From an uncultured delta proteobacterium (GTDB lineage Bacteria; Desulfobacterota; Desulfobaccia; Desulfobaccales; 0-14-0-80-60-11): DNA of 64,000 nt. Location: assembly GCA_963812015.1 (NCBI GenBank), contig CAWETI010000003.1:1696001-1760000 (forward strand), in the 5' to 3' direction. Each line of letters begins with the position of its first letter. The stretch's first letter is position 1. A model generated the notes under the pieces. That model was not told where the DNA came from and ran no database searches. It worked only from the letters and a program-made list of their open reading frames with translations. This document shows positions 1 to 64,000 of this stretch, in pieces. The position numbers and the translations under genes were made by a program.

Positions 1-1207
1 GATCTTCCCGTTCGCTATATTGGAGGACGGCCCGGTCCAAAACATTCTTCAGCCCCGTCTGGAAGAAGCTGTTCAGGTAAGCCAATATCAATACATTTTC
101 ATCGTCTTCCCCCTCAACGTCGCAATGTTGCTGCAAAATAACCCGGTCCATCGTTAAGGTGCCCGTTTTATCGGTGCACAGAACATCCATGGCCCCAAAA
201 TTCTGGATCGCATTGAGGCGTTTAACGATAACTTTCTGTCTGGACATGGCCAAGGCGCCCTTGGAGAGGCATACGGTCACGATCATGGGCAGCATCTCGG
301 GAGTCATGCCCACCGCGACCGCCATGGCGAAGAAAAAGGCCTCCTGCCAGTTATGCTTGGTAAAGCCGTTAATAAGAAAAACCAGAGGTACCATGACCGC
401 CATGAAACGGATCATCAGCCAGGTAAACTGGGTAACCCCCTTGTCGAAGCTGGTCTGCACCTCCTGACCCACTATGGCACTGGCCATGCTCCCCAAATAG
501 GTCTGCAAACCCGTCTCCGCCACTACGGCCACGCTTGTGCCGCGCTCGACGCTGGTTCCCAGGAAACAGATGTTTTTCAGTTCCAGCAGACCAACTTCCT
601 CTGTGCTTTCCTGGACTTCATGCTTCTCCACCGGAAACGATTCGCCCGTCAGACTGGCCTGGATCAAGAACAAGTCTTTGCAGGAAATGATGCGAATATC
701 TGCCGGGATCATGTCACCGGCAGCCAGATGCACCACGTCCCCCGGGACCAATTGCGCCAGGGGGATCTCGTTAGCTTGGCCATCCCGGACAACGGTGGCA
801 TTCACGCTAATCATGGCCTTAAGCTTGGCCGCGGCGTCGTCAGCCCGGGCTTCTTGGACAAACCGCAATACCACGCCCAGGACTACCATGGCTGCCATTA
901 CGGTCGCCGCCCGCAAATCGCCAGTAAGGGCCGATATTACTGCCAAAACAGAAAGCAGGATTACCAAAGGATTGACCAACGCCCGGCCCAGCAGCCGCAA
1001 CCGGCTGTGCCGCTTATCCTGGGCCACTACATTCGGTCCATATTCTTTTAACCGACGCGCCGCTTCGCCTGCGCTCAGGCCTTGACTGGAAGTCCGGAGT
1101 TTCTGAAATACCTCATCAGGCCCACAGAGACTTAATTCCAAAATTTCCGGAGAAACCTGAATCTCGGAGGGATGCCGGGGGGCCCCAAATTTTTTGGGAA
1201 TTATCAT
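1..1207 (-). CDS. mgtA: Mg2+-translocating P-type ATPase (5' part; runs off the window edge)
   Basis: Not in the ORF track; translated by hand. Starts MIIPKKFG...GLSAGEAARRLKEYGPN after a GAGGAG RBS. Contains AVGMTPEMLPMIVTVCLSKGALAMSRQKVIVKRLNAIQNFGAMDVLCTDKTGTLT (PEMLP and the DKTGT phosphorylation motif). Confidence 0.9.
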   Translation of the reverse strand, partial: MIIPKKFGAPRHPSEIQVSPEILELSLCGPDEVFQKLRTSSQGLSAGEAARRLKEYGPNVVAQDKRHSRLRLLGRALVNPLVILLSVLAVISALTGDLRAATVMAAMVVLGVVLRFVQEARADDAAAKLKAMISVNATVVRDGQANEIPLAQLVPGDVVHLAAGDMIPADIRIISCKDLFLIQASLTGESFPVEKHEVQESTEEVGLLELKNICFLGTSVERGTSVAVVAETGLQTYLGSMASAIVGQEVQTSFDKGVTQFTWLMIRFMAVMVPLVFLINGFTKHNWQEAFFFAMAVAVGMTPEMLPMIVTVCLSKGALAMSRQKVIVKRLNAIQNFGAMDVLCTDKTGTLTMDRVILQQHCDVEGEDDENVLILAYLNSFFQTGLKNVLDRAVLQYSERED

Positions 1208-1624
1208 GGTTCAGGTCTCCTCATCCTCGCCGGGATATGTTCTTAACGTTCAGAAGACGTTATCCCGAAAGAGCAATAATGATTTTAGGGCATACCATAA
1301 ATTTTTCCAGAAAAATTTTTAAGCTTTCGTTAACCGCCATCCTTGCTTTTGCCCGGATTGGCGCCCAGGCAAAATATGGGGACTTGCCCTCTAGAGAATA
1401 AATATTATCTTAAGACTGTCTGAGATAATATAATCCCATCGTGAAGGCGCGCCTGGTTGGCAAGGCCTCGCCCGGGAGACCAGAGTTTTTATTTATTAGT
1501 AGATTATTGTAGTTAAACCGATAAATACCAGCTTCCTTCAGGGCGCCGACGGTTGGCAAGACCCTGGGGCGACACGCGGGTTCATCTGCTCACGGTTATT
1601 GATCATTAAAGCGAGGGTGGAACA

Positions 1625-4600
1625 ATGGCCCTATCAGGTAAGAGACTGTTCGCCCATGTGTCCCGGGGCAGGGTGGCCGGCAGACTGGCCGTGGTAGTGA
1701 TTGTGGGGTTGGCGCTGGGTTGGCTGGCGACCGCAGGCCCGTTCGGGTCCCAGGGCCGGGCCCAGGCAAGCGCGGCCACCGGGCCCGATGCCCAGAAACA
1801 CTTTACCATCGTCAAGGTTGAACCGGATGCCGGGCGCGAAGAGGTCAGAATCTGGTTCAGTCAACCTCTGGCCCTGGAGAGCCTCCAAGGCAATCTGCGG
1901 CTGCTGCCCCGGGTCAAGATCGACTGGAACCGCAGCACCCTGAGCCCCACAGGGGTCCTGACCTTGCGGGGGGCTTTCCGGTATGGCGCCGGCTACCTCA
2001 TCAACCTGCCGGCCACCCTGAGGCTGGGAAATAAGACCTATTCCCCCACGGTCACCTCCTTTTTCCTGCCCGACCGGCCGCCCAAGGTGGATTTTGTGGG
2101 GCCTCAGAGCGTCATCGAACGGGACAGCCGGCAGTTGCTTCACGTCCGGGCTCAGAACGTCAACAACCTGAGGTTTGAAGGGATAAGGGTGCCCCCCCTC
2201 TTGCTGCCCCTGGCCCTGGCGGTGGAAAAATCTCCGGCCGACTGGGACCGTCTGTTCAGCGAGCTCACCGAGGCCTCCGTAGGGCTCAAACCCTTGCTCA
2301 ACGCACATAAGGACCTGGCCGGCTTCGTCACCCCACCCCTGAGTGAAAAGCAACTCTTTCCCGCCGCCGGCGAAAAGAACCAGCCCTGGGCCGTCACCCT
2401 GCCCCTGAGCTTTCGCCAGGGCAAGGAGACCGGGGCCCTGGAACTCATCCGGGTGCTGAACAACGAGGCCGGCAGCGACGCGGGCGCCTCGCCCCGGGTC
2501 TTTGAGATCACGGACCTGGGCCTGACCTATAAACGCGGCCATCAGAACCTCCTCATCTGGGTCACCTCCCTCCAGGCCGGCAAAACCATGGCCGAGGCCC
2601 AGGTCATCGGCTTTACCCGGGACATGGAGGTCTTTCCCCTGGGGCGCACCAACCAGGACGGGGTGCTGCTCTTTGAACGCCGGGACCTGGCGGGGATCTC
2701 CCTCAAGGACCCCAAACGCCTGGCGTCGGCAAAACGCACCGTGGACCCGGACGACCTGGTGCTGCTGATGGCCGGGACCCGGGACGACGTGGCCTTCATC
2801 CAGGTGCTGCCCCAGGGTAACCTCAAGCCCCAGGGGATCTGGCAGGTGGGGGCCGGTGAAAGTTTCCGCAACCTCAAAGGCCACGTCTTTACGGAACGGG
2901 GCGTCTACCGCCCCGGCGAAAAGGTTTACTTCAAGGGCGCGGTGCGGGAATATGCCCAGGCGCGGATTTTCCCGCCCGTGGGAGAAGTCTGCTCCTTTGA
3001 GGTCATCAGCCCCAAGGGCGAGCAGGTTTTCACCCTGGAGAGCCAGACTTCGGATTTCGGCACGGCCGCCGGGGAAATCCTGACCCAGAGTTACTGGCCC
3101 CTGGGCACCTATACCCTTAATATGACCTTTGGCCCGCAATCCTCGGATGAAACCCCCAGCCGCGCCAAGGGTCGCCGTGGCCGCGGGGATACGGAGGCCG
3201 GGGCAGGGGAGGGGGCCCCTAAAAACCAGGTGAGCGCCACCTTTCAATTGCAGGAGTTCAAGCCCCCCCGGCACTTTGTGACCATCGGGTTTCAGCAGTT
3301 CTCCCGGCCCCTGCAGGGTTTTGTCAATCGGGGCGAAGAGAAAGCTCCCTTTGTCCGCATCGCCTTCACCGGCTCGTATTATGCCGGGGGCCAGGTCAAG
3401 CACGGCCAGGTGCGCTGGAAGATTTTTCAATCCAAAACCAGCTATCAGGTCCCGGGTTATGACAACTTCACTTTCGGCTATGGCGGCGACGAGCAGGGTG
3501 AGTTGATCGAGAGCGGCGAGACCATTTTGGATGAGAAGGGCAGCGCCGAACTGGAATTTCCCCTGGATCGCCAGGTCATGAACGGCCAACACGGACTCTC
3601 GGTGCTGGCCACCGTGGTCGATTTCGACGGCCGGGCCGCCACCGAGACCAAGGTGTTCCAGGTTACCCCGGACCTCCTGGTGGGCATCAGCCGCCACCCG
3701 GAGCAGGCCCGGGCCGACGAGGACCAGGTGCTGAAAGTCATGGTGTCCAGGCCGGACGGCAAGCCCCTTTCCCGGGGAGCTGTCCGCGCTGAGATTCTGC
3801 AAAAAAGCTGGTCCTACGTGGCCAAGCGCAACACCGCCGGCGATCTCTATTGGGACGAACAGGAACTCTGGCGCAAGGCCCTGACCAGCGATCTGGCCCT
3901 GGAGAAAGGCGCCGCCGCCTTCCGCTTCAGTTTTGCCTGGGGCGGCAATTATCTGATAGCCGTTACCTATCGAGACGAAGCCGGCCGCAGCTTCACTTCG
4001 GCCACTGCTTATGACGTGATCGGCGAAAATTATGCCTACGAAAACAAGGACCGGCCCTATCAGCCCCTGCCCCTGACCGCGGACCAGGCTGCCTATAAGC
4101 CGGGGGAGACGGCCCGGCTCACGGCCCGGCCCCCCAGCCCGGTGTCCCGCTATCTGGTCACTCTGGAGCAGGATGGGGTGCTGAAATACGAGGTGATCAC
4201 CCCGAAATCGGGTGAAGACCGCCTGTCCGTTCCCATCCGGGCCGAATATGCCCCCAATCTCTATGTCTCGGTCCTGGGCCTGACCCCCCGGGGGCAATTC
4301 ACGGTGTACGCCGGCCACTACGATACCGAGGCTCCCAACTTTTACTGGGCCACCCTCAACCTGCCGGTGCGCCAGGAAGTGGAAGGCCTCCAGGTCAAGA
4401 TCAGCCCGGGAGTGACGGAGCTCAAGGCCCAACCCGGGGCCAAAGTGACCCTGGATTTCACCGTCCAGAACCCGAAGGGTGGCGGGGTGGAAGCAGAGAT
4501 GGCCGTGGCGGTGGTGGATGAAGCCGTCCTGGCCCTCACCGGTTTTAAAACTCCCACCCTGGAGTCCCTGATCCGGTTTGACCGGCCCCTGGGGGTTTTT

Positions 4601-6805
4601 ACCGGAGAACTGCGGTCGTTCCTGGTCCACCAGACCCCCTTCTATCTCTCCAAGAACGAGCCCCTGACCGGCGGCGGCGGCCTGAACGAAGGCGTGATGT
4701 CCAAACTCCGGCGTCGCTTCGAGGCGGTGGCTTATTTCAACCCCCGGGTGCTCACCGACGCCCAGGGACGGGCCCAGGTGTCCTTTACCCTCCCCGACAA
4801 CATGACCACGTACCGGATTTATACCGTGGTGCTGGACCGGGGGAGCCGTTTTGCCAGCGCCGAGCGCCCCCTGTTGGCCACCCAGGACTTTTACCTGGAA
4901 CCGGGCTTGCCCGGCTTCTTTACCCGGGGGGACACCTTTAAGTTCCAGGTGGCCGCATTCAGCGCCACCAATGCCCGGGGTCCGGTCCAGTTCAGCGCCG
5001 TCGGGGACGGGGGACTGTTTCTCGCCGCGGTGGAACAGGCAGAACCGCTCAATCCCAAGGACAGCTTAAAGCTCAGCGTCACCGGCCAGGCGGCCGCCAG
5101 CGGCCCGGCCGCGGCCCGTTTCACCGGCGCCTTCCAGGGACGGACCGACGCGGTGGAACTCAAGCTGCGGATCAACTCCGGGCACGTCCGGGACACCAAG
5201 GTGTGGTTCGGTTCTCTGGCGGAAAAGGCGGGGACTGCCGAGATCAAGGTTCCTCTCCCCGGCTACCTGACCGGGGGTGCATCCGAGAAGATTAACCCGG
5301 AAGAGGTCAAGGCGGTCCTGACCGTGGCCGGGTCGCCCTTTTTGCGGATGACCGAGGCCATCCGTTACCTGCTGGATTACCCGTATGGCTGTGTGGAGCA
5401 GACCAGTTCCGGGGTTCTGGCCCTGGCCGCCCTCCGGGGCGACATTGACAAAGGCCTGGTGTCCGGGGTGACCCTGGCCGACACCGACAAATATCTGAAC
5501 CGGGGCATCCAGCGCATCCTGGGCATGCAGACCGATTCCGGCGGCTTTGCCTACTGGCCGGGCCAGCGGGAACCCCACCTCTGGGGCTCGCTCTACGCCG
5601 CCGCGGCCTTGAGCCTGGCCCGGACCCATGGGCTCACGGTGCCGGAAGATCCCCTGAGTCAGGCCGGGGATTACCTGAAGACCCAGATCAAGGAGGAAAA
5701 ACGGTCCCCGGACGTCAAGGCCTTTGCCGGTTTTGTCCTGGCCCTCAGCGGGGCCCTGGACCGGGACACCTTCACTGCCGTCAACGCTCACTTTGCCCGG
5801 ATGAACCGGGAGAGCAAAATCCTGGTGTTGTTGGCGGCCCGAAAAGCCAACTTGCGTCCCTTGGCGGAACTCCAGGCCGCCCTGAAACCGCTCTTGGGCG
5901 GCAAAGCCAAGGCGGATGCGGATGACACCGACGAGTTCCAGGCCCGTTTCCGCACCCCGGCCCTGGCCCTGCTGGCGGGCTGCGCTATCCTGCCCAATGA
6001 TCCCCTCACCAAGGAGGAGGCGCTGCTGCTGCTGGGAGGCCTGGACGGCCAGGGCCTCTGGACCTCCACCAGCGATACCGGTTGGGCCCTGTTGGCCCTG
6101 GGAGAATACTTCAAGGGCGCCAGTTTTGGCGCCGAACCGGTTGAGATCAGCATCAGCCAGCCCGGAGCCCCCGCCGCCCAGCGCCTTAAACTGGACCCCC
6201 GGGGCTTCCGCACGGTGGGTCTGGACTCCGGGGCTTTCCTGAAGAACCCGGTGGTCAAGGTGGAGGGCCAGGCCGGCAAAACCTGGCTCTACAAGCTGGA
6301 ACTGACCGCCCCCCGTCTGGATATCGCCGCGGCCGGGGCGGCCAACGGCTTCAAGGTCCGCCGGGTCATCAATAACACCGATGGCTCAGACGTTATCAAG
6401 GTGGGGGACCTGGTGAAAGTAACCGTCTTCCTGGAGGTCGCCGGCAAGGGGCAGCGCTATGTGGTCCTGGATGACCCCCTCCCCGCGGGACTGATGGCCC
6501 TCAACACGGCCTTCAAGACCGAGGAACCCATCCCGGAGGGGGAAGAACCGGGGAATGGCGACGACTTCGATTACGTCACCCGGGAGGGGACCATCCGCTT
6601 CCGGCCCAATTATTTCGAGATCCGTGACGACCGGGTCCTGGCCTTCCGGGACCAGGTCTTCTCCGGCTCCCACCGGTTCGAGTATTACTGCCGGGCCGTG
6701 TGCGAGGGCAAGTTCATGGTGCCCGCCACCCGGGTGGCGGCCATGTACTCCCCCGGGGTGAACGGCTACTCCCCCCGGGGAGAACTCACCGTCAAGGGAC
6801 GCTGA
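1625..6805 (+). CDS. Bacterial alpha-2-macroglobulin family protein
   Basis: 1726 aa; N-terminal TM; FTERGVYRPGE (MG2), LPDNMTTYR, thioester motif YPYGCVEQ, C-terminal DPLPAGL and AMYSP; immediately followed by pbpC. Confidence 0.95.
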   Translation: MALSGKRLFAHVSRGRVAGRLAVVVIVGLALGWLATAGPFGSQGRAQASAATGPDAQKHFTIVKVEPDAGREEVRIWFSQPLALESLQGNLRLLPRVKIDWNRSTLSPTGVLTLRGAFRYGAGYLINLPATLRLGNKTYSPTVTSFFLPDRPPKVDFVGPQSVIERDSRQLLHVRAQNVNNLRFEGIRVPPLLLPLALAVEKSPADWDRLFSELTEASVGLKPLLNAHKDLAGFVTPPLSEKQLFPAAGEKNQPWAVTLPLSFRQGKETGALELIRVLNNEAGSDAGASPRVFEITDLGLTYKRGHQNLLIWVTSLQAGKTMAEAQVIGFTRDMEVFPLGRTNQDGVLLFERRDLAGISLKDPKRLASAKRTVDPDDLVLLMAGTRDDVAFIQVLPQGNLKPQGIWQVGAGESFRNLKGHVFTERGVYRPGEKVYFKGAVREYAQARIFPPVGEVCSFEVISPKGEQVFTLESQTSDFGTAAGEILTQSYWPLGTYTLNMTFGPQSSDETPSRAKGRRGRGDTEAGAGEGAPKNQVSATFQLQEFKPPRHFVTIGFQQFSRPLQGFVNRGEEKAPFVRIAFTGSYYAGGQVKHGQVRWKIFQSKTSYQVPGYDNFTFGYGGDEQGELIESGETILDEKGSAELEFPLDRQVMNGQHGLSVLATVVDFDGRAATETKVFQVTPDLLVGISRHPEQARADEDQVLKVMVSRPDGKPLSRGAVRAEILQKSWSYVAKRNTAGDLYWDEQELWRKALTSDLALEKGAAAFRFSFAWGGNYLIAVTYRDEAGRSFTSATAYDVIGENYAYENKDRPYQPLPLTADQAAYKPGETARLTARPPSPVSRYLVTLEQDGVLKYEVITPKSGEDRLSVPIRAEYAPNLYVSVLGLTPRGQFTVYAGHYDTEAPNFYWATLNLPVRQEVEGLQVKISPGVTELKAQPGAKVTLDFTVQNPKGGGVEAEMAVAVVDEAVLALTGFKTPTLESLIRFDRPLGVFTGELRSFLVHQTPFYLSKNEPLTGGGGLNEGVMSKLRRRFEAVAYFNPRVLTDAQGRAQVSFTLPDNMTTYRIYTVVLDRGSRFASAERPLLATQDFYLEPGLPGFFTRGDTFKFQVAAFSATNARGPVQFSAVGDGGLFLAAVEQAEPLNPKDSLKLSVTGQAAASGPAAARFTGAFQGRTDAVELKLRINSGHVRDTKVWFGSLAEKAGTAEIKVPLPGYLTGGASEKINPEEVKAVLTVAGSPFLRMTEAIRYLLDYPYGCVEQTSSGVLALAALRGDIDKGLVSGVTLADTDKYLNRGIQRILGMQTDSGGFAYWPGQREPHLWGSLYAAAALSLARTHGLTVPEDPLSQAGDYLKTQIKEEKRSPDVKAFAGFVLALSGALDRDTFTAVNAHFARMNRESKILVLLAARKANLRPLAELQAALKPLLGGKAKADADDTDEFQARFRTPALALLAGCAILPNDPLTKEEALLLLGGLDGQGLWTSTSDTGWALLALGEYFKGASFGAEPVEISISQPGAPAAQRLKLDPRGFRTVGLDSGAFLKNPVVKVEGQAGKTWLYKLELTAPRLDIAAAGAANGFKVRRVINNTDGSDVIKVGDLVKVTVFLEVAGKGQRYVVLDDPLPAGLMALNTAFKTEEPIPEGEEPGNGDDFDYVTREGTIRFRPNYFEIRDDRVLAFRDQVFSGSHRFEYYCRAVCEGKFMVPATRVAAMYSPGVNGYSPRGELTVKGR

Positions 6806-9210
6806 TGCTGAAGTGGCTGCCTGCAAGCCGTCTGGCCTGGTGCCTGGCTGCGGCCCTGCTCGCCCTCACCGGACTGGCCTGGCATTTTGAGGCCGCCACC
6901 CGCCTGGCCCCTGAGGCCCTAAAACCCCGGCCCGGCCCCCTGGTATTGGACCGCACGGGCCGGATACTGCGGCTGACGCCCGAGGCCCAGGGACGCAAGC
7001 TCGTCACCCTCCCCGACCAGGTCGTCCCCCCCATCGTGGCAGCGGCCTTCGTAGCCGCGGAGGACCAGAGGTTCTGGCGCCATCCGGGCATCGACCCCCT
7101 GGCCATTCTCCGGGCGGCCGCCGCCAACCTGACCCATGGCCGCATCGTGTCCGGGGCCTCCACCATCACCCAGCAGTTGGCCCGCCTCACTTACCCAGGA
7201 CCCCGCAGCTATTATCGCAAACTGGTGGAGATGGGGCGCAGTCTCAGGCTGGAGATGGCCTTGAGCAAGGACGAGATCCTGCGAAGCTACCTGGACCGGG
7301 TCCCCCTGGGCAACAACCTCATGGGGGTGGAGGCCGGGGCCGGGGCCTATTTCGGCAAAACCGCCTCCCAGTTGAGCCCGGGGGAAGCCGCCCTCCTGGC
7401 CGCCCTGGTCAAGGCCCCCGGGGCCCTGAACCCTTATGGCCCCCACCAAGCCCGCCTGTTGGCCCGGCAGCGCTGGGTTTTGGGTCGCATGGTCCGGCTG
7501 GGGTATCTCAGCCCCCAGGAATTTCAGGCCTGCCAGGCAGAGCCCGTGAAGTTCCGGGGCGACGGCCGCCACCCCCCGGGGTTCCCGTTTGAGGCCCCGC
7601 ATTTTGTCAATCTGGTCCTGGCCCGGGAGCCCGCGGCGCACCCGACTTCCCAGCGGATCAGGACGACGTTGGATCTGACCCTCCAGCGCCGGGCCCAGGC
7701 CATTGTTTATTCCCACCGGGCCCGGCTCGCCAAAGCCGGCGCTTCCCAGGCCGCGGCGGTGATTGTCGCCAACGCCTCCCGGGAGGTCCTGGCCCTGGTG
7801 GGTTCCTGCGCCTATAGTCCCCGGGACCAGGGATTTAATAACGGCGCCGCCGCCTGGCGTTCCCCCGGCTCCACCCTTAAGCCGTTCCTCTATGCCCTGG
7901 CCCTGGACCAGGGATTCACCCCCGCCTCGGTGCTGGAAGACGTGGAGCGGCGCTACTCCACCCCCCGGGGCGAGTTTGTCCCGGCCAATTTTGATCGCGT
8001 CAGCCACGGTCCCGTTTCTTTCCGCGAGGCCCTGGGCAATTCCTTGAACCTCTCGGCCGTGCACCTGCTCAACTTGATCGGGCCGGCAACCTATTACGAC
8101 ACCCTGGCCAGCCTGCACCTCATCAACCGCCCGGAATTCACCCCGGACCACTACGGCCTGGGTCTGGTGGTGGGCAACCCCGAAGTCAGCCTCCTCCAAC
8201 TGGCCGGGGCCTATGCCAGCCTGGCCAACGGCGGCAGGTTCGCCCCCCTGCGCCTGACTTTGGCGGACCCTCTCGCGGATGAGACGCCGCTCTTTTCGCC
8301 CCAGGCGGCTTTTATCATCAGCGACATCTTGAGCGACCCCATGGCCCGGGCCCGCATCTTCGGCGGCGCCGCGGCCATGAACCCGCCTTACCGGATGGCC
8401 ATCAAAACCGGGACCAGCACCAAGGCCCGGGATTTATGGACCGTAGCCTATACCCCGGAGTATACCCTGGCGGTGTGGGTGGGCAATTTCAACGGCCGCC
8501 CCACCGGCGATCTCAGCGGCGCCGGTAGCGCCGCGCCCATCGTGGCGGACCTGGCTGCGATCCTGTTTGCCTCGCATCCACCCCAGCCGTTTCTCCGGCC
8601 CGAGGGGGTCGTCAGCGCCGAGGTGTGCGCCTTCTCCGGGATGAAACCCGGGCCGGGCTGCGTCCACCGACGCCAGGAGCTGTTCCTGGCCGGCACCGAA
8701 CCCCGAAGGTTCTGTTCCTATCACCATCCCCGGGAACCCTGGCACCGCATGCCCACCAATTTTGCGGGCTGGCTGCATCAGCGCTACGAGAAAGGCGAGG
8801 CCGGGCGCTTTCGCCTGGCCGACTTCGACCAGGACTTGGGGAAAACCTTCCAGGGCCCGGTGGCCGCCGCCCCTGACGCCGGGGCCGTTTCCGGCCGCCA
8901 GGGAACCTTCTCGGGCCTTGGGGTTCAACCGCCGACCCCGGACCGCGGCCTAGCGCTTCGGGTCAGCATCAGCTACCCCCTCTCCGGGGACCGGTACCAG
9001 TTGCCGCCTCGGGCCGAAGCCATCCGGTTGACCGGGAAAGCCCTGTGCCGGGACCCGGTCAAAACCATCACCTGGTTTGTAGATGGCCGGGAAGTCGCCG
9101 CCACCGGCCCCCCCTACGAGTTGCCCCTGGAACTGCCACGGGGCCGCCACCGTCTCACTGTGGTCGGTCCCGGCGGTCAGGGCGACGTCGTAGAGGTGAC
9201 CGTCCAATGA
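6805..9210 (+). CDS. pbpC: Penicillin-binding protein 1C
   Basis: ATG overlaps the a2M stop (TGATG). Transglycosylase EDQRFWRHPGID and GASTITQQLAR; transpeptidase SPGSTLKP, SLN, KTGTS; C-terminal PBP1C domain (WFVDG). Confidence 0.93.
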   Translation: MLKWLPASRLAWCLAAALLALTGLAWHFEAATRLAPEALKPRPGPLVLDRTGRILRLTPEAQGRKLVTLPDQVVPPIVAAAFVAAEDQRFWRHPGIDPLAILRAAAANLTHGRIVSGASTITQQLARLTYPGPRSYYRKLVEMGRSLRLEMALSKDEILRSYLDRVPLGNNLMGVEAGAGAYFGKTASQLSPGEAALLAALVKAPGALNPYGPHQARLLARQRWVLGRMVRLGYLSPQEFQACQAEPVKFRGDGRHPPGFPFEAPHFVNLVLAREPAAHPTSQRIRTTLDLTLQRRAQAIVYSHRARLAKAGASQAAAVIVANASREVLALVGSCAYSPRDQGFNNGAAAWRSPGSTLKPFLYALALDQGFTPASVLEDVERRYSTPRGEFVPANFDRVSHGPVSFREALGNSLNLSAVHLLNLIGPATYYDTLASLHLINRPEFTPDHYGLGLVVGNPEVSLLQLAGAYASLANGGRFAPLRLTLADPLADETPLFSPQAAFIISDILSDPMARARIFGGAAAMNPPYRMAIKTGTSTKARDLWTVAYTPEYTLAVWVGNFNGRPTGDLSGAGSAAPIVADLAAILFASHPPQPFLRPEGVVSAEVCAFSGMKPGPGCVHRRQELFLAGTEPRRFCSYHHPREPWHRMPTNFAGWLHQRYEKGEAGRFRLADFDQDLGKTFQGPVAAAPDAGAVSGRQGTFSGLGVQPPTPDRGLALRVSISYPLSGDRYQLPPRAEAIRLTGKALCRDPVKTITWFVDGREVAATGPPYELPLELPRGRHRLTVVGPGGQGDVVEVTVQ

Positions 9211-9270
9211 CGGCCTGCCGTCCGGGGAGACTGAATCTTTTAGAGGTTTTTATCTAACGAATGAGTTTTG

Positions 9271-9297
9271 GTCGGGGCGGACCCATGGGTCCGCCCT
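9271..9297 (+). repeat. REP-like palindrome (GT[A/C]G family)
   Basis: GTCGGGGCGGACCCATGGGTCCGCCCT; related copies at 55731-55757 (reverse) and 63756-63812. Confidence 0.7.
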
Positions 9298-9323
9298 GTG
9301 GGTGGGCGCATTCCGGTCAAACC

Positions 9324-9863
9324 TTACTTTGGCACCGGGTTTTCTATCGGCTCAATGGTAAGAGGTTTCTTGAGCGTGGCGTGGAGGGATTTTTCGGCAG
9401 CCTGGGCCTCGCCCCGGGAGGCAAACGGCCCCAGCCAAACCTGATAGCGGTTGATATTCCTGGGGTCTCGCTGAATAAAGACGGGTTGTCCCTGCTTTTT
9501 TAACCTGGCCAGCATGTTGGCGGCATCCGGGTATTTTGGATAACTGCCCACCAACATACCATAGTGTTCTTTCTCCTCCGGTGGCGGAGGAATCGTCACC
9601 TTCGGGGCCGGGAGATTCGACTCCTCCAGGGGGGCAATGCCTGTGGGGGGGACCGTCTGGTCGCCGGGGAGCGCCGCCGCCGGCCCTTTGGACTCCGGGG
9701 TGGCAGGGGCTGGTTTCACTGCCGGAGCCGTCCCCCCGGTCGGCCCGGTGACGGGGCTCCGGCCGGTTGGCCACGGATTTCCCTTCAAGAAAACATACAG
9801 GACCACCAGGATGATGGCCAGTATAACCCCAACTGCCAATCCACGTCCTAAACTCTTGTTCAT
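9324..9863 (-). CDS. SPOR domain-containing membrane protein
   Basis: N-terminal TM, Pro-rich linker, C-terminal YGMLVGSY...YQVWLGPFASRGEA (SPOR pattern). Confidence 0.85.
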   Translation of the reverse strand: MNKSLGRGLAVGVILAIILVVLYVFLKGNPWPTGRSPVTGPTGGTAPAVKPAPATPESKGPAAALPGDQTVPPTGIAPLEESNLPAPKVTIPPPPEEKEHYGMLVGSYPKYPDAANMLARLKKQGQPVFIQRDPRNINRYQVWLGPFASRGEAQAAEKSLHATLKKPLTIEPIENPVPK

Positions 9864-9978
9864 GGTCCTTTGCCCCGATCCGCCAGCCCGCCCTGGGGTT
9901 TAAGAAGCTCTTGCCGTTAATGTATCATAGGGGTGCCGCCGCCGCTACTCCCGGCCTTACCAACCCGCTCCTCAGCGG

Positions 9979-10917
9979 TCAAGGCTGCGCCAGGAGTCGG
10001 CACACCTTCTCGATGTCGTCGGCTTGAGCCTCGACAATGCGATTCGCCTCGATTTTCAAGGCTGCCAGGTTGGCCGGCGACGCATCGTCCATGTCGTCGT
10101 TGGCCGTGTCCAGAGTGGTTTGGAACCGGATAAAATTATCTCCCAAAACTTGCTGCAACTGGTAATCCACCGCACTGCTGACGCCATCAAACACCACATT
10201 GAGGATGGGCAGGGCCCACTGCACTTTGCCCCAGTCCCTGGCCTCCTCATAGTGGATGGGGCGAATCAACTGGCCGGTCCCCAGCGATACGACCAGAAAA
10301 TCCCGTTCATCCGGAAAGAGACGCCGGGCCTCCGCATACGCCGACATGGCCGGATTGTTGACGAAGACCCCGCCGTCAATTAACCCCAGCTTCTTATCTC
10401 CAAGCAGCATCAAAGCAGGCTGAAAGTAAGTGGGCGCCGCCGACGTGGCCCGGGCCGCCTGGCGCATCATCGCGGACTTGGTTTCATCCCACCAACTCTT
10501 AAAAAAGAAGGGGCGGCGGGTCTCGATCTCGTAGCTGCTGACCAGCACCCTCGTAATGGCCTGCTCCAGCAGTGCGTCCCCCAAATACTCCTTCAGAATC
10601 GCTTCCAGCGGTTCTACGGGATATTTTTCTTCGGTAAGACCGGCGGCCGAACTTACCCCCTGCCACAAGGAGCGTGGGAAGATATCCGTGCCCCTTTGCA
10701 CATAAAGGTCCACCAGGTCGGTGGCCCGGTACTTCGGCGCCCCGCTGCCGCCATCCAGGTTAAGCATCAGGCTGATAATGCCGCCGGTGGAGGTGCCGGC
10801 CATGAGGTCGAACATGGACGCCACCGACCGCTTGGTCCGGTCCTCAATCGCCCTGAGAATCATGGCCGGTATAATCCCCCGGATGCCGCCGCCATCAATG
10901 GAGAGAATTTTTTTCAT
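9979..10917 (-). CDS. Patatin-like phospholipase
   Basis: DGGGIRG, GTSTG nucleophile, ATSAAPTYF and DGG motifs. Confidence 0.93.
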   Translation of the reverse strand: MKKILSIDGGGIRGIIPAMILRAIEDRTKRSVASMFDLMAGTSTGGIISLMLNLDGGSGAPKYRATDLVDLYVQRGTDIFPRSLWQGVSSAAGLTEEKYPVEPLEAILKEYLGDALLEQAITRVLVSSYEIETRRPFFFKSWWDETKSAMMRQAARATSAAPTYFQPALMLLGDKKLGLIDGGVFVNNPAMSAYAEARRLFPDERDFLVVSLGTGQLIRPIHYEEARDWGKVQWALPILNVVFDGVSSAVDYQLQQVLGDNFIRFQTTLDTANDDMDDASPANLAALKIEANRIVEAQADDIEKVCRLLAQP

Positions 10918-10998
10918 TGCTGCGGGTCTCCCGTGGTTGGATAAGAGGGTTGATGCTCAAGGCGTCTTGAGAATTTCACCAGCCGGAGTGCATTGAAC

Positions 10999-11122
10999 CT
11001 ATTTCAAAAACTTTTTTTTGCGCCAGTTTGTCATTCTGAGCGAAGCGAAGAATCTATTCTTTCCAATAACCTGGACCCTGCGCGGGCGCTTCGGGTGGCA
11101 CAATAAACCGGTTTTGAAAGAG
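10999..11122. mobile_element. MITE-like element (ends TATTTCAAAA ... TTTTGAAA; internal TGTCATTCTGAGCGAAGCGAAGAATCT)
   Basis: Inverted ends; a shorter copy of the same family lies at 46935-47001. Confidence 0.6.
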
Positions 11123-11260
11123 CTTCTTGGGTATCTATTTAAGGATGACAGGACCAGCCGTCAAGCCAGGCCGTCCGAGTGGGCAGATTTTGTCTGACTG
11201 AAAGGCGGCGGAGTCCAGGAACCAAGGCCCCGCCACCTCGACTAAGGTCAGTCAACCGGG

Positions 11261-11584
11261 CTAGCGCCGGGGCACGACTATCGGCGGCGGCGTCATATAA
11301 ATTTCTGGTGGAATCATGTAGCGTCGGTTGATGAGCTCATCATAAGTCAGATACCCTTTATTGCCGGTGTCGCACTTCTGGAAAACTTCCAAGGCCTGGT
11401 TTTTATCGGTGGCCCGGGCCATGAACGCCTCTTTGGTGATCTTGCCGTCATGGTTCGTGTCCAGGACCGCACACAGTTCCTGGTTATCCATCTGCGCCTT
11501 TTGCTCCTGGGTCGAAGCGCAACCGCTCATGACGAGAACGGCCAACCCCAACGCCAGTGCGACCCCACCTCCAATCATTTTCAT
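11261..11584 (-). CDS. EF-hand lipoprotein
   Basis: Start MKMIGG after GAGGAGG; lipobox VMSGC; two EF-hand loops, DTNHDGKITKEA and DTGNKGYLTYDE. Confidence 0.8.
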   Translation of the reverse strand: MKMIGGGVALALGLAVLVMSGCASTQEQKAQMDNQELCAVLDTNHDGKITKEAFMARATDKNQALEVFQKCDTGNKGYLTYDELINRRYMIPPEIYMTPPPIVVPRR

Positions 11585-12007
11585 CTGCGGCCTCCTCAAT
11601 CTCCTTCGGGAAGCCAGGGCTCCTGACAGAAACCTGAGCCCTGGCCGCCCCCCATATCTCAGCCGGTTGCTTGACACGCCGCCCCCGGCGCACCGATCCA
11701 AAATTGGGCCGGAGAGAGTCTTTCTGCCTGGATAATCGTTCAAGCAGCTTGATTATCTGAAGTATCCGGGCTTCTCATCCGCACGATAGCACAGAAATAC
11801 TGCCCCAAAAACTATTTTATGCTCTCCTCAAGGACTAGTCATTGCAGGCCCGGATCAGCCCGAGTTCCCGACTCAGACCCTGGCGCGGCTTGCGGCCCGG
11901 CAAGGAGAGCCCGATCCTGTGCGCTTGACAGGCAGGCGCCGGTGGGTAACAATGAGCTGACCGATGCAAATAAAAATCTTGTCGTGATAATCGGATAAGA
12001 GGTCAAG

Positions 12008-12982
12008 ATGATGGAACTGTTATTTCGCCCCCGGCGCTTGCGGCGGCGGGAGCCCCTGCGCCGCATGCTCCGGGAGACGCATCTGCGCCCCGAAGACTTC
12101 ATTTACCCCATGTTCGCCGCCCCGGGGAGCCGGGTGCGTCAGGAAGTGCCTTCCATGCCCGGCGTCTGCCGCCTGTCCCCGGACCTGCTGGTGGAGGAGG
12201 CTAAGGCCGCCCTGGACGTCGGGGTGCCGGCGGTCCTTCTCTTCGGGCTGCCCACCCGCAAGGACGACACCGGCTCCGAGGCCGCTTCCCCCAAGGGCGC
12301 GGTGCAGCAGGCGGTGCGCCAGCTCAAGAAAAAGGTCCCCGAACTGGTGGTAATCACCGACGTCTGCCTGTGCGGCTATACCTCCCACGGCCACTGCGGC
12401 CTGCTTGCCGGCCAGGAGGTGGACAATGACACCACCCTGGAGATTTTAGGGCAGGTGGCGGTATCCCACGCCGAGGCCGGGGCCGACATGGTGGCGCCCT
12501 CGGACATGATGGACGGCAGGGTAGGGGCCATCCGGGAGTCGCTGGATGAGCGTGGCTTTGAGATGGTGCCCATCATGTCCTATGCGGTGAAATACGCCTC
12601 CAGCTTCTACGGCCCCTTTCGGGATGCGGCGGAGTCCGCCCCGGCCTTCGGCGACCGCCGTTCCTACCAAATGGACCCGGCCAACGCCCGGGAGGCCTTG
12701 CGCGAAGCCGCCCTGGACGTGGAGGAGGGGGCCGACCTCCTCATGGTCAAGCCCGCCCTGCCATACCTGGACATCATTGCCCAGCTGGCCGCGGAGTTCG
12801 ATTTGCCCCTGGCCGCTTACCAGGTGAGCGGCGAGTACGCCATGATCAAGGCCGCGGCCGCCAACGGCTGGCTGGATGAAACCGCGGTGATGCTGGAGTC
12901 GCTCCTGTCCATCAAGCGGGCCGGGGCGGATTTGATTTTGACCTACTTTGCCAAACAGGCCGCGGCTTTGCTGGGGAAATAG
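12008..12982 (+). CDS. hemB: Porphobilinogen synthase (ALA dehydratase)
   Basis: [51 protein letters not shown]. Confidence 0.98.
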
Positions 12983-12988
12983 AGTAAG

Positions 12989-14176
12989 GCGATTATCCCC
13001 TTGACAATGTAGTTTCTCTAGGAAATTCTACCCTCACGGAGAAAATTAGACAGCTAGTTTTCCCAGTGCGTGGGCAAGTATGGGAATTTTTAGACACCTC
13101 AAGGATAGATTGGTCACATGGAAAAGCATTCTATGGCGACCCATTCCGGCAATTTGGGTTGTTCTTTTTACGATCGTGGAGTTTTCTCACATCGTTCGTG
13201 AGGAATTGTCTCCCGAGGTACGGGAAAAATGGAGGATCGTTAATATGATCCCCTCCTGGCCTTGGTGGATATGGGTCATTATTTGTTTATCTGGCCTTGG
13301 TTTAATTACATTAGAGGGCGCGTATCGTTTGATTTGCCAGAAAGAAGAAGAGTTTAAAAACCAAATAGATATCATGAAATCTGAATTAGACCTGTTGCGC
13401 CAAGAACATAATAAAGAAGATTTTATATCATTGAAAGAAGCATGTGAGAATCTTAAGGAAGAGTTAGATAGAATATATGGATACTCCCTTGGTAGAACAC
13501 TCGAGTCATTGCGTCCTCATGAGCAATTGGTCTACCTTTCCAAATATTTTGTAGAAGTAGATGATATTTATGGAAAACGCTCATCTTCATCTTTTACTGA
13601 TTGGGAGAAGATTAGCAAAGATAAGTTGACCTTGGGCGAAATCAAAGTTGAAGGCGAATTGGTATTATATGGCGCAGGAAATTATGTCGGGAAAGAGCCA
13701 GATTATATTGATCTTGCTTTTAAAAAGAAGAACCTATCAGAAAATATTGAAAAAATAAGACGCTCTATATTTATTCCATTAAAAGAAGCAGTTCAACAAC
13801 TTTACATAGAATGTGAAAGGAGACCATTATGTAATAGCTTTCTTAAAGAACACATTATGAGTGAATTTACATCTCCCAATGATGTTTGGGATTATCTTGC
13901 AGAACTTTATTTTCAATGTACAAGTATTCCCATTTATGGGAAGGACACTTACTCTAATGAATTAAGGGAAATTGACAAAAGCTGTATTGGTAATATGTAT
14001 TTTGAGGACGAAGTGTCTTCCCTATATATTCTTATTGGCAAGAAACAGCAATATACCGAACTTTCTATTAGAAGGGATGAAGTCGAGAGAGCGATAAAGG
14101 AAATAATTGTGGCTGCCGAAGGAATATATCAGAGCAAATAGAATAGTTCAGTTCACATTGTCAAGCCTATAATCGC
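12989..14176. mobile_element. Inverted-repeat-bounded, non-autonomous element carrying one AT-rich gene
   Basis: Left end GCGATTATCCCCTTGACAATGT (12989-13010); right end reverse complement GCGATTATAGGCTTGACAATGT (14155-14176). 19/22 identical; the left end coincides with the GC-to-AT switch. Confidence 0.6.
13080..14141 (+). CDS. AT-rich hypothetical membrane protein (2 TM, coiled coil, tandem duplicated domain)
   Basis: 353-aa ORF, strongly AT-rich compared with its neighbours; two hydrophobic segments; internal repeat FISLKEA/FIPLKEA ... IYGK/IYGK. Confidence 0.8.
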   Translation: MGIFRHLKDRLVTWKSILWRPIPAIWVVLFTIVEFSHIVREELSPEVREKWRIVNMIPSWPWWIWVIICLSGLGLITLEGAYRLICQKEEEFKNQIDIMKSELDLLRQEHNKEDFISLKEACENLKEELDRIYGYSLGRTLESLRPHEQLVYLSKYFVEVDDIYGKRSSSSFTDWEKISKDKLTLGEIKVEGELVLYGAGNYVGKEPDYIDLAFKKKNLSENIEKIRRSIFIPLKEAVQQLYIECERRPLCNSFLKEHIMSEFTSPNDVWDYLAELYFQCTSIPIYGKDTYSNELREIDKSCIGNMYFEDEVSSLYILIGKKQQYTELSIRRDEVERAIKEIIVAAEGIYQSK

Positions 14177-14323
14177 TATAGCAATTATAGGAAATATAGG
14201 AAAGGTTTTTGAGGAGCGGAACAAGGCATGAACTTGATCTAATACTTCAGAAAGTTTGTAAGATATATTACATAACTTATTGTAATATAAGAGTATAATG
14301 CTGAGTAACCATAATCACACTTT

Positions 14324-15394
14324 ATGAACCATTCCGACCATAAATCTGCCTCACCGCCTCCCCTCCGCCTCCTGGCCTGGGAGACCACCCGGCGCTGCAA
14401 CCTGGCCTGTCTCCATTGCCGGGCCGCGGCGGGGTCCGGGCCTTATCCCGATGAGCTGACCACCGCCGAGGGCATGAAGCTCCTGGATGACCTCGCCACC
14501 ATGGGCCAGGTGGTGGTGATCCTCACCGGCGGCGAACCCCTCCTGAGGTCCGACATCTTTGACCTGGCGGCCCACGGCGCCGGCCTCGGCCACCGCATGG
14601 TCATGGCGGTGAACGGCACCCTGCTGACCCCGGCCATAGCCAGCCGCCTCAAAGACGTGGGCATCCAGCGGCTGTCCATCTCCATCGACGGCGCCACCGC
14701 GGCCTCCCACGACCGTCTCCGCGCCGTGGAGGGGGCCTACGACGGCGCCCTCGCCGGCATTGCCGCCTGCCGGGAGAGCGGGCTGCCCTTCCAGATCAAC
14801 ACCACCGTCACCCGGGCCAACCGGACCGAACTTCCGGCCATCCACGAGCTGGCCCTGAAACTTGACGCCGCCGCTCACCATGTCTTTATCTTGGTGCCCA
14901 CCGGGCGGGGGGAGCTCATCCGGGAGGAGCTGGTGTCCCCGGAGGAATACGAGGCGACCTTGCAGTGGTTACTGGCGCGCCAGCGGGACGGCAAGCTTTT
15001 CATCAAGCCCACCTGCGCCCCCCAATTCTACCGGCTGTGGCGCCAGGACGCCGCGGCCCGGGGCGAACCAATCACCCCGGCCACCCACGGCATGGAGGCC
15101 ATGACCAAGGGCTGCCTGGGCGGCCAGGGCTTCGCCTTTGTGTCCTACCGGGGGGAGGTGCAGCCCTGCGGCTACCTGGAATTGATGGCGGGCAACATCC
15201 GCCAGACCCCGTTCCCGGAAATCTGGGCCCATGCAGAACTGTTTCAGCGCCTGCGCCGGGTGGATGACTACCACGGCAAATGCCGCGCCTGCCAGTACCG
15301 CAAGGTCTGCGGCGGCTGCCGGGCCCGGGCTTATGCCATGACCAACGATGTGCTGGGGGACGACCCCATTTGCCCTTATGAGCCGGCGGGCTAA
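14324..15394 (+). CDS. ahbD: Radical SAM/SPASM heme b synthase (AhbD)
   Basis: AWETTRRCNLACLHCRA, KPTCAPQFYR, MTKGCLGG, SPASM CRACQYRKVCGGCRARA; located between hemB and ahbA. Confidence 0.88.
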   Translation: MNHSDHKSASPPPLRLLAWETTRRCNLACLHCRAAAGSGPYPDELTTAEGMKLLDDLATMGQVVVILTGGEPLLRSDIFDLAAHGAGLGHRMVMAVNGTLLTPAIASRLKDVGIQRLSISIDGATAASHDRLRAVEGAYDGALAGIAACRESGLPFQINTTVTRANRTELPAIHELALKLDAAAHHVFILVPTGRGELIREELVSPEEYEATLQWLLARQRDGKLFIKPTCAPQFYRLWRQDAAARGEPITPATHGMEAMTKGCLGGQGFAFVSYRGEVQPCGYLELMAGNIRQTPFPEIWAHAELFQRLRRVDDYHGKCRACQYRKVCGGCRARAYAMTNDVLGDDPICPYEPAG

Positions 15395-15439
15395 TATCTC
15401 CCGCCAAGACGCCAAGGCGTCAAGAGACCAGACTTTCTT

Positions 15440-15910
15440 ATGACAATACCGAAAACCGGCACGTTAGACGCTCTGGACCGGGCCATCTTGAACGAGATCC
15501 AGTCACATTTTCCCATTGAGTCCCGGCCGTATGCCGAAGTGGGGAAGAGGGTAGGGGCCACGGAAGAGGAGGTTTTGGCCCGGGTCGCGGCCATGGCCGA
15601 TGGCGGGGTCATCCGGCGCATCGGGGCCAACTTCACCTCCCGCAAGCTGGGCTATACCAGCACCCTCTGCGCCGCCCGGGTGGAACCGGAGTCGCTGGAA
15701 CGGTTCGTGGCCGTGGTCAACCGCTATCCCGGGGTCACCCACAACTACCTGAGGCGGCACCGTTACAACGTCTGGTTCACCCTCATCGCCGAGTCGGAGG
15801 AGCGTCTGGACCAGATCCTGGCGGAAATCTCCCGGGCCTCGGAAGTGACGGAAATCTTGAGCCTCCCGGCCCAGGAGGTCTTCAAGATCAAAGTGGACTT
15901 TCCTCTATAA
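15440..15910 (+). CDS. ahbA: Siroheme decarboxylase subunit alpha (Lrp/AsnC-like)
   Basis: ILNEIQSHFPIESRPY, GVIRRIG, STLCAARV, PGVTHNYLR, YNVWFT. Confidence 0.9.
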   Translation: MTIPKTGTLDALDRAILNEIQSHFPIESRPYAEVGKRVGATEEEVLARVAAMADGGVIRRIGANFTSRKLGYTSTLCAARVEPESLERFVAVVNRYPGVTHNYLRRHRYNVWFTLIAESEERLDQILAEISRASEVTEILSLPAQEVFKIKVDFPL

Positions 15911-16367
15911 CGGCCTGGCTTTCCCAGGGCACGCATAGCACCGGGCAGGGCAGCAGGCGCACCACCTTCTCGGCGGTTGAGCCGAAAAAGACTTCCTCAA
16001 TGGGCCCCCGGCCACTTCGGCCATAGCCTCCCATGACAATCAAATCCGCCGCCAGATCCCGGGCCATGACCGCGATCTCCTGGAAGGGAATGCCCACGGT
16101 CACCATGCTGGTGACTTCCAGGTCGTCGCGGCCGTACTGCTGGAGAAATTCATCCAGGTGCTTTTGGGCCTCCTCTCTGAACTCCGGCAGGAGGAGATCC
16201 GGCGCCACCTTCAGGTGCTCCGCCATCCGGGTCACCAGGGTCTTTTGGATGACGTGCAGGAGGATAAGCTTGGCCCCGAAACGCTGGGCCAGGTTTTTGG
16301 CCACCACGAAGGCGGCGCCGGCGCATTCGGAAAAGTCGGTGGCTACCAGAATGGCTTTGAAATCCAT
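15888..16367 (-). CDS. Universal stress protein (UspA family)
   Basis: ILVATDFS, DLIVMGGYGR, FFGSTAEKVVRLLPCPVLCV. Confidence 0.92.
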   Translation of the reverse strand: MDFKAILVATDFSECAGAAFVVAKNLAQRFGAKLILLHVIQKTLVTRMAEHLKVAPDLLLPEFREEAQKHLDEFLQQYGRDDLEVTSMVTVGIPFQEIAVMARDLAADLIVMGGYGRSGRGPIEEVFFGSTAEKVVRLLPCPVLCVPWESQAVIEESPL

Positions 16368-16440
16368 GGGGGCGCTCCTTCCTGAAGGTGGCCTTAACCC
16401 TGACAAAACGGGCCAGGCGATTGGCTATGAGCCCAGGGAG

Positions 16441-16989
16441 TTATTTCACTATCGACTTGAGCTTCTTAAACAGCGCCTCGGCATTATCAAAGGTCCCTTC
16501 TTCCGTCAGCAGCACCTGGCCGCTCTTATCCACCAGCACGGTAGTGGGGGTGCCGCTGATATTGAGGATCGTGCCGAGTTTCCAGTCGGGGTCGGGCACC
16601 AGGGCGTAGGGAATTTTATTGGCAGCCTTGAACTGCTTTAAGGCCGAGGCCTGATTGCTCTCTCCCACCGCGATAATTTTCACCTTGTCCTTAAGGCTTG
16701 AATTCGCCACCAACTCGTATAGCCGGTTCAAGGCGGGAACCTGTTCCACGCAGTGGGGGCAGGTGGTGCGCATGATTTCGATCAGGACATACGGAGCCTT
16801 GATATCCTGGAAGGCAAAGGCTCCCGACTTTTCCAGGCCCAGGTACTTCTGGTCCGCCTCTTCGATGGTACCGGAAAACTTGAGATGGGCAAGGCTCGCT
16901 CGCGGCGGGGCCGCCATCGACCAGGAAGCCCAAGCCAGCCAAATCGTCAGACAGCCTGCCAGGGCCAGGAGCGCAGGTTTTCGATGCAT
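16441..16989 (-). CDS. TlpA/redoxin-family thiol-disulfide oxidoreductase
   Basis: Signal peptide, CPHC motif, GTPTTVLVDKSG. Confidence 0.85.
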   Translation of the reverse strand: MHRKPALLALAGCLTIWLAWASWSMAAPPRASLAHLKFSGTIEEADQKYLGLEKSGAFAFQDIKAPYVLIEIMRTTCPHCVEQVPALNRLYELVANSSLKDKVKIIAVGESNQASALKQFKAANKIPYALVPDPDWKLGTILNISGTPTTVLVDKSGQVLLTEEGTFDNAEALFKKLKSIVK

Positions 16990-17074
16990 GGTGTCCCCTT
17001 GGGAGATATTTTAGCAATTGCGGCAGTTTTGCATAAGATAGTGTCGTTGAGGGGCGGCGTCAATCAGACGGGGC

Positions 17075-17111
17075 ACGGGTCAGACTGCCCGCTTTGGGAA
17101 GCCTGACCCGT
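17075..17111. terminator. Strong hairpin between the tandem TlpA genes
   Basis: ACGGGTCAG...CTGACCCGT inverted repeat just downstream of the 17123 stop; no clear U-tract. Confidence 0.45.
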
Positions 17112-17122
17112 TAACAGAGAGG

Positions 17123-17689
17123 CTATTTAACGATTTGTTTGATCTGTTGGAAGACTTCATCGGCACTTTCGAAGGTCCCGATGTGGACGAAGAGGACCTT
17201 GCCGGTTTTATCCAGGACTACGGTGACCGGGTAAGGGGTGAAATTCAAGGCCTTGCCGAAGCTGTTGTTGGGATCGGGCACCAGGGCGAAGCCCACCTTG
17301 TTAAAGGCCTTCCACATCTTCAACTGGGTCTCTTCATTCCCCTGACCGGCGCCGATGAATTTCAGCTTGTCTTTCAGTTGGGCATCATTTTGCACCAGGT
17401 CGAACAGCTTGTTCATCACGGGAGCCTGAGCTATGCAATGGGGACAGGCGGTGTTGAACTGCTCCACCAGCACGTAGGGCGCTTTGACGTCTTTCAGGGT
17501 GAACGGCCCCGGTTTGGCCAGCCCCAGATACGTGGACTCCTCCGGCGCGATGGTCGCGGCGAATTTAGCATTCCCTACCGTTTGACCGACCTTGGGTTCC
17601 GTCTCGGTTGCTCCCGCCAAAGACACGGCGCCGAAGCAAAAGAGCAGTGCCAGACAGCAACTCAGGACCAGAACTTTATTCCTCATCAT
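17123..17689 (-). CDS. TlpA/redoxin-family thiol-disulfide oxidoreductase (paralog)
   Basis: Signal peptide, CPHC, YPVTVVLDKTG; visibly similar to 16441-16989 (YLGL.K.G.F...D.KAPYVL.E). Confidence 0.85.
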   Translation of the reverse strand: MMRNKVLVLSCCLALLFCFGAVSLAGATETEPKVGQTVGNAKFAATIAPEESTYLGLAKPGPFTLKDVKAPYVLVEQFNTACPHCIAQAPVMNKLFDLVQNDAQLKDKLKFIGAGQGNEETQLKMWKAFNKVGFALVPDPNNSFGKALNFTPYPVTVVLDKTGKVLFVHIGTFESADEVFQQIKQIVK

Positions 17690-17880
17690 TAAAGTGCCCC
17701 CTTCTTGGTTTTTTGCTGAATGATAAATCAACGACAACCAAAGGGCAAACGAAAATCGCGCCTGCCAGGCTTTTCCATTACGCTTTTTTTAAAGTAAAGT
17801 CATCAATCTGGAGGCCCCGACGCCATTTACGGGGCACGGCCTGGCCGTGGGAAGGCCAGGAGGACGGCGGCCGGCGCAGT

Positions 17881-20778
17881 TCAGGTGAAGAAGCGCTCTT
17901 CCCGCCAATCCACCGGCACCCGCACCAGGGTGCCTTGGCGGTGCTGATAGACCAGGTAGCCGTGGCGCACCCCAAACTCAAAGAGGCGATGGGTGAGGAG
18001 CACGTCCTGGCGGCAGTAGGACTCCAATTCCTCCCACTGACCCGCGGCATAGAGTTCCAGGGCCAAAAGACCATCCCCGGTCTTTTTCTCCCCCAAAGTC
18101 TTTTCCGCCAGGTGATTGAGGGAAAGGCGATGCCCCAGGAGGCTATGGATTTCCTCCAATATATCCAGGGTGGGCAGCTCTGCCAACGGAACGGTGGTAT
18201 AAGGCTGCAAGACCTGGTAGTCGAAGCGTTTGATATTGAAGCCCACTATCAGATCCAACTTCTTTAAGCGCTCCCCGAGGCGCTTCAAATCGTGCTCCCG
18301 ATAGGTGGTGGCGACCCCCGTATGGCTCTCGTGGACCACCACCAGGGACACCCCCATGCGGTGGCACTGTCCCCAGCCGCCCACGTCTGCCGCGGAACAA
18401 CAGGTCTCCAGGTCCAGAACCCCGATCTTCCGGTTCCGGAACCAGGAAATTTCCGTATCCGACTCAGGTACCGGTGTTGCGGCCGCCGCCGGCGCCTCCA
18501 CGATCTGGATTGCCTCTGGCGGTTCCGCCTCCTCCACTCCCAACAGCAGTCCGGCGATACGGAGCGTGGCCTCCTTGTCCAGGGGTTTGTTGCCGGAGCC
18601 GCACTTGGGCGAATGGATGCACGAGGGACAGCCGTCCTCGCAGGGGCAGGCCTCGGTGAGGGACAGGGCCCGCCGCACCAAATCCTCCAGGATTTCGTAA
18701 GCCCGAACCGACAGGCCCACGCCCCCGGGATAGCCGTCATAGATGAAGATGGCCGCCCGGCCCACCTGGGGATGGGCCGGGTGGGAGATGCCGCCGATGT
18801 CGTAGCGGTCCGCCAGGGCAAAGAGGGGAAACATGCTAATCAGGACATGCTCCAGGGCGTGGATGCCTCCCATGAAGTGGCGGCCCTCGGCGTAAACCGC
18901 GTTTTTCACCGCATCCGGGATTTCCAGCCACATGCCCACGGTTTCGAAGATCTGGGGGGGCAGCTCCAGGGAGACCTGGCCCAGGAGCTCCTGGCCCGGC
19001 AGCCGCCGTTTTTCATAGCTCAACAGGTGCTCGGTGACCTTGAGCCGACCGATGTGGGCCGTAAACCTGGCCACCTGCCGGGTTTCCAGCACCTCCAGGA
19101 TCTCTGTCTCTTTGTCCGTCTGGATGCGGGTGAAATAGTTGGGCTCCATGGGGTTGACCCAGACGTTGCGCCGGGCCAGGTCCAGCTTTTCCACCACCCA
19201 GGTCTGGGCCTTGTGGAGATAAACTGCCCCGGGATGACATTCCCTCAGAGCCCGGTGGCCGTCAATGGACCCCAAGGGCCGCTTCTTGCCGGTCTGGAAG
19301 ATGGCGAAACTCTCCCCGATACCCCGGATATTCACTTCTTTCTGGGGGAACCGGGCCCGGGCGAACCAGGCGTCCCCCGCCGCGGAATGGAGCAGGTGGC
19401 GCTCCCGGGCCAGTTCCTCCATCACCGGCGCATGCGCCTTCAGGTCGAAGTAAGTCTCGCCCTTGACCTTGAGGGGCAGTTCCTGAGCCGCGCAGGGCAG
19501 GTGGGCCTTGACCACGAAGCGGTTGTCCGGGTCCACCACCGCGGTCTCCATGGGACGCCCGAAGAATTCCTCCGGGTACTTGATGAAGTACTGGTCCAGG
19601 GCGTCGGCCTGGGCCACCATCACGATGAGGGCGTCCCGCCCCTGGCGTCCCACCCGCCCGGCCCGCTGCCAGGTGGTCACCATGGTGCCGGGATAACCCA
19701 CCAGGATACAGACGTCCAGCCCGCCGATGTCGATGCCCATTTCCAGGGCGCTGGTTGAGATCACCCCCCGCATCTTGCCGCTGGCTAGGGCGCGCTCGAT
19801 TTCCCGGCGCTCCTGCGGTAAAAACCCGGCCCGGTAGGAGCTGATGAAGGGGCGCATCTCCGGCGCCAGGCGTTGGGACCAGACATGGATCAGTTCGGTG
19901 AGCTTCCGGGCCTGGGTAAAGCAGATGGCGTTGAGCCCCTTCCGGATGGCCTTGGCGAAGATCTGGGCCGCGGTGACCGGGGCGCCCCCCGGGGGATTGA
20001 TGAACAGGAAATGCCGCCCGGACTGGGGCGCGCCGCTCTCCGTAATGATTTCCACATCGAGGCCGGTGAGCATCTTGACGAAAATATCCGGCTTGGCGAT
20101 GGTGGCCGAAGAGAGCAAAAACTGCGGGTGCGAGCCGTAGTGGGCACAAATCCGCTGCAAACGCCTGATCACCTGGGCCATGTGGCTGCCCATGATGCCC
20201 CGGTAGGTGTGGACTTCGTCGATGACCACGAACTTGAGGTGGGCAAAGAAGCCGGACCAGGAGGCATGATAGGGCATCAGGCCCATGTGGAGCATGTCCG
20301 GGTTGCTGATGAGCACATGGGGCGGCTTGGCCTTGATGCCCTGGCGCTGGGCCGGTGGCGTATCGCCGTCATAGATGGCGGCGGTGAGAAAAGGGTAGGG
20401 GAGGGCCGCGTCCAACTCCTGGAGGCCCTTGAGTTGGTCCTGCTCCAACGCCTTCAAGGGAAACAGATACAGGGCATGCCCCCGGGGATCTTGGAAGAGA
20501 GATTCCAACACCGGCAAATTATAAATGAGGGTCTTGCCGCTGGCCGTGGGGGTGGCCACCAGCAGGTGCTTGCCCGCCCTGATGTGGTCCAGGGCCTCCC
20601 CCTGGTGAGAATAGAGGCGGGGAATCCCCAGGCGTTCCAACCCCGCGATCACCGGCGGCGACAGCCCCGCATCCCCGGCCACATACTCCACCTCCTTGGC
20701 CGGCAAATAATGGTAGTGCGCCAGAATTTCCCGCGTATCGGCGGATTCTTTCAGTTGATTGATGAAATCTAGAAGCAT
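17881..20778 (-). CDS. DEAD/DEAH-box helicase with DUF1998 Zn domain, fused to an RNase H-like exonuclease (YprA/MrfA plus YprB/MrfB-like)
   Basis: TPTASGKT, DEVH, SAT, QRAGRVGR; DUF1998 IYDGYPGGVG...CPCEDGCPSCIHSPKC; C-terminal VLDLET, GFNIKRFD, YCRQDV (DEDD-type nuclease). Confidence 0.9.
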   Translation of the reverse strand: MLLDFINQLKESADTREILAHYHYLPAKEVEYVAGDAGLSPPVIAGLERLGIPRLYSHQGEALDHIRAGKHLLVATPTASGKTLIYNLPVLESLFQDPRGHALYLFPLKALEQDQLKGLQELDAALPYPFLTAAIYDGDTPPAQRQGIKAKPPHVLISNPDMLHMGLMPYHASWSGFFAHLKFVVIDEVHTYRGIMGSHMAQVIRRLQRICAHYGSHPQFLLSSATIAKPDIFVKMLTGLDVEIITESGAPQSGRHFLFINPPGGAPVTAAQIFAKAIRKGLNAICFTQARKLTELIHVWSQRLAPEMRPFISSYRAGFLPQERREIERALASGKMRGVISTSALEMGIDIGGLDVCILVGYPGTMVTTWQRAGRVGRQGRDALIVMVAQADALDQYFIKYPEEFFGRPMETAVVDPDNRFVVKAHLPCAAQELPLKVKGETYFDLKAHAPVMEELARERHLLHSAAGDAWFARARFPQKEVNIRGIGESFAIFQTGKKRPLGSIDGHRALRECHPGAVYLHKAQTWVVEKLDLARRNVWVNPMEPNYFTRIQTDKETEILEVLETRQVARFTAHIGRLKVTEHLLSYEKRRLPGQELLGQVSLELPPQIFETVGMWLEIPDAVKNAVYAEGRHFMGGIHALEHVLISMFPLFALADRYDIGGISHPAHPQVGRAAIFIYDGYPGGVGLSVRAYEILEDLVRRALSLTEACPCEDGCPSCIHSPKCGSGNKPLDKEATLRIAGLLLGVEEAEPPEAIQIVEAPAAAATPVPESDTEISWFRNRKIGVLDLETCCSAADVGGWGQCHRMGVSLVVVHESHTGVATTYREHDLKRLGERLKKLDLIVGFNIKRFDYQVLQPYTTVPLAELPTLDILEEIHSLLGHRLSLNHLAEKTLGEKKTGDGLLALELYAAGQWEELESYCRQDVLLTHRLFEFGVRHGYLVYQHRQGTLVRVPVDWREERFFT

Positions 20779-20834
20779 GTTAAATGACGGTTTTCTGTTT
20801 TCGGTTTCCGGTTGTGAGTTACAAGGGAAAAAAT

Positions 20835-20922
20835 GTAGCCGCAGGCTTTAGCCTGCACCGCATATGCGCAATTATAGTGCGTGCCGTGCACGCCGAATTA
20901 TGGCAGCCACGAGCCGCCCTAT
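20835..20922. repeat. Cluster of GTAG-type REP palindromes
   Basis: GTAGCCGCAGGCTTTAGCCTGC (20835-20856) is identical to 34827-34848; followed by degenerate REP-like motifs. Confidence 0.7.
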
Positions 20923-20935
20923 AAGTTTTTTCACA

Positions 20936-21484
20936 TTAGATTGCATAATAATAATAATATCTAATAATATTAACTTCTTTCGATATCTTAGGTAAATACC
21001 CAAAATACGAGAAGATTAAAGAACTAATCCAAAAGAGCACAAATAAGATTGGTAATAAAATTATCATTAAACTTACAGATGGTTTAATTAAAATCAATTT
21101 ATCGGAAGTTTTTCTTCTAAAATTGCAATGCTCATTGTTTGCCAAACTACGTTTAACATCATTAATGCATAAATCTGTAAGAAAGAAGTTTATTTCGCGG
21201 TTTAATTCAGTATTCAAATTAATTTCTTCACATGTCAGTCGATGTTCCCATCTAGATTGCCAATATTTACTACCATGATTTATTAGAACCCAGAGAATTG
21301 AACTAATTAGCCCAAAAATTGAGATAGTTATTGCATATTTACTATCAGTAACAGAAAATAGCCCAGTTGCAAGAGCAATATTTAAAATCAGAAAATAATT
21401 TGACCGTTGCCAAAATAAATTAATCTCGAAGTTACGAATTTCTAAGGCTATCTTATAAATATCTTTAGATGTGGGTTTTTCCAT
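20936..21484 (-). CDS. AT-rich small membrane protein, resembles the RipA/octameric membrane protein type
   Basis: Very AT-rich; LEIRNFEINLFWQRSNYFL, GSKYWQSRWE, SVS motif and three hydrophobic segments. Family assignment is from memory and unverified. Confidence 0.65.
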   Translation of the reverse strand: MEKPTSKDIYKIALEIRNFEINLFWQRSNYFLILNIALATGLFSVTDSKYAITISIFGLISSILWVLINHGSKYWQSRWEHRLTCEEINLNTELNREINFFLTDLCINDVKRSLANNEHCNFRRKTSDKLILIKPSVSLMIILLPILFVLFWISSLIFSYFGYLPKISKEVNIIRYYYYYAI

Positions 21485-21507
21485 TTTAAATTTATCCCTT
21501 TCTATAT

Positions 21508-21592
21508 AGGCTGTTGAAAACCTAATAATTTAAGGCCCGTAGGGCGGGAAAGCGCAGCGCATCCCGCCTTTAGCAATGTTTTTACGCAGCCT
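21508..21592. mobile_element. MITE-like element (ends AGGCTGTTGAAAA / TTTTACGCAGCCT) with an internal GTAG REP
   Basis: Imperfect terminal inverted repeats enclosing GTAGGGCGGGAAAGCGCAGCGCATCCCGCCT (21539-21569). Confidence 0.55.
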
Positions 21593-21651
21593 TAAAGCCT
21601 ATACATACCAGACTAACCACTGACAACTGGCCACTGACAACTGTCTCCCCC

Positions 21652-22722
21652 TCACTTCGTCCCCACGTCGATATGTTCCCAGTCAGTGTTACGGCCGGGG
21701 TAAGTCCAGGACTGGGGCAGCCGGCAGCCCATCCAACTGGCCGCCTGGTAGACCCACCCCGGCAGTTGCCGGGCGTCGAGTTTATGCATGGCGTCCCGGT
21801 TGTACTGGCGGATAGAGTGGCTGATGGGGTTGGGAACGCCATCCACCACTCCGGGGTAGTTGGAATCATTGAAGTCCATGGCCAGGCCCAGGCGGTGGTT
21901 GGAGCCGGGGGCGTGGCGGCCGTGGTAGATTTCCGCCAGACTTTGATAGTTGCAGATGGCCACGGTGGCCGTCAGGGAGTCCCCGTCGCTATCGGGAAAA
22001 CTCAGACACTCTGCGGTTACCGGGCCCGAGGCGGCGCCTACCGCGTAGGTATCTTCCCCCATCCGCAGCGACAAGAGGGGCACCCGCCGGGACGGATCGT
22101 ACCAGCCTTCCCGGAAAATAAATTCTATCAGCAGCGCCGCCAAGGGTGCGAATTTGCTGTTGACCTCCACCTGGATCGTCGCCGGGCGGTAGTTCGCCTT
22201 ATCGTTGACCTCACGCATGGTCCGCACGAACCAGACGTAACCCGAGGGCCGGGGTGAAGCCAGGGCCACGGCCTGCCACTTCTTTTCAAAACCGCTGTAG
22301 GTCTTGAGGCGCTGGGCCCGCTCCGGCACCCACACGGGAACTTCCAGGGTCACCCCCACCGGGTCGCCTCCCGGCCAGCGGCGGCGGCGCACGTCTTCCC
22401 AGGAGACTCCCTGCCCCGGGTCCAGCAGGTTCAGGGTTTCATGGCGCAGGCCCACCAGCCGGCCCACCCCCAGGAGTTGCTTGGCCAGGGTAATTTTTTG
22501 AAGAAAATCCTGCTCCCGCGCGGCCTGGGACATGCCCGGCGTATAGCTCAAGGCCACCTGACGCAAAATCCTGGCCGTTTGGGGGGCCTGGGAAGCCTCC
22601 AGGATGCGGGGGTGAGGCGGGAGGAAGGTGCGGCTGGACTCGGCGCCCAGGGCTCCGGCCGACCAGGCCGCCGTGAGACAGAACGCCAGGACCAGTGCCG
22701 CCAAGGCGGACCAGGATCGCAT
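21652..22722 (-). CDS. Secreted protein with a peptidase M15-like Zn-binding motif
   Basis: Signal peptide from MRSWSAL; C-terminal SNHRLGLAMD (SxHxxGxAxD) and DWEH. The longer ORF start lies inside a repeat. Confidence 0.6.
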   Translation of the reverse strand: MRSWSALAALVLAFCLTAAWSAGALGAESSRTFLPPHPRILEASQAPQTARILRQVALSYTPGMSQAAREQDFLQKITLAKQLLGVGRLVGLRHETLNLLDPGQGVSWEDVRRRRWPGGDPVGVTLEVPVWVPERAQRLKTYSGFEKKWQAVALASPRPSGYVWFVRTMREVNDKANYRPATIQVEVNSKFAPLAALLIEFIFREGWYDPSRRVPLLSLRMGEDTYAVGAASGPVTAECLSFPDSDGDSLTATVAICNYQSLAEIYHGRHAPGSNHRLGLAMDFNDSNYPGVVDGVPNPISHSIRQYNRDAMHKLDARQLPGWVYQAASWMGCRLPQSWTYPGRNTDWEHIDVGTK

Positions 22723-22765
22723 GGGTATAATTGTATGTGAGCCGGGGAGGGGAGTCAATGTCGGA

Positions 22766-22804
22766 AAGTCCCCCTTTGAAAAAGGGGGATTAAGGGGGAT
22801 TTTC
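22766..22804. repeat. Dispersed palindromic repeat TCCCCCTTTGAAAAAGGGGGATTAAGGGGGATTTT
   Basis: Near-identical copy at 28843-28882. Confidence 0.8.
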
Positions 22805-22895
22805 ATTCAGGTTATAATAATCTGATACAATCCATTTTGCGCTCCGAGTAATAAGGAGTCTAAGGGATTTTTGATAAGCCCAGGGGCGGGTGCTT

Positions 22896-22929
22896 CTAGT
22901 ATTGCGTCCCAGATATATCTTTCCAAAAA
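22896..22929. repeat. Dispersed 34-bp repeat, probable orphan IS/MITE end
   Basis: CTAGTATTGCGTCCCAGATATATCTTTCCAAAAA; copy CTAGTGTTGCGTCCCAGATATATCTTGCAAAAA at 54036-54068. Confidence 0.65.
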
Positions 22930-22933
22930 CCAC

Positions 22934-24124
22934 CTACTCCACCTCCAAAATCAGGCACTTCAGATAAAGGCTCTCCGGCAGGGATAAGAGCGCCGGGTGG
23001 TCTTTGGCCGCGCCCCGGCGCTCCACCAGGCGGGCCTGGCGATGGGCGTCGGCCGCGGCCTCCCGCACGATGGCCAGAAACTCGGGCTCGCTCAGGTTAT
23101 ACGAACAGGAGCAGGTGATCAAAACGCCCCCGGGGTTCAAGAGTTGCAAGGCCCGGCGGTTAATCTCCTTATACCCTTTGTATGCCGCGTCCCGGTCCCG
23201 GCGGCTCTTGGCGAAGGCCGGCGGGTCCAGAGAGATGCAATCGAAGTGCCGGCCCTCAGCCACCGCCTCCTTCAGAAAGGTAAAGACGTTGGCCTTGACC
23301 AGATCCAGGTGGTCAAAACCGTTGAGGCCGGCGTTATCTTTGGCTATGGCCAGGGCCGGGCCCGAGCTTTCCACCAGGGTGACCCGCTGGGCCCCGGGGG
23401 CCAGGTGCATGGCAAACGCCCCCTGGTAAGCGAAGGCGTCCAGGACTTCCCCCCGGGAGAAGGGCGCCGCGGCCAGCCGGTTTTCCCGCTGATCCAAAAA
23501 CAGCCCGGTTTTCTGGCCGCCCCGGATATCCACCCACAGCCTGACAAGACCTTCCCGGACTTCCACCCGGGGCGGCAGTTCCCCGTGAACGGTCCTGACC
23601 TCCAGGGGCAGTCCTTCCTGGTGCCTCACTTCGGCATCGTGGCGCAGGGTCAGGGAGATGGGGGTGGTGTGGCGCACCAGGATCTCGATAATCTCTGGCA
23701 ACCGCCGCTCCATGCCGGCATGCAGGGTCTGAAGGACCAGGTGTCCGGCATAAGAGTCCACCACCAGCCCCGGAAACCCGTCCGCTTCCCCGTAGATCAG
23801 GCGGTAGGCATCGGTGCCGGCCACCACCCGCCCCCGGTATGACAGGGCCTGCTTCAGGCGGTTTTCCCAAAAAGCGCCATCCACGGGTTCATCACCTAAG
23901 GTCACAAAGCGCAGGGCGATGCGGGAAGTGGCGCTGTAAAAGGCCTGCCCCAGAAACCGGCCTGCCGGGTCGGCCACGGCCACCAATTCACCCGGGGGAA
24001 ATTTCGGCTGGCCTTCCAGGTCATTGCGGTAGACCCAGGGGTGCCCGGTGCGACGCCACCTGAGTCCCTTGGCGGTCACCCGGACCACCGGCAGAGAGTT
24101 CGCGTTGTGCTTTCCGTTGGTCAT
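22934..24124 (-). CDS. rlmI: RlmI-family SAM-dependent rRNA methyltransferase
   Basis: PUA-like GHPWVY, YRLIYGEADGFPGLVVD, GQKTGLFLDQREN, LDPPAFAK, ESLYLK. Confidence 0.85.
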   Translation of the reverse strand: MTNGKHNANSLPVVRVTAKGLRWRRTGHPWVYRNDLEGQPKFPPGELVAVADPAGRFLGQAFYSATSRIALRFVTLGDEPVDGAFWENRLKQALSYRGRVVAGTDAYRLIYGEADGFPGLVVDSYAGHLVLQTLHAGMERRLPEIIEILVRHTTPISLTLRHDAEVRHQEGLPLEVRTVHGELPPRVEVREGLVRLWVDIRGGQKTGLFLDQRENRLAAAPFSRGEVLDAFAYQGAFAMHLAPGAQRVTLVESSGPALAIAKDNAGLNGFDHLDLVKANVFTFLKEAVAEGRHFDCISLDPPAFAKSRRDRDAAYKGYKEINRRALQLLNPGGVLITCSCSYNLSEPEFLAIVREAAADAHRQARLVERRGAAKDHPALLSLPESLYLKCLILEVE

Positions 24125-24206
24125 GGCACCTCCCGGTGCGCAGGGATAACCTGTTGAATAAGCATGGGTTTAAGAATAAAGCCCGGCAGGGCAGGGGAGG
24201 CGGAGG

Positions 24207-24620
24207 TCATGTGCCTTCGTCCCCTCTCGTGTCTAAAGATTGCCAACGCCGCAGTGCCTGTTCCTCGGCGAATTTTCTCCGGATGAACCTGGCGGCGAAA
24301 TCGGCGTGCCCGAAATAAGCGGGCGCCAGGGTCAGAATCCGGTCCTGCATGTCCTTCAGGAGTCCCGGCGCCTCAGGCGCGGCAATAAAGTTGCGTTCTT
24401 CCCTTTGGGAAAAAGTAATTTCCTCTCCCAGGACCCCCACAACCTGGGGAGCCTGGGCTTTTAAGTCCGCCGGCAGGGTATCGGCCCAGACGGGAATGAC
24501 TACCCTGGTCTCCAGCAGGACGTACCAGCGGTCTCCGGCCACGGGCCGGGAGTGGTCCCAAAATTCCAGGGTGAGGCCGTTGTCCAAAGGATGCCGCGCA
24601 ATCAATCGTGCCGAGTTCAT
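24207..24620 (-). CDS. Hypothetical protein
   Basis: Genome-like codon usage, GGAG RBS; LDNGLTLEFWDHSRPVAGDRW...ERNFI...YFGHADFA. Confidence 0.7.
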   Translation of the reverse strand: MNSARLIARHPLDNGLTLEFWDHSRPVAGDRWYVLLETRVVIPVWADTLPADLKAQAPQVVGVLGEEITFSQREERNFIAAPEAPGLLKDMQDRILTLAPAYFGHADFAARFIRRKFAEEQALRRWQSLDTRGDEGT

Positions 24621-24722
24621 CACCATAACTCCGTAAGTGTTCATTGTGATACAATCCTACGCCTAATTAGGGTATAGTATAACTATCTCCGAGCAATAGC
24701 AAAACTAGAGAAAAGGTATACC

Positions 24723-25301
24723 ATGCGGCGCAAAACCTGGATAATCGCGGTGGCTATCCTGGTCCTGGGCGGGGCCCTGGGCGGTGGCCTTTATTGGCGC
24801 TGGGCCAACTCGCCCCGCTACGCCTTGCAGCAGGCGGCCCTGGCCCTCCAGACCCGAAACATGGATAAATTCTTCAACTATTTGAATTTACTGGCGATTT
24901 TTAATAATTTCATCGAAGTTTCCAGCAAGGACCTGGATACCCCGGAAGACCCCAAGGCCGATGAATGGACCAGGTATTCCCGGCGCATGGGGCGCAAGTT
25001 TGCCCATCTTTTCCTGCCCAAATTGTTCCAATCCTTCGAGACCCAGATACGGGCCGCGGTGGAGCACTACCTGCTCAATCTGGACAACGCTCAGGTCCTG
25101 GGGGTCGCCGCGGCCGTAACCGTGGCCCAGATCGACACCCAGGGGGATGAGGCCCAGGTAACCTTAACAGACCCGAAAACCAAAGAAACTTTGCGTTTTC
25201 ACATGCGCCGCCAACCGAACCGGGGCGTTTGGCAGATCGTGTCGGTCAATTATGAAGATTTAAAAAGGTTCTGTAAGCGAGAGTTCCACCCTAAACCATA
25301 A
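24723..25301 (+). CDS. Membrane-anchored protein, DUF2939-like
   Basis: N-terminal TM followed by SPRYALQQ...DKFFNYLNL; C-terminal WQIVSV. Confidence 0.65.
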   Translation: MRRKTWIIAVAILVLGGALGGGLYWRWANSPRYALQQAALALQTRNMDKFFNYLNLLAIFNNFIEVSSKDLDTPEDPKADEWTRYSRRMGRKFAHLFLPKLFQSFETQIRAAVEHYLLNLDNAQVLGVAAAVTVAQIDTQGDEAQVTLTDPKTKETLRFHMRRQPNRGVWQIVSVNYEDLKRFCKREFHPKP

Positions 25302-25328
25302 CGTCTGATAATATATATTATGTCAACT
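25301..25328. other. dif-like XerCD recombination site
   Basis: ACGTCTGATAA-TATATA-TTATGTCAACT has the 11-6-11 layout of E. coli dif GGTGCGCATAA-TGTATA-TTATGTTAAAT; intergenic. Confidence 0.8.
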
Positions 25329-25333
25329 AAGAT

Positions 25334-25801
25334 ATGGTGACCGAAGAAAAGTGCCCCCAGTGCGGCTATGTGGCCCTAAGACACCTCAATCCGGTGCCCA
25401 CCGTGGATATCATTATCGAATACCGGGATCAGGGCCTGGTGCTGATCGAACGGGCCAACCCGCCGCATGGCTGGGCGCTACCCGGGGGGTTCGTGGATTA
25501 CGGTGAATCCCTGGAGGACGCCGCGCTCCGGGAGGCCCGGGAGGAAACGGGGCTGACGGTGACCCTCCTGGGGCAGTTCCACACGTATTCTGACCCCCAC
25601 CGTGACCCCCGGCAACATACCATTACCACCGTGTATGTGGCCCAGGGTTTCGGCACGCCCAAGGCCGCCGACGACGCCCGCCGCCTGGCCATCTTTGCCC
25701 CGGAACAGTTGCCCCAGGTCCTGGCCTTTGACCATAAGCTTATCCTATCGGAATACCTCAAAGTTCGGCCGCAGTGGCTAATTAAACTTAAGAAGCTTTA
25801 A
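25334..25801 (+). CDS. NUDIX hydrolase
   Basis: Nudix box [38 protein letters not shown]. Confidence 0.95.
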
Positions 25802-25806
25802 TAGAT

Positions 25807-27126
25807 ATGGTTGCTAACACGTTATTATTCCTTTATAAATTAGTCAGCAGCATGGCCGGCCTGGTGGGCTGGCCGTATTTCTACTGGCATCTGAAGTCCC
25901 GGGGTCAGGGGGAAAGTTTCTGGCCCCGCCTGGGTGTGCAACTGCCGGGAAAGCCGCCTCCGGGCGCGCCGCGCCTGTGGCTCCACGGCGTCTCGGTGGG
26001 AGAAATTCAGGCCGCCATCCCCCTGGTCCGGGAACTCCAATCCCTCTTGCCCCAGGCGGCTTTCATCGTCACCACCGGCACCGAAACCGGTCAAATGCTC
26101 GCCCGAAAACACTTTGCCCCCCTGGGCGCCACAGTGGGCTATTTTCCCCTGGACTTTCCCTGGGCGGTCCGGCGTTATCTGGATCACCTGCGCCCCCAGG
26201 TGTTTATCGGCCTGGAATCGGAGATCTGGCCGAATTTCCTTAGTATGGCGCACCAACGGGGGGTCCGCCTGGCCTTGGTCAATGGACGTCTCTCGGATAA
26301 TTCCTTAAGAATGTTTCTTAAATATAGTCGTTATCTTTATAATATATTTAATCTATTTGATCTAGTGGCTGCCGGATCGCTCCCCGATTTTCACCGGTTT
26401 CAGCGCCTGGGAATTTCGCCGGACCGCTTGCATCTCACCGGCAACCTCAAGTACGACCGGCTGCTCCAGGGCAAAGATGATGCCCGGCTTCAGGATTTCC
26501 GCGGCTTTCTGCATAATCCCCTAGTGGGGACCGAACCTCCGGTGTGGCTGGCGGCATCCACCCACCCGGGGGAAGATGAAGTGGTGGTGGGCGCCTTTCA
26601 GGAACTTTTAGGCCCCTACCCTGCTCTGACCCTCATCCTGGCCCCCCGGCATCCCCAACGCGCCCCGGACCTGGCGACGCTCCTTTCCCGGCGCGGGCTC
26701 CCCTGCCAGTTGTGGACCCGCCTCAAGTCCGGCCAGGAGACCCGGCGCCACCCGGTGGTGATCATCGACACCATCGGCGACCTCTTCACCCTGTACGGCC
26801 TGGCCGACGTCACCTTTGTGGGCGGCAGCCTCGTGCCCCATGGGGGCCAGAATATTCTGGAGCCCGCGGGATGGGGCCGCACGCCCATCTACGGCCCTCA
26901 TCTCGAAAACTTTCTCTGGGCCAAGGCTATCCTGGAAGAAGTCGGCGCCGGGATCATGGTCAACGACGCCGCCACCCTGGCCATAGCCGTCCGTCATCTC
27001 CTGGACCATCCCGACCTCAGGGACGACCTGGGCCGGCGGGCCCAGGCGGCCTTGACCCCTCACCAGGGCGCCTCCCGCCGCCAGGCGGAGTTGATCGCCG
27101 ACCTGGCGGGGAGAGTGGCGGGCTAG
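25807..27126 (+). CDS. waaA: 3-deoxy-D-manno-octulosonic acid transferase
   Basis: WLHGVSVGE, ESEIWPN, NGRLS, GNLKYD, ASTHPGE, APRHPQR, GGSLVPHGGQNILEP. Confidence 0.95.
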   Translation: MVANTLLFLYKLVSSMAGLVGWPYFYWHLKSRGQGESFWPRLGVQLPGKPPPGAPRLWLHGVSVGEIQAAIPLVRELQSLLPQAAFIVTTGTETGQMLARKHFAPLGATVGYFPLDFPWAVRRYLDHLRPQVFIGLESEIWPNFLSMAHQRGVRLALVNGRLSDNSLRMFLKYSRYLYNIFNLFDLVAAGSLPDFHRFQRLGISPDRLHLTGNLKYDRLLQGKDDARLQDFRGFLHNPLVGTEPPVWLAASTHPGEDEVVVGAFQELLGPYPALTLILAPRHPQRAPDLATLLSRRGLPCQLWTRLKSGQETRRHPVVIIDTIGDLFTLYGLADVTFVGGSLVPHGGQNILEPAGWGRTPIYGPHLENFLWAKAILEEVGAGIMVNDAATLAIAVRHLLDHPDLRDDLGRRAQAALTPHQGASRRQAELIADLAGRVAG

Positions 27127-27540
27127 GGACAGTTTGTTATATCGCCAGGAGGCCAAAAACCAGCCCTGAAGACCTGAAAAGCCGGATGCGCGGGAAAACG
27201 CCGGGGCCTGCCTGTCAAGACCCAAGGGTCAACCCTTGGTTGCCTCAAAATCGCCCCGCCACGGGCGTTACATGCAGCCGGTTTTTTCTCTCCGCATAAC
27301 ATATTATTATTACTATCTAATTAGCAGTTAAACCGAAGGCGGGCGGTCTGACCGCTCTTTTGACTCCCAAATAGCCTCCCCGTGGCGCAACTAAGGCCCT
27401 GAACCCCAGGAGGGCCCCCCTTATGAAAATATGAAAAAAATGAAAAAATGAAAAACGCCAAACCCAAAAACAATAAATATCCGCCCCGGCGCCTAGCTAT
27501 GGTATATTTAAAGGAAAACTATGGAAGTTCGAGGTAGGCC

Positions 27541-28671
27541 TTGAAAGCGTTACTGGCTTTGGAAGATGGTTTGGTTTTATGGGGCCGGTCTTTCACCGGC
27601 GCCGGCGAGTGCCGCGGCGAGGTGGTGTTCAATACCGCCATGACCGGTTATCAGGAAATTCTCACCGACCCTTCCTACCGGGGGCAGATCGTCACCATGA
27701 CCTATCCCCTCATGGGCAATTACGGGGTCAATCCCGAGGACCTGGAATCCCGGGGCATCCAGGTGGAAGGCTTTATTGTCAAGGAGTACCACCCCTACCC
27801 TTCTAACTGGCGCTCGGCGGGCAATCTGGCGGATTATCTCAAGGCCTCCGGCCGCCTGGGGGTCGAGGGCCTGGACACCCGGGCCCTGACCAAGCGCCTC
27901 CGGGAGGTGGGGGCCATGCGGGGGATTATCTCCACCCGGGACCTCGACCCCGTGTCCCTGGTGCGCCGGGCCCAAGCACTGCCCAGCATGGAGGGCCAGG
28001 ACCTGGTCCCCCTGGTGACCTGCCCCCGACCCTACTGGTGGCCCGGGGGGCCGGCGGCGGAGAGCGCCGCACCCGAGGACCTGGCGACCCTCTGGGCCCA
28101 AAAGTCCGGCAAGAAAGTGGTCCTCTATGATTATGGAGTAAAGTTCAATATTATCAGAAGCTTAATCCAGCGGGGCCTGGAAGTCCTGGTGGTGCCCGCC
28201 ACCACCCCGGCCGCGGCTATCCTGGCCCTTGAGCCCGACGGCATCGTCCTCAGTAACGGTCCCGGGGACCCCGCCGCGGTTACTTACGGCATCGACAACG
28301 TGCGCCAGTGTCTGGGGGCTCAGCCCATGTTCGGCATCTGCCTGGGGCACCAGCTCATGGGGCTGGCCCTGGGGGGCCGGACCTTCAAGCTCAAGTTCGG
28401 GCACCGGGGGGCCAACCAGCCGGTTAAAAATAAACTTTCCGGCCGGGTGGAGATCACCTCCCAGAATCACGGCTTTGCCGTGGACCTGGAATCCATCCCC
28501 GACCCGGCGGTGGAGCTGACCCATGTCAACCTCAACGACGGCACCTTAGAGGGTTTGCGCCATCCTCAGCTCCGGGCCTTTTCGGTCCAGTACCACCCCG
28601 AGGCCTCCCCAGGCCCCCATGACGCCGATTATCTGTTCGAGGAATTCTTGCAGATGGTGGAGAAGGCGTAA
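27541..28671 (+). CDS. carA: Carbamoyl-phosphate synthase small subunit
   Basis: [45 protein letters not shown] start after GAGG. Confidence 0.98.
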
Positions 28672-28842
28672 ACGCACCGGACGGCCTTGGTCGCGTTTGT
28701 GGGGGCGGTTCGCGACACGTTTGGTCTGGGTAATCTGCGTGACTGCCCCGGCCCGGTAGGAAGCCGAACTTGACTTGATAGTGGAGTGTTTCGCCGTTAC
28801 CTTGATATAAAATCAGGCCGGAAAGAATGGCTTGGGAACCTT

Positions 28843-28882
28843 AAGTCCCCCTTTGAAAAATGGGGATTTAGGGGGATTTTCA
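28843..28882. repeat. Second copy of the TCCCCCTTTGAAAAA..GGGGAT repeat
   Basis: Matches 22766-22804. Confidence 0.8.
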
Positions 28883-28986
28883 ACATGTTGTCTTGAATTT
28901 TCCCCTGCCTCCCCTTGAGAAAGTGAGAAAAGAGGGGGGAAGGATCAGGTCTACGACGCCATATTCTCTTTAAAACGCCACAAGAG

Positions 28987-30219
28987 ATGAGAAAGCCCGT
29001 CGTCATCATCGCCATCATCCTGGTGGCCCTGGGCCTTGGGGCGGCGGCGTACTATTGGCAAAACTTACGGGGGGCCGGGCCCGCCATCCTTCGCCCGCCT
29101 GGGGATATCGTCAAGCTCCTGGAGGAAACCCCGGGCCCCGGCGCCGGGAAAGCCATCGATCCGGCCGCCATCCCCTTGAAGCTGCCCAAGGGGTTTACCA
29201 TCTCGGTTTTTGCCGCCCACGTCCCCGGCGCCCGGGTCCTGGCCTTGGACCCCGGGGGCACAATTCTGGTAAGCCTCACTTCCCAGGGCCGGGTGGTGGC
29301 CCTGCCGGATAAGAACGGCGACGGCGGCCCCGATGCCGCGGTGACCGTGCTCGAAGGGCTCCATAAGCCCCACGGCCTGGCCTTCGGCCCTGAAGAACCA
29401 CCTCGGCTCTACGTGGCGGAGACCGATCAGGTGGCGGCCTACGCTTACGATCCGGAGCATTTCACGGCAACGGACAAGCAGAAAATCGCCGACCTGCCGC
29501 CGGGGGGGCGCCATTACACCCGGTCCCTGCTGTTTCTGCCGCCCCCCCGAGAAGATCACTTGTTGATCTCCGTGGGCTCCAGTTGCGACGTCTGCGAGGA
29601 GCAGGACCCCCGGCGAGCCAAGATTTTGGCGGTAGACGTCTGCGACGGCGATCTTTCGACCTTCGCCTCGGGCCTGCGCAACTCGGTGTTCATGGCGCTC
29701 CATCCCGTGACCGGCCACGTCTGGGCCACCGAGATGGGCCGGGACTACCTGGGGGACGACCTGCCGCCGGATGAAATCAACCTCATCCTGGAGGGGAGCC
29801 ATTACGGCTGGCCTTACTGTTATGGCAAGCGCATCCACGACGACCAGTTCGACCCCAGCGGCACCCATCGGGACTTTTGTAGGGACACCATCCCGTCGTT
29901 TATCGACATCCCGGCCCATTCCGCCCCCCTGGGGCTGGCCTTTTTCCCGGCCGAGTGGCCCAAGGAGTTCCGCCATAACCTCCTGGTGGCCTACCACGGC
30001 TCCTGGAACCGCACCGTACCCACGGGCTACAAGGTGGTGCGCTATAAGCTGGATGCCGCCGGCAATTTTGTGGACGTCGAGGACTTCATCACCGGCTGGC
30101 TGACGCCTCAAGGCGCCCTGGGCCGCCCGGTGGATATTCTCATAAGTCCCGACGGCGTCATCTATATTTCCGATGACAAAGCGGGGGTGGTGTATCGGTT
30201 GATATATAAGGAAATGTAG
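28987..30219 (+). CDS. PQQ-dependent sugar/sorbosone dehydrogenase family beta-propeller
   Basis: LKLPKGFTISVFA, GSSCDVC, GLRN, YGWPYC, AHSAPLG, HGSWNR, GRPVD, SDD. Confidence 0.88.
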   Translation: MRKPVVIIAIILVALGLGAAAYYWQNLRGAGPAILRPPGDIVKLLEETPGPGAGKAIDPAAIPLKLPKGFTISVFAAHVPGARVLALDPGGTILVSLTSQGRVVALPDKNGDGGPDAAVTVLEGLHKPHGLAFGPEEPPRLYVAETDQVAAYAYDPEHFTATDKQKIADLPPGGRHYTRSLLFLPPPREDHLLISVGSSCDVCEEQDPRRAKILAVDVCDGDLSTFASGLRNSVFMALHPVTGHVWATEMGRDYLGDDLPPDEINLILEGSHYGWPYCYGKRIHDDQFDPSGTHRDFCRDTIPSFIDIPAHSAPLGLAFFPAEWPKEFRHNLLVAYHGSWNRTVPTGYKVVRYKLDAAGNFVDVEDFITGWLTPQGALGRPVDILISPDGVIYISDDKAGVVYRLIYKEM

Positions 30220-30353
30220 GGTAGCATCGCCTCCCATAGACCGGCAAAATAACTTTGGCAAAAATCCAGGCGGGCCTTGCCCATCCTGCTCCAAATCGGG
30301 GTCTTCACAGATTGCACCGGCATGACGCCTGTGCCACCAGAAGGAGATTTCTC

Positions 30354-31184
30354 ATGCAGCAAAAAATTCGTTTGGCGCTCATTGTGCTGATAGTGGTGGT
30401 GCTGGCGGTCCCCCTCACGGCCGGCGCCGCCGTCGTGGGCCGCTTCACCCTGGTGACCGGGCAGGTTGACCTGCTCAAGGGCGGCAAGATCCCCGGCATA
30501 CCCGCTAAAGTTCAGGACGGGGTGGAAGCCGGCGACATCATCCGCACCAAGGCCAAGGCCAAGGCCCAACTCACCATGGTGGACGACTCCGTCATCACCA
30601 TGGCGCCGGAGTCCCGCCTGGCCCTCGCCGACTATCAGTATGATGCCGCCCGGGGCGAGCGCCGGGCCGTGGTGCGCCTCTTCCGGGGCTTGGTACGCAC
30701 CGTGGTCAACCGCATCATCAAGACCGAAGAGCCGGATTTCATCATGGAGACCCAAACCGCGGTTGTCGGGGTGCGAGGCACCAACTTCTTTACGCTCGTG
30801 GGCCCCAATTCCACCCTTACGGCCCTGTCCTCTGGCGTTTTGTTCGTCACGCCCAAAATCGCCGGCGTCGAAGGTAGACTTTTGTATTCCATGCAATTTA
30901 TCCAGGTGCCCAAACCCTTCCTGCCCCAGGTTTTGACCCCGGAGACCCTGAAAATGCTGGAAAACCTCATGGACACCGGGCTGGGCGGCGGCGGCTTGGG
31001 ATTCGGCGTGCCATCCCCTACCGGCCCCTATGGCCAATTTCCCTTAGGCTTGCCGTTCACCCCGGACCAGAAGATCTTGCAGCAAACGATTCCTCCAGTC
31101 CTCGTGCCTCAGCATCAGATGCCGGCTCCCGTCCAACCGGCGGCGCCAGCCGGACCTTCCTCTGGTCCCTCAAGCTTACCATGA
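30354..31184 (+). CDS. FecR domain-containing secreted protein
   Basis: Signal peptide after AGGAG; GDIIRT...DDSVITMAPES...TQTAVVGVRGTNF; Pro-rich tail. Confidence 0.82.
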   Translation: MQQKIRLALIVLIVVVLAVPLTAGAAVVGRFTLVTGQVDLLKGGKIPGIPAKVQDGVEAGDIIRTKAKAKAQLTMVDDSVITMAPESRLALADYQYDAARGERRAVVRLFRGLVRTVVNRIIKTEEPDFIMETQTAVVGVRGTNFFTLVGPNSTLTALSSGVLFVTPKIAGVEGRLLYSMQFIQVPKPFLPQVLTPETLKMLENLMDTGLGGGGLGFGVPSPTGPYGQFPLGLPFTPDQKILQQTIPPVLVPQHQMPAPVQPAAPAGPSSGPSSLP

Positions 31185-31525
31185 GGCCTGAGTTCGCCGG
31201 AGATGGTCATGGGCAATGGGAAACCCCGGGGAGTGGACCGACGTGCAGGCGTCCGACTTCCCCGGGGCAGGGGTCCCGCCGGTGGGCGCAATCGGGAAAA
31301 GGGAAAAATCTGCTGGCCTTGGAACCCACAAAAGCATAAGATTGATGAGACTTCTTGCTGGCCGACACGCCTGCCGGGCCACCTGGCCGGGCTCAGCCGT
31401 TAAGTTGAATGAAACGCGCATAACCACGCCAATCACTACCTCTATAGGGGCGGGGTGATGGAAAGGAAAATTGGGTCACCGGCCAGGTGCGAACCCTGGC
31501 CGGTGACCCAGGTAACGACGCAAAC

Positions 31526-34801
<3,276 letters not shown>

Positions 34802-34826
34802 AGCGGGCAATAAGAAGCCGATTAAG

Positions 34827-34908
34827 GTAGCCGCAGGCTTTAGCCTGCGACATGTAGGGTGGGCACTGCCCACCGAATGTTATGTAGCACAGGCTTTCCA
34901 GCCTGTGC
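34827..34908 (+). repeat. Three tandem GTAG REP palindromes of different types
   Basis: GTAGCCGCAGGCTTTAGCCTGC (34827), GTAGGGTGGGCACTGCCCACC (34854), GTAGCACAGGCTTTCCAGCCTGTGC (34884). Confidence 0.8.
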
Positions 34909-34966
34909 AAAAAAAACCTTTTGTGCCCCAGGCGTCTCTCCGGTAATTGTTTGAGGAATAATCAAA

Positions 34967-35845
34967 ATGGTTGATCGGAGGAAGAAATTATTCAATCCAC
35001 ATGAAAAAGCCTGCTATATTAATTTAACCAAGATTGGCATTCATTTTGATGTCAACGTACAGAACAAAATGCGTATAGCCGATGTTTTTAATATAAAATC
35101 AAGTGGACTGAGTCCTGAAGAATTTACATATGCGCTAAAAGCACATTTCGATTTTGTAATATATGATAATGAAGATTTGCCATTATTTGGTATAGAATTG
35201 GATGGCTCATTACATGAAAAAGATAACAGTGTAATTAATAATGATATCTTAAAAAACAATATTTGCGAAAGATTCTCTTTTCCATTATTGCGAATAAATG
35301 CGGATTTTGTGACTAAGAAAATCAAAGACCTTTCTCTTTTATCCTGGATTATTGAAGTATGGTTTTTGGGGCAAGCATTTTTAAAACAGCAGGACCAAGG
35401 CTTTATTCCCAAAGATGAAATATTTGACTATAATTTTGTCGTGAAGCCTTTTATGAAAAATGGAATAATTGATGGTGATTTTGCTTATAATCTATCCAGA
35501 ACTGAGGTTGTCTTTATTAATAATTGCAGGAGGGAAGGTGTTATCGCAAGAGTGAATTTTGTGGCATATGAAGATCAATTGGGATTCACTCATGGAATAA
35601 TTGTCGCTTCGATTGACGATAAAAACGGTATTATGTCGAGAGTAAGAGTAAAAACGTTTAATTTTTACCCACCTTCTCCGAGTGATATAGTTGAAGATCT
35701 TGTAATAATTGATATTGCCAACAAAATTAAAAAACATATGGATAATAAAGAAAAATGTATTGATCCAAGGTCTATATACGATTTCATGAATACGATAAAC
35801 TTTAAAAACAAGAATCTAACTTTTTTGAAAGGATTCAGTTTTTAA
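34967..35845 (+). CDS. AT-rich DUF2726-like PD-(D/E)XK nuclease-fold protein
   Basis: MRIADV...HFDFVIYD...LFGIELDGSLH...D.LKNNICERFSFPLLRI; AT-rich; GAGG RBS. Confidence 0.78.
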   Translation: MVDRRKKLFNPHEKACYINLTKIGIHFDVNVQNKMRIADVFNIKSSGLSPEEFTYALKAHFDFVIYDNEDLPLFGIELDGSLHEKDNSVINNDILKNNICERFSFPLLRINADFVTKKIKDLSLLSWIIEVWFLGQAFLKQQDQGFIPKDEIFDYNFVVKPFMKNGIIDGDFAYNLSRTEVVFINNCRREGVIARVNFVAYEDQLGFTHGIIVASIDDKNGIMSRVRVKTFNFYPPSPSDIVEDLVIIDIANKIKKHMDNKEKCIDPRSIYDFMNTINFKNKNLTFLKGFSF

Positions 35846-35880
35846 TAAAAGATTCAATGATGCGTTCTGCGCCCTAATAA

Positions 35881-35904
35881 TGGCGGGCAGTGGTCGACCT
35901 ACAT
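35881..35904 (-). repeat. Reverse-oriented GTAG REP
   Basis: Reverse complement ATGTAGGTCGACCACTGCCCGCCA resembles ATGTAGGGTGGGCACTGCCCACC at 34852-34874. Confidence 0.6.
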
Positions 35905-35917
35905 TGATAAAAACGCC

Positions 35918-36250
35918 ATGGTAGACGAACAAACCATCCAGGATTTATGTAACCGCATCGTCCAGGAATTCCAACCTGACCGCATCATCCTGTTCGGTTC
36001 CTATGCTTACGGCAACCCCACGCCTGATTCTGACGTAGATATTTTGGTAGTTCTGCCCTTTGAGGGCAAGAATTTCTATAAATCACTGGAAATTTTAAAT
36101 CGGGCCAACCCGGCTTTTCCCATCGACCTACTGGCCCGGCGGCCGGATGACACGGCGCGGCGTTATCGCGAGGGCGACCCACTGATTAGAGATGCCCTGG
36201 ATCACGGGAAAGTCTTATATGAACGCCCCGGAGGCCGCCCTATCCCTTGA
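35918..36250 (+). CDS. Minimal nucleotidyltransferase (MNT antitoxin-like)
   Basis: IILFGSYAYGNPTPDSDVDILVV ... GKVLYE. Confidence 0.9.
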   Translation: MVDEQTIQDLCNRIVQEFQPDRIILFGSYAYGNPTPDSDVDILVVLPFEGKNFYKSLEILNRANPAFPIDLLARRPDDTARRYREGDPLIRDALDHGKVLYERPGGRPIP

Positions 36251-36308
36251 AATCGCTACCCGTTTACGGAAAAACCTGCTATCCTTAATTCAGGCAGAAT
36301 TTCGTTAA
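36219..36308 (+). pseudogene. Internally deleted HEPN-domain gene remnant
   Basis: ATG overlapping the MNT LYE codons gives MNAPEAALSLEIATRLRKNLLSLIQAEFR*, resembling a HEPN C-terminal helix joined to a start. Confidence 0.45.
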
Positions 36309-36319
36309 GAGTCAGAGAA

Positions 36320-36373
36320 GCCTGAGCATTCCCGGCCTCGGCCATACAAAGGGCGTCAGGCATTTTTTCTTTT
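36320..36373 (+). terminator. Putative intrinsic terminator
   Basis: GCCTGA...TCAGGC stem followed by ATTTTTTCTTTT. Confidence 0.5.
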
Positions 36374-36411
36374 CTGGACATCCCCGCCGCCTCAAGTAAG
36401 GTGGGACAGTA

Positions 36412-36609
36412 GGCGGCGCAGTCTCCAGCCCGGGCGGGAGCATCAAGCTCTCATGGCGCACCCTGCTGTATCAAGGGTCGGCACGTCTCGACAACCCGGC
36501 GCCAACCGGCGAGCACCCCTCGCCCCACCCCGGGACACCCTCGGGACAGACGGGGGACGACCTTGGTTCACCCGCGCTTCGTGCCGGGATCAGCGCGGGG
36601 CTGCGCGCC
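36412..36609 (+). ncRNA. Candidate structured ncRNA or purF leader (unassigned family)
   Basis: Paired ends (GCGCAGTC 36416-36423 with GGCTGCGC 36599-36606), several internal hairpins, a possible pseudoknot, and an upstream TGGACA-N16-TAAGGT promoter-like sequence. Confidence 0.55.
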
Positions 36610-36746
36610 ATAAATTGCTGTAAAATAAGACAGATGAGAATTTGTTCAGAAATTGAAACAGATTTTTTGTCCCGTTCCACCGGCAAACGGACCTAAAAAC
36701 CAGAGATAATCACCCGCAACCCCGCCTCCACCCAGGGTGAGGAGCC

Positions 36747-38237
<1,491 letters not shown>

Positions 38238-38252
38238 CCAAATAATGACCCG

Positions 38253-38280
38253 GCAGGGGCGGGTTTTAAACCCGCCTCAC
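38253..38280. repeat. REP-like palindrome
   Basis: GCAGGGGCGGGTTTTAAACCCGCCTCAC downstream of purF. Confidence 0.6.
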
Positions 38281-38407
38281 TGTAGTGCTCCACCGATGAG
38301 CTTACGACCCCATCAAAATCCAAAAACCTTGAATTTTTCAAGAAACTTAGTATGATGGGCACACATGCCATGGATTTTGCAATAATGAGCCGGAAAGGAG
38401 GAATCCC

Positions 38408-38620
38408 ATGCCTGAGTGCGCCTGTGGTTGTGGAGAGCAGACCAAGAGGGGGAAATATCTTCAGGGTCATGACCAGAAGCTACGCAAACTCCTGGAGGAA
38501 AAGGTCGGGAGCTTGCAACTCCTCTCCTCCCTGGTGAAGTTGACCGAGATGTATGCCCAGGACCACATGGGTCTCAGCGACCTGGGCCGACTGGTCAAAC
38601 TGATTTATAATAAAGAGTAG
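38408..38620 (+). CDS. Small CxCGCG...GH(D) putative Zn-binding protein
   Basis: Strong RBS AAGGAGG; MPECACGCGEQTKRGKYLQGHD. Confidence 0.75.
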   Translation: MPECACGCGEQTKRGKYLQGHDQKLRKLLEEKVGSLQLLSSLVKLTEMYAQDHMGLSDLGRLVKLIYNKE

Positions 38621-38805
38621 CCGGTCGCCCAGGTCAAGGCCGGCGGATGATTGCCGCTCGTCCCCGTTTATGGCGATTTCCAAACGGTGCTTGCATTTAC
38701 CCCTCTCTCCTTGAGGGGAGGGGTCAGGGTGAGGGGTGAAGAAGGCAAAGCTTATCGCAATGAATATAGCGGTTATGATCCTGGCGCCTCCCCTCCCCTT
38801 CTCCT

Positions 38806-39273
38806 ATGCCTGAACATCTTATCGGCGTCATCTCCGACACCCACGGTCTGCTGCGGCCTGAGGCCCTTAAAGTCCTGTCGGGGGTGGAACTTATCATCCA
38901 CGCTGGCGACATCGGCAACCCCCGGATTTTGGCGGAATTGGCCAGGATCGCCCCGGTGCACGCGGTCCGAGGCAATACCGACCGGGCCGGCTGGGCCGTT
39001 GATCTGCCCCTTACTCGGGTGGTGGAGGTGGGAGACGTCCACTTCTACGTCCTCCACGAACTCTTCTGCCTGGACCTGGACCCCGCCGCCGCCGGCTTTG
39101 CCGCGGTCATCTTCGGCCACTCCCACCATCCCCACCTGGAGCGCAAAAACGGCGTCCTCTACCTCAACCCCGGCAGCGCCGGGCCGCGGCGGTTTACGTT
39201 GCCGGTCACCCTTGCCAGAATTAAGGTGCAAGGCGTCTCCTTGCATCCGGAGATGGTGGAGTTGAAAGTATGA
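38806..39273 (+). CDS. YfcE-family metallophosphoesterase
   Basis: ISDTHG, HAGDIG, VRGNTD, GHSH, NPGSAG. Confidence 0.92.
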   Translation: MPEHLIGVISDTHGLLRPEALKVLSGVELIIHAGDIGNPRILAELARIAPVHAVRGNTDRAGWAVDLPLTRVVEVGDVHFYVLHELFCLDLDPAAAGFAAVIFGHSHHPHLERKNGVLYLNPGSAGPRRFTLPVTLARIKVQGVSLHPEMVELKV

Positions 39274-39497
39274 CTGAAAATAGTGTTTTGATCGCTAAGA
39301 CCCTGCCTTCAGCCGCTCCTACATCCCGATCAACTCTATCAGCAGTTTTAATGGCCCTAAATTTAGTTGAATTTTTCATCTATTCCATTATATTTAAAAA
39401 GTTAATTGCTTTTCTTTTTCGATATTGTCCAAAAAATGATTTTATAATTATTCTGATCCAAAAAATGGAGATTACTTTTTAAAATGCATTTTTAAAA

Positions 39498-40586
39498 ATG
39501 GAGAATAAGATGCAGGACAGCCTTGTAAATCCAATGTTAGAAATTCAAAAAACTTTTGGAACAGATTATAGAAATCAGATTGTAGAAATGACAAAGAAAA
39601 TGCAGGATAGCTTTGTAAGTCCAATGTTAGAAATTCAAAAAACTTTTGGAACAGATTATAAATATCAGATTGCTGAAATGACAAAGAAAATACAGGATAG
39701 CTTTGTAAGTCCAATGTTAGAAATTCAAAAAACTTTTGGAACAGATTATAGAAATCAGATTGTAGAAATGACAAAGAAAATGCAGGATAGCTTTGTAAGT
39801 CCAATGTTAGAAATTCAAAAAACTTTTGGAACAGATTATAAATATCAGATTGCTGGAATGACAAAGAACTTACAATATTCCTATAAATTAATTAATCCTC
39901 TTTTAGATATTAAGAAAGCTATTACTTCTTCTTTGTTTGCTCAAATTCATAAAGAGGATATATCATTAGCAAAAATAGCTAACAATTTATCATCGATTTC
40001 AAAAACTATTTTAGAATATCCTAAAGAAGATATAATTATTAATAACAACCAAAGCATAACATGTGGATCTGAATTTATAACTATAGATGCTCTACAAGAA
40101 ATCGTGCAGCAGATTTTATTAAACGCTGAATCTAAAGCAGATAATTTTTATCATGGAATTATAAATGAAATTAAAAAATTAAAGAAGCCATTTCTTGAAA
40201 AAATTATGACATGGTTAATTATGCCGCTATTAATTTCATTTTTAACAATATTATTTACCCCTGCTATTAATCAATTATATGATAATCATTTTGATCAACG
40301 TAAAGTCAGATTAAAGCAAATAAAAAAGGAGATTTCAAATACAGAATTTAATTTAAATATGTTGCAAGGGTATAGGTTAGTATCTTGTGGAAAATTAGAT
40401 GTAAGAGCAACGAGTTGGCGAAAATCTAAATTGATAGGTAGAATTTACTTTGGTCAAATAGTTAAAGTAATTGAAAGGAAAAAAAATTGGACTCTCATTG
40501 AGTGGAAGAATAGTGAGGAACCATTTGAATTAATACTTCGAGGATGGGTTTTTAACAGATATTTGGAAAAATTAAATCGGAATTAA
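39498..40586 (+). CDS. AT-rich protein with 30-aa tandem repeats, a TM segment and a C-terminal SH3b-like domain
   Basis: Four MQDSFVSPMLEIQKTFGTDY... units; hydrophobic WLIMPLLISFLTILF; LDVRATSWRKSKLIG...GWVFNRYL. Confidence 0.8.
   Translation: MENKMQDSLVNPMLEIQKTFGTDYRNQIVEMTKKMQDSFVSPMLEIQKTFGTDYKYQIAEMTKKIQDSFVSPMLEIQKTFGTDYRNQIVEMTKKMQDSFVSPMLEIQKTFGTDYKYQIAGMTKNLQYSYKLINPLLDIKKAITSSLFAQIHKEDISLAKIANNLSSISKTILEYPKEDIIINNNQSITCGSEFITIDALQEIVQQILLNAESKADNFYHGIINEIKKLKKPFLEKIMTWLIMPLLISFLTILFTPAINQLYDNHFDQRKVRLKQIKKEISNTEFNLNMLQGYRLVSCGKLDVRATSWRKSKLIGRIYFGQIVKVIERKKNWTLIEWKNSEEPFELILRGWVFNRYLEKLNRN
39510..39869 (+). repeat. Intragenic tandem repeat, 4 x 90 bp in ABAB order
   Basis: Units begin at 39510, 39600, 39690 and 39780; they alternate YRNQIV and YKYQIA. 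Confidence 0.95.
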
Positions 40587-40587
40587 C

Positions 40588-42573
40588 ATGACCCCTAAAC
40601 GTCCCGTTTATCCCTTCGCGGCCCTGGTAGGCCAAGAGCGACTAAAGCTGGCCCTCATCCTCAATGCCGTCAATCCCCTCATCGGCGGGGTGTTGATCCG
40701 GGGGGAGAAGGGCACGGCCAAGTCCACCGCGGCCCGGGGCCTGGCGGAGCTCTTGCCCCCCATCGCCATGGTGGCGGGCTGCCCGTTTTACTGCCACCCG
40801 GATTTGCCCGAGCTGATGTGCGACGCCTGCCTAAAGCGCTTTGAGCAGGGCGAGGTCCTGCCCCGCCGGGATCGGCCCATGCCGGTGGTGGACCTGCCCC
40901 TGGGAACCACCGAAGACCGCCTGCTGGGCACCATCGATCTTGAGAAAGCCATCAAGAGCGGCGAGAAGCACTTTGAGCCCGGGCTGCTGGCCAACGCCAA
41001 CCGGGGTATTTTGTATGTCGATGAAGTTAACCTTCTCGATGACCATTTAGTCGACGTGTTGTTGGACGCCGCGGCCATGGGGGTCAACGTGGTGGAGCGT
41101 GAGGGCATTTCGTTTGCCCACCCGGCCCGCTTCATCCTGGTGGGCACCATGAACCCCGAGGAAGGCGAGCTCCGGCCCCAGTTGCTGGACCGCTTCGGCT
41201 TGTGCGTCGAAGTGACGGGACTCCATAATCTTGAGGCCCGCATGGCCGTGGTGCAGCGCCGCCTGGCCTTCGAGGCCGATCCGGAGGGTTTTGCCACCCG
41301 GTGGCAGGGGGAGCAGGAAATCATCCGCCAGGGCATTTTAGACGCCGGGGAACGCCTGTCCCAGGTGAGTTACCCTGATGACCTCCTGCGGCTCATAACC
41401 GCGGTCTGCGTGGACCAGGGGGTGGACGGCCACCGGGCCGACATCTTCATGCTCAAGGTGGCCCAGACTTTGGCGGCCTACCGGGGCCGGGGGGAAGTGA
41501 GCGCCGGGGACGTTCGGGAGGCTGCCACCCTGGTGCTGCCCCACCGCCTGCGTCGCACCCCGTTCAGTGACTCCGCCATGGACGAAAACCGGCTGGAGGA
41601 AACCTTCCGTAAGCACGTCGAAGAGGTTCAGGAGCGGCAACGCCATCCGCAACCACCCCCCCAACCCGGCAGCGCCGCCTCCGACGGGGAGGAGGTCGCG
41701 CGGATCGGCGAGGTCACGGTGGCGCCGGGGGCCACCTTCCCGGTGCGGCCCCTGGAATTGCCCCCGGCCCGCCAAGCCAAAAAAGCGCCGGGAACCCGCA
41801 CCCGGGCCCGGAGCGAAGATAACACCGGGCGGTATGTCCGCCCCACCTTAGCCAAGCCTGCCATTCCGGATCTGGCCATTGACGCGACCATTCGAGCCGC
41901 CGCCCCTTACCAGGGGGTGAGGGCCCGGGGCAACCTGGCCCTGGCCATCCGTGAACCTGACCTGCGCTATAAGGTGCGGGAAAAGCGCATCGGACGGAAT
42001 ATCCTGTTCGTGGTGGACGCGTCCGGCTCCATGGGGGCCGACGAGCGCATGGCCGAAACCAAGGCGGCGATCCTGTCGCTCCTGGTCGACGCCTACCAGA
42101 AGCGGGAGCGGGTGGGGCTCATCGTCTTCAGGGGCCGCGAGGCCCGGGTGGCCCTGCCCTTCACCCACAGCGTCGAGATGGCCCAACGGTACCTGACCGT
42201 TCTTCCCACCGGCGGTAAGACCCCCCTGCCCCACGCCCTCTACCTGGCCCGGGAATTGCTGCGCCAGGAAAAAACCCGCCACCCCCGGGACGCCTTTCTG
42301 CTGGTGCTCATCACCGACGGCCGGGCCAACCTCAGCCTGGCCAAGGGAGGTCAGCCCATGGCGGAGGTCAAGGAGTTGGCGGCCCAGCTACGGGGACTGG
42401 GGATCAACGCCCTGGTGGTGGACACGGAGCGGTTCGCCCCCTGCCTGGACCTGGGCTGCCTGCCGGAGTTGAGCCAGATCCTGGGGGGCCAGTACCATTC
42501 GGTACAGAGCCTCCGGGCCCCGGAGGTGGTGGCCCGCATCGCCGCGGCCCTGAGAGCCGCGTCAGCCCAATAA
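40588..42573 (+). CDS. ChlI/ChlD-type chelatase subunit (AAA+ plus VWA); putative cobaltochelatase subunit
   Basis: YPFAALVGQ, GEKGTAKST, DEVNLL, NPEEGELRPQLLDRFG, Pro-rich linker, MIDAS DASGSM, TDGRAN. Confidence 0.9.
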   Translation: MTPKRPVYPFAALVGQERLKLALILNAVNPLIGGVLIRGEKGTAKSTAARGLAELLPPIAMVAGCPFYCHPDLPELMCDACLKRFEQGEVLPRRDRPMPVVDLPLGTTEDRLLGTIDLEKAIKSGEKHFEPGLLANANRGILYVDEVNLLDDHLVDVLLDAAAMGVNVVEREGISFAHPARFILVGTMNPEEGELRPQLLDRFGLCVEVTGLHNLEARMAVVQRRLAFEADPEGFATRWQGEQEIIRQGILDAGERLSQVSYPDDLLRLITAVCVDQGVDGHRADIFMLKVAQTLAAYRGRGEVSAGDVREAATLVLPHRLRRTPFSDSAMDENRLEETFRKHVEEVQERQRHPQPPPQPGSAASDGEEVARIGEVTVAPGATFPVRPLELPPARQAKKAPGTRTRARSEDNTGRYVRPTLAKPAIPDLAIDATIRAAAPYQGVRARGNLALAIREPDLRYKVREKRIGRNILFVVDASGSMGADERMAETKAAILSLLVDAYQKRERVGLIVFRGREARVALPFTHSVEMAQRYLTVLPTGGKTPLPHALYLARELLRQEKTRHPRDAFLLVLITDGRANLSLAKGGQPMAEVKELAAQLRGLGINALVVDTERFAPCLDLGCLPELSQILGGQYHSVQSLRAPEVVARIAAALRAASAQ

Positions 42574-42827
42574 ACCGGAAAGCTCTGGTTAAAGCTTTTG
42601 GGGGACGGGAGCAGGGGCACCCGCCCCTAACCAGCCCTATCCTTGAATTATTTCTTGAGCGGTCTTGGCTGGTTTTGCCTTCCCGGAGCATTGACAATCA
42701 CCTCCGGTTGGGCTACAGCATAATCACACTTTGCCCTCATCACCATGGTTAGGCCGCAAGCAGATTGCCACTGTACTCATTAACCTTTGACTGGAGTTAG
42801 ACCAGGTGCACACCACGGGGAAATGAT

Positions 42828-43352
42828 ATGGCGGAACCAAAACAAGAAACCTGGCTCAAGCTGGTAGCCATGACCGTCATCGTCCTGGTGGTGGCCGCGG
42901 GGATCTCGGCTTTCAAATCCATCGGTTATGCCACTCAAGCGCAGATTTTCGCCGCCCGGGAGGCCCAGCACTGGCAAGATTACCAGGTGGTGAGCCTCAA
43001 GAAGGATAATTTCGCCATCAACCGGGATATCCTGTTATCCCTGAGGCTATCGGAGGGAAAGGCTGCCAAGTCCCCAAAGACCACGGCCGCCAGGATCAAG
43101 GAATACGACGAGGAACTGAGCCGCCTGAACCAGGAGCGGGACCAGATCAAAAAGGTGGCCCAGGGCCTGGCCGCCCAGGAGGAAGCCTTGGAGAAGAAGT
43201 CCGGCGAACTAGGGCTAGCCGTGATTCTCTTCCTGCTGGCCATCCTGAGCGCGGCGACGGGGGCCCTCACCCGAAAGAAAATATTGTGGCTGATAGGTTT
43301 GGGCCTGGGGGGCTGGGGGCTGGTTTGCCTGGTGAAAGGCATATTTCTGTGA
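42828..43352 (+). CDS. DUF4337-family membrane protein (divergent)
   Basis: TM, WQDYQVVSLK, coiled coil, two TMs; same layout as the convergent neighbour. Confidence 0.65.
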   Translation: MAEPKQETWLKLVAMTVIVLVVAAGISAFKSIGYATQAQIFAAREAQHWQDYQVVSLKKDNFAINRDILLSLRLSEGKAAKSPKTTAARIKEYDEELSRLNQERDQIKKVAQGLAAQEEALEKKSGELGLAVILFLLAILSAATGALTRKKILWLIGLGLGGWGLVCLVKGIFL

Positions 43353-43478
43353 GGACGCCGGCTCTCGCCGACCCGGGGGCAGGAGTTGCCCCGGGGCAAT
43401 CCCGCTCAAACCGAAACCGCCGGGGCTAGCCCGGTTGCGGACCTTCTTGCCCTTTTCACCTCACTCCGTTCCCATGCA

Positions 43479-44066
43479 TCAGTTCGACAAAAACGGCACA
43501 TGAAATAACAGGAAAAACCCATTGCAGCATAACAGGATCCCCAAGGCCGCAGCGATGAGGGACACCCCAAAGATAAGCCGGGATTGGGCCAGAATGGCCA
43601 CGGTGGCCATCACGATGGCAATCTGGAGCAGGACCTCGGCGAAATCGAAATAAGGGTCCTTACTGCGAGCCACATCCCGTTCATGTTCCAGTTTGCGGGC
43701 TTCGTGTTCTATGTCCTTGCGCTCCTGGCCGTAGCGCTCCTCCTCGGTGGCCATCTGCTTGAGCAAGGTTGCGTAACGCTGTCTGATCTCCGGTTTCAAG
43801 GTCTCTTTTTCCAGAAGGTCGAGCTCCAGGCGCATCTTCTGGCCGCGATAGAAATGCTCCCGGCTGGCCTTGGCCTGGTAAAAGGCCCACTGGTCGGAAG
43901 CCTGCTGCTGGGCCAGGATCATTTCCTTCATAGCGTTGTTGCCGCCCAGGGAAGTGATGGCCAGGATGACCGCAAAAATGGCGGTGGTCAGGGCGACTCG
44001 GCGAGTAAATTTGTGTCCCATGACCTCTTCCATCTCTTCAGGTTTGGGGAGTTCAACTTCAGCCAT
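43479..44066 (-). CDS. DUF4337-family membrane protein
   Basis: RVALTTAIFAV...SDQWAFYQAK...FDFAEVLLQIAIV. Confidence 0.82.
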   Translation of the reverse strand: MAEVELPKPEEMEEVMGHKFTRRVALTTAIFAVILAITSLGGNNAMKEMILAQQQASDQWAFYQAKASREHFYRGQKMRLELDLLEKETLKPEIRQRYATLLKQMATEEERYGQERKDIEHEARKLEHERDVARSKDPYFDFAEVLLQIAIVMATVAILAQSRLIFGVSLIAAALGILLCCNGFFLLFHVPFLSN

Positions 44067-44078
44067 AGTGGTTCCCCT

Positions 44079-44270
44079 TCAGAAATTTTCTCTGACGAAA
44101 ATTTTCATGCCGTCGGTGAGGGCCCCGTCGAGCCCCAGCTCGTGGCCCCATGCATCATAAGCCTTTAGCCCCGCAGCGATTTGCTCCATTTCGCCGGCGC
44201 CAATCAGGGCATGCTTCACCTGCATGCCCGGGGCCAGATCCACCGGTTTCTGGTTAACATAAATCCGCAT
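44079..44270 (-). CDS. Small protein, possible ThiS/MoaD-like beta-grasp fold
   Basis: MRIYVNQKPVDLAPGMQVKHAL...LTDGMKIFV; starts 1 nt after the 5'-nucleotidase stop. Confidence 0.65.
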   Translation of the reverse strand: MRIYVNQKPVDLAPGMQVKHALIGAGEMEQIAAGLKAYDAWGHELGLDGALTDGMKIFVRENF

Positions 44271-44271
44271 G

Positions 44272-45810
44272 TCAGTCCACCGCTTTGATGCGCCCATCCA
44301 CTTTGGGGACGATGGTTTTCCGGGCCTTGATGGCGGCGATCACCAGATCCCGCAGCCAGGTGCCGGGATCATTATAGGCCAGATTGCTACTGGTGAGTGC
44401 ACCCCCCAGGTTGGCATAATCGCCGGCGCCTTTGAGGGCCTCGCCGAAGACCGTATAACCGTCACCCCCGGCAGCCAAATAATCATTGGTGGCCACCACG
44501 TATACTTTCTGCGGTTCCAGAGGCTTACCCCCGACCGTTACGTCTTTAACCCGGGAGCCCACCGGGGCGCTGCGGCTGTAGGTGAAGGTAAGACCCGATA
44601 CCTGGGGGAAACAGCCGGCTGGCTCCTCCAGGCGGGAGACCCCATATTGCAGGGCCTGTTGGAGCTGCGCCCCGGTCAACTTGATGGCCACCAGGTAGTT
44701 GTCAAAGGGGAGCGCCGCATAGATGTCTTTCACTTCGATTTGGCCCTGCGCAATGCCGGTTCTGATACTGCCGCCGTTGATGAGCGCGGCATCGGCCCTG
44801 GCAGCCTGCCGCATGATATCAGCGATAAAATCGCCCAGGTTGGTTTCGTTGGTTCTCACCTGTTGTCCGTCCAGGTCCACCTGGGCCTCGCCGATAACCT
44901 GATTCAATTTGCCGGCAACCTGGCCCTCATAGCGGGCCACAATCTCCTGGACCTGGGGGTTCGCCTTCCCGTTGGCTGAACTGATTTCCTGGAGGCCACC
45001 CTTGGACTTGACGATTTTTCCACCTATTACTTCCAGGTCCAGAACCCCCAGGGCCTTGGCGTGTTCCCAAGCCTGGACGATGATGGTCTGGCCCACCAAC
45101 TCCGGGTAGAGAATCTTGCTATGGGAATGGCCTCCGACGATGACATCAATACCAGGAACCCTGGCGGCCAGTTCCCGGTCCGCCTGATAGCCGCAGTGCG
45201 ATAGGACGACAATGAGATCGGCCTTGCATTTGAGTTCCGGCAGATACTTCCGGACGGCGCTCTCCGGGGTGCTAAAGGTCAGGCCCGCCACATTCCGGGG
45301 ATGGGTGGCGACCGGGGTATCCTGGGTGACTACGCCGATGATGGCGATTCTAACCCCTTGGAGATTCTTGATCACATAGGGCTTCAGGCACGGCAAGCCC
45401 CCCACGTTGGCTCCCAGCACGGGAAATTTGGCCTGGGCGATCCTCTCTTTCAGCGTCTTAAGCCCAAAATCAAACTCATGGTTGCCTACCACCATGGCAT
45501 CGAACCTCATGGCGTTCATCACCTCAATGACGGATCGGCCCTGAAAAAGATTGGCCCAGGAGTTCCCCTGGATCATATCGCCTGCTGCCAGCAACAAGGA
45601 CGGCAGGTTTCGGCGTTCCCGGGCTACGGCCCCCGCCAGATAGGCGATCCCCCCCAGGGGCGCCTCGCTGCCGGTTGGCTTATACGGTTCGGCAAACCCG
45701 TGAAAATCATTGACATAAAGGATTCTCAGGTCGACCGGGCCCGCCTGAGCCCAGGGCGCCAGGCTTATAACCAGGAAAATGCTGATAAAGGCTATCCAGA
45801 ATTTTTTCAT
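44272..45810 (-). CDS. Secreted 5'-nucleotidase/bifunctional metallophosphatase
   Basis: Signal peptide MKKF; NDFHG, AGD, GNHEFD, GGHSH, ETNLGD, NGGSIR, GGDGY. Confidence 0.95.
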   Translation of the reverse strand: MKKFWIAFISIFLVISLAPWAQAGPVDLRILYVNDFHGFAEPYKPTGSEAPLGGIAYLAGAVARERRNLPSLLLAAGDMIQGNSWANLFQGRSVIEVMNAMRFDAMVVGNHEFDFGLKTLKERIAQAKFPVLGANVGGLPCLKPYVIKNLQGVRIAIIGVVTQDTPVATHPRNVAGLTFSTPESAVRKYLPELKCKADLIVVLSHCGYQADRELAARVPGIDVIVGGHSHSKILYPELVGQTIIVQAWEHAKALGVLDLEVIGGKIVKSKGGLQEISSANGKANPQVQEIVARYEGQVAGKLNQVIGEAQVDLDGQQVRTNETNLGDFIADIMRQAARADAALINGGSIRTGIAQGQIEVKDIYAALPFDNYLVAIKLTGAQLQQALQYGVSRLEEPAGCFPQVSGLTFTYSRSAPVGSRVKDVTVGGKPLEPQKVYVVATNDYLAAGGDGYTVFGEALKGAGDYANLGGALTSSNLAYNDPGTWLRDLVIAAIKARKTIVPKVDGRIKAVD

Positions 45811-46241
45811 GCTCACCTCTCGGAAAAGCCGCCGGGTCGGCGCATGGGTGACTTCACCGGGGAGAGGCCGGGAATTCCCCATGGTTTGATGAAGATGGCG
45901 GCTGGCAGTTAAGCGGGATAAGCAATCGGATTCGGCCCCGCCCTCCCCGCCCCCTGGTAACGGTTTTTTTTAGAGAAACCGAAGGATATTCATTTCAAAG
46001 ACCTATACCCTTAGCGATGCTCAGGCTGCAAGGGAAAACCGCTTTTGAAATAGTTTTTAGTATAGTAGATTATCTAACGTTTAAGGAGGCAATCTTTCCC
46101 TACCCCTCACCCCGAATCCCGCGCCCAGATAATGCTTCAGGTGGGATCGAAACTGTGGTATATGCACTCAAGACAGCGATGACGGGGCGGCCGTCCCTCA
46201 GCCTGGGGAAACCGCCGGATTTTTATCGCGGGAGAACCTCG

Positions 46242-46817
46242 ATGGCCCAGGATAATCCTTCGACCCAGGATATGCAGAGTGTTTTGACGGAAGAGTTCTT
46301 CTATTTTTTCCTGAGATTGCGCAAAACTCGCGTCCGCAAGGTGGTGGAAGCCATCCAGGCCCGCTTCCCCGCGGAAACCCCGGAGGAGCTGGCTCGGCGG
46401 CTCATTAGCGCCCAAACCCAGCTATCTTTTCTGGGGGGCACCCTCCTGCATTTGCCCTTCCTGATTCCCGGCCTGGGGCAGACCCTTCAATTGCTCGGCT
46501 TCGTCGGCGGCGCCTCGTGCCTCACCCGCATGCACCTCTATCTCATTTTGGAAATTGCCCTCGTCTATGGCCAGGACATTGACGACCAGGCCCGCGTCCC
46601 CGAGATGGTGGCGGTAGTCGCCGCCACGGGGTTGGCGGCCTCCACTCCCCTCGTACTCAATGCCTTGGACCTGAACCCCCTGTTGGCTCTGCCCGCGGCA
46701 GGCCTGACGGCCTCTACGGTGGCGCGGCTCATCGGTGAACAAGCCATTCACTTCTACGGCGAGGCCCTGGGAGCGTCCAAGCCGTCCGTGGCATTTTCTG
46801 CTCAGTCCATGGACTGA
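46242..46817 (+). CDS. Hypothetical membrane-associated protein (EcsC-like)
   Basis: GGAG RBS; PAETPEELARRLI...LILEIALVYG; hydrophobic Gly/Ala-rich segments. Confidence 0.65.
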   Translation: MAQDNPSTQDMQSVLTEEFFYFFLRLRKTRVRKVVEAIQARFPAETPEELARRLISAQTQLSFLGGTLLHLPFLIPGLGQTLQLLGFVGGASCLTRMHLYLILEIALVYGQDIDDQARVPEMVAVVAATGLAASTPLVLNALDLNPLLALPAAGLTASTVARLIGEQAIHFYGEALGASKPSVAFSAQSMD

Positions 46818-46934
46818 GCCTACCACCCCCCGGTAAAAATATCTTCCCGCCTTATGACCCCTGCATTTGATCGGAGCGAGACGCCCGGCCACGATAATCC
46901 CCCGGGGATCTCATTACAAGGTATGCTCCTGCAG

Positions 46935-47001
46935 GCTATTTCAAAACCCTGATTAAAAGAGAATTGTCATTTCAGGATGACAAAAACAGGTTTTGAAATG
47001 C
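46935..47001. mobile_element. MITE-like element, same family as 10999-11122
   Basis: GCTATTTCAAAACC...TTGTCATTTCAGGATGACAA...GGTTTTGAAATGC. Confidence 0.6.
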
Positions 47002-47129
47002 TTTAAAAAAAGGCGATTTTGTTGCAAGGAAGCAATTCCAGGCGTCCAATCCGGAATGAAAAAGCACCTGGGCTGAAGGGGATTGAGCCTCGGGTTTTAG
47101 CCCCGGTTCAGGCCTGAGATCATGACAGC

Positions 47130-48311
47130 TTAGCTAATCTCGGCGTCGGTTAGGTAGCAGGCGGGGTCCGGGGCCCAGAGGTCCCCGGTGAGGGCTTCGG
47201 CCCGAACCCGGAAGTTGCCGCCGCAGATGTCCAGCCATTTGCAGCCGGCGCAACGGCCGGTGACGTAGCGCTTCTTGTCTTTGAGGCGGGCCATGAGGGG
47301 ATTGGTCAGATCCGTCCAGATCTCGCTAAAAGGGCGCTCCCGGACGTTGCCGAAGGACTCGTGGCGCCAAAACTGGTCAGCGTGGACTTGGCCGTCCCAA
47401 CTGACGCAGCCGATACCGCGGCCCGAGTTATTCCCTTCGTTCATTTTCAATAGTTCCAGGACTTCCGCGGCCCGGGCCGGGTTTTCCTTGAGCAGTTTGA
47501 GGTAGATGTAGGGGCCGTCGGCGTGGTTGTCCACCGTCAGCACTTCCACGCTCCGGCCCGAGTCAAAGAGGCGCCGGGTGCGGGCGCAGATCAGATCCAC
47601 CAGTTCCCGGGTTTGCCCGTGGGAGAGCGCCTCTTCCACCAGCTTGCTGCCCCGGCCGGCATAGACCAGGTGGTAGAAGCAGATACGGGGAATGTCATAC
47701 TCTTCCACCAGGTCGAAGATGGCCGGCACTTCCTGGAAATTGAGACGGCTCACCGTAAAGCGCAGTCCCACCTTGAGCCCCATCTCCTGGCAGTGGCGCA
47801 CCCCTGCCATCGCCGCGGCAAAGGCCCCGGGGACCCCCCGGAACCGGTCGTGGGTGGCGGCGGTGCCGTCCAGGCTGATGCCCACGTAAGACAGGCCCAG
47901 GTCCCGCAATTGCCGGGCTCTCTCCCGGTCAATGAGGGTGCCGTTGGTGGAAATCACCGCCCGCGTGCCCTGGGCTACGGTCGCCTCCACCAGTTCCGGG
48001 AGGTCCGGCCGCATCAGGGGCTCACCCCCGGAAAATAACACCACCGGGACGCCGAAATCTTTCAGGTTCCGAAGCAGGGCCAGACCTTCAGCAAAGCCCA
48101 GTTCATCCGGTGCCGCGCCCGCCGTGGCCTTGGCGTAGCAGTGGAGGCACTTGAGGTTGCACTGCTTGGTGACATTCCAGACCACCACCGGCTTCTTGTC
48201 GGCGGAAAACTGGAGCAGGTGGGACGGCAGGTCCCGGGCCCGGCGGTCCCGGTAACGCAGCACATCCCCCGCTTCCACCGCGCCGCAATAGAGCTTGGAG
48301 ACTCCGATCAT
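47130..48311 (-). CDS. ahbC: Radical SAM 12,18-didecarboxysiroheme deacetylase / Fe-coproporphyrin synthase (AhbC)
   Basis: MIGVSKLYCG...LPSHLLQFSADKKPVVVWN, CNLKCLHCY, LTVDNHADG, CGGNFRVRA, DPACYL. Confidence 0.93.
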   Translation of the reverse strand: MIGVSKLYCGAVEAGDVLRYRDRRARDLPSHLLQFSADKKPVVVWNVTKQCNLKCLHCYAKATAGAAPDELGFAEGLALLRNLKDFGVPVVLFSGGEPLMRPDLPELVEATVAQGTRAVISTNGTLIDRERARQLRDLGLSYVGISLDGTAATHDRFRGVPGAFAAAMAGVRHCQEMGLKVGLRFTVSRLNFQEVPAIFDLVEEYDIPRICFYHLVYAGRGSKLVEEALSHGQTRELVDLICARTRRLFDSGRSVEVLTVDNHADGPYIYLKLLKENPARAAEVLELLKMNEGNNSGRGIGCVSWDGQVHADQFWRHESFGNVRERPFSEIWTDLTNPLMARLKDKKRYVTGRCAGCKWLDICGGNFRVRAEALTGDLWAPDPACYLTDAEIS

Positions 48312-48319
48312 GAGACGGC

Positions 48320-50071
48320 CTACTCCCTGAACAGGCTGGTTTGGTAATGTTCCCGAATGACCCGGTTGAGATAGGCGTCCAGGTCGCAGAGGGCTTCCCG
48401 GGTCAGGAGAAACTGGTCCTGAGAGGTGCGGTCCCTCACCAGTTTCAGGGCGTATTCCAGGTCCTTGGCCATCTCCTGGCAAATGGCCAGGGCCGAGGTG
48501 TCACGGGCCACGGCCTGCCGGAGGATCTCATCCGTGGCCTCCGGGTCGAAATGCAGCTCGATCCCGTGGGTGTCCAGAAACTTCTCCTCAAAAAGGTGCA
48601 CCTGGTCATGGAGCCGGGCCATTTCTTCAAACGCGGTTTTCAAGTCGCAGTCCCAGTGATGGTACTGATCAGCCAGTAATTCCGCCCGGGCCTCGGTGAG
48701 CGGCAGGTGATACCGGTACAGCAACTCCGATTCCCTTCTCCAGATAGACTGCTGCAAAATCTCCCGTTCCTTTGCCGCCGCCTGGGTGAATCTCGTCTTG
48801 AGATCGGGGTCCTCGGGGTTAGCCAACAGGCGTTCCAGTTCCTCTGCGGCGTGGTCCACCAGTTCCGGCGTGACCACCAATTCCATGACCTGGGTGGAGG
48901 GCAGCCGCTTCTCGAATTGGATGAGGACGCGTTCGATGACGCTCACCAGGCCCCGTGCCCCGGTTTTCTCCAGGGCGGCCCGTTCCGCCAGCATCCGCAA
49001 TGCTTCGTCCTCAAAAACGATGTCGATGCCGTAAGCCCGAAAGTCCCGCTTTTTGCTGGTGATGATGGGATTGTTGGGGTTGTGCAGGATATCATAGAGG
49101 TCCGTGGCCGTAAGTTCCTCCAGCACCGCGATTACCGGCAGGCGGCCCACGAATTCAGATTCAAACCCATAGTTGATCAAGTCTTCCGCGCTCACCTGTT
49201 TGAGGAAGGTCCGGTCATGTTCCCGGGAAGTCATCTCGCCCCGGAAGCCGATCTCTTGCTTGCTGATCCGCTCCTTGACGATCTTGTCCAGGCCAGTGAA
49301 AGCGCCACTGACGATAAATAGGATGTGGCGGGTGTTCAGGGTGCGCTTATCCTTTTTGCCGGTGCGGCGGTAGTGCTCGATGGCCTGAATCTGGGAGACC
49401 GGGTCATGGGCCACCTTCAGGTCCACCTCGGTCTCTTCCATGGGCTTCAACAAGGCCCGCTGGACCCCGGTGCGCGACACATCCGGTCCGCCCCAGGCGT
49501 GGCCGGTGGAGGCGATCTTGTCGATTTCGTCGATATAGATGATGCCGTATTGGGCCAGTTCCAGGTCGTCGCCCGCCGCGTAAACCAGGTCCCGGACCAG
49601 GTCTTCCACATCACCGCCTACGTAGCCGGTTTCGCTGAACTTGGTGGCATCGCCCTTGATGAACGGCACGCCGATTTTCTTGGCAATGAGTTTGACCAGG
49701 TAAGTCTTGCCCACCCCGGTGGGCCCGACCAGGATGATGTTGTTTTTGATGGACCCCACCCCGGGTTCCGGGTCCCTTCCTAATTCCAGGGAATGGCGGA
49801 TCCGATTGAAATGGGTGCAAACTTTAGTCGCCAGGATGCTCTTGGCCAGATCCTGCTTGATCACGTACTCATCAAGATAAGCTTCCAACTCCTCCGGTTT
49901 CAGATCGAATTTAATTCGGCTGAGTTTGGCGCCGGTGCCCTGACCGTCGTCGTCCTTCTCCGGTTTGGCAATCCAATGCGGCGCCAGCACTTTAATCCGG
50001 CTGCCATATTTCTTGGTGAGGTAATCGCTCAGTTCTTTTTCCAGCTCTTTGGGGTCGGGGATTTTTTCCAT
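48320..50071 (-). CDS. ClpX-like AAA+ ATPase without a zinc finger, with a C-terminal extension
   Basis: GPTGVGKT, DATKFSETGYVG, DEIDKI, IGF loop, GARGL. Confidence 0.85.
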   Translation of the reverse strand: MEKIPDPKELEKELSDYLTKKYGSRIKVLAPHWIAKPEKDDDGQGTGAKLSRIKFDLKPEELEAYLDEYVIKQDLAKSILATKVCTHFNRIRHSLELGRDPEPGVGSIKNNIILVGPTGVGKTYLVKLIAKKIGVPFIKGDATKFSETGYVGGDVEDLVRDLVYAAGDDLELAQYGIIYIDEIDKIASTGHAWGGPDVSRTGVQRALLKPMEETEVDLKVAHDPVSQIQAIEHYRRTGKKDKRTLNTRHILFIVSGAFTGLDKIVKERISKQEIGFRGEMTSREHDRTFLKQVSAEDLINYGFESEFVGRLPVIAVLEELTATDLYDILHNPNNPIITSKKRDFRAYGIDIVFEDEALRMLAERAALEKTGARGLVSVIERVLIQFEKRLPSTQVMELVVTPELVDHAAEELERLLANPEDPDLKTRFTQAAAKEREILQQSIWRRESELLYRYHLPLTEARAELLADQYHHWDCDLKTAFEEMARLHDQVHLFEEKFLDTHGIELHFDPEATDEILRQAVARDTSALAICQEMAKDLEYALKLVRDRTSQDQFLLTREALCDLDAYLNRVIREHYQTSLFRE

Positions 50072-50233
50072 AGGATTGTTAGTCTGGCCGGCCAGCGCCG
50101 TAAGGGCCAGCCCGCCTGGTTATTTTTTAAATTATAACCATTATGTCCCGGGGGTTGCAACCTTAGCCGCAAAACGCCTGACATTGAATATATTTGTAAT
50201 AATGCCGATTAGAGTTTCACGGTGGAGGTTGCC

Positions 50234-50521
50234 ATGGACGGATTCGAAGAGATATTACGCCGCAAAGGGTTGCCGGTGGTAGGCACTGTGGTACGCTGCC
50301 GGAGAAGCAACTCCTTGTGGCGGGTTATGGAACGGGAAGTGTGGCGCCAGGTTGAACACGACCCGGAAACTGATGAGGAACAGGTGATTCCCACGTTCTA
50401 CCTCAGTTTCTGGCGTATTGAAGCCGGGATGCCCCCGGGGGTAGGCCAAATGTTGGGACATCTTTATTATCTCAACGATAACTCGTTCGAGGCCAATTGG
50501 GAGATCCTCACCTACCACTGA
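50234..50521 (+). CDS. Hypothetical protein
   Basis: GGAGG RBS before ATG; 95-aa ORF of plausible composition. Confidence 0.7.
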   Translation: MDGFEEILRRKGLPVVGTVVRCRRSNSLWRVMEREVWRQVEHDPETDEEQVIPTFYLSFWRIEAGMPPGVGQMLGHLYYLNDNSFEANWEILTYH

Positions 50522-50798
50522 CTCTCGGCGAAAAGTTTTGGGATTGTATGGGCACCCTGCCGGACATCTCCCTTGAGGTGGGCCCTGCAATTCCTCCCCT
50601 ATGACCGAAAGCATGGTTACTCCGGTTATCTCTTCCCTCGCCAAGATGTCCCCATCGCTCCTCCATGACGATAAGCCGAATCCTGGCGTTTTTCCTCTAA
50701 AGAATAGTTGACCCGCCTTCAACTTCGGCCCACAATAAATATACCAGGTAAATTGCCGGTAGCCGTCGAACCGCGGTTCACTTTGACCCGGGAGGAAT

Positions 50799-51392
50799 AT
50801 GGATTTGTCTTTCCTGAAAGCCCTGGCCCAGGCCCGGCCCGATCCTGGGGGCGGCGCCGCCGCCGCCCATAGCGCCGCCTTGGGCATGGCCTTGCTGGAG
50901 AAAGTGGTCCAACTGGAGCACCGCCGCCGGGGGCCGGGGTCCAAGCTGAAATTTCCCTGGGGTGATCTCCTGGCCCGGGTGAACGTCGTGGCCGCCGCGC
51001 TCCTCCGGTTGCAGACAGAGGATGTCAAAGCCTATTTCCAGCTCAGCCGGGCCCGCACCCAAGGTGACCCCGAGGCGCTCTCGGCTGCCCTTGAGGAGGC
51101 GGTGGCCTGTCCATTAAGGATCATGCAGCAGGTCCAGGAGGGCTTCTGCTTAATTTACCAGGGCGGTTCCCGGTGCAAATTCCACCTGGTGTGCGACCTG
51201 CTGGTGGCCTGCGAGTTGCTGGGGGCAGCCTTCCGGGCCGCGCACCACATCGCCCGAGCCAACCTGCCCCTCATGCGGCCGGACGCCCGGCGCGCCGTCT
51301 GGGACGCGGACCTGACCCATACGCTGGCCGCCGTTGAGTCCGAGTTTCAGCAGGTGAGGGCCGAACTCCTGAAAAGGAAACCATGTCCCTGA
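50799..51392 (+). CDS. Formiminotetrahydrofolate cyclodeaminase/cyclohydrolase-like protein
   Basis: FLKALAQARPDPGGGAAAAH...ED..AY...PL...N (FTCD C-terminal pattern). Confidence 0.8.
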   Translation: MDLSFLKALAQARPDPGGGAAAAHSAALGMALLEKVVQLEHRRRGPGSKLKFPWGDLLARVNVVAAALLRLQTEDVKAYFQLSRARTQGDPEALSAALEEAVACPLRIMQQVQEGFCLIYQGGSRCKFHLVCDLLVACELLGAAFRAAHHIARANLPLMRPDARRAVWDADLTHTLAAVESEFQQVRAELLKRKPCP

Positions 51393-52150
51393 TCATTGCC
51401 GCGGATAACCTCCATGTCCTCAATCCCGCCGTGGCCCAGACCCTCAATACCCTCAACCCCCGGCCTCTCCAGGAGCTGGCCCGGCGCTGTGAACAAGCCG
51501 GTGCCAATCTCCTCGACATCAACCCCGGGTTTTTGCCTCCCCGGCGCCACGATCGCATGGCCTTCATGGTGGAATCGGTGCAGCAGGTCACTAACCTGCG
51601 GCTCATCCTGGACAGTCCCGACGCCCAAGTCCTGGCCCGGGGACTGGCGGTGGCGAATAAGCCGCCCATCCTCAACGCTTGCACCCTGGAGGATGACAAG
51701 CTCCGGGAGATTTTGCCCCTGGCCGCGGCCCACCGGTCTGACCTGGTGCTCCTGTTACTGGACGCCCGGTCCTTCCCCCCGGCCTGGCTGGAAGGAAAAA
51801 TCACCCTGGCCCTGGAACTCCGGGAGCACGCCCTGGCCGCCGGCCTCACGGATCAACAGTTGATCTTCGACCCGGTCCTCCCCAACCTCTCCTGGCCCGA
51901 CGCCTGGGCCCAGATGGGCGAAGTTATCAAGACCGTGCGTCTTTTGCATGGGGGCGAAGTTTGGGAGGGGCCGGCCCGGACCATGGCGGGGCTCTCCAAC
52001 CTGAGGAGCGGCCTGCGCCACACCTACCCGGTGCGGATGGAGGAGACCGCGCTGGGCCTTTTGGCCGGAGCCGGGCTCAAGCTGGCTCTCCTGGATGTGC
52101 TGCAACCCGGACTGATGGAGACCGTCAGGGTTATCAACCAGGTGGTGTAA
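51383..52150 (+). CDS. Pterin-binding methyltransferase-like protein (AcsE/MetH pterin domain)
   Basis: GANLLDINPG, LILDSPD, PILNA, FDP, GLSN; overlaps the upstream stop. Confidence 0.8.
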   Translation: MSLIIAADNLHVLNPAVAQTLNTLNPRPLQELARRCEQAGANLLDINPGFLPPRRHDRMAFMVESVQQVTNLRLILDSPDAQVLARGLAVANKPPILNACTLEDDKLREILPLAAAHRSDLVLLLLDARSFPPAWLEGKITLALELREHALAAGLTDQQLIFDPVLPNLSWPDAWAQMGEVIKTVRLLHGGEVWEGPARTMAGLSNLRSGLRHTYPVRMEETALGLLAGAGLKLALLDVLQPGLMETVRVINQVV

Positions 52151-52248
52151 TTTTCCCTTTGGTCTTTCCAGTTAAAATTGTACAATTAATGTAAGGGCTT
52201 AATAACTCAATTTAAAAGCTTCGCCTCTCTCTATCCCCAAATAAGGGA

Positions 52249-54015
52249 TTGGGGGAGGGGGAAAGGGCACTTACGAAAAAGCCCTCTGCCCCGGAAGCAA
52301 TCTCCACCAATCACCCAAGCGAGGGATCCTCTATCCACCGTCCGTTAGGTAATCTCACCGGCTTAAAAACCCATCACTACCGGGCCTTAGAGCGGTTATA
52401 CCGCCGCAAGGTGCCGCCGGCCCAACTGCTTACCCCGGAGTTGGCCCGGCAATTGGCGGAAATCTCCGCCGAGATGCGCCGCCAAATCGGGGTCCTGGTG
52501 GACCGCCAGGGCGCGGTGGCCTATGTTATCGTGGGGGACGCCAAGGGCCTCCTCATCCCCACCCTGCCCCGGGAGCGCGGCGTCAAGGGCCGCCTCAAGG
52601 GCCTTAGGCTGATCCACACCCACCTGGACGCCAGCCCCTTGAGCCAGGATGACCTCATGGACCTGGCTTTGCTCCGACTGGACGCAGTGGCCGCCTTGAG
52701 CGTGGCCGACGGCCAGTCGGGCGCCCTCCAGGTGGCTCACCTCCTGCCTCAGCCGGTGGACGGCCAGAGTTGGGCCATCCTCAATGCCCGGCAGGTGGGT
52801 GCCCTGGAGCTGGATTTCGAAGCCCTGGTGGTTTCCCTGGAAGCGGAATTCTCCCGCCTGGCGCCAGCCGGTGCGGGCCACAGCCGGGAACGGGCCATTT
52901 TGATCGGCGTCACCGGGGCCAATCGCCTCGCGGCCGAGGATTCCCTGGAAGAGCTTACGGAACTGGCCCGCTCCGCCGGCCTGGAAGTGGCCGCCACCAT
53001 CATTCAGCGCCGCCCCCGGTTCGATCCCCGTTTCCTCATGGGCAAGGGCAAGCTTTCGGAACTGGTCGTCCAGGCCCTCCAAGTGGGGGCCGATATGCTG
53101 GTGTTCGACGCCGAGCTCAGCCCTTCCCAGGTGCGTTCCATCACGGACTTCACCGAACTCAAGGTCATCGACCGCACCCAGATCATTCTGGACCTCTTTG
53201 CCCAGCGGGCCCGCAGCCGGGAAGGCAAATTGCAGGTGGAAATGGCGCAGGTCAAATATCTCCTGCCCAGGCTGGTGGGCAAGGGCGACGCCCTGTCCCG
53301 GCTCATGGGGGGCATCGGCGGCCGGGGCCCCGGGGAGTCCAAGCTCGAGATGGACCGCCGCCGCCTGAGGGACCGCCTCCACCGGCTGCAGCAGGACCTC
53401 TCCCGGGTGGCCAACGAACGCCGGGAGCGCCGCCAACCCCGCCGCCGTCTGGGCCTGCCCATCCTCTCCATTATCGGCTATACCAACGCCGGGAAATCAA
53501 CCCTGTTCAATGCCCTGACCCACGCCGCGGTCCCGGCTGAAGACCGGCTCTTCGCCACTCTGGACCCCACCAGCCGGCGTCTCCGCTTCCCCAAGGAAAG
53601 GGAGGTCATCATTACGGATACGGTGGGGTTCATCAAAAACCTACCCAAGCATCTCCTGGAGGCCTTTAAGGCCACCCTGGAGGAACTGGAGGACGCCGAC
53701 CTCCTTATCCACGTGGTTGACCTGAGCAATCCCCGCTTCATCGAGCAGATGGCCGCAGTGGACGACATCCTGGCATCCCTGGCCCTCCAGGACAAGCCGG
53801 TGTTGATGGTTTTTAACAAGCGGGACCTGGTGGACCCCAACCTGGCGGCCCTGCAATGCCGCATCCACCGGGGGGTGGCCATCTCGGCCCTGGACGAATC
53901 CACCCTGCCACTCCTCATGGCCCGCCTGGAGGCCAAAGTGGAGGAGGTGCTGGCCCGCCGGGGGACCGGCCCCCCCAAGCCGGAGCCGACGTTTCAGGAC
54001 GCAGCCGTGGAATGA
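52249..54015 (+). CDS. hflX: GTPase HflX, long form (true start probably near 52333)
   Basis: GNLTGLK N-terminal extension, DRTQIILDLFAQRA, GPGESKLE, GYTNAGKST, DTVGF, NKRD. Confidence 0.95.
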   Translation: MGEGERALTKKPSAPEAISTNHPSEGSSIHRPLGNLTGLKTHHYRALERLYRRKVPPAQLLTPELARQLAEISAEMRRQIGVLVDRQGAVAYVIVGDAKGLLIPTLPRERGVKGRLKGLRLIHTHLDASPLSQDDLMDLALLRLDAVAALSVADGQSGALQVAHLLPQPVDGQSWAILNARQVGALELDFEALVVSLEAEFSRLAPAGAGHSRERAILIGVTGANRLAAEDSLEELTELARSAGLEVAATIIQRRPRFDPRFLMGKGKLSELVVQALQVGADMLVFDAELSPSQVRSITDFTELKVIDRTQIILDLFAQRARSREGKLQVEMAQVKYLLPRLVGKGDALSRLMGGIGGRGPGESKLEMDRRRLRDRLHRLQQDLSRVANERRERRQPRRRLGLPILSIIGYTNAGKSTLFNALTHAAVPAEDRLFATLDPTSRRLRFPKEREVIITDTVGFIKNLPKHLLEAFKATLEELEDADLLIHVVDLSNPRFIEQMAAVDDILASLALQDKPVLMVFNKRDLVDPNLAALQCRIHRGVAISALDESTLPLLMARLEAKVEEVLARRGTGPPKPEPTFQDAAVE

Positions 54016-54035
54016 GCCGGCCGGGACCCGCCAGC

Positions 54036-54182
54036 CTAGTGTTGCGTCCCAGATATATCTTGCAAAAATATTTCCCCATGTTTGGGAGGTTTTCGTAGGG
54101 GCGGTTCGCGAACCGCCCCTACGATAGCCTCTGGGAATGAAAGTCGGCAATTGTAAGTCCAGTAGGGTGCGAACCGCGCACC
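54036..54182. repeat. 34-bp repeat copy plus GTAG REP palindromes
   Basis: 54036-54068 matches 22896-22929; perfect palindrome CGTAGGGGCGGTTCGCGAACCGCCCCTACG at 54094-54123; GTAGGGTGCGAACCGCGCACC at 54162-54182. Confidence 0.8.
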
Positions 54183-54237
54183 TTTTCTTTTTCTGAAGGG
54201 TATGGGGATGGTTCTCCCCGGCCTTATCCCAAAATCC

Positions 54238-55113
54238 TCAAGACTGCCAGAGATAAGGCTGGAAGTTTAGGGAAGTTGGGCTCAGGGTGGCCAGGGCCCA
54301 GCCGCAGCCCCGGGGGCCCAGGCCAGGACGCCAGAACGCCGGGGTGCCCTGCACGGCCTGAGGAAGCGGCCAGGCGGTGGCAGGCAGAGATATGTGGTTT
54401 TGGGTTTTGGGTTTTCGGTTTTCAGCAAGACTTATGACCTCTGGCCTATGCATATGCCCGTGCATGCACAGCACCCGGGGAAATTGAGCCAGCAGGCGGA
54501 TCACCTCCGGGGCGTCCCCGGTCCATTGCTGCCAGGGATGAAAGAGGCGGGCCAGGGGGGCGTGGGATAGGATGACCAGGGGTGTGGCCGGGGTGAGTTT
54601 GGCCAGCTCCCGGGCCAGCCACTGGCGTTGGGGCACGCCGACCTCAAAGACCAGGCCCCGGGAAGTGCGACTCAAGGCTGGGTCCAAACCGATAACCTGA
54701 GCCCCCCGATACCCCCGGGAAAACCCCGGCACCCCGAAGCGCCGGACCCAGGCGGAGTCTCCGCCGGGGCCGTGATCCCCTTCCCCCCGCACCGCCCATA
54801 CCGGCCCGGGCAGGTTCGAGAGAATTTCCCGTCCCAAATCCAGGGCGTCGGGGCGGCCCCGATGGGCCAGGTCGCCGGCAAAGAGCACCAGGTCAGGCTG
54901 CGGCTCGAGCGTGCGGATTTCCGCCACCGCCCGGGCCATAGCGGTAGCCTCGGGGCGCTTCTCATTGCCGTCTTTAAGATGGGCGTCGGCCAGCAGCGCC
55001 AGGCGCAGCTCCGGGTCCGCGGCCCGGGCAGGCCAAGGCCAAGCAAGCCTCCCCAAGGCCCACCCTCCGGCCAGCCCCAGCCCCATCTGCTTGATAAATT
55101 CCCGCCGGTCCAT
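54238..55113 (-). CDS. Tat-exported calcineurin-like metallophosphoesterase
   Basis: MDRREFIK twin-arginine signal; DAH, GDL, GEGD, SHAP, HGHMH. Confidence 0.85.
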   Translation of the reverse strand: MDRREFIKQMGLGLAGGWALGRLAWPWPARAADPELRLALLADAHLKDGNEKRPEATAMARAVAEIRTLEPQPDLVLFAGDLAHRGRPDALDLGREILSNLPGPVWAVRGEGDHGPGGDSAWVRRFGVPGFSRGYRGAQVIGLDPALSRTSRGLVFEVGVPQRQWLARELAKLTPATPLVILSHAPLARLFHPWQQWTGDAPEVIRLLAQFPRVLCMHGHMHRPEVISLAENRKPKTQNHISLPATAWPLPQAVQGTPAFWRPGLGPRGCGWALATLSPTSLNFQPYLWQS

Positions 55114-55261
55114 TACCTGCCATTGTAGCAAAATTTCCCTGAAAATCGAGTCTGAAAACCCCGGCAGGGCCGGGCGGCGGCGGGAGCGCCCACAGCCTCC
55201 CGTCTCAGGAGGCGCAGTGCAGTGGAAGCCGGGCCAGGGAAGGTGAGGCAGAGGTTAAAAT

Positions 55262-55630
55262 GAAAAGAAGCCGGGGACCCAGGCGCCTCCTTGCCAGGAG
55301 GGGGATTCACCTGAAGTTCCCCGGCTTCCCGGGACCACGAAACCTTTTTCACTCCCCCTTGAAGGGAAGGCGTCGGCCCACAGGACCGAAACGTTTCGTA
55401 GCCATTCTCACTGCTTCGGCAGCGGAGCTGGCATCTATGGCCGCTTCCGGCAATCAGCGCCCCGCCGGCTTATCTCAAACTCTAGGTCAAAAGCCGACGT
55501 TTGCTCAGGGCCAAAGCAGGTTGCCATGTCATTCAGCCTGGCGGGTGACCCTACCCTTATCGGGTGCGGCCTGTGATGGCCGCCTCCCCGTAACCTTTTT
55601 ACCAGGTGCCCAGACTGGATGTCCTAGCGA
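55262..55630 (-). ncRNA. Candidate large structured ncRNA, about 365 nt (unassigned family)
   Basis: Promoter-like TTGTTT-N16-TATAAA just upstream; many hairpins with G.U pairs valid on the minus strand; terminal GAAGCCGGGGA/TCCCCGGCTTC stem followed by TTTT. Confidence 0.6.
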
Positions 55631-55811
55631 TCATATTTATAATTACCCATTTCGAAAAAACAAGGGGGAGGGGGTTTTTTTATAAAAATATTTTAGATAG
55701 GAAACCCAGGCTTTCCTGGAAAAGCAGATCAGGGCGAACACTGAGGTCCGCCCCGACAAAAACAGGTATTTTCATCAACCGAAACCCGAAAACTGGCAAC
55801 CAAAACCCGTC

Positions 55812-56393
55812 TTACAGCACCCCTTTGGTGGAGGGTACCCCGGTAGCCCTCGGTTCCGGCTGGGTGGCCACGTCCAGGGCCCGCCCCGCCGCCTTGAATA
55901 CCGCCTCCAGGATGTGGTGGGTGTTCTCCCCATAGGGCACGCTGATGTGGAGGGTCATGCCGCCGTGGATACTCACGGCCCGCCAGAACTCCTTGAGTAG
56001 TTGGGGGTCCAGCCCCGCGCCCCCCGGGGGCAGCTCCACCTCCAGGTGGAGGAAGGGCCGGTTGCTCAGGTCCACGGTCACCTGGGCCAGGGCCTCGTCC
56101 ATGGGCACCCGGGCCTCTCCATAACGGCGTACTCCCGGCCGCTGGGCCAGGGCCTCCCGAAAAGCCTGCCCCAGGCAGATGCCGATGTCTTCCACGGTGT
56201 GGTGCTGGTCTACCGCGAGATCCCCCGCGGCCTTGACGGTCAGGTCAAAATACCCGTGGGCCGTGAAGAGGTGGAGCATGTGATCGAGAAACGGGATGCC
56301 GGTGTCGATGGCAGCCCGGCCGGAGCCGTCCAGTTCCAATTCCAGATTGACTTCCGTTTCCCGGGTCCGGCGGTGGATTTTGCTTAAGGGCAT
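55812..56393 (-). CDS. hisB: Imidazoleglycerol-phosphate dehydratase
   Basis: RRTRET, FLDHML, DQHHTVED, PMDEAL, NTHHILEAVFKA, PSTKGVL. Confidence 0.97.
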   Translation of the reverse strand: MPLSKIHRRTRETEVNLELELDGSGRAAIDTGIPFLDHMLHLFTAHGYFDLTVKAAGDLAVDQHHTVEDIGICLGQAFREALAQRPGVRRYGEARVPMDEALAQVTVDLSNRPFLHLEVELPPGGAGLDPQLLKEFWRAVSIHGGMTLHISVPYGENTHHILEAVFKAAGRALDVATQPEPRATGVPSTKGVL

Positions 56394-56509
56394 GACTGGT
56401 GGTCTCCCAAGAGTTTGGACACTACTTCCGCGTTGCGCTCCAAAGGCAGGGTGGGCGGCGCCAACCCGATATTATGGCAAATCCAGATCGGGCAATGATA
56501 AGTACCTCG

Positions 56510-56782
56510 TCACTTCTGCCGCGGTTGCCAACAAGAGCCGGCGTCATCATAAATCATCACCCGCCCATTTTGTTCACAGGTCCACTGATTACCCACTCTT
56601 TTGACGTTGGTCGCTCCCACGGGCGCCAGGGGTGACAACTCGTCCGCCGTTCCCCTGGTACGCTGTGTAGTGGCTTCAACATCCGGGTTCTTGTAGGTCG
56701 AGGTCGAGGCACAGCCACTTCCCAATAAGACCAACAGCGATGCAGCCACAGCCATCCTGGCGAAATAATTTTTACCCTGCAT
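56510..56782 (-). CDS. Small hypothetical lipoprotein
   Basis: GGAGG RBS; lipobox LGSGC; two C-terminal Cys residues. Confidence 0.7.
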   Translation of the reverse strand: MQGKNYFARMAVAASLLVLLGSGCASTSTYKNPDVEATTQRTRGTADELSPLAPVGATNVKRVGNQWTCEQNGRVMIYDDAGSCWQPRQK

Positions 56783-57020
56783 CTGATCAACCTCCTGTCT
56801 TTGAGAAGTCTTTGAAATCACCGGGATAGCCCTCAGGTCCCGGGGTTATCATAAATCTTTTCGCCAACCTTGACAAATGTTTATGGTAATATACAAGAAG
56901 GAATTTCATGAGCTTCACTTCCGGCGGACCAGGCGGCCCACCACCTTTTTTTCCTATGAACGCAACGCTCCGCCCACCGAAGTGAGGGCCAAATCCGGCG
57001 CCAAGGAGTACTCACCCGAC

Positions 57021-57779
57021 GTGATCGACTCGGATAACCTCAAAACCACCCGGCAGCTCCGTCATTCCACCGGCATCTGGGCCTTGCTCCTCCTGGGGGC
57101 GGCGGCAGTCGCTTGGGGAGGGGCGTCCACCCCGGCCAGGGCGGCGGGGACACCCCAGGCTGCCATCGGCACAACCGCCTTTGATTTCGGGAAAATATAC
57201 GAAGACCGGGCACTTACCCACACCTTCGTGGTTAAGAACACCGGGACCGCGCCCCTGAATATTGAAGACGTGGACCCGGATTGCGCCTGCACCGTGCCCA
57301 GCTATGATAAAAGCATCCCTCCCGGCGGCCAGGGAGAAATCACCCTGACCATCAAACCTTTTTCGGTGATGCACCAGTTCAAGAAAGAGACCAAGGTCAG
57401 GCTCAATGACCCGGAGCGGCCGATGGTGTACCTCACTTTGACAGGGGTGGCCCAACCCTTCATCGAGATTCAACCCAGCCATATCGTGCGGCTGCGAGGT
57501 AGCCCCGGGGACGATATCCGGGGGGAGGTCCGCTTCATCTCGCATCTGCCCACACCCTTGAAGATTACCGGATTCCGCTCTACCATCCCGGATAAGATCG
57601 AGGTGACCCTCAAACCCGAAGTGCCGGACCGCGTCTATGTCCTGGAGGTACGCAACCAGTCCCGCCAAGCGGGCCCTTATGCCGGCATGATCGAGCTGTT
57701 CACCAACTCCGAGCAGCGGCCCCGCCTCATTGTGCGGGTCTTTGGGGATCTCTATTTGTCTTCGGCGGGCGGCCAATAA
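57021..57779 (+). CDS. DUF1573 (Ig-like) domain protein
   Basis: FDFGKI...HTFVVKNTG.APL.I..V.PDCACT...IPPG; start uncertain (the ORF is open from 56877). Confidence 0.8.
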   Translation: MIDSDNLKTTRQLRHSTGIWALLLLGAAAVAWGGASTPARAAGTPQAAIGTTAFDFGKIYEDRALTHTFVVKNTGTAPLNIEDVDPDCACTVPSYDKSIPPGGQGEITLTIKPFSVMHQFKKETKVRLNDPERPMVYLTLTGVAQPFIEIQPSHIVRLRGSPGDDIRGEVRFISHLPTPLKITGFRSTIPDKIEVTLKPEVPDRVYVLEVRNQSRQAGPYAGMIELFTNSEQRPRLIVRVFGDLYLSSAGGQ

Positions 57780-58342
57780 AGCAGAAGCTCATTGAGCAGG
57801 TCGACGGCGAAAGTCCGGGCCGCCTGGCGCAATAACAGTTCATTTTCCTTGGGGGCCGGCGGGCCGGGATTCACCGGCGAGCTCAGGCTGATCCGGTCCT
57901 GAAAGGCAAACAGGGTGTTACCCTGCCGGGTGATGGCCCCGGACACCACCAGGTTGGCGTCGAGCCTGCCTCGGATGAACCGGTAGAGCCCGCCCCGCAC
58001 TTCGACAAACTGGACCACGCCGGTCACGACGGTATCCCCCTGGGGAGAGGGCTTGAGGCCGTTGGCCTGCCAGGCCTGGGTCAGTTCCTGCAAAAAGAGG
58101 CTCTGGAAGGTCTCGGCCGGAACGCCCTGGGCGCTCTCCACCGGGAAGGGCGTCAGGGCATATGTCGCCTGGTCCGGGGTGAAGTCCGGGCCTCGATAAT
58201 AGGCGGTGAGATAACGGCCGGGCTGCAGCGTCACCCCCGGAGGGGTGGCCGGCGGCAGCCGGGGCACGCAGCCCCAAAGGCAAGCCAGACACAGCGCCAC
58301 AATCAGGCCCAAGGAGGTGCACTTTCTCATCCTCATGGTCAT
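57752..58342 (-). CDS. Hypothetical lipoprotein
   Basis: Lipobox LWGC after a hydrophobic stretch; genome-like codon usage; start uncertain. Confidence 0.7.
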   Translation of the reverse strand: MTMRMRKCTSLGLIVALCLACLWGCVPRLPPATPPGVTLQPGRYLTAYYRGPDFTPDQATYALTPFPVESAQGVPAETFQSLFLQELTQAWQANGLKPSPQGDTVVTGVVQFVEVRGGLYRFIRGRLDANLVVSGAITRQGNTLFAFQDRISLSSPVNPGPPAPKENELLLRQAARTFAVDLLNELLLYWPPAEDK

Positions 58343-58706
58343 CTGATTACCATAAACCGTCAGCCTCTGCCAAACCATTTAACCGTGCAACGAGAGAAAA
58401 AGAGGCCTTATGGCAACCGCAGACAAGGATACGCTATCGGTAATCAAGGCGGGCGCAGGGGGCTCAGGCGATTTTCTCGCTTCGGTCTATTCCAGGCCGG
58501 CCATCCGGGCTTGTCTCTTGCCGGCCGCCCCGGAGACGCGGCGCAGGGGTTTGACAACCGGAGGTATATATCCTACATATTCTTTTTATGCCGAGCCTTC
58601 TCCTTGCCGGGACACGAGACCCGGGCCCCCGGGGGGAGAGACGACATATCCTTGGATTCCGAACCCTTAGGGAGCGCATGTCAGAACTTGCAGAGCGGCT
58701 GGACGC

Positions 58707-59699
58707 ATGGTAACCTTTCGTAAAATCGTCCAGTGGGCCGCCAGCCTGCTGGCCCTCTTGGTTGCCGGCAGCCTGGGCTTCATGTGGCTGGAAGGGTGGG
58801 ATTTTTTTGACTCCCTTTATATGACGGTGACCACCCTCACCACCGTTGGGTACGGCGAGGTCCATCCCCTGGACCGACTGGGGCGGAGTTACAACATGTT
58901 GCTGATCCTCACCGGCATGGGGGTCATGCTCTACATTGTGGGCTCCCTGGCCCGGGTGGTGATTGAAGGGGAGCTCCAGTCGGTTTTAGGGAAACGAAAA
59001 TTGATCAAGCACATCAAGAGGCTGAAAAATCATTACATCATCTGCGGCTTCGGGCGCATCGGCGAAATTATCGCCCGGCAGCTCAAGAGCCGCGGGCTGT
59101 CTTTAGTGGTTATCGATAAAGACCCGGACCAGATCGCCCGCCTGGAGGCATTGGGTTATTCCTGCATATTCGGCGACGCCACCCGGGATGAAGTCCTGCT
59201 GGAGGCCGGGATCGAGCGGGCCAAGGGACTGATATCGGTAGTTTCTTCGGACGCCTCCAACGTTTACGTCGTGCTGACGGCCCGCAGCCTCAACCCCAAT
59301 CTCTTCATCGTGGCCCGGGGGGAGGAATTGGGTTCGGAACAAAAGCTCCTCCGGGCCGGGGCCGACAAGGTGGAGTCGCCCTATCACATGGGCGGGCAGA
59401 AAATGGCCCATACCATCCTCCATCCCACGGTGGTGACCTTCATGGAACTGGCCATGAAGGAGGGAATAGACTGGAGCATGGAAGAGATCGCGGTGGGCCA
59501 GACCTCATCCCTCTTAGGGGTGCCGCTGGCGGACTCGGGGATCCGCCAGAAGCTGGACCTCATTTTGGTGGCGATTAAAAGGTCCGACGGCGAGATGCTT
59601 TTCAACCCCAGCCACGAGACCCCGATCCTGGCCGGTGATACCCTCATCGCCCTGGGTCTGCGGAAGAATCTGGATGCCCTGGAGGCGATGGTGCAGTGA
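58707..59699 (+). CDS. Potassium channel protein (2TM pore plus TrkA-N/TrkA-C RCK domains)
   Basis: TLTTVGYG selectivity filter; ICGFGRIG, GDAT, AGAD; TrkA-C AGDTLI. Confidence 0.95.
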   Translation: MVTFRKIVQWAASLLALLVAGSLGFMWLEGWDFFDSLYMTVTTLTTVGYGEVHPLDRLGRSYNMLLILTGMGVMLYIVGSLARVVIEGELQSVLGKRKLIKHIKRLKNHYIICGFGRIGEIIARQLKSRGLSLVVIDKDPDQIARLEALGYSCIFGDATRDEVLLEAGIERAKGLISVVSSDASNVYVVLTARSLNPNLFIVARGEELGSEQKLLRAGADKVESPYHMGGQKMAHTILHPTVVTFMELAMKEGIDWSMEEIAVGQTSSLLGVPLADSGIRQKLDLILVAIKRSDGEMLFNPSHETPILAGDTLIALGLRKNLDALEAMVQ

Positions 59700-59833
59700 G
59701 GAGTAGTTCGGGGGCCAGGGGGCTGGGGGCTGGTCGATTACCCGGCTAAACGTTAGAAGATGATCTATGATACGCTGGTGTATCGGCAAGGCGCCGGTGC
59801 AACCCGATCATGATCCCGCAGGAGGAGGGCGCC

Positions 59834-60550
59834 ATGTCCCAAGCAAAAATCGGCCGGGGAGTACAAATCACCTTCCTGGGCCACTCGGCCTTCAAATTAA
59901 CCGGGGCCGGGGTTTCGGTGCTCATCGATCCCTGGCTCAGCAACCCGTTGTTCAACACCCCGGTGGATAAAGTGGGACCGGTGGACCTTATCCTGGTGAC
60001 CCACGGCCACGGCGACCACGTGGGGGAAACCGTGGCCGTGGCCCAGAAAACCGGCGCCCCGGTGGTGGCCATCCACGAGCTCTCGGTGATCCTGGCCCGC
60101 CAGGGGGCGCCCCAGACCATCGGCATGAACAAGGGCGGCACCCTGGCCATCGCCGGGTGCAAGGTCACCATGACCCACGCGGTGCATTCCTCTGCGGTGG
60201 ATGAGGGCGGCCATCTCATTGCCGCGGGCGATGCCGGCGGTTTCGTGGTGGAGTTCCCCAACGGCTTCGTAGCCTACCATGCCGGCGACACCGCAGTTTT
60301 CAAGGACATGGAGCTCATCCGGGAGCTCTACCATCCGGAGCTGGCCATGTTGCCCATCGGCAGCCATTACGTCATGAGCCCGGCCGAGGCGGCCCTGGCC
60401 TGCCGGATGCTGAAACCCCGCTGGGTGATCCCCATGCATTACGGCACCTTTCCGGCGCTCACCGGCACGGCTAAGGAATTCATCGAACGCCTCAAAGGGG
60501 AGCCGGAGATCACGGTTATTCCCTTGAAGCCGGGAGAGACGGTGGAGTAG
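59834..60550 (+). CDS. Metallo-beta-lactamase-fold metal-dependent hydrolase (UPF0173-like)
   Basis: FLGHSAF, IDPW, THGHGDH, YHAGDT, LPIG, PMHYGTF. Confidence 0.92.
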   Translation: MSQAKIGRGVQITFLGHSAFKLTGAGVSVLIDPWLSNPLFNTPVDKVGPVDLILVTHGHGDHVGETVAVAQKTGAPVVAIHELSVILARQGAPQTIGMNKGGTLAIAGCKVTMTHAVHSSAVDEGGHLIAAGDAGGFVVEFPNGFVAYHAGDTAVFKDMELIRELYHPELAMLPIGSHYVMSPAEAALACRMLKPRWVIPMHYGTFPALTGTAKEFIERLKGEPEITVIPLKPGETVE

Positions 60551-60712
60551 TGCGTAGATATCCACGATAAAACCGGCATACACCCAAGGACTATCAGGGA
60601 ACTCCTTAAGGCCCGGAGGCTCAAGCGCAAGAAGCAGTGCAAGAGATGGTATGTCCCGGAGAAGAACCTCCAGGCCTTTTTTGATGAGGATACTCAAGAG
60701 AAGGAGGGGTGA
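60551..60712 (+). pseudogene. 5'-truncated excisionase-like HTH (HTH_17-type) gene remnant
   Basis: Startless frame CVDIHDKTGIHPRTIRELLKARRLKRKKQCKRWYVPEKNLQAFFDEDTQEKEG*. Confidence 0.6.
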
Positions 60713-60713
60713 C

Positions 60714-61022
60714 ATGCAGCCAGGGACCATTGATATCTGGTTTTGGGGGATATTGAGGGTTATCGCAAAATATTTAGGGGCATTAACTATTACTTATTTT
60801 TTGACTCGATGGCAAATCAGGTATTTTGGGAAGAAACACACTCCTAAGGCTGCGGCTGTTTCCGCATTTATTTGGATAAGCCTGCTATCATTGACTATTT
60901 CTTCTTGTATGCTCGGTTATGTTCATAATTCCCTCGCACAAGGCTTCCTCATAAGTTTTTTTACCTATATGCCTTGCCTTGTCTTATGGCTTGTAAGGGA
61001 CATTATCAGGGCAAGGAAATAG
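60714..61022 (+). CDS. AT-rich small membrane protein
   Basis: AGGAGG RBS; three hydrophobic segments. Confidence 0.65.
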   Translation: MQPGTIDIWFWGILRVIAKYLGALTITYFLTRWQIRYFGKKHTPKAAAVSAFIWISLLSLTISSCMLGYVHNSLAQGFLISFFTYMPCLVLWLVRDIIRARK

Positions 61023-61113
61023 AGATGGGGGAGATGGTTGATAGGGCTGACAGAGAGGAATTTGAAAAAGAACCTATTGAACCCCCTAAGAAAAAAGGAT
61101 AGGGAGAAAAATT

Positions 61114-61359
61114 ATGAAACTTTCAGCTATCTTGCTCAATATAGCTCTCATCGTAACCTTTTGTTTCATGACGGCCAAATTTGGCTTGCCAAAAATAGAC
61201 GAAAGAGAATTTTTGCTATTCCTCCTTATATTTGTAACACCATTGATTAACTTACTTTACATTTTCTTCTCGAAAGGAGAATCCTGGCTTGCTCTTTATT
61301 TCAAAAGAAAAGCTATGGAGGAAAAAAGGAAAATTGAGAAGCTCTCAAGCATTGAGTAA
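61114..61359 (+). CDS. AT-rich small membrane protein
   Basis: GGAG RBS; two TMs, then ESWLALYFKRKAMEEKRKIEKL. Confidence 0.72.
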   Translation: MKLSAILLNIALIVTFCFMTAKFGLPKIDEREFLLFLLIFVTPLINLLYIFFSKGESWLALYFKRKAMEEKRKIEKLSSIE

Positions 61360-61506
61360 ACATAGTAAACCATGTTTATATGATAAACCGCTCATTGTAT
61401 GTCCATAAAGGGGTCATTACAGATATGAAGATATGGAGAGATTGATTAATAGAAATATTGAGGTATAATTGATAAGTGATATATGGTTTTATGAGAAATT
61501 CCCTCA

Positions 61507-61917
61507 ATGGTTACGATGGTTACTGGTGCTTCCTTCTGCATTTTAGGTGATTTATTAGCCCAAGAGTTTGGAATTATAATTATATTTTTTAGTGGCGATT
61601 ATTTTCCTGGTTCATTTGCTAACCCATTAATTTGGCATACATTTGCCCCTCTTGCATTTGCTTTTGTTGGATATGAAATAGCCCCAAAGTTTAAATATCA
61701 AGTTCTTATGGTTCTCTGTGTTTTTAAAATAATTATTAATGGAGCTAATGCTTTCCGTCTAATAAATTATATTGTTACAGGAGGGAGGTATACAGACATA
61801 GTTCCAATTACCAATGCAACGACAGGATGGGTTATTTGGTCAAATATTTTCGGTATCTTGTTATTAATTTTGTTGTTAGTGAGAATGAAATCCCAGATCA
61901 AGAAAAACATGAGTTAA
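61507..61917 (+). CDS. AT-rich membrane protein (5' end uncertain, possibly degraded)
   Basis: Multiple hydrophobic segments, G..IAP motif; no clear RBS. Confidence 0.55.
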   Translation: MVTMVTGASFCILGDLLAQEFGIIIIFFSGDYFPGSFANPLIWHTFAPLAFAFVGYEIAPKFKYQVLMVLCVFKIIINGANAFRLINYIVTGGRYTDIVPITNATTGWVIWSNIFGILLLILLLVRMKSQIKKNMS

Positions 61918-61978
61918 AACCCATTTTGTGGAGATGAGAGCCAAGGGCCTCTCCCTAACTATTCTCTTTTGACTTTTT

Positions 61979-63697
61979 ATGGGAAATAAAATGCGCCGCA
62001 AGAAGCGCTGGCAGCTCTATCCGGATCAGCCGGAGTTGGTGGCCGCGGTCATGGCCCGTCATGGGCTGCCCCGGTTGGTGGCCCGTATCCTCTTGAACCG
62101 GGGCCTTTCCTCCGCCGACGATATCCTGGCTTTTCTGGACCCCTCTCTGGAGCGCCTCAATCCCCCCTTCGGCCTTACGGACCTGGAATTTGCGGCAGCC
62201 CGCCTGGGCCGGGCGGTGTGCCAGGGGGAGCCGGTGGCCGTTTATGGCGATTACGACGCCGACGGCCTTACCGCCACCGCGGTGCTCCATCAGTTCTTCC
62301 GGGAGTTGGGCCTAGACTGTTTTCCCCACATCCCCGACCGGCTGACCCAGGGATACGGCCTGAAGCTCGAGGTTATGCAGGAGCTGGCGGCTCAAGCCAA
62401 GCTCATGGTCACGGTGGACTGCGGCATTAGTGACGCCCCCATGGTTGACTGGGCCCGGCAGCAGGGGTTGGAGGTGATCATCACCGATCACCATGAGATT
62501 CCCCCGGAACTGCCCGGGGCCCTGGCCGTGGTCAACCCCAAGCGCCAGGGCCACGGCTCCCCCTTTGCCGATCTGGCCGGGGTGGGGGTGGCCCTGCTTT
62601 TGGCCCTGGGGGTGCGCGCGGAGCTTAGGGCCGCGGGGTGGTTCAGCCAGCGCCGGGAGCCCAATCTTAAATCATACCTGGACCTGGTGGCCCTGGGCAC
62701 CGCCGCGGACGTGGTGCCGCTGGTGGGGGAAAACCGTATCCTGGTGAGCCAGGGGCTCAAGGTCCTGGAAGATAGCCGCCGCCCGGGGATCATCGCCCTG
62801 AAGGAAGTCGTCCAACTGGAAGGCAAGCCCATCTCATATCAGAACGTGGTCTTCCAACTGGCGCCCCGCCTCAATGCCGCCGGCCGCATGGGCCAGGCCC
62901 GCTGCGCCCTGGAACTACTCCTGAGCGACGACCTCGCCCAGGCCCGGATTCAGGCCAGATACCTCCACAATCTCAATCGGCAGCGTCAGGCCATCGAAGA
63001 AGGCGTCCTGAAACAGGCCCGGTCCATGATTCGCAGGGGGGGCCTGGCGAAGCGGCCTGTGCTAGTTCTGGCCGGAGAGGGTTGGCACCCCGGGGTGCTG
63101 GGCATCGTCGCGGCCCGCCTGGCGGAAGAGTATCACCGGCCAGCGGCCCTGGTCAGCCTCAGAAACGGCCGGGGCCGGGGCTCGGCCCGGTCCATCGAAG
63201 GCTTCCACCTGTTTAAGGGCCTGCACGCCTGTCGCCAGGCGCTCCTCAAATACGGGGGGCATGAGTTTGCCGCGGGCTTCGAGGTGGCCCCGGACAATCT
63301 CGAGGCCTTACAAGATCTCCTGGAGCAGGCGTTTCATGAACAGGTGGGCGCAAACCCCCTCCAGCCCACCCTCAAAGTGGACGCCCAGGCAGACCTGAGC
63401 GACCTCAATCCCGCCTTTTACCAGCATCTGGACTCCCTGCGGCCTTTCGGCCCCGGCAACCCGGCGCCGGTGATTGCCTGCCTGGAAGTGGAATGCCTGG
63501 GCTCCCGGGTGCTGAAAGACCGGCATCTGAAGGTGCAATTGGCCCAGGACGGCAACGTCCTGGAGGCCATCGCCTTTGATATGGCTGCGGCCCACCCCCT
63601 GGCCGGCCCCCTGGAAGTGGCCCTGAGCACCAGATTGTCGCATTACCAAGGCCGGACCCTCCCGGACCACCGACTACTGGACTGGGGCAAACCCTGA
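61979..63697 (+). CDS. recJ: Single-stranded DNA-specific exonuclease RecJ
   Basis: YGDYDADG, TVDCG, TDHH, PRLNAAGR, GSARS, GGH, PFGPGNP. Confidence 0.98.
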   Translation: MGNKMRRKKRWQLYPDQPELVAAVMARHGLPRLVARILLNRGLSSADDILAFLDPSLERLNPPFGLTDLEFAAARLGRAVCQGEPVAVYGDYDADGLTATAVLHQFFRELGLDCFPHIPDRLTQGYGLKLEVMQELAAQAKLMVTVDCGISDAPMVDWARQQGLEVIITDHHEIPPELPGALAVVNPKRQGHGSPFADLAGVGVALLLALGVRAELRAAGWFSQRREPNLKSYLDLVALGTAADVVPLVGENRILVSQGLKVLEDSRRPGIIALKEVVQLEGKPISYQNVVFQLAPRLNAAGRMGQARCALELLLSDDLAQARIQARYLHNLNRQRQAIEEGVLKQARSMIRRGGLAKRPVLVLAGEGWHPGVLGIVAARLAEEYHRPAALVSLRNGRGRGSARSIEGFHLFKGLHACRQALLKYGGHEFAAGFEVAPDNLEALQDLLEQAFHEQVGANPLQPTLKVDAQADLSDLNPAFYQHLDSLRPFGPGNPAPVIACLEVECLGSRVLKDRHLKVQLAQDGNVLEAIAFDMAAAHPLAGPLEVALSTRLSHYQGRTLPDHRLLDWGKP

Positions 63698-63755
63698 CCA
63701 GGGCCGGACCCTCCCCTTCCCTCTCATACCAGTTTTTTATGAAAAACGACGAACG

Positions 63756-63812
63756 GTAGGGACGGACCCGTGTGTCCGCCTGCCTTAAGGGCACGCATGG
63801 GTGCGCCCTGAC
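63756..63812. repeat. REP doublet (REPIN-like)
   Basis: GTAGGGACGGACCCGTGTGTCCGCCT ... AGGGCACGCATGGGTGCGCCCTGAC in inverted arrangement. Confidence 0.65.
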
Positions 63813-63938
63813 AAGACAACAGTATCAATTCTTTAGTAGGAAGACTTGGATATCTGTCCTTCTACCATGCCGGCCGACAGTGCAGGGCCTTAAACCGATA
63901 CCGGGATGTCGAGGCCAGCAAGGGGCCGCGACCCCCAA

Positions 63939-64000
63939 TTACAGCGGCTTGTCGGACTTCATGTCCGACAGCAGGCGCCGGGCTTCCTGCTTGTCCTCTT
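63939..64000 (-). CDS. 3' end of a gene that starts outside the window
   Basis: ...EDKQEARRLLSDMKSDKPL* with genome-like codon usage. Confidence 0.45.
   Translation of the reverse strand, partial: EDKQEARRLLSDMKSDKPL

Follow-up and report, generated by a model that had tools for sequence, protein, structure and literature searches.

The interval between hisB and a metallophosphoesterase gene on this contig raises the question of whether it encodes a new, large, free-standing RNA or a complex attenuating leader for the Tat phosphoesterase gene downstream, the two readings offered by the original prediction. The window, by which we mean the whole 64-kb stretch of DNA analysed, was compared with known RNA families, and the interval was folded and compared with its homologues. 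The locus is predicted to be a non-coding RNA gene, present once in the source genome (G000), with its own promoter and intrinsic terminator. Its parts and neighbours are as follows.

55257 to 55629, minus strand: predicted RNA of ~370 nt, from folding and covariance models, its probable start near 55629
55675 to 55681, minus strand: A-tract 5′ of the promoter, putatively UP-element-like
55636 to 55663, minus strand: sigma-70-type promoter, with -35 at 55663-55658, a 16-nt spacer and -10 at 55641-55636
55257 to 55328, minus strand: intrinsic terminator, with stem 55328-55267, inner hairpin and U-rich tail
55321 to 55332, minus strand: P14, a short hairpin in competition with the terminator's 5′ arm, conserved above shuffled controls
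55812 to 56393, minus strand: hisB gene (PF00475), upstream context
54238 to 55113, minus strand: metallophosphoesterase gene (PF00149), downstream context
55122 to 55130, minus strand: extended -10 site of the phosphoesterase gene, not part of the RNA, conserved in genus g1

A strict consensus scan called neither the promoter nor the long terminator of the RNA, but the arrangement that had been proposed is conserved among homologues. All 57 tabulated copies have the start of a -35 element followed, ~16 nt on, by an A/T-rich -10 element, most of them with an upstream A-tract, and A is the commonest base at four positions 14-17 nt 5′ of the -35 element (35-47 of 57 copies). Terminator stem and U tail are visible in nearly all of the 59 copy flanks printed, and promoter and terminator accompany each copy, tandem copies included. 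P14 reaches 5 bp or more in 43 of 58 copies, compared with a mean of 17.6 (maximum 26) after shuffling of its 5′ half. Behind hisB lies a terminator-like hairpin of its own (55757-55728).

Folding against shuffled sequences agrees with the minus strand as the folding strand: z is -4.63 there, with none of 100 shuffles as good, versus -1.92 (3 of 100) for the plus strand. All of the sequence words originally listed are present on this strand, and covariation is strand-specific and compatible with G-U pairs. With a structure drawn from the same sequences as those tested and with slid controls that ignore relatedness, an 88-pair model has 91.4% of cells paired in 25 close copies, with two-sided changes at 27 pairs (controls 31-48%), and in 46 diverse copies, after removal of pairs with less than 60% support, 87.0% of cells are paired and 43 of 77 pairs show two-sided changes (controls 31-45%). 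These compensatory changes support three predicted domains of ~70-110 nt, each with a closing stem of ~10 bp, lying side by side in the order D1, D2, D3 and followed by the terminator.

55523 to 55628, minus strand: domain 1 (D1), with P0 (55628-26/55525-23) and P1 (55620-11/55540-31), which closes hairpins P2, P3/P4 and P5
55411 to 55519, minus strand: domain 2 (D2), with P6 (55519-10/55420-11), P7 and a three-way junction bearing hairpin P8 and arm P9/P10
55334 to 55402, minus strand: domain 3 (D3), with P11 (55402-393/55343-34), which closes hairpins P12 and P13

Among the consecutive stems of the original prediction, the first, fourth, sixth and seventh and the terminator stem are conserved helices, while the remaining ones lost to competing pairings when compared on 25 homologues. 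Stem 2, paired in 79%, is outcompeted by P3 (92%) and P5 (88%). Stem 3 (55552-55546/55513-55507) is 84.6% paired with no two-sided changes, whereas the rival pairing of its loop with 55489-55484 reaches 94.0% with 14; the local hairpin of stem 5 reaches 78.0% with no changes, whereas long-range pairing of its 3′ arm with 55519-55510 reaches 95.9% with five. The A-rich motif reported near both ends is not a conserved repeat, its 5′ copy being a loop of variable length in which most homologues have no A-run. The modularity of the three domains, a loop-loop contact and versions on mobile elements had all been missed.

The contact joins the following two loops, both identified by covariation.

55546 to 55551, minus strand: loop L5 in D1, 5′ strand of the contact
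55484 to 55489, minus strand: loop L8 in D2, 3′ strand of the contact with L5

An unbiased covariation scan ranks L5-L8 first (G-C in 15 and A-U in 7 of 25 copies). Comparison across clades indicates that the predicted contact is retained and its partner rewired: it is L5-L8 in genera g1 and g8, in g9 L5 is instead complementary to part of D3, over 5-7 bp and in two sequence variants, for 9 of 13 rows, and all 11 D2 units without D1 have L8-L10 complementarity of 4-8 bp. By its closing stem, three-way junction and two complementary loops, the ~115-nt D2 is comparable with the phi29 pRNA; this is a likeness of description, and no packaging-motor genes were seen near the RNA.

Larger RNAs offer another comparison. 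ROOL, GOLLD, OLE and the raiA motif are likewise free-standing, multi-domain and covarying, with long-range loop-loop contacts and a poorly known function; unlike them, the present RNA is smaller, has no Rfam match, is confined to one order in our searches, and has domains that occur alone, doubled or recombined and contacts that change partner. According to the available part of PMC12286853, ROOL and GOLLD are found on phages and prophages, and their intermolecular kissing loops were initially taken as tertiary contacts. The complementary loops could here, too, pair between molecules into dimers or rings, making an RNA-only self-assembling particle as in ROOL, GOLLD and OLE. Complementary loop pairs in most versions, the self-complementary 4-nt core of the loop pair in D2 units and the association with mobile elements described below would fit; against it stand the blindness of covariation to the difference between intra- and intermolecular pairing, the size of the RNA, below that of GOLLD and of ROOL (659 nt in one example), and about ten copies without a clear loop partner. 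We regard such a particle as decidedly improbable, and as compatible with the decoy or scaffold role proposed below.

We then sought to learn how widely the RNA is distributed. A DNA search gave matches in 23 of 61 genomes, all from the family of the source genome. Two covariance models, R1 (25 sequences) and the broader R2 (46 sequences), converge on 60 places. These are full-length copies, one to three per genome, and occur in 42 of the 83 genomes of Desulfobaccales. Carriers comprise 17 of 18 genomes in g1 (the source genome counted), 9 of 9 in g8, 13 of 15 in g9 and a single genome in each of g10, g11 and g12; no full-length copy was found in g14 (0 of 8) or in six smaller genera of the family, and g4 gave one short, weak match. 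About 25 genomes of the family have no full-length copy, and thus the RNA is dispensable at the family level. In g8, the two or three copies cluster by position across species, with starred support, so the duplicates appear to be old and retained.

Outside the family, R1, run with strict filters, found no match in a sample of 146 genomes from the other families of the phylum. A third model, R3, was also negative across the phylum, a result weaker than it appears because five inner helices are off register in R3 (18-59% paired). A D2-variant DNA search of 301 genomes of the phylum gave, outside g4, only matches of 20-42 nt. A pattern scan, which is no full census because the pattern matches just 21 of 59 known members, yielded 37 stretches in species genomes, of which R1 confirms 20 and leaves 17 unconfirmed, all six stretches with Acidobacteriota, Terriglobales or Terriglobia in their titles among the latter; in metagenomes, R1 confirms all 27 loci. 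Titles of the named carrier records are Desulfobaccales, Desulfobacca or looser, such as Deltaproteobacteria. One contig titled Sedimentisphaerales (L104) also carries the RNA; its flank shares 77.5% identity over 1165 nt with a Desulfobaccales g8 locus, and it is therefore probably misbinned. Among viral contigs there was one unconfirmed pattern match, single queries of phage and plasmid collections gave none, R3 matched none of the 21 loci examined among 80 viral ones that have a DUF1599 relative, and a small ORF adjoining the RNA gave no viral relative.

Rfam 15 gave no gathering-score match anywhere in the window, the best E value within 55150-55810 being 0.2, to unrelated families, and none over the variants of the RNA; no riboswitch family matches the RNA or its variants. 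The hallmarks of RNase P RNA, tmRNA, SRP RNA, 6S RNA, T-box leaders and common riboswitches had originally been reported as not seen, and our comparisons agree. RNase P RNA, tmRNA and SRP RNA each score over the cut-off elsewhere in the source genome, and the overlap of R2 with the RNase P gene (12 bits, E 0.48) is at chance level. Two tmRNA genes with equal scores occur there on different contigs (C3:1901-2247 and C5:25265-25611), possibly through assembly redundancy.

T-box leaders have an invariant UGG in the antiterminator bulge and precede amino-acid genes; the similar stretch here is the paired 3′ arm of P11, varies in several copies and precedes unrelated genes. CsrA genes are present, but a sponge of the CsrB/RsmZ type was rejected, with 8.2 GGA per copy versus 7.4 in shuffled sequences and 2.2 ANGGA versus 1.5, just 0.16 per copy of the latter unpaired. 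A bacterial Y RNA was set aside after the Ro60/TROVE domain (PF05731) was not found in the source genome, and a type I toxin mRNA or small-protein gene after no common reading frame emerged (indel lengths modulo 3 of 1, 2 and 0 number 179, 87 and 61). For RNAs that serve as guides or templates, such as those of omegaRNA, retron or group II intron type, no common linked gene appears in the ORFs read, and both ends of the RNA are conserved, though a partner could act in trans. An ancestry of D2 in 5S rRNA, suggested by eye, was not borne out: host 5S against 35 D2 units gives z from -1.5 to 1.5, with no profile match. Separately, the source genome has partial 3′ copies of 5S (C3:360801-360922 and 361404-361518) ~1 kb and 1.6 kb past the intact gene, after inserted ORFs, resembling integration scars.

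No description of the RNA was found in the full-text literature, which excludes most subscription journals. The available main text of two 2026 preprints on language-model mining of prokaryotic non-coding sequence (10.64898/2026.10.21.760802 and 10.64898/2026.09.22.753630) does not mention Desulfobacc- names or Deltaproteobacteria, and their supplements may list the family. The conservation, the covariation, the promoter and terminator of each copy and the absence of an Rfam match support the first of the two original readings, a new free-standing large non-coding RNA. Its family of structured, modular RNAs is apparently undescribed and, in the genomes searched, confined to Desulfobaccales.

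Public RNA data weakly suggest that the RNA is transcribed. Twenty RNA runs are listed with a small share of the stretch. Metatranscriptome contigs from four runs in four studies, the runs used among 24 sequencing runs listed, are mostly of relatives at 80-99% identity, were selected for holding the stretch and are silent on strand, ends and level. All of those listed lie on 55273-55616, the predicted RNA contains nearly the whole of three of 262-277 nt, and no listed contig reaches hisB or the phosphoesterase gene; stretches left uncovered carry no weight.

The second original reading, an attenuating leader of the phosphoesterase gene, is mostly unsupported. In most g1 loci an extended -10 site belonging to this gene lies just 5′ of the start codon, the distance between gene and RNA ranges from ~55 to more than 1000 nt, and in g9 the two are unlinked. 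In seven RNA-free loci of other genera with both genes visible, hisB and the phosphoesterase gene are ~50-280 nt apart in four and separated by other inserts in three. A rough reading of ORFs shows varied neighbours (phosphoesterase, chemotaxis-like, CoA-ligase-like, transporter and others). The promoter-like site of the phosphoesterase gene and these variable neighbours make a leader role unlikely. The extended -10 site conserved in g1 lies ~8 nt 5′ of the phosphoesterase start codon, and the mRNA is thus probably leaderless or nearly so.

A more general cis role was also considered, in which D1-D3 would be tandem aptamers that respond to one or several ligands by favouring either P14 or the terminator, thereby setting read-through into the next gene. 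Like tandem riboswitches, the RNA has modules of aptamer size in a row, followed by a terminator with which a hairpin competes, and Desulfobacca acetoxidans has unusual tandem riboswitch clusters (available part of PMC9481103). In a crude ORF tally of 58 copies, the next gene shares the strand of the RNA in 40, lies on the opposite strand in 10 (some spurious, at least four firm), is absent in six and is replaced by another copy of the RNA in two; the 40 same-strand cases and the competition between P14 and terminator both fit a cis switch and count against the trans role preferred below. A version in which a D1-like domain is joined to D3 precedes an IHF-like gene in five loci. Unlike in tandem riboswitches, however, there is no known aptamer and no coherent gene set: the downstream genes, up to 1 kb off, share no evident function, and a promoter-like site of its own precedes the commonest of them. 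There are also the firm opposite-strand cases and the two tandem copies, and modules occur as well where no gene lies downstream. Versions on mobile elements have no P14 and face convergent genes. We consider a switch of this kind unlikely.

These shorter versions were uncovered by searching with the variant from G045, a genome of the sister family, and with one further variant. The weak R2 match in G045 consists of two D2 units followed by D3 and sits behind a type I-C CRISPR-Cas locus. D2 occurs alone at six loci in five genomes, D2-D3 at three loci in two genomes, D3 alone or doubled (D3-D3) in G029 and G091, and a D1-like domain fused directly to D3 and the usual terminator at 10 loci in nine genomes; homology of the D1-like domain to D1 has weak profile support (E 0.04-0.24) and depends chiefly on the common closing stem. 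Judged by eye, most of these loci begin after a similar promoter-like site. In G039, in G034 and at two elements of G026, tyrosine integrase genes (PF00589) lie within ~8 kb of the short versions, and two of these places also have primase domains. At five loci (L166, L167, L183, L169 and L170) the next gene is convergent, which leaves no cis target there. The five copies in g2 and g4 are 87-89% alike where compared and thus not independent.

The occurrence of short versions on mobile DNA suggests a free-standing decoy or scaffold and not a switch for a neighbouring gene. We propose that the RNA is a trans-acting, compactly folded protein decoy or scaffold taken over from integrative elements, a reading to which we give about an even chance. 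Comparison of the copies shows the gene, its borders, its fold, its modularity and the mobile-element contexts, while protein binding and a mobile-element origin are what we infer from them. Transcription of the RNA would start at a sigma-70-type promoter of its own and stop at its own terminator, the loop-loop contact would pack its three domains, and its surface would bind and titrate or organise a putative protein. Action in trans is likely because the neighbours are convergent or unrelated. Against this reading, no protein family that travels with the RNA was found among the ORFs read around the copies, and the RNA is dispensable at the family level. The domains would be portable, with one- and two-domain versions travelling on small integrative elements, and an ancestor of the six genera would have fixed the three-domain version in its chromosome, where it was duplicated and retained.

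A bolder extension of the decoy reading, which we think rather doubtful, is that independent domains are shuffled by mobile elements and host alike into RNAs of one to three domains, with programmable loop contacts, as decoys for a core host machine, such as RNA polymerase in a family that would have lost 6S RNA, or for a defence protein; if so, satellites and host would compete via versions of one RNA. The RNA could also be a selfish or inert cassette of non-autonomous mobile DNA, the structure of which matters as DNA or not at all. Patchy spread, varied sites and truncated or internally deleted copies (L162, L165 and L023) are what a cassette would leave, but the strand-specific, G-U-compatible covariation, the conserved promoter, old paralogues kept at one to three copies per genome and the lack of a common transposase in the ORFs read make this very improbable.

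Several loci around these versions have features of their own. The copy in G018 (L212:10004-10119) lies antisense within a 4361-aa strawberry-notch/LPD38 gene, and at L171, L174, L176 and L184 a D2 RNA with its promoter-like site is likewise antisense in a very long strawberry-notch/LPD38 frame. L165 (in G027) and L162 (in G011) are decayed copies, one the start of D1 joined to mid-D2 by an internal deletion, the other D3 with a partial terminator. At ~1430-1550 of L023 (in G012), a short ORF that encodes a hydrophobic peptide is joined to the RNA promoter and, apparently, to the first ~45 nt of the RNA, the remainder of which is absent.

RNA polymerase is also the candidate partner in another alternative. 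The Rfam 6S model detects 6S RNA in none of 69 genomes of the source family (source genome included) versus 11 of 14 of the sister family. In this order 6S RNA is a ~180-nt rod with a central bubble, behind zapA, and the present RNA does not fit this description; 6S lies in the zapA-rny gap in all three sister-family loci checked, and the gap of the source genome (L147:1790-2250, contig C2) has no match to Rfam 6S or to a three-locus profile. Since the family has no detectable 6S, a polymerase-binding role as a stand-in for it, like that of Ms1 in actinobacteria (which also have CoRP RNAs), is a testable rival. In the available parts of PMC9130861 and PMC11077062, Ms1 is near in size (~300 nt) and occurs where no 6S RNA has been found. 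Yet the present RNA has three side-by-side multiloops in place of the long rod with a central bubble common to 6S and Ms1 (available part of PMC9130861), a diverged 6S may have been missed, and G039 has both 6S and a D2 copy. As g14 (0 of 8), g3, g5, g6 and g7 have neither RNA, the pattern is suggestive only, and we hold polymerase binding, a hypothesis here, to be distinctly unlikely.

It is rare for a large structured RNA of bacteria to belong to no family, and several previous cases were later recognised as new ribonucleoproteins or as RNA cages. New here are the natural shuffling of domains and a tertiary contact that seems to switch partner between clades, which make the family a compact system for studying the evolution of ornate RNAs. 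It is also a candidate for what replaces 6S RNA in this family, where none is detectable, and may link small integrative elements with their host at the level of RNA. Elsewhere in the window, at 8362-8457 on the minus strand, ARAGORN calls a tRNA-like gene of 96 nt, below the Rfam gathering level, with a four-base anticodon.
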